A DNA stretch of 64,000 nt from Octopus sinensis. Lineage: Eukaryota. The translations under genes were made by a program, and so were the position numbers. Below, piece after piece: positions 1-64,000 of this stretch. The notes beneath the pieces were generated by a model, which searched no databases, was not told where the DNA came from, and saw only the letters and a program-made list of their open reading frames with translations. The DNA lies in NCBI RefSeq assembly GCF_006345805.1, contig NC_042999.1, forward strand, positions 148,242,001 to 148,306,000, written 5' to 3'. Within the stretch, counting starts at the first letter, position 1. Every line of letters starts with the position of its first letter.

Positions 1-1
1 T

Positions 2-160
2 CCCCTATGCAAACGCTTAGATCTATGCACCATAGACATAAATCCGAAATACCAGATTTTCACTCCCTATCAATGCACCGGAAACATTTCAACACGATTC
101 CAATTGAAAAAGGAAAGCATGTTCATTAAAAAATACAAACCGCAGCTAAATATCTCATAA
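2..160 (+). pseudogene. C-terminus of a Penelope-like element ORF (end of GIY-YIG endonuclease), cut by the window edge
   Basis: Manual translation PLCKRLDLCTIDINPKYQIFTPYQCTGNISTRFQLKKESMFIKKYKPQLNIS* aligns with the C-termini of the PLE ORFs at 10599-11417 and 38234-39433. Confidence 0.8.
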
Positions 161-1175
161 TGACACACCAGGAAGATAAAACCCAATTTATTCGCAAAAA
201 ACGACCAGAGGCAACAGATACAAATCGAAAAGTTTAAGTAACAGGCTTACTGTTCGAAACCCCAACTCCAAATTACTATACAATAACACCATACACCTTC
301 TCAAATACCAATTGCTGACGTCACCTCAGACCAAACCAATGAAATTTTTCTCTAGTCAGAACCGGACTCTCAGAAAAAACATAGTGACTTCTTAAGGGAA
401 CCAACCAACAGGAACGCTAGATGACCATCAGGCAAAAACAAGTTACCAAGTCCCTACCAAGAATTCAACTAGTCAAAACACTGAACTTTGCTAAAGCAAA
501 AATATTTAGTCGAAAACGGAAAATATTTTTGATCAAAATAAAGTGATGTCACGAAATTTACAACTAATCAGAACTTGTTCCTTGACTGTGCTCAGCTAAG
601 AGTGGACATCACCAGGAATCCAACCAACCAAACCAATAGATTTTACCAAGACAAAAATATTTTGACCAAAACATCCACGAGAAAAACAAAAAGACGTCAT
701 CAAAATTATAACCAATCAAAAATTGGCTCCTTTTCCGTAAAAACATATATATACTAAAAGATTTGAACTTACATTTCGAACTCCAAGCAACTGAGGGGAG
801 TAGACCAGTGCATTGAGATTGAAACAAAAAAAGGAACTACACGCACCACGACAGAATTTGTAAAAACTAACTTTTTTCATTCTCTCCACCTTTTTCTCTT
901 TCTTCGCCACTTTTTTTAAAAATAAAAACTCAATATGGCTAAACTTTCAATAGTGTGAATTTGTTATGATCTTCACTGAAAATTTACGTTGATATTATTA
1001 TCTATCCCTGTGGAGCTCACTGAAATTTCTGTGAACATTTGAACATTTGATCGTTCAAATATTTTTTTTCTATATTTACCTTGTAAATTTAAACTTTCAG
1101 AAACTTATATTTGTACCATTGATGAGCAAAAAATAGTCGACACCGGTTTGGTATTTGAATAAACCTTTTTCAAAA
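161..1175 (+). mobile_element. 3' UTR / pseudo-LTR of the Penelope-like element
   Basis: Follows the PLE stop codon, carries three CRE-N11-CCAAT modules, and ends in a hammerhead-like motif followed by AATAAA (~1158). Confidence 0.6.
1114..1153 (+). ncRNA. Minimal type-I hammerhead-ribozyme-like motif, degenerate
   Basis: TACCA-TTGATGA-stem II-GACA-C-CG-G-TT-TGGTA; stem I TACCA/TGGTA, ACCGGT palindrome in stem III, GAAA altered to GACA. Confidence 0.5.
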
Positions 1176-1285
1176 TTTAAAAACGACTATACGTCTTAGG
1201 ATTCAGGTGCATTTCCAAACATCAAAACAAATTCTTCTATATTTTTCCTGCATAGAAATACACTTCTTTCCATCTATTCTGAGAT

Positions 1286-1346
<61 letters not shown>

Positions 1347-3043
1347 TATATATATTATATATATATATATATATATAATATATAAAAGGAAATAGAGCTA
1401 AATCAATTAATAATTATTTATTAAACTTTAGATGGTTTAAGTTGCTTTTGTGGTATTTTTTGTACCAAATAATTGAACTACCGAGAAGGTTTATGTGTAG
1501 CATGGCAATCTGTTTCCGATTAACATAGGAACGGAAAATCAAATTGAAGGCTGGTTATTGTGGAGGCCGTTGCACTTTGATTATCATAGAACATATAAGT
1601 TTGCAAGCGATGTAAAGTAGAGCTACTGAAGTGTTTTGGGAATAGATTACGGATAATGACTACAAAATATAGTTGTTTTATATGAAGGCGAAATTTATTG
1701 TCAGAAGCAGCCACATAAATGGTGGAAGGAAATTGAAGGAAAATGTTGAAACTTCCCCTCAGAAAAGGGAGCTATTTTTTCGGAGAGAAAAACTAACAAA
1801 AGCCCCTTTATTCTATTTTCCCACATAGCGTGCACATAAACTAACAGCGAATGCTGCATAAAATTAAATTGTTATGAACTTTCCTGAAAGATACGTATAG
1901 CTTTCGCTAGTGGAAGCAAAACTCTTAAAAGGTTGATTCTTTGAGACGAATCATATGTGACTGTTTAAAAAAGGCTAAAATGACAATGCTAAAACCTATT
2001 TGAAACAATGGACAGCAGTCGAAATATCATAATGGCTGGGTGAAGAAGCATCCTTAAAGTGAAACAACGGTATCAAAGGTAAAAAAAAAAAAGGTATCAA
2101 CAATCAGAAGAGACGGAAGGGAATATCACCTTTCAAGTAACTCAGAATAGGTAAAGGTAAGCTTGCCAAAGTTTAATGCAGTTTCAATATGGAGATTAAG
2201 ATAGTTTCGTATTGGATATTCATCACGTATAGTTTTCCTAATCAACTGAATTACCGTCGTAAATGGACAACAGAAATAAGTAGACGAAATCCTTTCACTT
2301 TTATAAAAAGATTAAAAAGAAAATTAGGGCAAAAAGCACTCGTTTTTTCACAATGAAAAATCGTTTCCTAGTAGCCGGAATTTCACGACAAAATGTATGT
2401 TTATTAAGCACAACAGCCTGCAGTGCATGCCACTGGGCATTAAAAGCCAATTGCACAAACCTAGAGGGGTTCTGGGCCCCCTTGAATCGATAAAAAAATC
2501 ACTCTTTTTGCCATAGCAACCACATATTTATAGCTTGCGAATTTTAACCATCGCGGGTCTCATCCTCACCATGCATTTAGTAACCCTGCCAATTTTCAGC
2601 TCGATCCTAGCCTCGGTTTGGCCGCCATTAACCGTCAAAGTAAAATGTGCACACAATTTTCGTCCAAGGACTGTTTTATAGATATAGATTACAAAAATGG
2701 ACTGATACGCTCTGTACACTTAACACATAAAAATATGAAAATGCAATGGTATGTCTTTTTCTACCTCCTACGAGATTCAACTTTATAATGTTTTAATTAT
2801 TCTAATTAATATCTAAATATTGAATTGAAACAGCTGTCAGAGATTATGCTTATTTTTGTAATTAATAAATAATTATTAATTGATTTTGCTCTATTTTCTT
2901 ATTTTTCTTAAATAATATATAAACATCAATTTATCTAGATTACCATATGGTTGAATATTAAATATAATATTCAATATTAATAATAGGTGATAAATTCATT
3001 GGATTTTAATATCCCTTGATAAGGTATTTAACGCTTTATTATC

Positions 3044-3129
<86 letters not shown>

Positions 3130-3844
3130 TATATATATATTAGATAATAACACGTATGGTATACACCCTGTAGCTAACCGGTAAAGTATGTTCACTTACA
3201 GTGTTCGTTGTGTATTTGGTTAATGAGAGAGACGGAAAATGGAAGATACAAGAACTTTTATTAATCACTACAATTGTTTCGACCCATGTAGCATTGATCC
3301 CTCATGGATGGGAAACTTAACAACTTGTTTAAAAGCATCTGTCGGTGTAAATGTGTCTCTTCGGGTGATAATTAGATATAACTTGTTAAAATAACGACTG
3401 TTCCGCAAGGTATCTTCTCGGTTCGTGTAAAGAAAAGCTGCAAGTTAAAGGATATAGCTTCATTTATATAGGAGATCGATAATAAAAAATAACAAATGCA
3501 AAAATGGCACGAATACACATACAGCGAAAAAGTATTAACTATAACTAAAACTGGATATGGATGTATAAACGCCCTCGCGTGTGTTGTATGTACACACGGG
3601 CATTCAAACATCCACGAAGATACAAGCATATGCACACGAGTGGTTTGGCGCACATGCGTTCGCATAACGAATTAAATGGTTACTTAGTGTTTATAAGAAT
3701 GGGACGGTCAGAGCTAAAATTAATTCATCTATACCTTAAGGTGAATTATAACTATTACTTAGGGTAACGGTTACTCAGATTCATTCCAACTGCATTGTAC
3801 GAAAGTACATTTATATGCATGTAAGCATCTTGAGTGTCTTACAG

Positions 3845-4928
3845 TTTTGACCTGGCTTGCAAAAGTTATGTCCCCCAAATTATTCTGTAAACTACGAAAC
3901 AAATGGTAGTCCGAAGGAGCAAGGTCGGGAGAATAAGTTGGATGAGGAGTTTTTTCCCAACCAAGCTCTTCGATCTTCTGTGATGTGATCTTTGCAGTGT
4001 GGGGTCGCGCATTGTCCTGATGAAACATCACTCCTTTTCGATTCACTAAAGCGGCACTTTTTTGTTCAAAGCTTGGTTCAAACGCTCTAATTGCTGACAG
4101 TAGACTTGAGCATTGATTGTTGCATTAGTTGGTAATAATTCAAAGTGCATTACTCCTTTGCAATCCCACCAGAGAGAGATAGAGAAGAACCTTTTTCCCA
4201 TGAAGTTCCCTTTTCGCTTGTGGTTGAGCTTTTTTCCCTTTTACCAAGCTACTGTTTACGACGTTTAACATTTCGATAGAAGATCCATTTTTCGTCACCA
4301 GTCACAAGTCTCTCCAAAAAGGGTGAAATGAGCTCGCGAGAGTGTAGAGAAGAGCAGATGTCAACTCGGGTTTTGCGGTTGCTTTCGGACAATTCATGAG
4401 GCACCCATTTTCTAAGTTTAGGAAACTTTCCAAGTTGTTGAAGATGATGATGAACAGTTGTATGGTTTGAACTAAGCTTTATTGCCAATTCTTCAACTGA
4501 TAATGCAGGATTTTCTTCAAGTAATGCCTCAAGAAGCTTATCATCAAACTCAACTGGACGTCCTGTTCGATCTTCATCTTCAAAGCTGAAATCTTCACTT
4601 CTGAATTTTGCAACACATCTTCTGCAAGTTCTTTCATTCAAGCATTATTTCCCATAAATTGAGTATATGTCTTGAGTCGCTTCGGCTGCAGAGTTTCCTT
4701 TTTTGTACTCATAAAGCATTATGTGCCTCAAATTCTCTTTGGATACTTTCATATTAGAAAGGGTTTTAATCAAAGAAATTTTAATTCTATTATTTTGTAA
4801 AATGATATTTAATTAGTTTGAACGTACACAAATGCATAAAAATAATTTTTAATTCCATTAGACATTCTAAAATTTCATTCAATTTTAAAAAAGGTAAAAT
4901 CGGACAGAACTTATAGGATGGCCTGATA
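3845..4928 (-). mobile_element. Mariner (DD34D) transposon, disrupted and 3'-truncated
   Basis: ORFs 4249-4641 and 3771-4046 carry VPHELS, VTGDEKW, HQDNARPH and YSPDLAPSDYHLFRSL; a TIR-like end lies near 4928; no matching second TIR seen. Confidence 0.9.
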
Positions 4929-5412
4929 ATATAAATAGTCAGATACGGATATAAAACCGAGGGTAATCCCATAAACCGGCCTTATCTAACTTATATATAT
5001 CTGGTCATTTTATTTATTATATATATATATATATATAAAATACAAAATGGGACAAGAACGCAAAACATCCAAATAGACGATACAAAAAACACGGACGGGT
5101 CATTCGAAGCCTTTAATCTTCAGTCAAGAACCGGATCATCCTTACAATTTCGGCTGATTAATCTTCAGATTGCTCCAATCTGGCCAGCCCCAAGGAAAAC
5201 TAAGCTAAGAATGGTCATTTCATTATTATTAACGAGGTATAGGAAGAAAGATAGCTTCAAGCAATCCGTAGTAAATATAAAAAATAACTTCCAGGGACAG
5301 TGGTGGTTTATTGAGATGGAAGGTTGTGGATTTTTTCGTATCGAAGAACGATAAGTCGAAAAAAGTTCTTTTTATATTCCATAGTAGGTGACCGGGGTTG
5401 CCGGGTATGCAC

Positions 5413-5495
5413 ATTCTTCTTCTTCTTTTTCTTCTTCTTCTTTTCTTCTTCTTCTTCTTCTTCTTCTTCTTCTTCTTCTTCTTCTTCTTCTTCTT

Positions 5496-5526
<31 letters not shown>

Positions 5527-5587
5527 TTATTATTATTATATTATTATTATTATTTTATTATTATATTATTATATTATTATTATTATT
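5413..5587. repeat. Compound (TTC)n-(TAT)n microsatellite
   Basis: Directly visible; source of the spurious poly-S/L/F ORFs at 5324-5663. Confidence 0.95.
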
Positions 5588-8500
5588 CAGTAGTTTTATT
5601 TTTATAGCGTGCTTTCACTTCACTACCGAGCGCAGCTCTGTGTGCCTTAGGTATGTGCTGTGATTTGTTGTGATGCTCTGATGGTTATTGTATGGAAAGT
5701 GTTCTGCGTAGGATGCGTGCAGTGCCTAGTAGTGCAATTTTCTGTATGTTATATGTGTTTGTAAGTCCTGGTGTTTTTGTTATGTATTTGTCTGAATATT
5801 TTTTTATCATGCCTAATGCACCTACTATTTTTAGATTCCACATTCTGGTTACCTCTATTTCCAGGTCTTTGTATTTTGAAAGTTTCTCCATTTCTTTTAG
5901 AGACACGTTGTCATCTGCCGGTATTGGTACATCAATTAGAAAGCATTTTTTTTCTTCATGATCTCTGACAACTATATCTGCTCTGTTGGCCTTAATTTCT
6001 CTATCTGTGTGTATCGGCATATCCCAGAGTATGGTTGCTTTCTCGTTTTCTGTGACCTTTTCTGGTGTGTGCCTATACCATCTTTTTTCTGTTGTTATCC
6101 ATAATGTTGGCATAGCTTCCAGTGTATGTAGGTTCCAACTCTGTTATGTCTGTGAATATATTCCTTCTTAGCCAGGACTGGGCAGCCAGAGATAATATGA
6201 TTTATTGTTTCTTGTCCATCTCCACATATTCTGCAGTTACTTGTTATATTTCTTTTCATTACATGTTTTTGGTAATTTCTGGTGGGGAGGCTTTGGTCTT
6301 GTGCTGCAATTAAAAATCCCTCTGTCTCTGCTTTGAGTCCTGAGCTTCTCAACCATTGCTGGGATTTTTCTTTGTCTATTTCTTTTGCGTTTAGTTTAGT
6401 CCAGTATTTACCATGAAGGGGCTTTTCTTGCCATCGTTTTATCATGGTTCGTTGCTGTTCTATTTTTAGTTTGGATTTCATTTGTTTTATAGCTTTTGTT
6501 GTTTCTTCATCTTCTTCTTCTTCTTCTTCTTTATATTTATTAGGTGGTATGATTTCTTGTTTGTATTTGTCAGCTTCCTTAAATACTGAGAACAGTTTTT
6601 TGTTTTGCTCGTGTTTTGCCGCTATTTGTATCAGTTTTCCTTCCTTCTGAAGTAGATATTTTTACAGTCCTATGGTGGTTATTTTATAGTCGTTTTCCAG
6701 CTGTATAAGGCCTCTACCACCTTCTATACGTTGTATATATAGTCTTTCTATGTCAGATTTTGGGTGATGCATCCTAGATCCTGTCATTATTTTTCTTGTT
6801 TTCCTATCTATTTTGGACAGTTCATTTAGTGTCCAGTTAAGGATATTGTAGCTGTAACTTATAACTGGGACAGCTAAAGTGTTAATACCTATTATCTTGT
6901 TTTTAGCATTGAGCTCTGTTTTTAGTATTGATCTAACTCGTCTATAATATTCTTTTTTCATTTTCTCTTTCATTTGTGTGTGTTGTGTCTTATCTAGTTC
7001 ATGGATTCCTAAGTATTTGTAAGTTTGGCTTTGGTCTAGTTCTTTTATTTCATTGGTTTTAGCTAGTGTGATGTTGCTACTCTTAACTAGTTTTCCTCTT
7101 TTCATGGTTACTTTGGCGCATTTTTCTAATCCAAATTTCATATCTATTTCTTTGGTAAATCCATGAACTGTCTTTAATAGTGTTTCCAGCTGTTTGTCAT
7201 TTGCAGCGTATAGTTTTAGGTCATCCATATATAAAAGGTGGCTGATCGTTTCGCCGTAACATTATTTCCGCATCCAGTTCTATTTAGCATATCAGATAGA
7301 GGTGACAGTGCCAAGCAGAAAAGGAGTGGAGAGAGCGTGTCTCCCTGGAATATTCCTCTTCTAATGGGGATGGCTTTGGTTTTCATGAGTCCATCTTTTG
7401 TTTGGAGCTGTAGCACTGTTTGCCATTTATTCATAGAGTGCCCTATGAATTTTATAATTGTTGGTGCTACTTTGTTAATGGCTAGTGTTTCGAAGATCCA
7501 TGTGTGGGGAATGCTATCAAACGCCTTTTTGTAGTCGATCCAGGCCATACTGAGGCCTTTCTTCTTTCTGTGGCTGTCTTCAGTTATGGTTTTATTAATC
7601 ATTAGTTGATCTTTACAGCCATATGAGCCTTTGCGGCATCCTTTCTGCTCTTCTGGAAACAGATTGTTTTCGTCCAGGTGCTTGTTCAACCTTTGCGATA
7701 TCACTGCAGTAAATGACTTGAACATTGTAGGGAGACAGGTTATTGGTCTGTAGTTTTCTGGCTTTGCTTTCTCATTTGATTTGGGAATTAAGATGGTTTT
7801 CCCCTTCGTGAGCCATTCAGGCATTGTCTCTGGCTCTGCTAGTATGTTGTTAAAGTTTTCAACCAGCTTTTTGTGCATTCCTGTTAGATATTTCAACCAG
7901 AAGTTGGGGATCTTGTCATGCCCAGGTGCCTTCCAGTTGCTTAGTCTTTGCAGTGCCTGGGTGACCTCTTCAGTTGTTATGGGGGTTCAAAGTTGCTCAG
8001 ATGCTGAGTTTGTTGTTTTGATACTCCTTTTTTTTGGTTGTTCGTTCGCCGACCATATTTCTCTCCAGAATTCTTCCACTTCTTCTGCCGTTGGTGCTGC
8101 AGTGATTTCTATTTTATTTTTGCCAAGTTCTTGGTAGAACTTTTGGGGGTTGGAGTTGAACTTTTTGTTTTGTTCAAAGAAGCGCTGGCGTTTCTCGTAC
8201 CGGCAGATCCTTTGTGCTTTGGCAAGGATATCTTGCTTCAGTTTTTCTTTTATCTCAGGTAAGTCTTTTTCTGTGATGTTATATTTGCGGAGTATTTTTG
8301 TTTTCTTTTTGTTGCTCAGTAGCGTTGATTGTCTACTGATTTCATTAAGAATCGACAGATCTTTTCTCATTTTTTGTATTTTGTTTTGGATGTTATTTAT
8401 CCACAGGGTTTGTTTGGGTGGTGGTACTCCTGTTTGGATGGGTTTGAGTGAGTATCCAGCTTCTTTTGTGGCTGCAGTGGCTGCTGCGTATACTAAGTCA

Positions 8501-9662
8501 TTTAGCTCAGTACTATCGCTTTTTGTTTCAGTGGCTATTAGTTCCGTGACGGCTAGGTTTATGCTGTTTATAATTGGTGTTGTTGTGTCGTCTATTTTGA
8601 TTTTTGGGTGGTATGGTCGGTAGTCCATTTTGAGCTCTGTGGTTTTCAGTTCTTTGATTATTTTACTTTTTATATTATCATAATCATTAGGCTCCCCTTC
8701 GTTGTTTCCAGGTTTTAGATTTGTGTCGCTTTCTTTCTTATTTATATGATTGTTTGCCGTGTTTTGACTTGCTGTTTGTCGTGTATTATTATGCATCCTT
8801 ACGGTCTGGATTTGTTGTTTTTTGTTTACATCGTGTTTGTTGAAAATGTTACGTTTGTCTTCGTGTTTTACTGATTCAGTGTTTATATTATTGGGCATTG
8901 TTGTGTGGCTTCTATCTACATTTTCCTGGTGTATTTTTTCTTTTAGATGTTCTATTTCTATTTCTGATATTTTTTTGCGTTGAGAATGTATCTTCGTACG
9001 TTAGCTAGTTTATTAGGGTTCATTGCTGTATCCAAGTCTATATTTATGTTATTTTCCTTCCATATTGTATATGTATGTGTTGTTGTGTTTTCATTTTTTG
9101 GGTAGAGCACTGCTGTGAAGTATGCGTGTAGGATAAAAATGTATTCCTCACGTGTCCATTTATGTCTTTTGGGTTTTATTTGCGGGAATGAGGAACAACA
9201 TTCGGCCCATTATTTTGACGGTCGTCATTTTCGTAGGGTACCGGTCCGTTCATTTCTGTTGTCACATTGTTTTGCACGTGTAGTTTTTCGTACATTTTGT
9301 GTTGTAAGTTTAAAGTACGTACTTCCCGATTGTTATTCTTGGGTTGAATAATATCGGTGGTATTTAATTTCTTCGTAGTTTTTTTGTACATGGTGTTTGG
9401 GGTCGGGGATGATCTGGTGTTGATGGATCGTAATGTACCACGCATTTTTACATGTGTTGTGTTAGAGGTGGAGATGATATCGAGTTAAAATACATCATTT
9501 CGTTTCGAAAATAGTAATAAATTTCAATGAGTATTACTTACTCGGATATAGTCCAATCCTTTGTTAGTAAATTTTTGACTCCATACGATGTCTTTGTTTT
9601 CGATGTTTGTGGATAGATTTCGGAGCTCTGGTTTATCGTTCTTACATCTTAAACGTCCCCCG

Positions 9663-9663
<1 letters not shown>
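5588..9663 (-). mobile_element. Near full-length R4/Dong-clade non-LTR retrotransposon (RT, CCHC knuckle, restriction-like endonuclease), frameshifted
   Basis: NYRPITCL, AWIDYKKAFDS, GIFQGDTLSPLLF, YMDDLKLY, CRICGDGQETINHIISGC and WD..I.TD...N..DIVV...IDV across ORFs 7987-8898, 7216-7896, 6662-7228, 6095-6481 and 5685-6113; (TAT)n on both flanks. Confidence 0.9.
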
Positions 9664-9720
<57 letters not shown>

Positions 9721-10035
9721 TATTATTATTCTACTGCTTAAACAATCAAAGACAAGAATTCATATCAAACTAGCTGCTGCTAACTACCTAGAACCCAGAA
9801 GAGTGAAAAAGAGAGACAGAGACAGACTGAAAAAAAGAAAATGCCCCTTGCATTTGAAAACTGGAAATATTTTTAAAAAGCATTTCATTTAATGTTTCCA
9901 CAATTTAATTCTTTTTCATGCATTACTCTAAGTTGAAAAAGTTGCTAAGACTGGAACCGGTATTAAAATGTTCATTTTCTACCTTGTCTTATTTTCCTTA
10001 TATATATATCAATGTGTTCCTTTTCAATCTTCTAC

Positions 10036-10109
<74 letters not shown>

Positions 10110-10142
10110 AAGAAAGTTGGTTTGTGAAAGCACGTGGGTGAA

Positions 10143-11693
10143 TATATAGAAAATAGTAGAGTGAAAAAACGACAGAAGGCTTGAATGTTAAAAAATATAT
10201 ATATTTGCATCAGTATGTCTGAAGAATATTAGAAATTTTTTTTTTTTTTCCCTCTTATAATGACATAAATTAAAAGAAATACCGGTCAATACATAAAAGA
10301 GAATTGGAAACGATTCCTAGACGATTGTTTCATTCTCTGGAATGAAAACATAGATAAACTCCTAAAATTTAAAAACCTATTGAACAGCATAAACCCAAAT
10401 ATACAGTTCACAATGGAATACAACCAAAAGGAGCTCCCGTTCTTGGATATACTAATTTAAAAAATTAACCTTAAAATAGAAACAGACATTTTTTACAAAG
10501 CCACAGACGCCAAACAATACCTTCTTTTTAATTCATGCCACCCAAGACACACTAAAACAAACATCCCCTTCAACCTTGCAAGAAGGATATGCACAATAGT
10601 GTCAGAACAAAATACCAGGAACTTTAGACTGCAAGAACTCAAAAACACCCTAATTGACAGACATTACCCAGCTCAACTCATAGAGGATGGGATCAGACGT
10701 GCAACAGAAATCAACATAGAAACTTTAAGAAAAGTTCAACACAACAACACACCTTCCCCGAAAATACTACCTTACATATCTACATACAACCCCAGAAACA
10801 AAGGAGCCTTCACCATCATCACCCAGAATTTACCAATACTTCATAAAAACCCCAAATTAAAGGAAATTCTAAACATACACCAAATCATTAAAAGCTACAA
10901 ACAGCCTAAATCACTTAAAAAGATTCTCACAAAGGCAAAATTGTCTTCTGAAATTACGGATGCAAAAGTAAAAAAATGTGGTAGATCGAACTGTGCAACA
11001 TGCCCTAAACTTCTAGAAGGATCAGAATTCCTCTTTAAAGAGGGACAAAAATTCAAGATCAAATCTAACTTTACTTGTGCCTCTGAAAACATAATTTATG
11101 TCATGAAATGCTCGGGCTGCCACCAAGACTACGTGGGTTCCACGGGACTATCACTCAGGCGTAGATGCACACTGCATCGACAACAGATTGCATTCCCAGA
11201 ATATAGAATGATACCTTTTAGTGAGCACATTGAGAAATGCGCAAAGCAACTACTGCCACAATTTTTAATCTTCCCATTTTACCAATGTGCTTTCGGATCA
11301 TCAACACAAATGAGACTGAACAAGGAAACATTCTTCATTGAAAAGTACAAACCCAGACTCAACCATCCGAACATACTGACACAGAGAAATTCACAAGGGA
11401 AAGGAAAAAAATTTTAAGCGATTATCTCCCTTACACCGGAAGAAATCACTCACTACCTCCCCTTATTTAGAAATCTCCTGAAAATAAACACAACGATAAC
11501 TCCATGCAATATAAACATAACGTCACAAGAAATTTGAAAAGCTACACGCGAAACCGGTATTTCTTTTAATTTATGTCATTATAAGAGGGAAAAAAATTTT
11601 TTTTTTAATTTTCTAATATTCTTCAGACATACTGACGCAAATATATATATTTTTTAACATTCAAGCCTTCTGTCGTTTTTTCACTCTACTATT

Positions 11694-11700
<7 letters not shown>
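10143..11700 (+). mobile_element. 5'-truncated Penelope-like element bounded by an inverted copy of its own 3' end
   Basis: RT motif WKRFLDDCF from ~10305; ORF 10599-11417 with CGRSNCATC and GIY-YIG-type IIYVMKCSGCHQDYVGST; 10143-10286 is the reverse complement of 11553-11700. Confidence 0.9.
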
Positions 11701-11742
<42 letters not shown>

Positions 11743-11808
11743 GGTCCCGGGTTGAGTCGGGGTTAACCACAGTAAATAAGGTACTCAATACATAGCAGAG
11801 TAAATTAA

Positions 11809-11936
11809 TTTATTTTATAGAAGGAGCTTCTACGGGACTAGAACTGTTTCATTCAAAAGAAATCATCAGGACCTTCCTGATGATTTCTTTTGAATGAAAC
11901 AGTTCTAGTCCTGTAGAAGCTCCTTCTATAAAATAA

Positions 11937-11937
<1 letters not shown>
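11809..11937. repeat. 129-bp palindrome (63-bp arms, 3-nt loop, one mismatch) containing a hammerhead fold
   Basis: Arms 11809-11871 and 11875-11937 compared base by base. Confidence 0.95.
11868..11923 (+). ncRNA. Complete type-I hammerhead-ribozyme fold
   Basis: AGGACCTTC-CTGATGA-TTTCTTTTGAAT-GAAA-CAG(TTCTAGTC)CTG-TA-GAAGCTCCT; stem I 8 of 9 bp, GUA triplet, U.U at the base of stem II. Confidence 0.6.
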
Positions 11938-11979
<42 letters not shown>

Positions 11980-12060
11980 AAGGGTAGAAAATTTGGAAAC
12001 ATTTTCATACCAGTGGCTAGCCTGCATAATAAAGTCATAAGGCAGTGTATTTTTATATTA

Positions 12061-12616
12061 CACAAAGAGTTAACCTATGACAGGACACCTCACATGCTAG
12101 AAAGTGCAGTTAAAACCCAAACCACGAATAAAAGCAATTTCAAAGTGAATGAAAATAGAAAATATTTTTATAGTTAATGAACAAATAAATTAATTTAATC
12201 ATCTGTATGTCTTCAGTGAAGTCTACTATAAGTTAATGCATAATTATGAAGCAAATTTTCTTAATTTCAAAAGCTTTTGGGTACGCAATTTTAATTTATA
12301 TTATTATTATTTGCTGCCGAATGTAACTGCGCGTGCGTGGTAGATTTGAAAATATAATGTTTAAGTATACAGCATACACGTGTATTTTCGGTTCGTATTT
12401 GCTTCATAATTATGTATTAACTTATAGCAGACTTCACTGAAGACCTACAGATGAAAAATGATTTATTTACTCATTAATACAGAAACTCGAGTCTAGAGTT
12501 AACTATAAAAATATTTTTTTATTTTCATTCTCTATGAAATTGTTTTTATCCGTGGTTTGGGTTTTAACTGCCCTTTCTAGCATGTACAGTGTCCTGTCAT
12601 AGGTTACCTCTTTGTG
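12061..12616. mobile_element. Foldback MITE with ~200-bp terminal inverted repeats and TA flanks
   Basis: 12061-12256 matches the reverse complement of 12397-12616; termini TA|CAC...GTG|TA. Confidence 0.85.
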
Positions 12617-12629
12617 TAATGTGTGTATG

Positions 12630-12660
<31 letters not shown>

Positions 12661-13328
12661 GTGTGTTTCTGTGCCTGTGTGTGTGTTTCTGTGCCTGTGT
12701 GTGTGTGTACGCATATATATTCATTTGTTTCGTTTGTAGTATGTGGGACATATTATATACAGACCAGATTTAGCACTAGAAGGCAGGGGCAAAATCACCG
12801 TTGATATTTAAATCAATTTATTTGTCATTCTTTGCGTACGTCTCAGTAATGCATTTTAATAAGTACTGCACAAACTATATCAAGTGCAACTCTCACTGGA
12901 GGAATTTAGAAGATCCATTAGAAAACAAATTCACTGATGAAATTTATAAGAAAAAGTAAAAGAGAGAATAAGATGGAGCTTAAAAGATAAAATCAGTGAT
13001 CAATTAATTTACAGTAGTAATTGACAGGCATCAAGTTTCGCTTATAACAGTTGATTTTATAACAGTTTTAAGATTAAAATATAAATTAGTATACGTGACT
13101 TCGCGTAATAAATGCTATTGTCAGAATTGTTAACATCAGAAACACGATTGGAGATCATGAATAAATAAGTACATGCAATAGTTGTCAGCATAAATTAGAA
13201 TTTTATTATAAAAGATAAGAATATATACATAAGTAATGAAATTAAGTTTGGACGATATGACACACAGATGTTCAGGTATTTACACTTATAAATTCCTTTT
13301 ACACAAAATAAGTAATACATAAATCTTG

Positions 13329-13716
13329 GCTTCAAATTTTTGCAGAAGGCCAGCAAATTCAGAGGAGAGTTAAGTCGATTACTTCGATCCCAGTGTTCAA
13401 CTGGTACTTATTTTATCGACCCTGAAAGGATGAGAAGCGAAGTCGACCTCGGCAGAATTAGATTGCAGAACGTAAAGACAGACAAAATACCTATTTCTTT
13501 ACTACCCACAAGGGGCTAAACACAGAGAGGACAAACAAGGACAGAAAAACGGATTAAGTCGATTATATCGACCCCGGTGCGTAACTGGTACTTATTTAAT
13601 CGACCCCGAAAGGATGAAAGGCAAAGTCGACTTCGGCGGAATTTGAACTCAGAAAGTAGCGGCAGACGAAATACTGCAAAGCATTTCGCCTGGCTTTTCT
13701 GCCAGCTCGCCGCCTT
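13329..13716 (-). mobile_element. tRNA-derived SINE family A, dimeric form
   Basis: Head GGCGGCGAGCTGGCAGAA, B-box GAGTTCAAATTCC, body present twice with a linker. Confidence 0.85.
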
Positions 13717-13839
13717 AAATTATACATAAATATTAACATCAACAGATTTAGACAGATACATACATGAACACAAATACATTCCCTTATATTCCACAGACAA
13801 TATTTTGATCTCCAGGCACTGCTACGTTGATTATTAATC

Positions 13840-14350
13840 ACTCTTGTTTGTCCCTCCTAAAGGTTATTATATTCTAATACCTTGTCTGTCTGAAAGTCAA
13901 AGTCCCAGAGAATTTTTACCTTCGCCTTTTTCGTCCATTACCTATTCTGGTGTATATTAGTACCAAGCACCCGTTACCACGTATCCATACTTCCAGCATA
14001 GTAGCCAGTGAAGGTTCTACGCCGTCTTGTCGTGTCTGCGCTTGCATTCTTTCTGCACAAGACTTTCACGCTCACTAACAATGTGAGTCACGTTTTCGAC
14101 CCTCTTCCTACACATTCTGCAAAGATTCGTTGCACTTGCGTTCTATGTAACTCTATACACTGAGTTGGTATTCAATGCCTGATCCTGGGCAGATATAATT
14201 AGGCTTTCAGTCTTCTTTTTCTATGTCACCCTTGTTGAACCACATCCATGACGCTTCCTGAACTTTTAAGTTGTTAGTTTCACGGTGCAACTGACCATGT
14301 AATTTCATGCGGAGTAAAGTTTCTTCTCTCTCGTTAGCTATTTGTGATCG
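13840..14350 (-). mobile_element. Old degenerate R4/Dong LINE fragment
   Basis: Minus strand reads KTESLIISAQDQALNT...LCRMCRKRVENVTHIVS with stops. Confidence 0.7.
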
Positions 14351-14354
14351 GAAT

Positions 14355-14378
14355 TGATTAGCATTATTATCATCATAT

Positions 14379-14414
<36 letters not shown>

Positions 14415-14423
14415 TATTATTAT

Positions 14424-14479
<56 letters not shown>

Positions 14480-14501
14480 TTATTATTATTATTATTATTA
14501 T
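14355..14501. repeat. (TAT)n-(TAC)n-(TAT)n compound microsatellite
   Basis: Directly visible. Confidence 0.95.
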
Positions 14502-16202
14502 TTCTCTCTATCGCATGTTTTGTTGAAGCTGTTGGAGTTTTACAGGCGTAGTGGGCTTGCTACCTGCAGACTACGGTTCCATGCTATCCGTTGTTTTCAG
14601 CTATCTAATACTTTCCTGATTATTCTTGCCGTGCCAAGGAGGTAAAACTTTTGTAAGAGTTCTACTGGACACTCTATTCCAATTTGCTTTATATTCCCCT
14701 TGATGCCTTCTGATACTGTTCCCAAAGACCCAACAATAACTGGCACTATCTTCACCTTCTTCATTTTCTATAGCCAAGCTATTTCGTACTTAAGATGGCT
14801 GAATTTATCTAGCTTTTCGCCTTCCTTCTTGGTTATTCGTAGGTTAAAGGGGCATGCAAGATCAACTATATAGCATATGTGGTGCATCTTGTCTACCACC
14901 GCTAGGTCCAGTCTGTTATCTTCTAGCACCTGATCTGTTTGGTTTGCGAAATCCCAGAGGATTTTGCTAGTCTCCGACTCCGCCACTCTCTGCGGTTTGT
15001 GCTCATACCATGTCTTGCCTCTCTCTAACCCCCACTTTTTGCACAGTTTCCAATGTAGCACTTTCGCTACCTGATTGTGTTGCCACAACTTGTAGTGGTT
15101 TGGGGCAAGTTTAGGACATTCGTTCGTGACATGGGCAATGGTTTCATCCACTCTATTGCAGATGCAGCACAACGGAGACACTTGTTCGTTCCTAAGGATG
15201 ACACTCCAATTCATGACCAGAGCTTGGTCCTGCGCTGCCAGTATAGAGCTCTCGGTCACTTTTTTAGTGCTCCTTTCATCAGCCAATCCCACCTATTTTT
15301 TCCAGCAACTTCTGCTGTGGCTACATGGATTGATTGTGTAGTCCCTTCTTGCGTAATTCTTCCTCACATCCTTTTCGTATTTCTTCCTTTGTTTTTCCTT
15401 TTTTTCTCTGCCTTCAATACTCCCTCGTTCCTAACTCTCACTAACAAGGTTTCCTTACTTTGGACTAGGTATCTCATTAAGCTCTCGAGTTCGATAAAAA
15501 CACGCAGTCTTCCACACGTATCAGTCCTCTTTCTACATTTGCTCTCTTCATGTATAGGCGATCAGTGTCTGCATGTGGATGATAGACACCATGCATCGTT
15601 AGAAGCTTTTTTGACTTCCTGTCCATCTCCCTTAGTTTCTCCTCTGCCCACATCAGGATTCCAGCACCATACCAAACTACTGCGCGCGACTTTATTGTCG
15701 AAATTATGTTTCTGGCATTTAGATTCGAAGCCAAATTTTTCTCACTCACCGCAGGTACTCTCTTTTTCTCTTTTCCTTCATGTCATTGTGTTTGATTCCA
15801 TCTGCCTCAATTATTCCCAGGTATTTATATCTGGACTGAGGTTCAATTGCCTTCATCATTTTACCACTTGGCAACCATATGCCTTCTGTCCTGGCAAGCT
15901 TTCCTCGTCTCATCACCATCGTAGCATATTTTGAGAGTCAAAACCCCATCTTAATATCATTGGAGAAAATCTGCACAATCTGGACTAGGCTGTCCAATTC
16001 TGCTTTAGTTTTTGTGAATAGCTTCAGGTCGTCCATGAATAGCAAGTGGTTCAGTTTTCCCTTACATCTTCCCAGATCATGCCCCAACTTTGTTTTCTGT
16101 ACTATTTCACTCAAGGGGATCATTCCTAGCACGAATATCAGTGGGGGACACTGCTCCCCTGGAAGATACCTCCCTTGATTTTCACCTCTCCTAATACTTG
16201 AT
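14502..16202 (-). mobile_element. 5'-truncated R4/Dong LINE, second family
   Basis: GGIFQG, HLLFMDDLKLF, WYGAGILMW, AAQDQAL, CCICNRVDETIAHVTNEC, LWDF..QTD in ORFs 15938-16132, 15477-15749 and 14768-15292; (ATT)n-type tracts on both sides. Confidence 0.85.
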
Positions 16203-16229
16203 TCTTATTATTGGAAGTGTTATTTATTA

Positions 16230-16307
<78 letters not shown>

Positions 16308-16316
16308 CACCATAAA

Positions 16317-16530
16317 GGCGGCGAGCTGACAGAATCGTTATCATGCCGGACAAACTGTTTAGCGGCATTTCGTCCGTTTTTATGTTCTGAGTTCATATTC
16401 CGTCGAGATCGATTTTGCCTTCCATCCTTTGGGTTCGATAAATTAAGTACCAGTGAAGTTCTGGAAGTCAATGTAATCGACTTAACCCCACCTCCAAATT
16501 TCGGACCTTGTGCCTATAGTAGAAAGATCA
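16317..16530 (+). mobile_element. SINE family A monomer
   Basis: Same head and body as 13329-13716. Confidence 0.85.
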
Positions 16531-16770
16531 TTCTAAAGCCTTTGATAGGGTCAATACTTGCCAGCTGTCCTCAAGGCAGCCAGTTTCGGTACAGCTTTCC
16601 GCGGTTGAATCGCTGCTTTGTACAGCGGCATCTGCTCGGTTGTTCGGGTGAACGGTCACCTGTCGGAGCCATTCAGCATCATGCGTTCGGTCCGTCAAGG
16701 GCACCCTCTCTCATCCCTTCTGTATGTATTGACCCTTGAACCATTACTGCGGAAGTTGGTAGCTTTGCCT
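16525..16770 (+). mobile_element. L1/Tx1-type reverse transcriptase fragment
   Basis: Manual translation DHSKAFDRV...YSGICSVVRVNGHLSEPFSIMRSVRQGHPLSSLLYVLTLEPLLRKL. Confidence 0.75.
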
Positions 16771-16879
16771 AAGAAAAGTTGTTATAGTTAGTTTAGTGAA
16801 GCATATAAACGTATTACTATAGGTTATTTAGAATGTGATTTAGTTGTGATCCTGTGGTGCTTCGCTTGTGTTTGTACTA

Positions 16880-17460
16880 TAGGGTACGTAAAAAGTAAGT
16901 AGGCATTAAAAATTGGTGATAAAATCTATATTCCTTTTACAAATTTGTTGAAACAAATGACACATGTTCTTTATTATATTGGAAAATAAAAGTAAATTTT
17001 CATATTTCAATGTGAGGACCGGTTGAGTCAACCAGTTTCCTCAAATGGCCAGGGATGGAATGAACAACCTTCTGAAAGATGTCATCTGGGATTTCATTGA
17101 GAACCTCCTCAATCCGTGTCTTCAAGTCCTCCAGTGTGCGAGGTTTTGTCTTGTACACCTCCTCTTTTGTGTAACCCCACAAGTAAAAATCCCATGGCGT
17201 GAGATCTGGACTTCTTGGAGCTCTGGACTTCTGGACATCTGCAGTCACAGTCTTCAGGTTTTAGCTCCTGCACGTAATGGGGTTTCCACATATCGTCAGC
17301 CACCAAAGACATGCTCAACTGGTTAAAGTCGAGCAACTGAAAAGCAAATCTGTGGTATTGAGCAGAATATTTGCTGTAGCCCATCTTTTATACCAAGACA
17401 AAACAATGTACATGATAATACTTCCAATCAGTTAAAATCAAAAGCCACGAGAGCCACTGT
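16880..17460 (-). mobile_element. Internally deleted Tc1/mariner-superfamily transposon (PRSPDLTP.DF.LWG type)
   Basis: ORF 17000-17248 PRSPDLTPWDFYLWGYTKEEVY...HIEI joined to an N-terminal remnant; TIR-like end TA|TAGGGTACG at 16880. Confidence 0.8.
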
Positions 17461-17478
17461 CTGGTACTGCATCAGGGC

Positions 17479-17544
<66 letters not shown>

Positions 17545-17545
17545 G

Positions 17546-17814
17546 GGCGGCAAGCTGGCAGAATCGTTAGCACACCGGGCGAAATGCTTAGCGGTATTTC
17601 GTCTGTCACTATGTTCTGAGTTCAAATTCCGCCGAGGTCGACTTTGACTTTCATCCTTTCGGGGTCGATTAAATAAGTACCAATTTCGCACTGGGGTCGA
17701 TATAATCGACTTAATCCATTTGTCTATCCTTGTTTGTCCTCTCTGTGTTTAGCCCCTTGTGGGTAGTAAAGAAATAGGTATTTCGTTCTGAGTTCAAATA
17801 CTGCCGGGGTCGGC
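17546..17814 (+). mobile_element. SINE family A, first unit plus start of second unit
   Basis: Head at 17546, linker, second B-box truncated at (TAT)n. Confidence 0.85.
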
Positions 17815-17929
<115 letters not shown>

Positions 17930-17960
17930 TTGTTGTTGTTGTTGTTGTTGTTATTATTAA

Positions 17961-18113
17961 GGCGGCGAAGGTGCTGGCAGAATCGTTAGCATGCTGGACG
18001 AAATGCTTAGCGGTATTTCGCCCGTCGCTCCGTTCTGAGTTCAAATTCTGCTGAAATCGACTTTGCCTTTCATCCTTTCGGAGTCGATAAATTAAGTACC
18101 AGTTACGCACTGG
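17961..18113 (+). mobile_element. SINE family A, 3'-truncated
   Basis: Head and body match the family. Confidence 0.85.
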
Positions 18114-18489
18114 TAAAATTGAGACCTTGTGCTTCCACTAGGAAGAATTATTATTTTTTTTTTTTTTCTTCAAATTTTCTTCCATTTCTCGCCGAGTGTT
18201 TTCCGTACACCTAGAGCAGAGAAGCTTATTGTGTGCATTCCCAGGTTACACACGCAAATTCGCAGGTAAAATATGTATTTTAAAAAAATTAATAAATAAC
18301 TAAATTCATGAATGGAGGTTGTTTTTACACCGATAATGCTCTTCTCGGTGCATGAGTCGTTCCAGTTAACACGATTTTTTGCACTTCCTGTAGGGATGGT
18401 AAGCCTGGTATCATTTTCAAATAGGTTTCAGTACCTTCTTTTATCATTCCTAGAGATCCTACAATCACTGGTACTGTAGTCACCTGATA
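18114..18489 (-). mobile_element. 3' end of a third R4/Dong family
   Basis: Minus strand YQVTTVPVIVGSLGMIKEGTETYLKMIPGLPSLQEVQKIVLTGTTHAPRRALSV* plus 3' UTR. Confidence 0.75.
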
Positions 18490-18507
18490 TTATTATTATT
18501 ATTATTA

Positions 18508-18578
<71 letters not shown>

Positions 18579-18581
<3 letters not shown>

Positions 18582-19677
18582 TAGTTTTATTTTTATAGCG
18601 TGCTTTCACTTCACTACCGAGCGCAGCTCTGTGTGCCTTGGGTATGTGCTGTGATTTGTTGTGATGCTCTGATGGTTATTGTATGGAAAGTGTTCTGCGT
18701 AGGATGTGTGCAGTGCCTAGTAGTGCAATTTTCTGTATGTTATATGTGTTTGTAAGTCCTGGTGTTTTTGTTATGTATTTGTCTGAATATTTTTTTATCA
18801 TACCTAATGCACCTACTATGATAGGAATTGTTTCTGTTTTCAGGTTCCACATTCTAGTTACCTCTATTTCCAGGTCTTTGTATTTTGAGAGTTTCTCCAT
18901 TGCTTTTAGAGACACGTTGTCATCTGCCGGTATTGATACATCAATTAGAAAGCATTTTTTTTCTTCATGATCTCTGACAACTATATCTGGTCTGTTGGCC
19001 TTAATTTCTCTATCTGTGTGTATCGGTATATCCCAGAGTATGGTTGCTTTCTCGTTTTCTGTGACCTTTTCTGGTGTGTGCCTATACCATCTTTTTTCTA
19101 TTGTTATTCCATAATGTTGGCATAGCTTCCAATGTATGTAGGTTCCAACTCTGTCATGTCTGTGAATATATTCCTTCTTAGCCAGGACTGGGCAGCCAGA
19201 GATAATATGATTTATTGTTTCTTGTCCATCTCCACATATTCTGAAGTTACTTGTAATATTTCTTTTCATTACATGTTTTTGGTAATTTCTGGTGGGGAGG
19301 CTTTGGTCTTGTGCTGCAATTAAAAATCCCTCTGTTTCTGCTTTGAGTCCTGAGCTTCTCAACCATTGCTGGGATTTTTCTTTGTCTATTTCTTTTGCGT
19401 TTAGTTTAGTCCAGTATTTACCATGAAGGGGCTTTTCTTGCCATCGTTTTATCATGGCTCGTTGCTGTTCTATTTTTAGTTTGGATTTCATTTGTTTTAT
19501 AGCTTTTGTTGTTTCTTCATCATCTTCTTCTTCTTCTTTGTGTTTATTAGGTGGTATGATTTCTTGTTTGTATTTGTCAGCTTCCTTAAATACTGAGAAT
19601 AGTTTTTTGTTTTGCTCGTGTTTTGCTGCTATCTGGATCAGTTTTCCTTCCTTCTGAAGTAGGTATTTTTGCAGTCC

Positions 19678-19679
<2 letters not shown>
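18579..19679 (-). mobile_element. 5'-truncated copy of the 5588-9663 R4/Dong family
   Basis: ORF 18676-19491 is nearly identical to 5685-6481; same 3' junction; (TAT)n on both sides. Confidence 0.92.
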
Positions 19680-19726
<47 letters not shown>

Positions 19727-19729
<3 letters not shown>

Positions 19730-20058
19730 TAGTTTTATTTTTATATCGTGTTTTCACTTCACTACCGAGCGCAGCTCTGTGTGCCTTGGGTATGTGCTGT
19801 GATTTGTTGTGATGCTCTGATGGTTATTGTATGGAAAGTGTTCTGCGTAGGATGTGTGCAGTGCCTAGTAGTGCAATTTTCTGTATGTTATATGTGTCTG
19901 TAAGTCCTGGTGTTTTTGTTATGTATTTGTCTGAAAATTTTTTTATCATGACTAATGCACCTACTATGATAGGAATTGTTTCTGTTTTTAGATTCCACAT
20001 TCTGGTTACCTCTATTTCCAGGTCTTTGTATTTTGAGAGTTTCTCCATTTCTTTTAGA
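19727..20058 (-). mobile_element. Short 3' copy of the same R4/Dong family
   Basis: ORF 19824-20048; same 3' end; (TAT)n on both sides. Confidence 0.92.
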
Positions 20059-20073
20059 TTATTATTATTATTA

Positions 20074-20121
<48 letters not shown>

Positions 20122-20304
20122 CATTATTATTATTATTATTATTATTATACTCGTCCCTGTTTCTCTATCTTTCTGTGTTTTTCTTGTTTGATGTACTATC
20201 GGCCAGGGTAGAAACTTGTTTTTCCTTCCTGTTTTGGGCTGAAGAAAATTTGCTCACTTTCACCTAAAAACGTTTCATAATAATCGTTATTCGCAACTCT
20301 TTAA

Positions 20305-20432
20305 GGCAGCAAGCTGGTAGAATCGTTACCGCGCCGGGCAAAATGCTTGACGGTAATTCGTCCGTCTTTATGTTCTGTGTACAAATTCAGCCGCAGTCGA
20401 CTTTACTTTCCATCCTTTCGCAGTCGGTAAAA
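20305..20432 (+). mobile_element. SINE family A, truncated and older
   Basis: Head and B-box region match the family with more substitutions. Confidence 0.75.
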
Positions 20433-20541
20433 TACCTTGCTCAATGAAACCACTACGGGTTACAGGTGTTATGGTATGTTGGGAATTTTTCTTTTCCAAC
20501 AGTTTATTCTGTTGTGTGTATATGTAATAATAATAATAATA

Positions 20542-20607
<66 letters not shown>

Positions 20608-20637
20608 GATGATGATGATGATAATAATAATAATAAT

Positions 20638-21023
20638 GTCCCTTAGTGGCTGACGATATGTGCATCTCTGATCACGAGCAGAAGTAGTGGGGGAGCATCA
20701 TAGCCATGTGTTGAGAGGGATTCTTTGGGGTTTGAATAATTCACCTCTGGAAACATGGGTAGTTCTTTCAACATCTTTAAACAACCCTTATTCAGGGACC
20801 GTTTGAGCGGGATGGGCTACTCAACCTGAAGAAAATTCTAACTGGGCCCCACCTGCAAGGTCATGTACTGTTTATCTTGATATGAAATCACCATGTCGTG
20901 CACATATGGTTGTGATGCATGTGCCTGGTGTACCCTTATCAGACGGGTAGTCATGATGGGTATATTGGGCTTCGTATATTTTACCCTAGTGTCACTTTGA
21001 TAGCATGAACTGCTCCCTCACTC

Positions 21024-21024
<1 letters not shown>
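20638..21024. repeat. Unclassified ~390-bp element between (AAT)n tracts
   Basis: GC-richer block with sharp edges at microsatellites; no ORF or tRNA head recognised. Confidence 0.45.
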
Positions 21025-21079
<55 letters not shown>

Positions 21080-21080
<1 letters not shown>

Positions 21081-21480
21081 GAAGATTTGAAAGAAACCTG
21101 GGAAGTGAAATGTCAAATGGGCAAAAAACTCACTTTCACCTAAATACTGGAAGCAGAGGAGATAAAAAATGAAGAAACGAAACAGACTACTAGTAGGAAG
21201 TGCACAAGGAGAATAAGAAAATTATTGCAGTCAGATATGGAGCTGGAATTATAGACTGGACAAAAATGTTATAAAGAAGCTTGACAAGAAAGACTAGGAT
21301 GGAAGAAGATTAATTGCAGTAGAAGAATGTGTATAGTTGGAAAGAAAAAGCTTAGTAGAGTGTTTACTGAGCAGCACAGAAAAACTACGAAAGACAGTGA
21401 ATGAAGAAGTGATGAAACGCGTAATAGAAAAGAGGAGAAAAATTAAATACAAAGAGAGCACGTCCGAAGAATAGTAGAAA
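21080..21480 (+). mobile_element. Highly degenerate R4/Dong RT relic
   Basis: AVRYGAGIIDWTK...LDKKD...LIAVEECV across frameshifts. Confidence 0.6.
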
Positions 21481-21623
21481 CAGAGGCGAAATGATTACAA
21501 TCAATTACAACTTCCTCGCCTCTGCTATGGGCAAAACCAGAATATCCAATCCAGATATAGAGAAATAGACCAGACGTTGGAGAGAATACCTATATCTAAA
21601 TTTCTACGCAACAGCCGATACGA

Positions 21624-21847
21624 TTAACCCTTTAGCACTCAGATTATTCTGTCAAATGTAATGCTCATTTATTCACACTGGCAACATTTAATCACCCATT
21701 GCTTAGTAACTTTGAGATTTCAATGTGTTGTTCATTTTTAGAGTAATATTGTAGGGTTAGTGTGGGAAGCCGAATCTGGCCAGTTTGGAAATAAAACAAG
21801 TAAAACATCTTGGCCAGATATAGACGGTTTAAATGTTAAAGGGTTCA
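21624..21847. mobile_element. piggyBac-like MITE (TTAA|CCC...GGG|TT.A)
   Basis: Ends TTAACCCTTTAGCA and TGTTAAAGGGTTCA; a related copy in opposite orientation lies at 56471-56669. Confidence 0.7.
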
Positions 21848-24786
21848 TCACTGCATGTCAGCATACGCTGCATTGACTTTCAGCTAGGCAGAGGGATGGT
21901 ACACGAGAAATAATAAATCTGAAGGTCAGACCTGTTCGTTCAACCGACCATTTCCACAAAAGCTGACATGATGTTACACAACAAGACAATATAAAACCAT
22001 TCTATAATGGAAAGAAAATTCTTTAGTTATTTCTGCAAGAAACCTTCCTGTTTTCAATGAAAATGAATTAACGTTATGTACAATACTAATTAATCTTCTT
22101 TGTCAAACATTGAGTAAAAGAAATAACGCCAACTACTATAACATGTTTAATTGAGAAATCTCTACACGATCCTATAAAAACCAACGTGACAGTCTTTACA
22201 CGAAAGAATTTGAGAGCCACTACTCAAACAAATGAAAGGTTCTCAATCTTCGCGATTCATCTAAGAAACTTCTACAAGAAGCAAATAAAGACTATTGAAG
22301 AGCTTACGCTTGAGCTAGCAAGTGGGTGTTTAGTTGGTCTCAACTAGTAAGCTACTTCAAGAATCAAAAGTGTTCTCTGTTTGAACCAACAAGAAACTCT
22401 AGGTGACCCAATTAGAAAGCATTTCCTCGTGCTAAAAAGAGAGACAGTAATTGAACAAAGGAAGCTAATAAGGAACAATCTACCTGAGTCAGCCAGTAAA
22501 TCTCTACGTGTACCTATTTCCTTCAAATCATAATCTAAAGCTTTAAAAGAAATATTATTTCACCTAGCCTGAAATATTCTGCGTTTGAAACAAATTAGAA
22601 TAGTCATGGCTTAAACGGTTTTTTTATTATGGCTCTGCTTGGACAGAAGTAGCAACAGTACGAACCGTAACAACAACAATTTATCTAACTAATAATTCTT
22701 GTCGCAGTGTAATGGGATTTATTTCTAGGACAATTTAGTTTGGTAGAGGACATCCTTCCCGAAATGTTTGTATGAAGTTGTTGGACTTGACAGTACAAAC
22801 TAACGAAGCTTTCGTTAATCTCTCAATGCCACTGCTGCTTACTGTAGCAAATGCTACTATACTGTTTCCCATTATTAGCAAAAGCCAGCATCAGCCGGCA
22901 TTGAGAGAGCGGTTTTACTAATGATCACTACGCAATGTAGGTTATAGGATGTAAACCGCCAACATTTTGGTAAAGAAACAACTTATTCTAACATTTAAAA
23001 AAGAAAGAATATTTCTGATTAAAACACTGATAAAAAAAAATTCGATACATAGAATACGACCAAACCAGCAAAGGAGCTAATGGAAAAGGCTAATTTGACA
23101 GGATTTTGAACACATGATGGAAATAATCACGACCCCTTAGGCACCACTCGACTCTATGTGGATGGTAAAAAAAAATGTTATACATTTCTTAAATTATTCA
23201 AATTGGTAACAAATTTTTAAATGAATAAGGAAAAAATCGAAAAATACAAAAAGAAATCCCGTGCATGATGTTCAAAGTAAAGAAAATTATTTAAATTTTA
23301 TTTTACCTTATTTTACTTGTAGACTTCTTCACAACGCGTTAATAGAACACCTTTTATCTTGATATTGAGAAATTATTATTCCACGTATGTGTGACTGTAA
23401 ATGAACTGTAAATGAATGTTAAAATGTTGAAAAGTTTTCATAGCTTCAGTTATATAAATTAATGTTAAATACCGCAGAACAAAGAATACCGTTTCATTTA
23501 ACATGCATTTTATGGCAAACGAGGAAATCTTTATTACATAAAAAGGTAAATTTAAATTAGTAACAGCTGGAAGTAGATAAAACATTATTTTATTTCTTCA
23601 ATCTGATTGCTTACACACATCGTGTATTCATGCTTAGGAATGACGCCTAATAGAAGGGATGCCACTACTAAAGTGGGTATTGTTTTGTATACTATTTTTC
23701 TTTCCTTTAGAAAAGAATTATAAATCAATTAAGTAATTGTAGAAAGGTTATTGACAAGAGCTAGTCACAGATGGCAATGCCGAGTGGATAGGGTTGGGTA
23801 CTATTACATCAAGTGCGATTTTGTAAATATCTGCGACAGTTGGTACAACCTAAGCAGCAGGAACATTAAATATTTGACGAGTGTTTCATTACTCTATAAT
23901 GCTAATCTTTTTGTAATAACATTGGCATATTAAAGATGGTAGAAAGCCATTCTATTGCAATATTCGCTGCAAATTTTCTGAAAATCTTTTAACTGCTTTC
24001 TCTGCATGAGTACTAGAAAACAACCGCGAGACAATTGTGATCTTGCTGATGTTACTTAATGCTACACCCGGTCACCCATGTGTGAGTAGACAGACTTGTA
24101 GTCAAATACATTCCAATTATGACCCACTTGTCTATTTTTGAAACTCGTTGTTTCTAGGATTAAATTATTTGAGGTATTCTTTTTTTTTTTTAAAGACAGC
24201 TAAGTGTGATTTGAAGAAGATTTGTATGTTATTTTAGCACTATTCGTGTAGAAAGTCACTCGCTGGTTTGTGAACTAGACTATTCGATTTAGCCTTCTCT
24301 AATCAAAGTCATCCATAAACATGCGAAGAGTAAGTTTAACAAAATGGAAGTTTTGACTGTCATCACCTTCCATAAGTTATTCATAAAAGGCATGAATTAA
24401 ATATTTGCATCAAGGATTTGAAACCCTGGCAGACTCAGCTTGCTCGCATCTCTCTTTTTACCATACAACACACGACGAACAACTAAAACCAACTGTCCGA
24501 AAAGTTTTAGCATTCATACTCTATTTTGTTTCCTTGACTTCCACATCGACTTCAACATAGATAAATTAACAATTGAAATATATAAAATTATATAATTCCA
24601 GAAGTTACTAAATAGACATCCAACATTCACTGAATTTTAAATCAAGAGTAAAGAGTAAATTGCGTTCTTGGATCATAATTTCATTGTATTTCGTTTTTAA
24701 AATAAAGATTCATTTGAAGCGAGTTTAATATGTAAACGGACTAACATCAAATTAACATAGTTGATTTAATATTAAACCTTTTCAAA

Positions 24787-24992
24787 GGCGGCAAGCTAGC
24801 AGAAACGTTAGCATGTCGAACGAAATGCTTAGCAGTATTTTGTCTGTCTTTATGTTCTAAGTTCAATTTCCGCCGAGGTCGACTTTGCCTTTTGGGGTCG
24901 ATAAATTAAGCACCAGTTGCGTACTAGTCGATCTAATCGACTATCCTCATCCCTAAAAATTTCGGGCCTTGTGCCTAGAGTAGAAAAGAATG
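24787..24992 (+). mobile_element. SINE family A monomer
   Basis: Head, B-box and GGCCTTGTGCCTAG..GTAGAAAAG tail. Confidence 0.85.
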
Positions 24993-25434
24993 TTAAACCT
25001 TTTATCATCATGTGTTCAAACGTTTCTTTTTACGTTAAAAATTTAGTAGCTAGATAGAGATTTACCTACAGTTCAAAATATTTATATTTAGTTTAAATAA
25101 AGATGGTCATGGTATTTTTCCTCTTTCTGGAACATGTATAAAAGACTTCTCTTTGAACAGCATCATCGCTATAATCTATTGAAAGAATTATTATCACCAA
25201 AGCACGGAAGCGGATGGAAAAAAGACGGGAAAAATTAAAGTGATACAAGAATGAGGCAACTCTTCAATAAATTTAGAAATAAGTACAAATATCCGTTACA
25301 CGTGAACAAGTATCGCTCGTTAACATGTATCATACTTTCGCTAAACGTTCTAGGTGCATGGCGGTTGATTTCTTTTTCATTTTCATGTTCGATTGCATCT
25401 ACTTCGTGCGTCTATCATGTGTGCAGGTCCCATT

Positions 25435-25595
25435 TTCAACCAATAAGGCTCTAGAAAGTTCCTGCAGCTGCGGTTTTATAAGAGGCCGGTTTTGGCGCGA
25501 TATTTCTGAGAAAGTTTGGTCTTCCCTCGCTTCAGTCATAGACAAATTCCCCTCTCAAGTTGTTCTCACAACTACATACTCAAATCAGCGTGAGT
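25435..25595 (+). promoter_or_regulatory. Candidate Pol II promoter with short non-coding first exon
   Basis: CCAAT 25440-25444, TATAAG 25477, E2F-like TTTTGGCGCG ~25490, Inr-like TCAGTC 25532, donor C|GTGAGT at 25590, in CpG-retaining non-repeat sequence. Motif evidence only. Confidence 0.35.
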
Positions 25596-25778
25596 TTCCT
25601 AATCACTATTTTCACAGCTAATTATCAACTCGGAGATGATGAAAAATCAACGCCGTACGTTTTTGCAGCAATATACCGAGCGGTTTAATCATTAAAATTT
25701 CAACTCCTATAAATAAGATCTTATAATTTAACGCTGTTTGTTTTTCATGAAACCCTGTACAATTGTAACAATAAATGC

Positions 25779-25857
<79 letters not shown>

Positions 25858-26339
25858 TTGTAAAAAATGAAGTTCGAAAATGCTGCTGTATTATACAATT
25901 TTTAATTTTTATATATACATTATAACATGTTTCAGTTCTTGAAATGAACCTTATCAAAAAAAGTTATATATAAAAAAAAGACAGCTCATGCCGTCAAACA
26001 CAAGAAATTCATTTATAATACACAACGGAGTCAGACATCTTAGAGTTCATGTATAGTTGATATATAGTTCATGTATAGTTGATATATAGTTTGAAGTATA
26101 TGTTCAAAGTGTTCGATGCAGTGGCCCACGGTGGCGATACGTATTCAATACAAAAAACAGATGAAAGTGGTGGAAAGCGGTCAATACAGGAGATTGATGT
26201 TTCCGAAAGAGCGAGGAATTCATTTTTACCTTAAGCAATTGTGATGACCCGTGGTGGAAGTTCGCTGGGTGGTTCTGGTGAGTTTTTGTGAAGTGCTCGG
26301 TTTTATAATGCCTGTTAGGTGGTCAATCCAGCGTAGCGT

Positions 26340-26763
26340 GACGTCATCAACGTTTTGACCAATCGTTTCGTTAGGTGGCTTTAATCAAGTAGAACGGGAC
26401 GTCATCATTATTTTGACCAATCGCTGCATTATAACTGCCTCTTGTTTGTTTCCTGTTTTGACCAGTCGCTTCGTAGTCAAGTAGAACGGGACGTCATCAT
26501 TATTTTGACCAATCGCTGCATTATAACTGCCTCTTGTTTGTTTCCTGTTTTGACCAGTCGCTTCGTTAGTCAAGCAGAACGGGACGTCATCCAGATTCTG
26601 CCCAATCACGACTTATAGCTACATTAGATCTGCCCCCTGTCTGTACTTGTTAGGTGACTAGTCAAGCAGAAAAGGACGTCATCAATATTCTGACTAATGA
26701 CTGTCCCCTGTTTGTATCCTGTCCATTCTAGCAGAGCTAGACGTCATCAACTTGTTGACCAAT
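26340..26763 (+). repeat. Tandem array of six CRE-CCAAT modules, core period ~92 bp
   Basis: GACGTCAT at 26340, 26398, 26490, 26583, 26675 and 26740, each followed 11 nt later by CCAAT (CTAAT in one). Confidence 0.9.
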
Positions 26764-27074
26764 CAGAATCGGGTCTGACCCTTAGCTGTATCGTATGTAT
26801 CAGGGTCAGATTTGCACGAAAGAATTTTTTTTTCCTTTTTTACTAAGGCATATTTCCGTCAGAGTGAGTGTCTGTTTGAAGTAGCGGCCGTGGTGGAATT
26901 TAAGTTAGAGGTTATAACAACCGTCTAAGGGATACATGTATCCAATGAATCAACTGATGTGTTACCTATATGTGATTACGAGCATTAGTATTAAAGCTCA
27001 TAAATGACAGGTAATGACAAGAATAAATTGAAGTTTATCTATATTTAAGGAAAACAGAAAATAAGGATAAAATT

Positions 27075-28172
27075 GATGAATGATAATTGATGAACAATTA
27101 TCATTTGTTGATTATAAAATACAAAATCTCATCTGACAGCTGTTTCTGTTGGTGCTATTCTCAGGCTTGACTACCACAATAATAATAATAATAATAATTA
27201 TCATTGTAAGTAATTAATTATACCAATTTGAATAGTGGAACTTCAATAGAGCGGAAACAAAATAAAAAGGTAAGAAAAAGAAAAAGAAAGAGAAAGCGAG
27301 AAGGTGATGATATATCAATTCATGTTACATGCTGTCTCTCTGGGAACCATTCGACCGGCTAAAATTTAGTAATAGATTTGGAATAGTTATAATACTTAGT
27401 AGTACATTCCTATATACAGGAAGAAGGCTACTTCCGGCATGGGTTAAATATACAATAACTACAGGAGTATTTTGGTTAGCTAGTAAAATAAAAACAAAAA
27501 GAAATAGAATTGAAAATACCGGTAGTTACAGAATTAAAATAATAACAGTTAACTATAATTTGTTATTCATCACTGATTTCCTATGTGTTTTACTTGGTAT
27601 TATATGTGATCGACATACCGAAAACAACCCTAGATCAGGAGTAGGAATGGTCTGGACAGTAAGAGGCTACTATTCATTTCATTTTTCATTTCTTCTAGTT
27701 TCAGCTCACGAGCTGTGGCCATGCTGGGGCACCGCCATTTGGTGTTGCTACATAATTTTACTTCACGAATGCTTTTTAGCTATTGACATTTGGTGCATGG
27801 GAGAGTTTGATGCAGTTGCCCTCATCTGCATTTCCTGCCGCGAAGTTGGTTCATCTGGGACACCTGACAGGAAGAGGTCCAGCTTTATTTTGAAGACACC
27901 CGACATCCACCCCATTCAGGTCTCTTAGGTCTTTCGGGAGGATATTGAAGAGCTGTGGGCCTCTGGTCCGTTAATTTCAAAAACAAAAGGACGGACATTA
28001 AAGAACCGTTAATCGATGCAGCGGAAATAGGTAAACAATGAATATTTTGTCGTAAGGGATAGAAAGTCGCTTATATCCATGCGGAATAGCACCAACAGAA
28101 ACAGCTGTCAGATGAGATTTTGTCTTTTTATAATCAATAAATGATAATTGATATTCATCAATTATCATTCAT
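27075..28172. mobile_element. ~1.1-kb segment bounded by ~88-bp inverted repeats (PLE-terminus-like)
   Basis: 27075-27160 is the reverse complement of 28085-28172; the arm contains GAAACAGCTGTC and a poly(A)-signal-like end. Confidence 0.65.
27690..27960 (-). mobile_element. 3' fragment of CR1 LINE related to 40343-43670
   Basis: Clear similarity to 43370-43650. Confidence 0.85.
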
Positions 28173-28234
28173 CTGCTTTCCATTTTCTGCTTTCTTTACA
28201 CACACACACACATACATACATACATACATATATA

Positions 28235-28270
<36 letters not shown>

Positions 28271-28344
28271 TGTATGTATGTATGTATGTATGCATGCATA
28301 TATATATATATATATATATTGCCACCAAGTTTTATCATGCATCA

Positions 28345-28570
28345 CGCTACAGGTGTCTGTAGTTATGAGCAGACAGAGACCGTCTTGACTCTCTCACCCT
28401 TGACCGAACAAATCATCCAGGTTGTGTTCGCTGAAGGATAACAGGTTGCACAGGCAAGCAGCTGGAACTAATTTGCAACTAACTGAACTGAAACAACGTG
28501 AAGGGGTCCAAGAACTGAACCGGCAACCTTAATATCAGGATCTAAATATCCTAACTGCTAGTCCACGTGC
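28345..28570 (-). mobile_element. Degenerate tRNA-headed SINE
   Basis: Minus strand begins GCACGTGGACTAGCAGTTAGG...GGTTCAGTTCTTGG. Confidence 0.45.
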
Positions 28571-29039
28571 GTTCATAAATATGGGAATAAGTTTAAAATA
28601 TAATAATGAATGTGATTTTTTTCTTAAATACACTCAACGCTGGATTAACCATTAAGCAAAATAAGTACGTGCTTATGGCACCAAGTGAACGGGGGCACCA
28701 CAAAAATGGTAAATGGCTTACGGCACAAAAGAAATCACTTTAAACTTGCTAAAATAATATTCGAAGTCGTTTATGTGATCGGAAATATAATTTCGAAGAG
28801 GTCAGGATGTCATAGAGACTTCATATAAAATTGACCAATCATAAACAAGGTAGGCGTAGTTTATGATCTATTCCCGTGCTACCAGTTTTATGAGTTGGTG
28901 AATGGCGTTTGCGTGCGGCATTTACTTCTCGGCAAATTTTCAGTGATAACACAACATAATTTATAAATTGAAAATGCCGGATTGTGATTTAGATAATTCT
29001 CAACCTGACTGCATCATGATTATATACAATTGAGAGAGG

Positions 29040-30720
29040 ATACTGTTCCAACACTAACAGTAAAACATAAAAAATTGATGCAGAAACCTTCGCTAATGCA
29101 GTAGGTAAACTGCAGAATAGGAAGACACGTGGAAGACACCTAGAAAAAACCTGATATACCAAATTGGCTTGCTACAGCAAGGACAAATCTTGTTGCCAAA
29201 ATTGAAATCACCGAGATGGCAGGAAACTACAGGCTAGAAATATCAATGTTACTCATAATTTCTTTGTAGACGACCTGAAGATTTATGCTAAAAGTGTTCA
29301 CAATGCCAAAAAAACCTGGAGTAAATAACAACATTTTCAGCTGATATAGGCACCAGACTTAGGAAAATATGGCAGTCTGAACTCTCCTCTTACAACAAAA
29401 CAATATCCCATAATGCATTTGCAGTACCAGTGCCGAATCCCAACATTTGGGATACTTGATTGGTCTGTAGAGGAAATCCACTCCATAGATACCAAGACCC
29501 GCAAAATCCTGACAACAACTGGGAACATCCACAGAAACAGTGTTGACAGGTTCTACCTAAGAAGAAATGAAGGTGGTAGAGGGCTGAGATCAGTGCAGAC
29601 AGCCTTTGAATGCCGTATGGTATCACTCAGGCAGCACCTGCTAAACAACAGCAGCAAAAATAAATATATAAATGCAGTGCTGAAAAGTGAAGTGAGCAAC
29701 ATTGTTCGAGTTGGCAGTGAGCTCCTCACGAAGCACTCTCTTCCTGATGATCTTTAATACAGGCCCAAAACAGTTGGGCTCTCTTACCTCAAAGAAGACC
29801 AGGATGGAAAACACTTAGCATGCAAAAATACACTATGCATGGGTATGTTGCCCGGAAGCTTGAGGAAGACAGTAGAATTGACACGAAGCGCAGCCTCCCT
29901 TGGACACAAGACCACTACATCACATCACACTTTGAGAGTTATGTGTTTGCAATCCAGGAACAGGAGATTGCCTCAAAGTACCTGATGAACACGAGAGACA
30001 GTGACACTCTTGTAATCCCAAGGTGCAGCTGCATGTGTAGGCTATGTCATGTTTCTGTGGAAGACATCACGCATGTGATTAGCAGCTGTCCTAAAATGTT
30101 GTCACGGTACTACCTCCCTATGCGGCACAGTGTTGTTGCTAAAACAATTTACAATGCCATCTGCAAAAAAGTCTGTCCTGAAATAAACTTAGAAAATACC
30201 TCTGTGTGAAATACATTCATAAACACCAACTCAAGGAATACTGGTGGAATATTCCCATCAAAACTTCTATCAAAATGTGAACATAACGGGCTGGATATTG
30301 ATGTTTGGGACAGACGGGCAAAGGTATGTACCGTCATAGAGGTCAGCTGCCCTGCAGATATAAATATCTCTCTGAAAATTATAAATAAAAAAAGTGAGAA
30401 CATCTATGGACAACTGCTTTGAAACCTCCAGCTTCTATATCCAGACTATGAATTCATATTCATACCAATAATAATTGGAGCATTAGGTTTGTTAGTAAAT
30501 GCTTAAAGGAGAATCTGGATAAACTGGGATTTTCAGAAAGAGAAATCGACCGGCTAATTTGTACGTTACAAGTGCAGTCTGTGAGTGGAACGGTAAAAAT
30601 ATGCAGGACTTTTCTCAATTTCCAAATGTGAATTTATCTATGTAAACTACATCCCAAAGATGGAGCCTTGTATCTTTGTTAGAAACCGGCTCCCTCCTCG
30701 GTGGAAGATTTACAATAATT
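29040..30720 (+). mobile_element. Degenerate RLE-type (R4/Dong-like) LINE, fourth family
   Basis: FVDDLKIY, PTFGILDW...DTKTRK, GGRGL, CRLCHVSVEDITHVISSC and DI.VWD...CTVIEVSCP.D in ORFs 29413-29757 and 29820-30209 and downstream. Confidence 0.8.
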
Positions 30721-30788
30721 AAAAAATAGAAGAGACATACATACATACTATTTTTTTCTCTCTCCGTGTATATATATGGTAAAATTTG

Positions 30789-30886
30789 CCAAAAGTGCTC
30801 ATCTTTGCCGTTACCGATTTCGGAATCTGTCTTTCATAACCTAACCTAGCCTATTTTGAAGGCAGAGTCCAAAACGAGCACTTTTG
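30789..30886. mobile_element. Short MITE-like element with 12-bp inverted repeats around AACCTAACCT
   Basis: CCAAAAGTGCTC ... GAGCACTTTTGG. Confidence 0.45.
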
Positions 30887-31013
30887 GTAATGAATGGTTA
30901 GGCAATTTAGCCATGAGGATGGGTTATAAGTTCAAATAATGTTATATATAATAATTATTCATTATATTGCTCAACACTTTATAAATATTTTTCCATTTTA
31001 AGAGCGCTTTCTA

Positions 31014-31253
31014 GGTACTACTTAAGTACAGAGGTCCCAACGCATCTACGTAACAATATAAAGGGGAGGTAATCTAGTTTTACCAAAACTACTATGACTT
31101 CACATATCCCTAACCCTAAAACTTAACCCTAAAACTAACCTTAATCCTAAAAAGTAACCCTGAAACTTTAACAGTAGTTTTGGTAAAACTAGATTATCTC
31201 TCCTTCATATCGTTAGGTAAATGCATCGGGAATCGCTGTATTTAAGTAGTGCC
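31014..31253. mobile_element. MITE with ~80-bp inverted repeats and a (CCCTAA)-like core
   Basis: GGTACTACTTAAGTACAG...TTTTACCAAAACTACT is mirrored by AGTAGTTTTGGTAAAA...CTGTATTTAAGTAGTGCC. Confidence 0.8.
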
Positions 31254-31545
31254 ATTTTCTATTGACACAAAAAAACTAATAGAATAGTAATTAGAGGGGT
31301 TAGTTATATGCATTAACCTTGGGAGTACAACAAAATCAGAATCTGCAAATTGGCTTATGGCCCACAAAGGTTCGCGTTATCGTTCTTATCTTAGTCATGT
31401 CAGTTGTCCTGTTCGGTTATCTACTGAGAAGTGCCAAGCCGCTCAATCGTTTACTCAGGATCCGGCGTGCCAACAACACGCGTGGTAACATTGTAACTGT
31501 GTAAGTTATTTGATTCCTGCTTTTTGTCGTTTTTCGTTTTTGCAC

Positions 31546-31632
<87 letters not shown>

Positions 31633-32001
31633 GCTTTCTATCTCTCCTTTCAAGTTTCATAACACTGACAACAAATAATGTAATTAATGTTTCATAATTT
31701 CATGGATTGGTAGTGCTTATGAAATGTAAGAATCGTGAAAATGGCCAAACGGTGTATAGTGCTACTTTTGGCAATGCTTGTATTTGATTTTGATTTTTCA
31801 GTTGCTAGTGGACTGGTAGTAATAACTGAGTTCGTATTTCATTCCGTCAATTTACATAATGCATTTTGTTTTTCCAAATTTAATCAATAAAATAATCTTC
31901 ACCCTCGAAAAAGTATCTCTAGAATATTTCATTAAAAAATATTCATTTAACAAAGTCCTGTCCGTGGTGGTGTTTGATCATAAGACAAAAACATTTACAT
32001 C

Positions 32002-32961
32002 TGTAGAACGACCGTGCGAAGGAGAGATGACGATAATGGCTCCTTTAGTACACCACACGGTCGATTACAATGTATGCGAAAAAGATAAATGAGTACAAGT
32101 GCCAGAAGGAAAAGAGAGACACAACCAGTACACTGTTTAAGAGAAAGATATTATTGATAGGTAAACATGTGTTTCTGTGTGTGCGTCATATATGCATAAT
32201 AATAGACAGGCCGTCATGTATACATAATGTGTATGTAGAAACATGGATATATGCGTGTGAGATAAGTACAGAGCATTGAGAGATCTATAATATGACGTTA
32301 GAAGAATGTTCAGACACAAGGATGATAAAAACCGGTTCGTAGTCCAGGTACACGATAGTTGTAATGCTGTAACAAGAAGTTGATGCAGCAATGCACAACC
32401 GATTGAGGCACATGTCGTGCGGGAAGCTGAGGCTACTATGCAGAGGCGGTTGAGTTGTTACAGGTTGTACTTGCTGTTAACCATGGTGAAGTAATTCACA
32501 AACAGTGTTGAGATAGAACCTGTACGTGGGTTGCTGGTTGCTGTGTACGTAGAGAGCTGAAGTTGATGTTAGGACGAATGCTGGCGAGAGAGATAGAGGT
32601 CCTGAATGCTGCTGGACGAAATTGAGTCTCCATGCGACTGCTGGTGTGCTGTCGCTGGAACTGGCTGTGATCTCTGTGGTCAGTGGCTAGACCTTAAGAG
32701 GTTTGGAACCGAAAGACGAAAGACGGTGTTGAAGCTAGCATTTTATAGTGAACAGTTAGCGCAAAATAAGGTTTAGAAAAGACTGTCTCACGTGAACTTA
32801 TCAGAAAGCTGCGATTGGTTGGGTTGCATATTGGCGCGCAATAGAGCAAGAGACAAGCTGCGCCAATACTAACCAATCGGAGTAGTGGACACAACAGGGT
32901 CCAAAAGAGCGGCCAAAGACTAGCTGTTATCTACTACGTCTGTACTCATGTAGATATAACA
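32002..32961 (-). mobile_element. LTR-like segment (U3-type CCAAT cluster and TATA, TG...CA ends)
   Basis: Four CCAAT/ATTGG boxes at 32810-32880, TATAAAA on the minus strand at 32741-32747; no TSD, PBS or PPT found. Confidence 0.4.
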
Positions 32962-33100
32962 GAGAGAGAGTCCGCTACACATCTTTAGCGGGTTTATAGC
33001 CCACTAATTTAATATAACGATCGGTCATCCTTTGATAGCTGTATGAATTAATCCAGTGAGGAACAACAACTCGTATGAGTTTTCGAAGACTTCATGTACA

Positions 33101-33397
33101 TGTAGTATCTAATCCGATCCGGAATGAGAGCATTTTACACAGCTTGTATATTAACATTCAACAAAACAGAATGGAAGCTGAATAAGAAACGGTTTTTGTC
33201 TTGCCGCCTTCCATGAATGGTATAGAGGATTTAACAAAATTCAAATCAACGTTGGGATATCTCGTAGCAGGAACAGAGATGTAGAAGACGTAGTTAGCTG
33301 CAGGCCACGTTGGAGAGGAGAAGATGATGTTACTTGACTGTGCGCGTCTTTTTTATATCTATCTAACGAGCGCCACCTAGTTGTTAACGATGTGACA
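33101..33397 (-). mobile_element. Second short LTR-like segment
   Basis: Minus strand TGTCACATCG...TAGGTGGCGCT...GATATAAAAAAG...TACTACA; no TSD. Confidence 0.35.
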
Positions 33398-33516
33398 GGG
33401 GCGATAACTCTAGATGACTCTCATTAAAACATGACGACACTGGATTCAAATAAGGTTGCTTACACCTCTCTTAATAATTTCTCTCAAATATTTATAACTT
33501 GGTAAAAATCTTGAAA

Positions 33517-33902
33517 TCTTTATATATAAAAGTAAGGTTGTGTGGCTGTCTACTCCGATTTAGATTCCTAACTACTCCCACATTTTGCTGTGCAGTTTAA
33601 CCAAAACCGGGTATCTTATAGTCGTGATTCATATCGAGCCCTTCTGGGTATTATCGCGCGTCTACGATGAGTCTACGATTTAAAAAATAATTTACCATCA
33701 TTTTTTCCATTTTAACGCATATTTTTTTTAATATTAGGGAAGTAACTCTCTAAAAATGTCTACGATGAGTCAACGATTTTAAAAAAAATTTACCATATTT
33801 TTTTTCCATTTTAATGCATTTTTTACTATTTTTAGTAACTCTCTAAAATGCTTTATAGTTATTTCCCTTACAAACCCGAGCAACGCCGAGCGATACTGCT
33901 AG
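33517..33902 (+). mobile_element. Non-autonomous Helitron
   Basis: A|TC 5' end, subterminal CCCGAGCAACGCCGAG hairpin-type motif, CTAG|T 3' end, two ~105-bp internal repeats. Confidence 0.75.
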
Positions 33903-34051
33903 TAAAATATATTTAAATGTTGTCGGAACAGACATACATATCTCTTTATTCATAAATTTCTCACTGGGAAACTGACAAATTAAAATAATTAAATTATTTC
34001 TTAACTTTCAGAAATGTTAACCACATCATTTTGTTTGTTTAGCCTGCTTCA

Positions 34052-34084
<33 letters not shown>

Positions 34085-34212
34085 TCTTCTTTTTCTTCTT
34101 CTTCTTCTTGTTCGTCTCCTCCTCCTCCTCCTTCTTCTTCTTCTTCTTCTTCTTCTTCTTCTTCTTCTTCTTCTTCTTCTTCTTCTTCTTCTTCTTCTTC
34201 TTCTTCTTCTTT

Positions 34213-34810
34213 CCGTCTAGGTCACCATTGACTGATCTTGTTCAATTATCATCTCTGGCAGATTCGCATGTGGGTTACAAGGCCTGCTCTTGATCTGCAG
34301 CAGCGATGTCGTGTACTACAGATGAAGCTACTTGATGCAACGAAGAAATGTCGTCTCACTTGAGCCCTTTCGTATTCTCTCTGTTGTTTCTCCTCAATGG
34401 CTGGAGTTACTAACGTCAGAGATTGGTGCCACTCATCGCACTGCAGAGCCTTCTCCTCCAAGGTATCTGGAGAATATAACAGAGTTTTTCGTGTCTCTTC
34501 AGTACATCCCTGTATCGCACTCTCTGGCAACCACGGCTCCGCCTGCCTTGACGCAGTTCAGCATAGAAAACTGTCTTTGGGAGCCTGCTGCCCTCCTTCA
34601 TGCAAACATTTACGAAAAGTAAAGAAAAATACGATTGCAACCCAATTTCATCCAGCAACAATAAACCATAGACATTACACGAGACATCTCAAGCTTCAAC
34701 CGATCGTGTCGTCCCAACCAGTAGATGACAAATCGAACCCTATTCCACTCTTCTTAATAACATTTGATTACTTTCTTATTCATGCGCATCACGTTTTCAT
34801 ACCATTCTAG
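34213..34810 (-). mobile_element. 3' end of an RTE LINE with a (GAA)n tail (34085-34212)
   Basis: SRLPKTVFYAELRQGRRSRGCQRVRYRDVLK and terminal C..C.SRAGLVTHMRIC in ORFs 34416-34661 and 34249-34530. Confidence 0.8.
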
Positions 34811-35015
34811 ATTCCGGTATCCTTTATATCCTTTTATCGCATTAGAATGTCCATCAATTGTTAACAAGCCACCTGACCGCTTTCAATACCCAATAAGCCG
34901 CACAAAGTAAAAATATTTTTGTATCTAAAATAAAGTTTTAATTACTTTTTATTAGCTGGTTAAATATTCGGTCCATAAGAAAATGTGTAGAATAGAACAT
35001 CTGATATTTTCTAAT

Positions 35016-35220
35016 TTTAAGGCGACGAGCAGGCAGAATCGTTTACACGCCGAACAAAATGTATAGCAGCATTTCTCTCTTTACATTCTGAGTTCAATTT
35101 CTGCCGTGATCGACTTTGCCTTTCATCCCTTTCGGAGTGGATAAAATAAGCACTGGGGTCAATGTAACCGATTTAACTCCTCCTCCCGAAATTGTTGGCC
35201 TTGTGCCAAATTTTTACACC
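35016..35220 (+). mobile_element. SINE family A monomer with 13-bp TSD
   Basis: GATATTTTCTAAT at 35003-35015 and 35221-35233. Confidence 0.9.
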
Positions 35221-35280
35221 GATATTTTCTAATATCAGTTTTACGTATATCACAATTAAGTCAATAATTGGAAACCATTT

Positions 35281-36429
35281 AAAGGCGGCGAGCAGGCAGA
35301 AACGTTAGCACACCGGACGAAGTGCTTAGCGGTATTTCATCTGCCGTTACGTTCTGAGTTCAAATTCTGCCGAGGTCGACTTTGCCTTTCATCCTTTCGG
35401 GGTCGATAAATTAAGTACCAGTTACGCACTGGGGTCGATGTAATCGACTTAATCCGTTTGTCTGTCCTTGTTTGTCCTCTCTGTGTTTAGCCCCTTGTGG
35501 GTAGTAAAGAAATAGGTATTTCATCTGCCGTTACGTTCTGAGCTCAAATTCTGCCGAGGTCGACTTTGCCTTTCATCCTTTCGGGGTCGATAAATTAAGT
35601 ACCAGTTACGCACTGGGGTCGATGTAATCGACTTAATCCGTTTGTCTGTCCTTGTTTGTCCTCTCTGTGTTTAGCCCCTTGTGGGTAGTAAAGAAATTGG
35701 TATTTCATCTGCCGTTACGTTCTGAGCTCAAATTCTGCCGAGGTCGACTTTGCCTTTCATCCTTTCGGGGTCGATAAATTAAGTACCAGTTACGCACTGG
35801 GGTCGATGTAATCGACTTAATCCGTTTGTCTGTCATTGTTTGTCCTCTCTGTGTTTAGCCCCTTGTGGGTAGTAAAGAAATAGAAATAGGTATTTCGTCT
35901 GCCGCTACGTTCTGAGTTCAAATTCTGCCGAGGTCGACTTTGCCTTTCATCCTTTCGGGGTCGATAAATTAAGTACCAGTTACGCACTGGGGTCGATGTA
36001 ATCGACTTAATCCGTTTGTCTGTCCTTGTTTGTCCTCTCTGTGTTTAGCCCCTTGTGGGTAGTAAAGAAATAGAAATAGGTATTTCGTCTGCCGCTACGT
36101 TCTGAGTTCAAATTCTGCCGAGGTCGACTTTGCGTTTCATCCTTTCGGGGTCGATGAATTAAGTACCAGTTACGCACTGGTGTCGATATAATCGACTTAA
36201 TCCGTCTGTCTGTCCTTGTTTGTCTCCTCTGTGTTTAGCCCCTTGTGGGTAGTAAAGAAATAGGTATTTCGTCTGTTTTTACATTCTGAGTTCAAATTCC
36301 GCCGAAGTCGACTTTGCCTTTCATCCTTTCGGGGTCGATAAATTAAGTACCAGTTGCGTACTGAGGTTGATCTAATCGACTGGCCCCGCCTCCCCTAAAA
36401 TTTTGGGCCTTGTGCCTAGCGTAGAAAAG
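35281..36429 (+). repeat. SINE family A expanded to six tandem body units (184-190 bp)
   Basis: One head; units start at 35331, 35515, 35699, 35889, 36079 and 36263; one tail; 18-bp TSD with two mismatches. Confidence 0.95.
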
Positions 36430-36900
36430 AATAATTGGAGGCCATTTGAACTATGCAGAATACTACGTCCAAATCGGAGGAAACAACCTGTTATCTGCGA
36501 ACAACCTGTTGCATATAATTCTTCTTCGCTTGACGTGGGAATAGATATAGTATGTAAATGATATACAGTACTTAATCTTGAGAAATTAAGATTAATGTCA
36601 TATTAACATTTAAGAAACTCTGGATATCAGTGTCATATAATTATCATTAATCGTGTTTCAGAATCTGATGCGGGTTTGGTAAGGACTTTCTTGTCACACT
36701 ATAAAACTAATGTAAAGGAAAAGAAAACAAGAACGCACACATGTAATGTGTGTGTGTGTGTGTGTGGTGTGTGTGTGTGTGTGTGTGTGTGTGAATACAC
36801 ATATACATATCTACATATTCACGCACATGCAATATGAATATGCATGCACATACATACACACATAGATACACACACATATACATTCATACATACATACATT

Positions 36901-37281
36901 CTTTTCTTTTATTCTTTTATTTGTTTCAGTCATTTGACTGTGGCCATGCTAGAGCACCGCCTTTAGTCGAACAAATTGACCCCAGGATTTATTCTTTATA
37001 AGCCTAGTACTTATTCTATCGGTCTAATTTGTTGAAACGCTAAGTTACGAGGACGTAAACACACCAACATCGGTTGTCAAGTGATGGAGGAGGGAAAACA
37101 CAGACACACACTCAGACTTATGTATATGTATATATAAATACGACGGGCTTCTTTCAGTTTCCGTCTACCAAAACCACTCACAAGGCTTTGGTCGGCCCGA
37201 GGCACTTGCCCAATGTTCCACGCAATGGGACTGAACCCGGAACCATATGGTTGGGAAGCAAGCTACTCACCACACAGCCAC
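36901..37281 (-). mobile_element. SINE family B (tRNA head, CORE-like domain, CR1-like 3' tail)
   Basis: Minus strand GTGGCTGTGTGGT...GGTTCAGTCCC...TTGGGCAAGTG...GGCGGTGCTCTAGCATGGCCACAGTCAAATGACTGAAAC. Confidence 0.85.
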
Positions 37282-37328
37282 ACATATATATATATATATA
37301 TACATATATATGTGTGTATATATATATG

Positions 37329-37407
<79 letters not shown>

Positions 37408-37479
37408 AGCAAGGAAAAATTGTAAAAAGGCAGAATGCTAAATTGAGAGAAAATTTTAATGAAAATGGGTGTATGGAAA

Positions 37480-39552
37480 AAGTTTTTGAAAAATTGATAA
37501 AATATATATATATTAATTCAAACCGGTTTTCGTCATAATGTGACTTTTCAAGAATTGTAAAGAAAAAAAATTTTTAAATGTGAGGAGGGGGAAAAAAGAA
37601 AATTAACATTGTTTTTTGCAAAGAAATAATAATAAATACATACAAAAATCAGAAAATAGGTACTCCGATACATTTTAAAGTCTTTGTGTATCTTGAGTTT
37701 AATGATTGTTCACGAAAAAATTACCTTGAAGTATTGAGATCCAATGGGAGATCCAATGGGATTAAATCCATGTGTTGTTTAATTTAATTAAGGGTGTCTC
37801 TTAAGTGGATGGCAAAACAGGGAGTAGTAGTAGTAGTCCAGTTCCTGTGTTGTGAATAAGGGGAGGCAACTCTATGGGTTTTAAGCTCTTCAATTTGTGT
37901 TTATCAATTTTTTGTAATAAACCTTAAATTATAAAATTATCATTTTAGCTTCATTTGCATTATCTTTTTTATATAATTGTTTGCTAACTTAACATTCAGA
38001 TTTTAACACTTTATTTATATTATTTTCTAATTATATAAATTTGCATAAACCAATTTATAATTACATTTCAGATTGTTATGTCATATATAATAAAAATGAT
38101 AGTAATAATAACAACAATAATAATAATGATATTTAAAGAATATAAGTTTTAGCTTGAAGTGATGACTGCATAGTATCCTTATATATTTGTGTTAGTCCAT
38201 CCATGAAGAATGAGGTAGAAAAAAGAAGTATGATCAACGAGGAGTTTGCATATTAAGATGCGTTTTGAATTTTTCAATAAAGAGATTCTCCTTGTTAATT
38301 CTCTCCTGTGTGGTGATCCCGTCTTTACATTGGTAGAAGGGGAATATGTAGAATTTGGGATTTTTGTCTTTAGCGCATGAGTCTATGTGGTCACTCAGTG
38401 GAATTTGCCGGTATTCCGGGAGATTTATTTGTTTTTTATGCACCGCTACTCGTTTACGTAACGGGAGGCTCGTTTGTCCAACATAATTATGTTGGCAACC
38501 AGCGCATGTGAGAACGTAGATAAGGATCTCGGAGGAACAGGAGAAGTTAGTCTTGATTTTAAACTTCGTTCCTTGTTTGAAGATAAATTCAGAGCCTTCA
38601 AGTAGGAAGGGGCAGGTGCCACAGTTTGGGCGTGCACATTTTTTAACTGCTGGGGGTGGATGTGGTGTGTGAAGTTTGGCATTTGTCAAGAGTTTTTTTA
38701 AAGATTTGTGTTGCCTTTTACATTTGAGGATTTTGTGTGTGTTTATAATGTTTTTCATTTTTGGGTCTGTTGACAGTAGACTGAGGTTTTGTATGAGTGT
38801 GGTGCATGCTTCGATATTTTTGGGGTTGTGGGTGGAAATGTATGGAAGTATTTTGAGGTTGTGTGTGGTGTTAGGTTGGGTGGTTTTCAGTGTAATGTTG
38901 TCTAGTTCTTTGGCGCGTTTTATTCCATACTCTATAAGGGTGGAGGGATATTGGCGTTGTAATAGTGTTTTTTTGAGGTCTTGAAGGCGTATTTCTCGTG
39001 TTTTGGGATCCGAGACAATGGTGCATACCCTTTTGGCTAAGTTGAAAGGGATATTTGTCTTGGTGTGTTTTGGGTGGCATGAACTAAAGAGGAGGTATTG
39101 TTGTGAGTCTGTAGGTTTGTGGTAGATGTCTGTTATGATTTGGTTCTTAGGTGTTTTTATAATTAGGAGATCAAGGAAAGGGAGATGATGTTTGTTTAAT
39201 TCCATAGTGAATTGGATGTTGGGATGTATGTTGTTCAGTATGGTTTTAAATTCCAGAAGTTTTTCATAAGGTTCTTTCCATATGATGAAACAATCATCCA
39301 AATACCTTTTCCAGTTTTCCATTAGGTAGGTGTGGAAAACATGTCCAAATTTCTGGCGTGGTATCTCATAGAGTGATAGTTCGAAGAAACCCATTATGAG
39401 GTTCGCAAGGACTGGTGCCGCCTTGGTACCCATCGCAATACCACATTTTTGACGGTAGTGTGTGTTGTCGAAGAAGAAATAATTGTTTGTCAGAATGAAC
39501 TTGAGTGATTCCGTAATAAAAGTCTTGTGAAAAGTAGGTGGAAAAATTGTTG
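37480..39552 (-). mobile_element. 5'-truncated Penelope-like element (RT C-half plus GIY-YIG)
   Basis: ORF 38234-39433: GIAMGTKAAP, WKRYLDDCF, FLDLLI, YHKPTD, CARPNCGTC, IYVLTCAGCQHNYVGQT; hammerhead-like motif at the 3' end. Confidence 0.93.
37515..37556 (-). ncRNA. Minimal type-I hammerhead with U3-A8 core
   Basis: AATTC-TTGAAAA-GTC(ACATTAT)GAC-GAAA-A-CCGG-T-TT-GAATT; 10-bp palindrome AAACCGGTTT. Confidence 0.55.
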
Positions 39553-40305
39553 CCTAACCGCCTTAAGACTAGTGTTAAATTCGGTGGAGGAAGTGTCATG
39601 GTTTGAGGAATGATATCTGGAGATGGTATGGGCCCTTTGGTGCGATTACATGGAAAGTTAAATGCAGGAGTTTATAAGCAACTTGTAAAAGATCATGTCT
39701 TGCCTGTGCTGAGAAATTCAACTAAGCGACCACCCATATTCATGCAGGACAATGCCCCATGTCACAAGGCTAAGGTGGTCATGAACTTCCTCAAGGTTGA
39801 AAAGGTTTTGTTATAGATTGGCCAGCTCAAAGCCCAGATCTCAATCCTATTGAAAATGCGTGGAATATTCTAGAGAACGTTCGAAAGCCAGAAATCCTAA
39901 AACAACTGAGCAATTATGGAATGCCCTTAAGGAAGAATGGAATAAGATCACCCAGCAAGAAATTGAAAATTTAATTTCCTCATGCAGTCGAAGATGTCAG
40001 AGTGTGATTGAAGCTAAAGGGCTTCACACTAAATATTAAATAATTCCAGTATTCTCTGTAATTTTTGATTATTTTGTTATTTTTTCAACCGTTCTGATCA
40101 TTTTGGCCGCCATGGGTTTCGCAGTAAATCACTAAATCATCCATAACTTTTGTATTATCCTCTCAAATTACACTAAAATCTCAGACAATAGCAATTAATA
40201 TTGTATTTATTGTCTGTGAAAATTATAGAATATAAAACAACTTTGAAAAAAAATTATATCTACTTTTCTGACGAAAACAATGCCGTTCTGATCATTTTGG
40301 TCGCA

Positions 40306-40309
<4 letters not shown>
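39553..40309 (+). mobile_element. 3' half of a Tc1 (DD34E) transposon with IR/DR-type end
   Basis: KFGGGSVMV, FMQDNAPCH, WPAQSPDLNPIEN; direct repeats CCGTTCTGATCATTTTGG at ~40089 and ~40283; end CTG|TA. Confidence 0.9.
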
Positions 40310-40342
<33 letters not shown>

Positions 40343-40346
<4 letters not shown>

Positions 40347-43300
40347 ACAAACCATCAACACAAAGAAAAGGGATGGACCACGCACCACCTGCCCCAAAGC
40401 GGAGGTACGCAGATGTTGTGCGCGCCACAAACCGCCAACATGATGTTGTCGAAAGAGCAGCTGCTGAGCAACAATCTTTTTTGTGCATGGCACAAAAGAT
40501 TGTACAGCAGCTGACCTGGCTTCATCAAACCCAAACCCGCAGGTGGGACTACCCACTATATACCAGACCACCACAGCAAAGACACAGGATGGACACCGCC
40601 GGCAACAACGTACACCTCACCTCGATGCTCCTACTGAACATCAGAGGACTGCAAACACTCAGTAACAGGACAAAGATCCCGTTCCTGAGAGACTTTGTTG
40701 CATGCAATCAAGCCTTATGCATAGCACTTACAGAAACGCACCTGAAACCGGACATAGCAGATGCGGAGTTACACATACCACAGTATGCTGTACTACGGAC
40801 CGACAGGAAAGAAAGGAGTCATGGAGGTGTTGCTATGTACATCCGTGAGGACCTCACACCCCAGGTCCTCTTGTCATACTCAAACTCGGTGTGTGACACA
40901 CTAATTGTACATATTAGGCAACTTGATGTAGTTGTGTGTGCTACATATCGCCCTCCAGATGCCCCAAGCCATGTGGGCAAGTTTGAAGACTGCCTTATAA
41001 AAATAGAAGAAATTCTAACCACATTAGAACAACACATAGGTGTGCTTCTTATGGGAGACTTCAATCTGCCCAATGTCAGATGGCCCGAGGGCCTTTCTCT
41101 CCCAGGAATGACAAGATGTGAACGAGGACAGGCGAGGTCCCTCCTGAACCTCATCAACACCCTGTACATGGAGCAGGTAATACTCCAACCAACCAGGGCA
41201 GGTAAAACACTGGATCTCTGCTTCACAAATGACATGGATCTCATCCATAATGTGAAAGTGACACTGACACTACTCTCGGATCACAACATGATAGAGCTGA
41301 CCATGTACGGGCCAAAAGAGAGCACGGACATGCAGCCTACAAGAAACCCTCAAAATCTTTCCAGCTTGAACTACCATAAGGCAAACTGGAAACAAATTGA
41401 GAAAGAGATCCTCAAACAAAACTGGCCTAAATGTCTCTCCTCGCCTGACATCGACGTGAAACTTCAACAATTCATGTCTGTAATGCAAGCCATATGCTAC
41501 AAATGTGTCCCAGAGAGAAAGGCCACTGTACACAAGAACAAAATCCCCAGAGAGAGGAAAATTTTAATGAGACGGCGTACGAAATTTTCAAATCGCCTAA
41601 ACAAACAGATTGAAAGCAGTGAAAAGTCCCGCCTAAAAATAAAACTGTTGGAAATCGAAAAATGTCTGCAACTCTCCCATGAAAAAGAAAGAGCAGACAA
41701 AGAAGCCTGGGCTATAGAAAACATAAAATCTAACCGCAGAGCTTTCTACAGGTATGCCAAAGAAACAGCTACAGTGCACTGTAGAATAGGGCCACTCCTC
41801 GAAAAGGATGGCACACTTACAGGAAAACCAATGAGGGTAAGTGAAATACTGAATGAGCAATTCAAGAGTGTTTTCACTCCACCCCTTGGGCATCTCCAAA
41901 TCACCAATCCAACTGACTTTTTTACCACTGCAGATATAAAATCAGAGGCGGCGACGATAGATAATCGATATAAAGGAAGACGATGTAACCAAGGCTATAG
42001 ATGAAATGAAAACAGACTCAGCTACTGGCCCTGATGGATTCCCGGCAATCCTCCTAAAAGCATGTAAGAGAGTCCTAGCAAGACCACTGCAGTTCCTCTT
42101 TCAGAGCTTCCTTGCAGCTGGCAAACTTCCAGGAAAACTGAAGGAAGGTAAAATATGCCCCATTCATAAAGGAGGTAGCAGAGCGGAAGCCAAGAACTAT
42201 AGACCTATCTCTCTGACCTCACACATCAGCAAGGTCATGGAACGAATAGTCAGAAGAAGCTGATCACCTTCCTTGAAGAGAATGACTTGCTGCCCGACAC
42301 CCAACATGGTTTCCGACCAGGGAGAAGCTGTTTAACTCAGCTCCTACAACACTATGACTGGGTGCTGAAACGGCTGCTCAACCACTCAAATGTGGAAGTG
42401 ATATATCTCGACTTTGCAAAGGCCTTTGATAAAGTCGATCATGGAATGATATGTCACAAACTGCGTGATCTCAACATAGTTGGAAAACTGGGAGAATGGC
42501 TTCATGACTTTCTGAAGGATAGAAGTCAGGTAGTAGTAGCCAATGGGGCCACCTCCATTAACACACAAATAGTGAGCGGTGTTCCGCAGGGCACTGTTCT
42601 GGGACCACTACTGTTCATAATGGCCCTCTCAGACATGCCCTCAGCCACGCAGAGAGCCACGATCACAAGTTATGCAGATGATACAAAAGTTTCACAGGCA
42701 ATACAGAACCCTGAGGACACTAAACACCTGCAATGTGAGCTGGACAAAATATACAAGTGGGCTGAAAAGAATAGCATGCAGTTCAATGCTGGAAAGTTTC
42801 AAGCTTTATACTATCAGCATGCAAAACTGAATGCAATACCCAATGAATACACTGGACCCGGAGGAATTGCAATCCCAGAGGCACAATCAGTGCGTGACCT
42901 GGGTATTCACATGAGTGATGACGCGACCTTTCATGTACATGTTGCTAAACTGACAATGAAATGTAGACGGCTGGATGGATGGATTCTTAGAAGACCTTTA
43001 GAACAAGAGAACAAGAAACCATGATGGTCCTCTGGAAGACACTTGTCCTAAGCCACTTTGACTATTGCTCTCAGCTATGGTCACCATCCAGTGTCAAGTT
43101 GATCACAGAACTTGAGGCGATCCAACGAAGCTACACGAAGAAGATAGCCTCTATGCAGAATGTAAGCTACTGGAAAGACTCAAGAGATTAAAATTATATT
43201 CCCTGGAGCGTAGGCGGGAAAGATATGCCATAATATACATCTGGAAGATCCTGGAGGGAAGTGTCCTGAACTTTGGCATCGAGAGTTACGCAAATGCCAG

Positions 43301-43670
43301 AACTGGGCGCCACTGCGTGGTGCCTAGGACTCCAAACCTGCCATCAAGATGTAGGACAAGATTCTGTGATAGCCTGGGCTTCCGAGGCCCACAGCTCTTC
43401 AATCCTCCCGAAGAACCTGAGAGACCTGCATGGGGTGGATACAGATGTCTTTAAAATGAAGCTGGATCTCTTCCTGTCAGGTGTCCCAAATGAACCAACT
43501 TCACGGCAGGAGGGGCAGATGAGGGCAGCTGCATCGAACTCTCTCATGCACCAAATAGCAGTTGCTAGAAAGCCCCCATGAAGTGAAACCAAGTAGCAAC
43601 ACCAAATGGCGGTGCCCCAGGATGGCCACAGCTCATAAGCTGAAACTAGAATCAATCAATCAATCAATCA
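40343..43670 (+). mobile_element. CR1-clade LINE (APE and RT), frameshifted, (AATC)n tail
   Basis: ORF 40343-42004 LLNIRGL, TETHL, GGVA, YRPP, GDFN, LDL, SDH; ORFs 42006-42263 and 42287-43024 NYRPISL, QHGFRPGRSC, YLDFAKAFD, GVPQGTVLGP, YADDTK. Confidence 0.93.
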
Positions 43671-43675
43671 TATAC

Positions 43676-43713
<38 letters not shown>

Positions 43714-44139
43714 CATATATATATATATATATACATATATATATAAATATTATACATAAAAATATTACATATATATACTATAATATATATACATATATAT
43801 ATATACATATATATATATATTATATATATATATACATATAAATATATACATATATATACATATATATATATACATATATATATATACATATATATATATA
43901 TACATATAATATATTATATATACATATATATATATATAAATATATATACATATATATATATACATATATACATAATAATATACATTATAATATATCATAT
44001 ATATAATATATATACATATATATATATATACATATATATATAACATATATATATATATACATATATATATATACATATATATATATACATATATATATAT
44101 AACTATATATATATACATATATATATATCATATATATAC

Positions 44140-44170
<31 letters not shown>

Positions 44171-44201
44171 ATACATATATATATATACATATATAATATA
44201 C

Positions 44202-44250
<49 letters not shown>

Positions 44251-44283
44251 CATATATATTATCATATAATATATATATACATA

Positions 44284-44328
<45 letters not shown>

Positions 44329-44329
44329 C

Positions 44330-44362
<33 letters not shown>

Positions 44363-44566
44363 CAATATATATATACATATATATATATACATATATATAT
44401 ATACATATAATATTATACATATATATATATTATATATATATATATACATATATATATATACATATATATATATATACATATATATATATACATATATATA
44501 TATATACATATATATATATCTACTATATATATACATATATATATACATATATATATATACATATGT

Positions 44567-44608
<42 letters not shown>

Positions 44609-44671
44609 ATACATATATATATATATACATATATATATACATATATATATATATACATATATAATATATAC

Positions 44672-44702
<31 letters not shown>

Positions 44703-45274
44703 CACATATATATATATATACACATATAATATACACATATATATATATACAATATATATATATATACACTATATATATATATACACACATATATATATAT
44801 ATACACACATATATATATATACAAACACATATATATATATATACACATATATATATATACACATATATATATATATATACACACATATATATATATACAC
44901 ATATATATTATATATACACATATATATATACACATATATATATATATACACACACATATATATATATACACATATATAATATACATATATATAATATATA
45001 TACATATATATATAATACATACTATATATATACATATATATATTATATACATATATTATATATATATACATATATATATATATACACACATATATAATAT
45101 ACATACATATATATATATACATACATATATATTATATATACTACATATATATATATATACATATACATTATATATAACATATATTATATATTATACATAT
45201 ACATATATATACATATATATATATATATACATATACATACATATATATATATATACATATACATATATATATAC

Positions 45275-45309
<35 letters not shown>

Positions 45310-45324
45310 ACATATATATTATAC

Positions 45325-45361
<37 letters not shown>

Positions 45362-45438
45362 CATATATATACATATATATATATATACATATATATATCA
45401 TATATATATATATACATATATATATACAATATATATAC

Positions 45439-45485
<47 letters not shown>

Positions 45486-45598
45486 CTATATATATATATA
45501 TATATATATAAATAATATATATATACTATATATATATATATATACATTATATATATATATTATATACATATATATATATATACATATAATATATATAC

Positions 45599-45629
<31 letters not shown>

Positions 45630-45631
45630 AC

Positions 45632-45666
<35 letters not shown>

Positions 45667-45728
45667 CATAATATATATACATATATATATATATACATAT
45701 AATATATATATACATATATATATATAAC

Positions 45729-45759
<31 letters not shown>

Positions 45760-46412
45760 CATATAATATATACATATATATATATATACATATATATATA
45801 TACATATATATATATACATATATATATACATTATATATATATACATATATATATATACATATATATATACATATATATATATACATATATATATATAACA
45901 TATATAATATATACATATATATATATATATAATATATTATATATACTAATATATAATCATACATATATATATACATATATATATATATACATATATATAT
46001 ATACATATATATACATACATATATATATACATATATTATATATACATATATATATATATATACATATATAATATATATAATATATATATACATATTATAT
46101 ACATATATATATATATATATATAACATATACATATATATATTATATATACATATATATATATATATATATACATATTATATATACATATACATATATATA
46201 TATACATATACATATATACATATACATATATTATATACATATAATATATATACAGATATATACATATATATATATATATATACAATACATAATATATATA
46301 TACATATATATATATAATACACATATATATATATATATATATACATACATATATATATATACATACATATATATATATATACACATATATATATAATATA
46401 TACATATATATA

Positions 46413-46571
46413 GGAGGCGCAATGGCCTAGTGGTTAGGCAGCGGACTTGCGGTCGGAGGATCGCGGTTTCGATTCCCAGACCCGGCGTTGTGTGTGTTTT
46501 TTGAGCGAAAACACCTAAACTCCACGAGGCTCCGGCAGGAGGGGTGATCCCTGCTGTACTCAAAAAAAAAA
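46413..46571 (+). mobile_element. Short tRNA-derived element with A-tail, copy 1
   Basis: A-box TGGCCTAGTGG, B-box GGTTTCGATTCCC, non-tRNA 3' part, A-run. Confidence 0.8.
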
Positions 46572-46688
46572 TATATATTATATATACATATATATACATA
46601 TATACACATATATATTATACATATATAATATATATATATTATATAATATATATATATACATATATATAATATATAATATATATATTAC

Positions 46689-46719
<31 letters not shown>

Positions 46720-46735
46720 CATATTATATATTACA

Positions 46736-46789
<54 letters not shown>

Positions 46790-46839
46790 CACATATATAT
46801 ATATATACATACATATATATATACATATTATATATATAC

Positions 46840-46870
<31 letters not shown>

Positions 46871-46912
46871 ATACATATATATATATATATATACATATAT
46901 ATATACATATAC

Positions 46913-46944
<32 letters not shown>

Positions 46945-47045
46945 ATATATATATACATATCTATATATATATATATACATATATATATACATATACATAT
47001 ATATATATACTATACATATATACATATACATATATATATATTACA

Positions 47046-47079
<34 letters not shown>

Positions 47080-47256
47080 CATATATATATATACAGATAT
47101 ATATACATATATATATATATACATACATATATATATACATATATATATATATATACACATAATATATATATATATATATATACATACATATATATATACA
47201 CATATATATATATAATATATATACACATATATATATATATACATACATATATATAT

Positions 47257-47421
47257 GGAGGCGCAATGGCCTAGTGGTTAGGGCAGCGGACTTGCGGTCG
47301 GAGGATCGCGGTTTCGATTCCCAGACCGGGCGTTGTGTGTGTTTATTGAGCGAAAACACCTAAAAGCTCCACGAGGCTCCGGCAGGAGGTGGTGATCCCT
47401 GCTGTACTCAAAAAAAAAAAA
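47257..47421 (+). mobile_element. Short tRNA-derived element with A-tail, copy 2
   Basis: Near-identical to 46413-46571, differing mostly by short indels. Confidence 0.8.
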
Positions 47422-47454
47422 TATATATATATATACATATATACATATATACAC

Positions 47455-47485
<31 letters not shown>

Positions 47486-47596
47486 CATATATATATACAT
47501 AATATATCATATATATATACATATATATATACATATATATAACATATATACATATATATATATACATAATACATATATATACATATATACATATAT

Positions 47597-47640
<44 letters not shown>

Positions 47641-47746
47641 TATATATATATATACATATATATACATATATATATATATACATATATATACATATATATT
47701 ATATACATATATATATATATATACATATATATACATATATATATAC

Positions 47747-47794
<48 letters not shown>

Positions 47795-47796
<2 letters not shown>

Positions 47797-48132
47797 TGTG
47801 ACCCCCTTCCGTCATGACTGACCATGGGATTGCACCTAGAAAGTTACCCTCCCAGGCACAAGTCCGGGTAAAGTTGTTTATGGAAGACCAGAAGTCGCCT
47901 ATGCATACCGGCCTCCCCCTCTCCATGCCACCAGTGTTATCCAAGGGAAAGGCAAAGGCCAACACAGCTTGACACCAGTGACGTCGCAACTCATTTCTAA
48001 AGCTGAGTGAACTGGAGCAACTCGAATTAAAGTGTCTTGCTCAAGAACACAACACGCAGCCCGGTCCGGGATTCGAACTCACAACCTCACGATCGTAAGC
48101 CCGACGCTCTAACCACTGAGCCATGCGCCTTC
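47795..48132 (-). mobile_element. CORE-type SINE family C
   Basis: tRNA head GGCGCATGGCTCAGTGGTTAGAGCG...GAGTTCGAATCCC followed by TGTTCTTGAGCAAGACACTT...CTCCAGTTCACTCAGCT; a degenerate relative lies at ~63580-63775. Confidence 0.8.
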
Positions 48133-48142
48133 AATATATATA

Positions 48143-48672
48143 TTGGGTCATCCCATAAATAATGCAGTTTTTTCAATTGCATGAACTAAAAGTCGGGGGG
48201 TCGGGGTAAACTACCTGCATCAACTTGCTAAATTTCACCTTGTACTTATTCTTAGTGCAAGTTTTGAAGAGTGCAGTTCGATTTTAGCAGTTACTTTTCC
48301 AAAGCTATAATCTAAGTGACAAAGGAGCATAATCGCCATATTTTGCTTTATGAGTTCAGTAAAGGCAACAACTCAACAGAAAGTACGAGGAATATTAATG
48401 CAGTATATGGAGATCGGACGATAAGCGGAAGCCAGTATCAACGGAGGTTCCAGAAATTCCAAGCCGGAAACTACAGCCTTGAAGACGAGCCTCGTCCTGG
48501 AATATCTGTAGAGCTCGACGAGGACATCCTACAAATCCTGGTGGAACAAAATTCCATCGTAACTATTAAGGAACTAGCAGAGAAGCTTGAATTTTGGTCA
48601 TTCAACCTTTGTTCATCTTAATTTTGAAAATAAAAGAAGTATAAAAACCGCATTCTTTATGAGATGACCTAA
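48143..48672 (+). mobile_element. Internally deleted mariner with both TIRs and TA TSD
   Basis: TA|TTGGGTCATCCCATAAA ... TTTATGAGATGACCTAA|TA; ORF 48316-48621 encodes the HTH region only. Confidence 0.9.
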
Positions 48673-48679
48673 TATATGT

Positions 48680-48712
<33 letters not shown>

Positions 48713-48762
48713 CATATATATATGTGTGTGTGTGTGTGTGTGTATGTATATATATATGTACG

Positions 48763-48810
<48 letters not shown>

Positions 48811-48974
48811 GTATATATATGTGTGCATATATATATACATACACACACACACTGATGTATGTATACCTACATATGTGTGTATGTGTAAATATATACATAT
48901 AAAAATGTGCGTGTAGTGGATTGTTGGCGATTTTTTTCCTCCATCTTCTTTTCTTTTGGACTTTCCTCTGTGTC

Positions 48975-49013
48975 CTGTTTCTGAAGAATGGCTTTGCCCG
49001 AAACGTAAAACAC
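48975..49013 (+). ncRNA. Dimer-type minimal hammerhead motif
   Basis: TGTTT-CTGAAGA-ATGGCTTTGCCC-GAAA-CG-TA-AAACA; stem I 5 bp, loopless ACGT stem III. Confidence 0.5.
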
Positions 49014-49202
49014 CCTTTTGTTTCCTTCCCTGAGCGTCTTATTTTTACTTTGCATGTACCACGTCCTCGCGTTGTTTTTTGTTTTTGTTTTTTCTTATGC
49101 TCTTTTCTCCGTTTTTGCGGGGATTAATTATATTGAGCATGCTTCGGCAAGCTTGCGGCTTGGAAACTTAGGTAAATAAATTATTTTCTATAAACTAAAC
49201 TA

Positions 49203-49280
49203 ATCCGGGAACCTTTTGATACTACCTCGTATATACACAGACACACCCATATTCGAGGTAGTATCAAAAGGTTCCCGGAT
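49203..49280. repeat. Two perfect 27-bp mariner-type TIRs facing outward
   Basis: ATCCGGGAACCTTTTGATACTACCTCG, 24-nt spacer, CGAGGTAGTATCAAAAGGTTCCCGGAT. Confidence 0.9.
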
Positions 49281-49298
49281 CACATGCCCCCCACCTTT

Positions 49299-49880
49299 TG
49301 GATGGTTCAGAATTCCACTTTAAACAAAGTGAAATATTTAAGATCAAATCAAATTTCACCTGTGCTTCGGAAAATCTAAACTATGCCATTACATGCTTAG
49401 GCTGTGGTAATAATTATATTGGCCAAACAGGAATATCACTCCGTCGAAGAACCACTCTCCACAAAGAACAAATCCGCCACCCACAATACAGACAGATACA
49501 GGTTAGTGAACGTATAGAAAGGTGTCCCCTTCAATCAATGTTCACAGAACACCTCAGTACAACAAAGAATGGACTTTCATCAATAAATATCTTCCCCAAC
49601 TCAATATGAACACACATGATACAGAACACTACTAACTCTTCAGTTAATACCACTAATCCCCATATATCCCATACACCATTCACATTACAGATCTATATCT
49701 ACCCTAATTGCACCAAATCCAGAACTACTTACCTCCCTTACACATAATCTTTTTACTTAGGTACTAGTAGACCTGACACCGTTCATTAATAGGTGCGTAT
49801 TCAAAGAAATGATTGGTAAATTTACGAAACCGGTATGCTTTTAAACCTCTTTAACAATTTACAGTAATAACTTTTATTCC
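49299..49880 (+). mobile_element. 3' fragment of a Penelope-like element
   Basis: ORF 49298-49609 FKIKSNFTCASENLNYAITCLGCGNNYIGQT; GAAACCGGT terminal motif at ~49826. Confidence 0.85.
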
Positions 49881-50045
49881 TACCTCTGTTCATCTAATTG
49901 TATATATCTACCGTTACTTTTCATAAAAAGCCTTTACGTTTTTTTTATTTCCAATGTGCATTTTCGCTTATTGCTTATTTTTCTTCTTACTTTCCCCTTA
50001 CATTTCCACGTGTTGTTTCCATTTTCTTTTTGTAACATTTTTCTA

Positions 50046-50085
<40 letters not shown>

Positions 50086-50832
50086 GACGGGCTTCTTTTA
50101 GTTTCGGCCAACCAAATCCACTCACAAGGATTCGGTTGGCCAGAAACTTTAGTAGAAGACACTTGTCCAACTAGTAAAAGAATAAAAGAAATAATATATG
50201 TATGTATGTATAAATGCGTATTTATACACATAAGGAATCCACTTAGCGTGAGATTCAACACATTAGAGAGAACAGCTAGGTTCTATAAACCACAAAAATA
50301 ACGGATAAAATTCGACAGGAATAAATTTGGAAATGAAAAACATTTACGATCGCGTATGTATATGTATATAGATGTGTGTTTATATACTATATATATTTGT
50401 ATATGTATGTGTGAGCTTTGTATGTTCATGTGTGGATGAACGTTGTAGGCTTATATTTCTGCGTTAGTATCGTTTTAAACTTAAACCTTTTTGCTAAGCT
50501 ATATGAGTTTATATTTAGTGGCCTTTAGCTCCCATGTTACTTAAATTTTCATTTATCTACATGTATTACCAATTCAGATTAGTCATAACGCACTTGCTGT
50601 TTTCCAACTGTGTCATTAAGAACTGAATTAAAATACTGACCGTCACAATACACACTCACTCTCTCTCTCCCCTTCCCTCCTTTAAACTCCGTTTTCTACA
50701 CTTCCTGCTTTTTCTATTTTCTTCTCCCTCACCTACACACTTCCTACTTTTCCACTTTCCTATCCGTCTTAATATATTTATTTCTTTATTCTTTTTCACT
50801 TATTTTTCCATTGATCTTTACTGTATTTCATT

Positions 50833-50915
<83 letters not shown>

Positions 50916-50970
50916 TGAGCAAATAATTCAGGAGAAAATATTTGCGAAAATATTATTGACTCTATTATTA

Positions 50971-51182
50971 TCTACTCTTTACTCTTTTACTTGTTTCAGT
51001 CATTTGACTGCGACCATGCTGGAGCACCGCCTTTAGTCGAGCAAATCGACCCCAGGACTTATTCTTTGTAAGCCCAGTACTTATTCTATCGGTCTCTTTT
51101 GCCGAACCACTAAGTGACGGGGACGTAAACACACCAGCATCGGTTGTCAAGCAATGCTAGGGGGACAAACACAGACACACAA
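50971..51182 (-). mobile_element. SINE family B, 3' half (a 5' piece lies at 50085-50172)
   Basis: Matches 36901-37110. Confidence 0.85.
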
Positions 51183-51704
51183 GACATAAACCTAAGCACT
51201 ATGATTTAACAAATTACAATTTCAGTGTTGCTATCACTTTAAGTAGTGAATCAGACTATCTTGTGGTGCCTACTTACAGCTTCATGGACTATGCCTTTGG
51301 AATACAAATTCAAACTAGATCTAAAGATAACCATTCTATTGAATAGTAAAATCTCCTAAGCAATTCAATTCACCTGCTTTCCTACAACTACAATGTACCC
51401 TGTCCACTTCTTTTATCGCAATTACAATTAATTCTGTAATGTTACTGGTTTTTAATAGTTACAAGACCAAACATCTTGGGGGAGAGAGAGAGAACAGTCA
51501 CCTAAATTTATCCTTGATTCAAAGGTCTGCCTTTGCAACTTCTGAAGTAATTTTCTACTTTTGCCACAGATTTTTCTTTTCAGATCTCAAGTTCACCAAC
51601 AGACACTGTCTCTTCACCAATTTCTTTCCTAAACTGTTTGCTCCCCTCAGTATTTTATTTATCAGCTACAGATGGTTGAAAGCAAATACCACAAGACATT
51701 TTGT

Positions 51705-52074
51705 TCATCACTCTAACAATGTTGTGGCCATGCTGGAGCACTTCTTTGAAGAGCTTTTAGTCAAATGAATTAACCCCAGTACTTACTGTTTTTTTTTTTT
51801 TAAGCATGGTACTTATTGTATTGATTTCTTTTGCTAAACCACTAAGTTATAGGGACATAAACACACCAAGAATGGTTGTCAAGTGGTGGTGGGAAACAAA
51901 GACACGCATAGATATAAATACAACAGGCTTTTTTCAATTTCTGTCTTTCAAATCCACTCACAAGGCTTTGGTTGGCCCAAGGCTTTAGTAGAAGACACTT
52001 GCCCAAGTTGTCATGCAGTGGGACTGAACCTGGAACCACGTGGTTGAGAAGCAAACTTCTTACCATACAGCCAC
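51705..52074 (-). mobile_element. SINE family B, full length
   Basis: Head, CORE-like domain and tail as at 36901-37281. Confidence 0.85.
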
Positions 52075-53514
52075 AGCCACAACACAAACATTTTAAGAAA
52101 ATCCTTGCTTTCTTATTCTTTAATGTTATTTCTTTAACCTATTTCCACTCAAAGTTTCAAATGTTTTCTACAAAGTCAATACTTCTAATTAACATATAAA
52201 AATATACTTCTATTTAATACTAGTTTCTTATATGTGCACAGATCCATTTAATTCATAGAGAGCAGAACATGACTGCGTGATATTCAAGCATTTTAAAAAA
52301 TTGGTTAGCATAGTTTTAGTTAGGTAAACTGTATATAATTCAAATTAATAGAATAAATGTTTAATTTATATCCATGAATATCAATTAATTTACATTCAAT
52401 CTCCTAAAAACAATGGCCTTTACTTAAATAATATAGCAACAAGCATTATTTTATACAAAGAAATGATAAACCAAATTCACAATTTGATTCTGACGTCTGA
52501 TTGTGACCGTCTCCATGTATTTCACTAAGGGACATGGGGAAAAGCATGAGTGACTTACCTTAACACAGATAAGAAATCAACATTATATAAACACGACACT
52601 AAAGCCACATGAAGGAAAAGAACATGGAGAAATTGATAATAGAAGTGTATCTTCATTCAATATATTATTGCTATAGTCGTGTAGTTTGTACCACAATGGT
52701 GGAGACAAGACTACAATGATTCAAAAATAACTGAACTGAAAGAAAAAAATCAGTTTTTGGCAGCTTTCATCAAATTTGAGGCATAATAAATATAGACACA
52801 TACACACAAACATTATCCACATTGACACCAATTTCTCCAGAATGTTGTAATATTTCACCTTCACTGATAGCAATCCATTGTTTCATTAGTAGTCTTATGT
52901 AATAATTTAGGAGTTTTAAGTAGTATTACTGTTGTTGTCGCAGCTTTAAGACACTGATGCAACATGCTAAAAGTTATTTTTACAAATCTACAATTTGGTA
53001 ATAACTGAATAGGTACAACATCAATATTTTCAACAGACTAAATCAAATCTATAGACATAGAAGGGCTAAAAGCTAAAATTGATTCTCAGAATGCTGAGAT
53101 ACAAAATTAAACATTGTAAGTCATCTGAGTAAAGCAATCTCCCTTTTCTACCAACTCACCATCTTGTAGTCAGTAAATAAAAACAGCACATGATTGCAGT
53201 CTGGTAAGTGATACAGTCCTTACAAAATTTCACACAATAGCTGCAGTATAGTAGCAACTATAGATTAGATCCCACTGATTCACCATATCAAGAAAAAGAA
53301 ACATTGAAATTTGTATGAAGAAATGATTGTAGACACTGTCTAACCAGTTTGAATCATTACTACAATTATATACAGCAGTCATATGTTGTTTGTTTTAGAG
53401 CAATAGAATAAAAGTGTGTTACAGTAATAGTACAACTAAAAAACATCTCTGCACCACCTAAAAAATTTCAAAGCTATCAGTTGATGTTTAACAATTGCTG
53501 AAGTAATTCAGCTT

Positions 53515-53616
53515 CTAGAGATGTGCTAATGCTTGATTTACTCGAGATCGTGTAGACCGCCCTATTGCTTGGCTGATAAACTGGCCAGCTTCAATCAGTT
53601 TTGGTAAGTCAATTCC
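53515..53616 (-). CDS. HMGCL: Hydroxymethylglutaryl-CoA lyase, last coding exon
   Basis: TTGCAG|GIDLPKLIEAGQFISQAIGRSTRSRVNQALAHL*; 102 bp, phase 0. Confidence 0.93.
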   Translation of the reverse strand, partial: GIDLPKLIEAGQFISQAIGRSTRSRVNQALAHL

Positions 53617-53746
53617 CTGCAAGAAATAAAAGAATGACATTATATTTAGTGGCTGACAAATGAAATACTCATTTAAGAGATTAGAAACAGTAAGGAAATA
53701 AAAGTTTAAATAATAGAGATACTTTGACAAGGAGACACTTCGTAGG

Positions 53747-53877
53747 CATCATCATCATCATCATTTAATATCCATTTTCCATGCTGGCATGGGTTGGACA
53801 GTTTCACAGGAACTGACACCAATCTCTGCTGTCTGCTTTGGCATGGTTTCTACAGCTAGATGCCCTTCCTAATGCTA
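53747..53877 (-). mobile_element. SINE family D 3' end, (GAT)n tail
   Basis: Matches the CCAACCCATGCCAGCATGGAAA tail family. Confidence 0.75.
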
Positions 53878-53999
53878 AATGAAAACAAATCTAATTTCTA
53901 TCAATACAAATAATGAATTTCATTCATAACATTAGTTTGGTGCAACAGTTGGTATCAAGTTTACTGTAACAGCTAACTGTTGTAAAGTTTATTGTTACA

Positions 54000-54616
54000 G
54001 CTGACTACTGATTTCCTATCACAGATGACGTTTCCAAGATGGCCAAAAGAATGTCAATATTGACAAACATTCTGAGAGACCCGCAGCCAGTAGAACTGAG
54101 AAAGATATCACAAATGTGTGTGCAGCTGTGGGGGGAAATCGTCGAATCACCATCTGTGAGTTATCAGATGTGCAGATTAGTTACAGTTCAGTTCAGTCCA
54201 TTATCACTGAAGATTTGGGTATGAGATGCACGTCTTCTGAGTTGGTGCCAAAACTGCTTTCAGCTGACCAAAAAGACACTCGGGTTTCAGTTGCACAAAA
54301 CCTCCTTGGTTGTGTCGAGAACAATGAAAACTTTTTGAAAACTTTGCGTAGGCCTCTGAGCAGGTATCACCAAGGTTTTGGCAAAATTTGATGCAGATTC
54401 TCTGCTGAAGTTTCTCAGTCATGGTCAATGCAATGATCACATGCTACACACCTTCCTTCCAAGCACTGCTGTAAACTGTGGAAGAGAGCTAGAACGTTAA
54501 AACTTAGTGCACATGCACAGCAGAGTTCAAGGTCAATCTGTGTAAAACAGCTTCACTCTGTATGCTTTAGCTTTGTTACTATGGCAACAGTCCGGATACT
54601 TATTGATCAGACCACG
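54000..54616 (-). mobile_element. Rearranged mariner relic in an HMGCL intron
   Basis: TIR CCGGATACTTATTGATCAGACCACG|TA; minus strand QQRICIKFCQNLG; plus strand NRRITICEL...VPKLLS.DQK. Confidence 0.75.
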
Positions 54617-56470
54617 TAAAAGTAATCAAGTGACCAGTGAAATTCAACATAACTATTTGAGTCAATGTATCAACAAAATCAATCAAAAGAGCTATCAAAT
54701 TGTATAGTGATTTCACCCAGTCACTGATTGGGTGAAATCAAAGCCAGAGGCATGACATCAAAATTGTTTACCTACATTTAGATCACTGATACAATGATGC
54801 TGCTTATGAAGGAAACTACAATGCTACACAGATGACTGATATGAAGATTAGTATTATTATTCTGAAGACATGTATCATATCGATGACGCTGGTAGCAATA
54901 GACTAATATTAGCAGTAACAGGTAATTTATTTTCAATGAAGATCTACTGTAATAAGTATACAATAAAAGTGTGATACTACATGATGTCAAAACAAACATT
55001 GAATACAGAGGATATGCAAAAACTGGAGAGAAATTAAATGAGTACAAGCCATTGGATATGTTCTTTTAACTTGCACAAAAGTTTGTTCAATATCTTGAAG
55101 TGAGTGAAAGGCAACTTGTCTCTAGGATATAAAGATTGATTTTTCCAGAGAATTTAGTACCTATCCCCATCAATGATACAAACTAAGGAATATAAAATGT
55201 TCTGCTGACAGATTTATCAAAACCAAACACTGCATTTGAACAAGACCTTCTGAGTTTGTGATCCCAAAGACATAAGTATTATTTAATATGGCAACCAGTC
55301 CTATGTTTCAGGCTTTGTTATTTTGTTGAATAAAGCTTTTAGTCTAAGCCCTATTCTAATTTTACAACAATTTATACAAATTAAAAGCAGAAAATGGTAA
55401 AATAATTGAAACTAGATTGATTTCATGGAAATTTGCCTGTAACAGAATCAGAATAAGGACATTAGAAGAGAGCAATCAATAATTTCCTCTCCACACTCCC
55501 CAATACAGATGCACATAGACTACAAATTATGATAAACTGTATTACTTCACAGGTTTATTATCATTTTGCACACTTGCCACAGTAAAGGCTATGATGAATC
55601 AATGAGCCAAACTGAATTCACTTTGGTAAAGCCTTGCAATCATTAACCTTTTCCATGAGGAAACAAGAACAAAATGAGTCTAAGATCAATATGTAGCAAT
55701 TCAGCAACTTCTTGCCTGACTGGCGTTGTGCTTTTGCAGCTGTGACAGTTGAATAACATACCTCTCAGGCAATTTGTGTTTTATTGTTAGACTTGTTCTG
55801 TCAGGTCTACATAACATCTATTCAAATCAAACAACCTCTCAACTGTTTGAGTTACTATGCAAGCTCTCAGTTTGGAAGAGCTAACTAAATGGTTGAATTC
55901 TATGATAGTGCATGATATGTCTGTGTCCCATCTGTTAATGTCACCTATGCTCAAGATACTTCCAGATGAAATCTTTACTTTGATTTTAGTGACCATCAGG
56001 AAATATTAAACACTGATGCTATAAACAAAAAGAGAAGCTGTTACTTTGGTGGTTAGACAATTCACTCTTCATAAATATGTTCTACAGAGTGATCATCCCT
56101 ACCGCCTGCTTATAGGATATGGTAGGGATGATCACTCAAAAGAAAAGCCAAGTTTAATATATCACTGCTATTTCTGTGAATTTCCACAATAAGGATAACA
56201 GATCTATCAGCTTCTCCATCAGAAAACAAAACATTCACTAATTATTGAGTATCTTGGTTGTCAAGATTTCAATATTGTAAGCAAAGTAAACATGCAAATC
56301 ATAAATGCAAAATTTCATTGGCTTCCAATGAATTGTCGTCTTATGCTCAACATAAATGTTACTGCAATACGGCAATGAAAACTATAATAAATTGTCACTC
56401 AAAAACAACTTGTGCTGTGACATTATTTTCAGCAAAGAGTTTATGGCTAAATATTCAATAAATTTCATAT

Positions 56471-56669
56471 TTAACCCTTTAGCATTTATACTGGCCATAT
56501 CTGATCAAAATATTCTACTTATTTTAAATTCAAACTGGCCAGATCCAGCCTCCTACACCTATCCTACAATGTCATTCTAAAAATAATACTCACATCAACC
56601 GAATCTCAAAGCTATGAGATATAATGCAAGATTAATTTTTTAACAAAGAACTCAATGTTAAATAGTTAA
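56471..56669. mobile_element. piggyBac-like MITE, second copy
   Basis: TTAACCCTTTAGCATT end; internal similarity to 21624-21847 in reverse. Confidence 0.65.
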
Positions 56670-56904
56670 CGAAAAGCATTCAACAATAAAAGTCGCTTGG
56701 GCTAAGTAAAAGATATTTTGGAAGCTCATCTTTTTCACCTAATTTCACAATGTCATTTGAATATATTCATTGGCAGGCCCAAAAGCGACTTCAAGATAAT
56801 ATTATTAGATCTCAAAGAGTGCTAGCATTGATATTGACTAATCAAAACTTCAGGTGGTGTTTGTTCATTGAATATTTACAGGAAATTAGATATTTAACAA
56901 TGCC

Positions 56905-57605
56905 TGATGCAAATGTCACAATAGTAAATATCATAATGTAACTAAAGCTGAGATAATGCCACCCATAATAGTCAAAATAGTATTACACAGGGATAGACAT
57001 AATGAACAAGAGTAAAGGTAACATCTTAACTCTAGAGATTAATGTAACCACAGCAGCAATAATGTCACAAAGAAGGGTTACAACAGTTAAAATAATATCA
57101 CAACAAAAGAGTTAAGATTACAACAATACAGGTAATCCCACAACAGTATAGATAATTTCACAACAGAGGAGATTTTCAACTGTAGAGACCAAAACAGATG
57201 TTATGTTACAAGAGTAAATGTTATGTCACAACAATAGAGGTAATGTCAGAAAAGAGAGCTAATTTAAGTTACATTACAGGTCATGTTGCAAAACTAGAAG
57301 TTGTGTCACAACATTAGGGATAAAATCAAAATAATAGAAGTAATGAGATCATAATACGACAATATAGATTGTATCACAAAAGTAGAAATAACTGCACAAC
57401 TGTAGAAGTGTTGTCACAGAAGGAGACATAATGATACATTAGTTGTAATGTCACTGTAGATGTAATATTACAACTGTAACAGTAACATCACTGAAATAGT
57501 TGTTGTTAGGTCACAACAGAAGAAATAATATCAAAATAAATTTAAAGATGATGTCACAGCATTAGAGTTCGTCTCACAACAGTAGAAGTAATATCATAAG
57601 CAGTA
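56905..57605. repeat. Degenerate ~20-bp minisatellite
   Basis: Recurrent variants of ATGTCACAACAGTAGAGRTA. Confidence 0.7.
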
Positions 57606-57718
57606 GACTTATGACTTGGAAGTAAGCTTCTTAACCACACAGCCACATCTGCACCTCAAAATAACTGCCAATTTCTGCCTTTATTAGATTACCAATTAAG
57701 TACAACTTAATTACTTAC

Positions 57719-57844
57719 TGTTTTGATTGCTAAACCATGAAGCATATAAACCACATCTTCTGTTGCAACATTACCACTGGCCCCACGAGCATATGGACAA
57801 CCACCTAGACCAGATACTGAACTGTCTACAACACTGACTCCCAT
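57719..57844 (-). CDS. HMGCL: HMG-CoA lyase exon with the catalytic-cysteine loop
   Basis: TTTCAG|[42 protein letters not shown]|GTAAGT; 126 bp. Confidence 0.97.
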
Positions 57845-57919
57845 CTGAAAAGGAACATTATTAAATATAATAAATGAACATTTTTTGTAGAATGAATATG
57901 TGTGTGTGTATGTATGTCG

Positions 57920-58168
57920 CCTTACTAGCACTTGTGCTGATGGCACATGAAACATTCGAGCGAGGTCATCGCCAGCGCTGCAGGACTGGCTCCTGTGCAG
58001 GTGGCACGTAAAAGCACCCACTACACTCTCGGAGTGGTTGGCGTTAGGAAGGGCATCCAGCTGTAGAAACTCTGCCAGATCAGGTTGGAGTCTGGTTCGC
58101 CAGACCTCAGTCAAATCGTCCAACCCATGCTAGCATGGAAAGCGGATGTTAAATGATGATGATGACGA
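57920..58168 (+). mobile_element. SINE family D
   Basis: GGCACGTAAAAGCACCCACTACACTC...GGAAGGGCATCCAGCTGTAGAAAC...(GAT)n; relatives at 59028-59335 (-), 60496-60845 (-), 62295-62365 (-), 62425-62565 (+) and 63790-64000 (+). Confidence 0.85.
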
Positions 58169-58190
58169 TATATATGTGTGTGTGTATTTA

Positions 58191-58232
<42 letters not shown>

Positions 58233-58239
58233 ATATATA

Positions 58240-58276
<37 letters not shown>

Positions 58277-58280
58277 CATA

Positions 58281-58985
58281 CAGGGTGTCCAAAAACAATG
58301 TATACACTCTTTAGCAGCTGATAATTCAATTGAAGTTTTTTTCTTTCCAGATGAAACCCATTAATGATGGCAGTCAGACAAAGCTTTGAACAAAAGAAAT
58401 TCATTCTAAAAAGCAACTGGAAGTGTGAAAATGCAGGAGGGGATTTCAAACAGATCCACCAATGCGACTTATTATCACTCAAATTAGAGAAAAGTTTGAA
58501 GCCAATCGAACCATTCAGAATGTCCAAAAGACCACGAACACTGACAACCCCCAACAAAGCAAGAAGGAGTGCTGGAAACGAATCACCAAAGTCCAAGAAA
58601 ATTTGAACGGCAAGCAAATTGTGAGGTAGGTATTTCAAAATCCTCAGTCCAACGCATTTTGAGGCATTGTCAATGGAAAAGTTACATTCCAAGATTAGTC
58701 CATGCCACTAATGATGATGATCCAGACCAAAGAGTGCCGTATTGCAAGTGGTACTTGGCACTATGTGTAGAAGAAGCACACTTTCCAACAAAGATTGTGT
58801 GGAGTGATGAGACCTCATTCAAATTAAATGGTTGAAGCTAATGGCGATTTTATTGAATAAATTTACTCTTTAGTATTTCAAGATATTTTTTAATGTAATT
58901 TTAGTAGATATTTCTGTTAAAATGAGATGTCAGTGTTTTTTTCATTTTTGCATAATTTAGATGACAGTTTATTCACTGCACCCTC
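58281..58985 (+). mobile_element. Internally deleted Tc1/mariner-superfamily transposon
   Basis: TA|CAGGGTGTCC end; ORFs 58364-58606 and 58569-58835 ([11 protein letters not shown]...[13 protein letters not shown]); degenerate right end GCACCCTCG. Confidence 0.8.
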
Positions 58986-58986
58986 G

Positions 58987-59027
<41 letters not shown>

Positions 59028-59634
59028 CCATCATTATTATTATCTAATATCCATTTTCCATTCTGGCAAGGGTTGAACGGTTTGACAAAAGCTGACCAGC
59101 TGGAGAGCTTCCCAGGTTCCACTTGTCTGTTCTGACAGGGTTTCTATGACTGGATGCCCTTCCTAATACCAACCACTTTACAGAGTGTACTGGGCGCATT
59201 TTAGGGAACATCAGCACAGGTGATTTTGCATGACACCAGCTTGAGTGCTCTTTGCATGCCACAGTCATGGGTGCTTTTTACATGACACCAGTACCCGTGA
59301 GCCTGCAAGACAAGGACTGCCCAGCTTGCATGCAAGTGTGTGATGATCTTATGTGTATGTGTGTGCATGGTTTTGTTATCCACCCACCACTTGACAAATA
59401 GTGTCAGCTTGTTTACATTCATATAACTTAGCAAATCAGAAAAAAGGGTTAAATAGAATTAAGTACCAGACTTCAAAAAAGTACTAAGGCCAATTTGATC
59501 AACTAAACCCTTCAGGGCAGTGCTCCAGCATGGCCACTGTCCAATCACTGAAACAAGTAAAGGAACAAACAGAAGAAAAGTGTTTAATAACTCATTATCA
59601 TAATCTTTCACACCTACAAACAAATAATACTAAC

Positions 59635-59823
59635 CTGTAATGCTGCAAAAATATTTGCTAGAGCTTGTCCATAGGTGTCATGGCAATGGACAGCAAGTTT
59701 CTCAACTGGCACCACATCGCAGACTGTAGAAATAAGCCTCTTCATTTTACCTGGTGTGCCAATACCTATGGTGTCACCAAGGGATATTTCATAGCAGCCA
59801 AGGTCCAACATTGATCTACATAC
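59635..59823 (-). CDS. HMGCL: HMG-CoA lyase exon with the metal-binding HCHD motif
   Basis: TTGCAG|[25 protein letters not shown]...[21 protein letters not shown]|GTTAGT; 189 bp. Confidence 0.97.
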
Positions 59824-61128
59824 CTGCAAAAAAAACTTAACATTTTTAGAGGTTTTATCAACTATTAAAGTATTTTTGCTTTTGTTGTTGTTGTTTTTTT
59901 CTTTGTAAAATGAAATATATTTTTTTAAAGATTTTTTTTCTTTTTGCTTTTATTTTTTGTAACAAATACTGAAATATTATTATATACTTGACCAAATGTT
60001 TACATTTGTTGATCTTCAGCATAACTGTGAACTGAAAATGTTACCTTTTGATAGGAGAAGGTTCAGTGATCTTAAAGTATAAATAACAATAATAATAATA
60101 ACAATAATAATAATAATGTTTGTTCACTTATTTTATGTCCATCTGTCCACACTGGTAATAGGTTAGACAAATATATTATTGAGGTATTGTCTTACAGTCA
60201 GGTGCCCTTCCTGTTACTAACCCTTACTTATTTTTCAAGAAAGGATCTCTCTAATTCACATATCTTTGAAGATGAGAAGCAAGCAGGTTATTTGTTAACA
60301 GGGGAAGTGACAATAACAACACTGCTCACAGGGAACACATTTCATAGGACTCAAATTCATCCAATCTCTTATCCTCTCTCGCTCTTATTTGAAGAGGTTC
60401 TTCAATCCTATAAGTTACAAGGTGATCTCATTAGTGTTGGTACTACAAAAGAATTGCCCAATAGACTCTGTAAAGTAGTTAGTATTAAAGAAAGGCATCA
60501 TCATTATCATTTAACGTCCGCTTTCCATGCTAGCATGGGTTGGACGGTTCAACCGGGGTCTGGAAGCCATGGAGGCTGCACCAGGCTCTAGTCTGATTTG
60601 GCAGTGTTTCTACAGCTGGATGCCCTTCCTAATGCCAACCACTCCGTGAGTGTAGTGGGTGTTTTTTACGTGCCACTGGCACAGGGGCCAGAGCAGGCTG
60701 GCAAACGGCCACAATCGGTTGGTGCTTTTACATGTCACTGACACAGACGCCAGCCAGGCAGCGCTAGCATCTGCCGTGTTCGAACGGTGCTTTTTACGTG
60801 TCACCGGCATGGGTGTCTTACAAATCATGTCAAAATGTCCACCGCCATACCAGCAAAGGAAAATGGATATAAATGACAATGATGGATTTCTTTCAATGTC
60901 TATCGAATTCACTGGCAAGACTTTACTCAGCCCAAGGCTATAGTAGAAGACACTTCCCCAAAGTGCGGTGCAATAGAACTGAACCTGAAACTATGTGTTA
61001 CTTGTTAGCATTCCTGTCAAATTCATTTTCCAATTAATTTTTACAGCTTTTACAGCTTTCGTTTTTTGTTTGTTTTTTTTTATTGTTAGAGTAAAAAGAA
61101 AGAACAATATACTTATGAATGATCTTAC

Positions 61129-61192
61129 ATCAGCCACTTTCTCTGGGTCAATGTCTCCTTCATAAGGACATCCAAGTACACAGGACACATAA
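61129..61192 (-). CDS. HMGCL: HMG-CoA lyase exon
   Basis: TTTTAG|T-YVSCVLGCPYEGDIDPEKVAD|GTAAGA; 64 bp, phase 2 to 0. Confidence 0.96.
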
Positions 61193-61445
61193 CTAAAAAG
61201 GGTAATGGTAAAAGGTAATAATTGTGTATCATATTCGTTATGAAACAAATTAATAGAAAATGATGTTATTTCGATTAAGTGGTGTGGAACATTTATTGTA
61301 ATTAAACTCAGTACTTAAAAGGCTTTGAGTTAACTGTGTTTGCAATGTGCTTGCAATTGTTCTTGCGTGTTCTTCAATAGTTAAATGTATTGAATTATAA
61401 CCATATTGACATATGAACACAAACGAAGATACAAACAGATATTTT

Positions 61446-61485
<40 letters not shown>

Positions 61486-61650
61486 AGAGTTTACGAAAAA
61501 AACAAAAGACGAAGACAGGTGGTGTACAAAACAAACAGATGTATTAGTATAATGCTCAGGAATAAAAAAAGTCTTTTACGTTTTGAGCCTACGCTCTTCT
61601 ACAGAAAGGGACACAGAAAAAACAAGGAGAGAAAAAATACATATATATAC

Positions 61651-61681
<31 letters not shown>

Positions 61682-61824
61682 ATATAATATATATATATGT
61701 ATATATATATAATATATATATATATGATTGATTGATTGATTGATTCTAGTTTCAGCTTATGAGCTGTGGCCATGCTGGGGCACCGCCATTTGTATATATA
61801 TATAATATATATTATAATATATAT

Positions 61825-61858
<34 letters not shown>

Positions 61859-62625
61859 ATATATATATTATATATATAATATATATATATGTATATATAT
61901 ATAATATTATATATATATAATATATATAATATATATATATATATATATAATATAATATATATATATATATATATATGTATATGTATATGCCAGCATGGAA
62001 GGCGGACTGATAGCCAGAGATATTTTACATTTAAAATATAGTTTATTTTATTACAATTAGCTATCAATTTAAAATAGTATCTACTTTGGAATTGGTAATT
62101 GACAAGAAACAAAAACTTTAAATTTAGTTGATAAAGTTATTCATACGTAAAAAGAAACTAAACAAAATGAAAATTTTTTAAAAGTAAGTTTTTCCCTAAT
62201 TTTTCAGTTGATCCTGCAAATAAAGCTTAAAGACGAAGACAAAGAAATCCTTAGAAACACATGCTTTTCCATGTTTGTATGAGCTAGACAGAATTTGTAG
62301 AAGCAAATTTCCTACAGCTAGATGCCCTTCCTATTGCCAACGCTCACTTGTTTTCAAGCAACGTAATATTTCCATATGACCAAATAGGTTTTATTTGGAA
62401 GACTGGGAAAAAATGACACAGCTTGTATGTTAGTAAGGGCATCCAGCTGTAGAAGCCAAGCCAAAATAGACTATGGGACCTGGGGCTGCTTTTGGCCTTG
62501 CCAGCTCTTGTTAAGCTATCCAACCCATACCAGCATGGAAAACATGTTAAATGATGATGATAATGATACTGATTAATCTTCAACAGAACTGATTAATGTT
62601 TAGGAATTATCTGATAGCTACTTAC

Positions 62626-62715
62626 CCTCGGACAGGAATTTGGTTTTCTTGTGCTGCTTTTGTCACGCCTTCAAACCGTTTCAGGCTTTCTTCAATGGAA
62701 CAATTGATATTTTTT
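62626..62715 (-). CDS. HMGCL: HMG-CoA lyase exon missed by the ORF track; 5' boundary uncertain
   Basis: [38 protein letters not shown]; joins the next exon as GGT (Gly). The acceptor is taken as the first AG after the pyrimidine tract. Confidence 0.88.
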
Positions 62716-63219
62716 CTTTTTTGTAGGAAATGAAAAAAAGAAAACAGAAACACAAAGATCATCATTATCCCATATCTAAAAGTTACAGAAAAAGAAAATA
62801 TCTACGGCAAATAAATACATGCCCCAGCATCTATTGTAGCTTTATTTATAGATCACATCTAACTATTGTTGCAATATGTTGACAAAATCTATTTCAACAA
62901 CTTTTGCACAAAAAAAAAAACCAACAAAAAGAAAAGAACATTAGGAAAACCTGCAGAAAAACCGCCCTCCGGGAGGTTTTCTGCTTACATTTGTATTGCA
63001 CACTGATATTATATACACATATAGATGTGATACATAGATTATAAAGTAAATTGACAATATGCACATGAATTGAACAAAGATTCTGTGATAGTTTATTCTG
63101 TAATCAGTAAAATAATCCATGATTAATATTTATAATTTCTTCAATGTAATATGACTTTTCTAAAACATGGGGAAAAAAAAAAATGAAAATAGTCCCACAC
63201 TTCTTCAATCATATGATAG

Positions 63220-63268
<49 letters not shown>

Positions 63269-64000
63269 TTTTTTTCTTTCCGCTTTATTATATTTTTTAC
63301 AGAGATGTACATGCATAGCAAGTGACATCATGTGAGATAGTGTATATCTATCTATCTAGCTTTCTCTCTCTCTCCCTCATATATATATATATATATATGT
63401 ACACACACATACACCTACTCACATTTATGATTTTTTTCTTAGGCATAGCGATACTAATAGCCTACTGTTAGAACCCAATATACATATGGTTTAGAGTAAA
63501 GTGTTGGGTAAGTACACGGCATAATATCAATTATAATGAAACAGGAATTACATAATCAACTTTATTAGCTTACAGCTGTTTCTGCAACAAGAAGTCGTGC
63601 ATAACATTCCCATTGAATGGGACACCAGTTCATCATTGGACAAGTGTCCCATTCTGCTGAGTGGACTGGAGCAATGTGAAATGAAATGTTTTGCTTGCTC
63701 AAGAACACAATGCACTGCCTAGTCTGGGACTCGAAACTATAAGTTTGTAATGAGTTTAACACCCTAGCCACTAAGCTATATATAATATACCATCCGATCG
63801 TGGCCGTTTGCCAGCCTTGTCTGGCACGTAAAAAGCACCCACTACACTCATAGAGTGGTTGGCATTAGGAAGGGCATCCAGCCGTAGAAACACTGCCAGA
63901 TCAAACTGGGCCTGGTGCAGCCTTCTGTGTTCCCAGACCCCAGTTGAACCATCCAACCCATGCCAGCATGGAAAGCGGACGCTAAACGATGATGATGATG

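What the first reader, a model, noticed from the sequence alone, without database searches (positions are those of the whole stretch)
26340..26763. Six-copy CRE-N11-CCAAT array with invariant spacing
Seen: six GACGTCAT sites, each exactly 11 nt upstream of CCAAT (one CTAAT). The spacers differ (caacgttttga, cattattttga, ccagattctgc, caatattctga, caacttgttga) but their length does not. Known: GACGTCA is a CREB/ATF-type site, CCAAT binds NF-Y, and fixed-spacing bZIP/NF-Y composites exist (e.g. MHC class II X2-Y boxes). Inference: a homotypic composite enhancer under spacing constraint, probably carried by a retroelement terminus. It lies ~750 bp downstream of the candidate promoter at 25435-25595.
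Basis: partly seen in the sequence, partly recalled or inferred. Interest (0 to 1): 0.7.

Follow-up and report, generated by a model that had tools for sequence, protein, structure and literature searches.

The report
Tandem CRE-plus-CCAAT boxes in octopus DNA
A 470-base tandem repeat in gene-poor octopus DNA carries, in each of its six copies, a cAMP-response-like site 11 bases upstream of a CCAAT box; the equal spacing comes mostly from copying, but the two boxes have been kept while the rest drifted, so it is probably a multi-copy regulatory element of an already known general kind.

Summary
GACGTCAT-N11-CCAAT (one CTAAT) occurs six times on the + strand between 26340 and 26763, against 0 expected. 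The sites are the cores of six monomers of a tandem repeat with a 92-bp unit; monomer spacings are 58, 92, 93, 92 and 65 nt. Common descent therefore explains the equal spacing inside the array, which is not evidence of constraint. Two other results do argue for a functional two-part box. First, box columns differ at 2.6% of pairwise comparisons, against 31% in the spacer and 38% in the flanks. Second, an older, decayed array at window 317-716 keeps four more boxes with the same N11 spacing, and nothing else there aligns to the main array. All 7 GACGTCAT in the 64 kb belong to such boxes. My best reading is a multi-copy bZIP (CRE) plus NF-Y (CCAAT) promoter or enhancer module acting on the + strand. 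It may derive from a dispersed repeat family. I found no LTR, no LINE 5' end, no target-site duplication and no nearby host gene, so the "retroelement terminus" idea is unsupported. The closest known parallels are the ERV9/LTR12 CCAAT tandem repeats and AP-1-CCAAT pairs in human LTRs. Binding and activity are untested. Interest is modest.

The parts
26323..26790 (+). Tandem array of six monomers of a 92-bp unit. Monomers span 26324-26380, 26382-26460(-26472), 26474-26552(-26565), 26567-26645(-26657), 26659-26723 and 26724-26790. The centre pair is 98-99% identical and the edge monomers are 67-71% identical to the reference.
   Evidence: TRF; repeat family D20/D1; alignment A1; nhmmer with the unit HMM gives six hits at E 1e-12 to 3e-21.
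26340..26363 (+). Box 1: GACGTCAT caacgttttga CCAAT
26398..26421 (+). Box 2: GACGTCAT cattattttga CCAAT
26490..26513 (+). Box 3: GACGTCAT cattattttga CCAAT (recent duplicate of box 2)
26583..26606 (+). Box 4: GACGTCAT ccagattctgc CCAAT
26675..26698 (+). Box 5: GACGTCAT caatattctga CTAAT (CCAAT half broken)
26740..26763 (+). Box 6: GACGTCAT caacttgttga CCAAT, followed by CAG, which gives the full NF-Y-type flank GACCAATCAG
26456..26469 (+). Degenerate second copy of the CCAAT half (TTTTGACCAGTCGC) inside the 92-bp unit. It recurs at 26548-26561. The unit is itself an old ~45-nt duplication.
   Evidence: TRF period 45, 3.3 copies, 61%; sequence
317..716 (+). Second, decayed cluster of the same box, at 317-340, 545-568, 605-628 and 693-716, all with N11. 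It is itself an old tandem repeat: 456-577 matches 611-725 at 66%. Two of the four boxes have CpG-to-TpG or CpG-to-CpA changes in the CRE half.
   Evidence: Only the box aligns to the main array.
25435..25595 (+). Promoter-like stretch upstream: CCAAT, a heat-shock-element-like AGAAagTTC, TATAAGAG, then a GTGAGT splice-donor-like site at 25590. It is context only and was not tested.
   Evidence: read from sequence; GTGAGT positions
26278..26283 (+). GTGAGT donor-like hexamer 57 nt upstream of box 1. A matching one at 26864-26869 lies 100 nt downstream of box 6. Three of the window's 11 + strand GTGAGT fall within 25590-26869.
26249..26262 (+). CCGTGGTGGAAGTT. It repeats at 26888-26901 (13 of 14 identical) and GTGGTGGAA also occurs at 26168. 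These direct repeats bracket the array. Their meaning is unknown; they could be a larger duplication or a target-site duplication.
   Evidence: D9; sequence
26774..26810 (+). Inverted repeat (9-bp stem, 19-nt loop) just after the last monomer
   Evidence: DNA fold -7.1 kcal/mol, z -2.5

Best explanation
The region is a short minisatellite that grew by tandem duplication. Each monomer carries one ~27-bp two-part box, GACGTCAyCA-N3-TT-N3-ACCAATCA. The left half matches 7 of 8 positions of the palindromic cAMP-response element (TGACGTC on the minus strand), the site of ATF/CREB-type bZIP dimers. The right half is a CCAAT box with NF-Y-type flanks. I infer that the box is a real protein-binding element in which a bZIP dimer sits upstream of NF-Y at a fixed distance. 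I further infer that the six head-to-tail copies act together as a multi-copy Pol II promoter or enhancer for + strand transcription, either as a first-intron element or as an alternative promoter of the transcript that may start near 25.5 kb. Shown: the array, the boxes, their conservation relative to spacer and flanks, and a second old cluster with the same grammar. Inferred: which proteins bind, that they cooperate, and that transcription is affected. The array probably belongs to an old dispersed tandem-repeat family, but that is not demonstrated.
For: All six sites are exact, with none expected by chance. Among the six monomers, box columns differ in 5 of 195 pairwise cells (2.6%), against 51 of 165 (31%) in the spacer and 120 of 315 (38%) in the flanks. 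The 9-column invariant run GACGTCATC has P = 0.014 under column shuffling. The CpG inside the box is kept in all six copies, while other CpGs in the unit vary and the window as a whole is CpG-depleted (observed/expected 0.68). The independent cluster at 317-716 has 4 of 4 GAYRTCAY followed by CYAAY at exactly +11. The local CYAAY density is 0.02 per nt, so four coincidences would occur at about 1e-7. That cluster shares nothing alignable with the array apart from the box: the Smith-Waterman score is 33 against a shuffled maximum of 30, and nhmmer finds only 692-728 at E 0.004. All boxes point the same way as the upstream TATA-like promoter and as three GTGAGT donor-like sites. Five of the six CCAAT halves have the NF-Y flanks RR-CCAAT-C-R. 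There is precedent: stereo-positioned partners of NF-Y, including an AP-1 (bZIP) motif 10-11 bp upstream of CCAAT in human LTRs and an E box at -12/-11, and the 14 CCAAT-containing tandem repeats of ERV9/LTR12 that are needed for enhancer function (PMC3730095; PMC4889920).
Against: No binding, chromatin, transcript or cross-species data could be obtained. Inside the array the equal spacing is explained by descent. Evidence for a spacing constraint rests on about 4-5 old lineages; my rough estimate is P of about 0.02-0.1. No host coding exon was found within about 30 kb on either side: Pfam scans of stop-free pieces were negative and there was no Rfam hit. Two of the four boxes in the old cluster have lost the CpG, so that cluster at least is decaying. 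The centre-to-centre distance of the two halves is 18.5 bp, which is not a whole number of helical turns. The bZIP site lies 5' of CCAAT, whereas in the two best-studied NF-Y/bZIP composites (ERSE, MHC-II X2-Y) it lies 3'. A 21.5-kb sample of Octopus sinensis DNA has no GACGTCA at all, so the box is not common.
Confidence: 0.45

Rival explanations
1. The array is a neutral minisatellite. It is junk tandem DNA, the CRE-like and CCAAT-like strings were simply present in the founding unit, and they look conserved because copies are young or homogenised.
For: It is a tandem repeat with a 98-99% identical central pair. It lies in TE-rich, gene-poor DNA. Spacing invariance inside the array needs no selection. 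No function has been shown.
Against: Homogenisation acts on all columns, yet box columns differ at 2.6% against 31-38% elsewhere. The mutable CpG in the box survives in 6 of 6 copies. A second cluster that is otherwise unalignable keeps the same box and spacing.
Confidence: 0.2
2. The array is the internal or subterminal repeat block of a non-autonomous transposable element, such as a tandem-repeat-bearing MITE or a Helentron-like element. The two-part box would be recognised by an element-encoded or domesticated protein, in the way the two-part CENP-B box in satellite monomers is bound by one protein, rather than by CREB and NF-Y.
For: There are two clusters 26 kb apart in the same orientation, with similar substructure: 58+92 nt in the array and 60+88 nt in the old cluster. 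An inverted repeat follows the last monomer. 14-nt direct repeats bracket the region. A parallel exists in low-GC metagenome contigs that carry LINE-type RT ORFs (animal-host-like): a ~1-kb non-coding dispersed element with 147-bp internal monomers carries GACGTCATC-N8-TGACCAATCG.
Against: No terminal inverted repeats, termini or convincing target-site duplication were found. The flanks are not repeated in the window or in 21.5 kb of O. sinensis. All boxes are direct, whereas transposase sites are usually found in both orientations at the two ends. Both halves match the consensus of deeply conserved host factors.
Confidence: 0.2
3. This is the first reader's version: the enhancer block of a retroelement terminus, either an LTR U3 region or a LINE 5' UTR monomer array.
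For: Tandem enhancer or promoter repeats with CCAAT or CRE sites are typical of retroviral LTRs and of LINE 5' ends (PMC3730095). RT remnants lie 2-4 kb downstream on the same strand.
Against: There is no second LTR and no copy of the array flanks. No ORF is contiguous with the array. The RT remnant has no Pfam-detectable domain in its two intact ORFs, starts ~28.7 kb, and is separated from the array by an unrelated inverted-repeat-bounded element at 27046-28198. The only TATA-like box lies upstream of the array, not downstream of it.
Confidence: 0.1

Closest known systems
ERV9/LTR12 U3 tandem repeats (human), an NF-Y-dependent enhancer
   Same: It is a tandem array of short units each carrying a CCAAT box plus a partner site, with many copies in one orientation acting as an enhancer or promoter (PMC3730095).
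   Different: The partner sites there are GATA/MZF1-type, not CRE. It sits inside a recognisable LTR, and no LTR features were found here.
AP-1-CCAAT and E-box-CCAAT stereo-positioned pairs at NF-Y sites (Fleming et al. 2013)
   Same: A bZIP (or bHLH-ZIP) site lies upstream of CCAAT on the CCAAT strand at a fixed distance of about 10-12 bp. The AP-1 case is restricted to repeats (LTRs).
   Different: The motif there is AP-1 (TGAnTCA), not CRE. The paper's distance convention could not be checked against the 11-nt edge-to-edge (18.5-bp centre-to-centre) distance here. It is a human system.
ER-stress response element ERSE, CCAAT-N9-CCACG (NF-Y + ATF6)
   Same: It is an NF-Y plus bZIP composite with an invariant spacer, often in several copies per promoter (established knowledge; cited in PMC3730095).
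   Different: The bZIP half is 3' of CCAAT, the spacer is 9 nt, and the half-site is CCACG. Here the bZIP site is 5', the spacer is 11 nt, and the site is a near-palindromic CRE.
MHC class II X2-Y module
   Different: It needs the RFX X1 box and the S box. The Y box is inverted relative to X2. It occurs in single copy, and the module is specific to vertebrates.
CRE-containing repeats of viral enhancers (19-bp repeats of the cytomegalovirus immediate-early enhancer; 21-bp repeats of the HTLV-1 LTR) - recalled, not tested
   Same: They are repeated CRE-type sites that give a strong, signal-responsive enhancer.
   Different: There is no fixed CCAAT partner and the context is viral. The 18-specified-base box pattern (GACGTCATCNNNNNTNTGNCCAATC) found nothing in the viral contig collection.
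Mouse L1 5' UTR monomers
   Same: They are head-to-tail promoter monomers whose number scales activity.
   Different: They are about 200 bp long, carry YY1-type sites and are contiguous with ORF1. No ORF follows the array here.

Membership tests
cAMP-response element (CRE, TGACGTCA) | An 8-bp palindrome or a close variant containing the ACGT core | tested here: met
   TGACGTC (7 of 8) on the minus strand in all six monomers and at 693; GTGACGTC at 317. This is sequence resemblance only.
cAMP-response element (CRE, TGACGTCA) | Bound by CREB/ATF bZIP dimers and responsive to cAMP | not testable with these tools
   No binding or expression data are available.
NF-Y CCAAT box | Intact CCAAT pentamer with RR 5' and C-R 3' flanks | tested here: met
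   Five of six monomers: GACCAATCG three times, GCCCAATCA and GACCAATCAG. Monomer 5 has CTAAT and fails.
ERSE (NF-Y/ATF6 composite) | CCAAT, then exactly 9 nt, then CCACG on the same strand | tested here: not met
   The order is reversed, the spacer is 11 nt and there is no CCACG.
MHC-II S-X-X2-Y module | RFX X1 box abutting X2, with an inverted Y box (ATTGG) downstream | tested here: not met
   CCAAT is in direct, not inverted, orientation. There is no conserved X1-like block upstream of GACGTCAT across both clusters.
Stereo-positioned bZIP-NF-Y pair of repeats (AP-1 10-11 bp upstream of CCAAT) | bZIP site upstream of CCAAT on the CCAAT strand at a fixed ~10-11 bp | tested here: inconclusive
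   The orientation and the 11-nt gap fit. However, the motif is CRE, not AP-1, and the paper's way of measuring distance is not given in the text read.
LTR retrotransposon / solo LTR | Second LTR copy or TG..CA ends with a 4-6 bp target duplication; adjacent primer-binding site, gag or pol | tested here: not met
   There is no second copy of the array or its flanks in the window, no such ends in the repeat scan and no adjacent retroviral ORF.
LINE 5' UTR monomer array | Monomers directly followed by ORF1/ORF2 of the same element on the same strand | tested here: not met
   There is no ORF or Pfam domain in 26.8-28.7 kb, and an unrelated inverted-repeat-bounded element occupies 27046-28198.
Tandem-repeat-bearing MITE / Helentron-like non-autonomous element | Many dispersed copies sharing flanks and termini; a 3' hairpin | tested here: inconclusive
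   Two clusters share only the box. A hairpin is present. Genome-wide copies could not be searched, because no octopus DNA collection is reachable with these tools.

The most novel reading that the evidence does not exclude
GACGTCAYC-N8-(T)GACCAATC(G/A) could be a conserved, stereo-specific bZIP-NF-Y grammar that dispersed tandem-repeat elements of lophotrochozoans use as a portable, possibly cAMP-responsive promoter. The same box with the same spacing sits in 92-bp monomers in octopus. It also sits in 147-bp monomers of a ~1-kb dispersed element in low-GC metagenome contigs that carry LINE-type RT ORFs; I recall these, unverified, as gutless marine annelid symbiosis samples.
Probability: 0.12. 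Interest if true: 0.6.

Novelty: new member of a known kind. Interest (0 to 1): 0.33.

Why it matters
If the boxes are bound as inferred, this is a natural copy-number series of a bZIP/NF-Y composite in a cephalopod. Almost no cis-regulatory grammar has been dissected in that group. It would also place the bZIP site on the opposite side of CCAAT from the classical ERSE and MHC-II composites. That would give a simple, testable case of fixed-distance cooperation with NF-Y outside vertebrates, and of tandem repeats supplying regulatory sites. If it is only a minisatellite, the lesson is methodological: equal spacing among tandem duplicates says nothing about constraint. The informative signals are box-versus-flank divergence and independent, non-alignable instances.

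Tried and rejected
1. Coding or RNA gene. There is no long ORF and no Pfam hit in the ORFs tested at 27.3-30.2 kb or in any stop-free piece of 20.5-25.4 kb, 30.5-40.3 kb or 48.9-57.6 kb, apart from TE domains. There is no Rfam family in 20-34 kb. Monomers do not fold.

2. Homology between the two clusters beyond the box. blastn with word 7, tblastn of the flanks, nhmmer and Smith-Waterman all found only the ~29-nt box.

3. Finding other genomic copies.
- ORFs next to the array, and a young LINE ORF, are not on record in the assembly index.
- A chimeric translation of both strands of the array found no predicted protein.
- LINE EN and RT queries gave one Octopus sinensis hit at 59% identity and otherwise hits of at most 56%, so the octopus genome could not be sampled beyond one 21.5-kb locus. 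That locus lacks the box.

4. The viral contig scan with the box pattern gave 0 hits.

5. The metagenome scan gave at least 120 hits. Forty of the 120 loci have GC of 0.50 or more, and most of those I read are conserved bacterial coding sequences, so those matches are chance hits amplified by homology. Most of the remaining low-GC loci belong to one low-GC repeat family. Its monomer consensus is two palindromic GGTCACGTGACC sites 17 nt apart, with CCAAT only in some monomers. I therefore treat it as an analogue and possibly a copy-number jackpot, not as a homologue.

6. LTR, LINE and TIR signatures around the array: none were convincing.

7. Literature searches for the motif strings and for octopus satellite or tandem-repeat promoters returned nothing specific.

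Full report
**Context.**
- The window is AT-rich animal DNA (GC 0.345) full of TA and TTA microsatellites and transposon remnants.
- A LINE endonuclease ORF at 40343-42004 has its best database match, 59% identity, to an Octopus sinensis protein.
- SINE-like repeats in the window match a 21.5-kb O. sinensis locus at 85-97% identity. The source is therefore an octopus.
- The only recognisable host exon is an HMG-CoA-lyase-like exon at 57.7-58.1 kb on the minus strand.
- I found no host coding exon by Pfam in stop-free pieces of 20.5-25.4 kb, 30.5-40.3 kb or 48.9-57.6 kb, and no Rfam family in 20-34 kb.

**Observation.**
- The pattern GACGTCAT-N11-CYAAT matches at 26340, 26398, 26490, 26583, 26675 and 26740. 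All are on the + strand, and none is expected in shuffles.
- The sites are not independent. They are the cores of six monomers of a tandem repeat with a 92-bp unit and start-to-start distances of 58, 92, 93, 92 and 65 nt.
- The two central monomers are 98-99% identical. The outer ones are 67-82% identical to them. This is the usual pattern of an array that grows by unequal exchange in its middle.
- The 92-bp unit contains an older ~45-nt duplication, which left a degenerate second copy of the CCAAT half (TTTTGACCAGTCGC).

**Does the equal spacing mean constraint?** Within the array it does not.
- The monomers differ by roughly six indel events over 92 nt (alignment A1). About 0.7 are expected in an 11-nt spacer, so seeing none is unremarkable.
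- What is remarkable is the contrast in substitutions. In the 45-nt block that aligns without gaps in all six monomers, the 13 box columns differ in 5 of 195 pairwise cells (2.6%). The spacer differs in 31% and the flanks in 38%.
- The invariant run GACGTCATC has P = 0.014 under column shuffling.
- The box CpG is retained in 6 of 6 copies although other CpGs in the unit vary and the window is CpG-depleted, with observed/expected 0.68.
- Homogenisation cannot produce this column-specific pattern.

**A second cluster.**
- A seventh exact match lies at 693-716. Relaxing the pattern to transition-type variants (GAYRTCAY-N11-CYAAY) adds sites at 317, 545 and 605, again all on the + strand. That makes 10 matches in the window against 0.11 expected.
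- In 250-760 all four GAYRTCAY are followed by CYAAY at exactly +11. The local CYAAY density is 0.02 per nt.
- This cluster is itself an old tandem repeat: 456-577 matches 611-725 at 66%. It has two boxes per ~150-nt period (60+88), which resembles the 58+92 at the edge of the main array.
- Only the ~29-nt box aligns between the two clusters.
- Two of its four boxes carry CpG-to-TpG or CpG-to-CpA changes, so this copy is decaying.
- The consensus over nine non-identical boxes is GACGTCAyCAa.aTT.tgACCAATCA.
- Every GACGTCAT in the 64 kb belongs to such a box.
- The survival of box and spacing in lineages whose flanks are saturated is the real, though modest, evidence for a fixed-distance two-part element. 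My rough estimate is P of about 0.02-0.1, assuming an indel-to-substitution ratio near 0.05-0.1.

**What it probably is.**
- The left half matches 7 of 8 positions of the palindromic CRE. The right half is a CCAAT box with NF-Y-type flanks in five of six monomers. Both factors are ancient and conserved in animals (established knowledge).
- NF-Y is known to work with partners at fixed distances. Examples are ATF6 in ERSE, the MHC-II X-Y module, USF/MAX E boxes at -12/-11, and an AP-1 site 10-11 bp upstream of CCAAT found only in LTR repeats. CCAAT-bearing tandem repeats of ERV9/LTR12 act as an enhancer (PMC3730095; PMC4889920).
- The octopus box has the bZIP site upstream of CCAAT on the CCAAT strand, like the AP-1 case and unlike ERSE and MHC-II.
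- All boxes point the same way as a TATA/CCAAT/heat-shock-element-like stretch at 25435-25595. They also point the same way as three GTGAGT donor-like hexamers at 25590, 26278 and 26864, which are 3 of the 11 on that strand in the window.
- I therefore favour a multi-copy bZIP plus NF-Y promoter or enhancer acting on + strand transcription, with confidence 0.45. Binding, cooperation and activity are all inferred.

**Origin.**
- Two clusters 26 kb apart suggest either a dispersed repeat family or a local duplication.
- I found no LTR pair, no terminal inverted repeats, no convincing target duplication, and no copy of the flanks in the window or in the O. sinensis sample.
- A 14-nt direct repeat (CCGTGGTGGAA-TT) brackets the region at 26249 and 26888. 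A 9-bp-stem inverted repeat follows the last monomer. I could not interpret either.
- The RT remnant downstream is 5'-truncated. An unrelated element bounded by 87%-identical inverted repeats at 27046-27160 and 28084-28198 separates it from the array.

**An unexpected parallel.**
- A scan of metagenome contigs with the 18 specified bases of the box returned at least 120 loci. Many of them, which I judged by eye, are conserved bacterial coding sequences and are irrelevant.
- Eighty of the 120 loci have GC below 0.50. They come from a few JGI host-associated samples, and some carry LINE-type RT ORFs.
- Most of these low-GC loci belong to one repeat family of about 1 kb. It has no consistent ORF and contains 147-bp tandem monomers. 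Twenty of the 81 hits in these loci sit in such arrays.
- Diverged subfamilies of this family keep GACGTCA-12-CCAAT: 15 of the non-ascertained sites have that offset, against 1 at the neighbouring offset.
- The monomer consensus there is two palindromic GGTCACGTGACC sites 17 nt apart, and CCAAT appears only in some monomers. The match may therefore be a chance hit amplified by copy number. I treat it as an analogue, not as evidence of homology.

**Verdict.** The feature is real and correctly described. The spacing argument as made is invalid, but the conclusion that this is a functional two-part box is moderately supported by other evidence. The retroelement attribution is unsupported. The kind of element, a tandem-repeat regulatory block with NF-Y plus a partner site, is already known. 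This would be a new instance with a slightly different geometry in a cephalopod.

Noticed in passing
L001-L120 (metagenome contigs), e.g. L103:5631-6221: There is a high-copy, ~1-kb non-coding dispersed element with 147-bp tandem monomers in low-GC host-like contigs of a few JGI samples (Ga0209781, Ga0209364, Ga0209787, Ga0056114 and others; I recall these as gutless marine worm symbiosis metagenomes, unverified). Each monomer carries GGTCACGTGACGTCATCGGTCA(C/T)GTGACCA(A/T)TCGA. Some subfamilies carry two extra TGACGTCA sites upstream. In L103 the element is bounded by GTCTGTCCAATGC at 5539 and its reverse complement at 6307.
   Followed up: partly
window:25435-25595: This is a promoter-like stretch on the + strand: CCAAT, a heat-shock-element-like AGAAagTTC, TATAAGAG, about 85 nt, then a GTGAGT donor. 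No downstream coding exon was found in the window.
   Followed up: partly
window:27046-28198: A 1.15-kb element is bounded by inverted repeats: 27046-27160 against 28084-28198, 87% over 119 nt. It contains a 199-aa ORF with no Pfam hit. A related end fragment lies at 2862-2934 (77%).
   Followed up: no
window:35331-36381: A tRNA-SINE-like unit is arranged as a 184-bp tandem array (5.6 copies, 95%). Single copies of the same unit lie at 13.4, 16.3, 17.6, 18.0, 20.3 and 24.8 kb. SINE-like repeats in the window (e.g. 17594-17781 and 35332-35519) match O. sinensis at 85-97%.
   Followed up: no
window:43670-47794: There is a 4.1-kb impure (AT)n tract in which GC falls to 0.08. The AT-rich tract 43.6-48.9 kb holds many long imperfect inverted repeats.
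   Followed up: no
window:5539-6397 and 18530-19407 (also 19678-19977): Copies of the 3' part of one LINE family are 93-98% identical. This indicates recent activity or a segmental duplication 13 kb apart.
   Followed up: no
window:38234-39433 (-), 10599-11417 (+), ~49262-49606 (+): Three Penelope-like remnants. The first has a borderline Pfam GIY-YIG hit (E 1.4e-4). The other two share the same cysteine-rich and GIY-YIG-like motif by eye.
   Followed up: partly
window:57707-58123 (-): An exon of an HMG-CoA-lyase-like gene (Pfam HMGL-like, E 5.9e-6). It is the only clear host coding sequence found in the window.
   Followed up: partly
window:31110-31144: A short interstitial telomere-like repeat (CTAACCCTAAAA, 2.8 copies).
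   Followed up: no
window:26168, 26249-26262, 26888-26901: GTGGTGGAA occurs three times around the array. The stretches after the two GTGAGT sites (26278 and 26864) also resemble each other (GTGAGTnTnTGTnGAAGTnGCnCGG). This suggests a larger duplicated module enclosing the array.
   Followed up: partly
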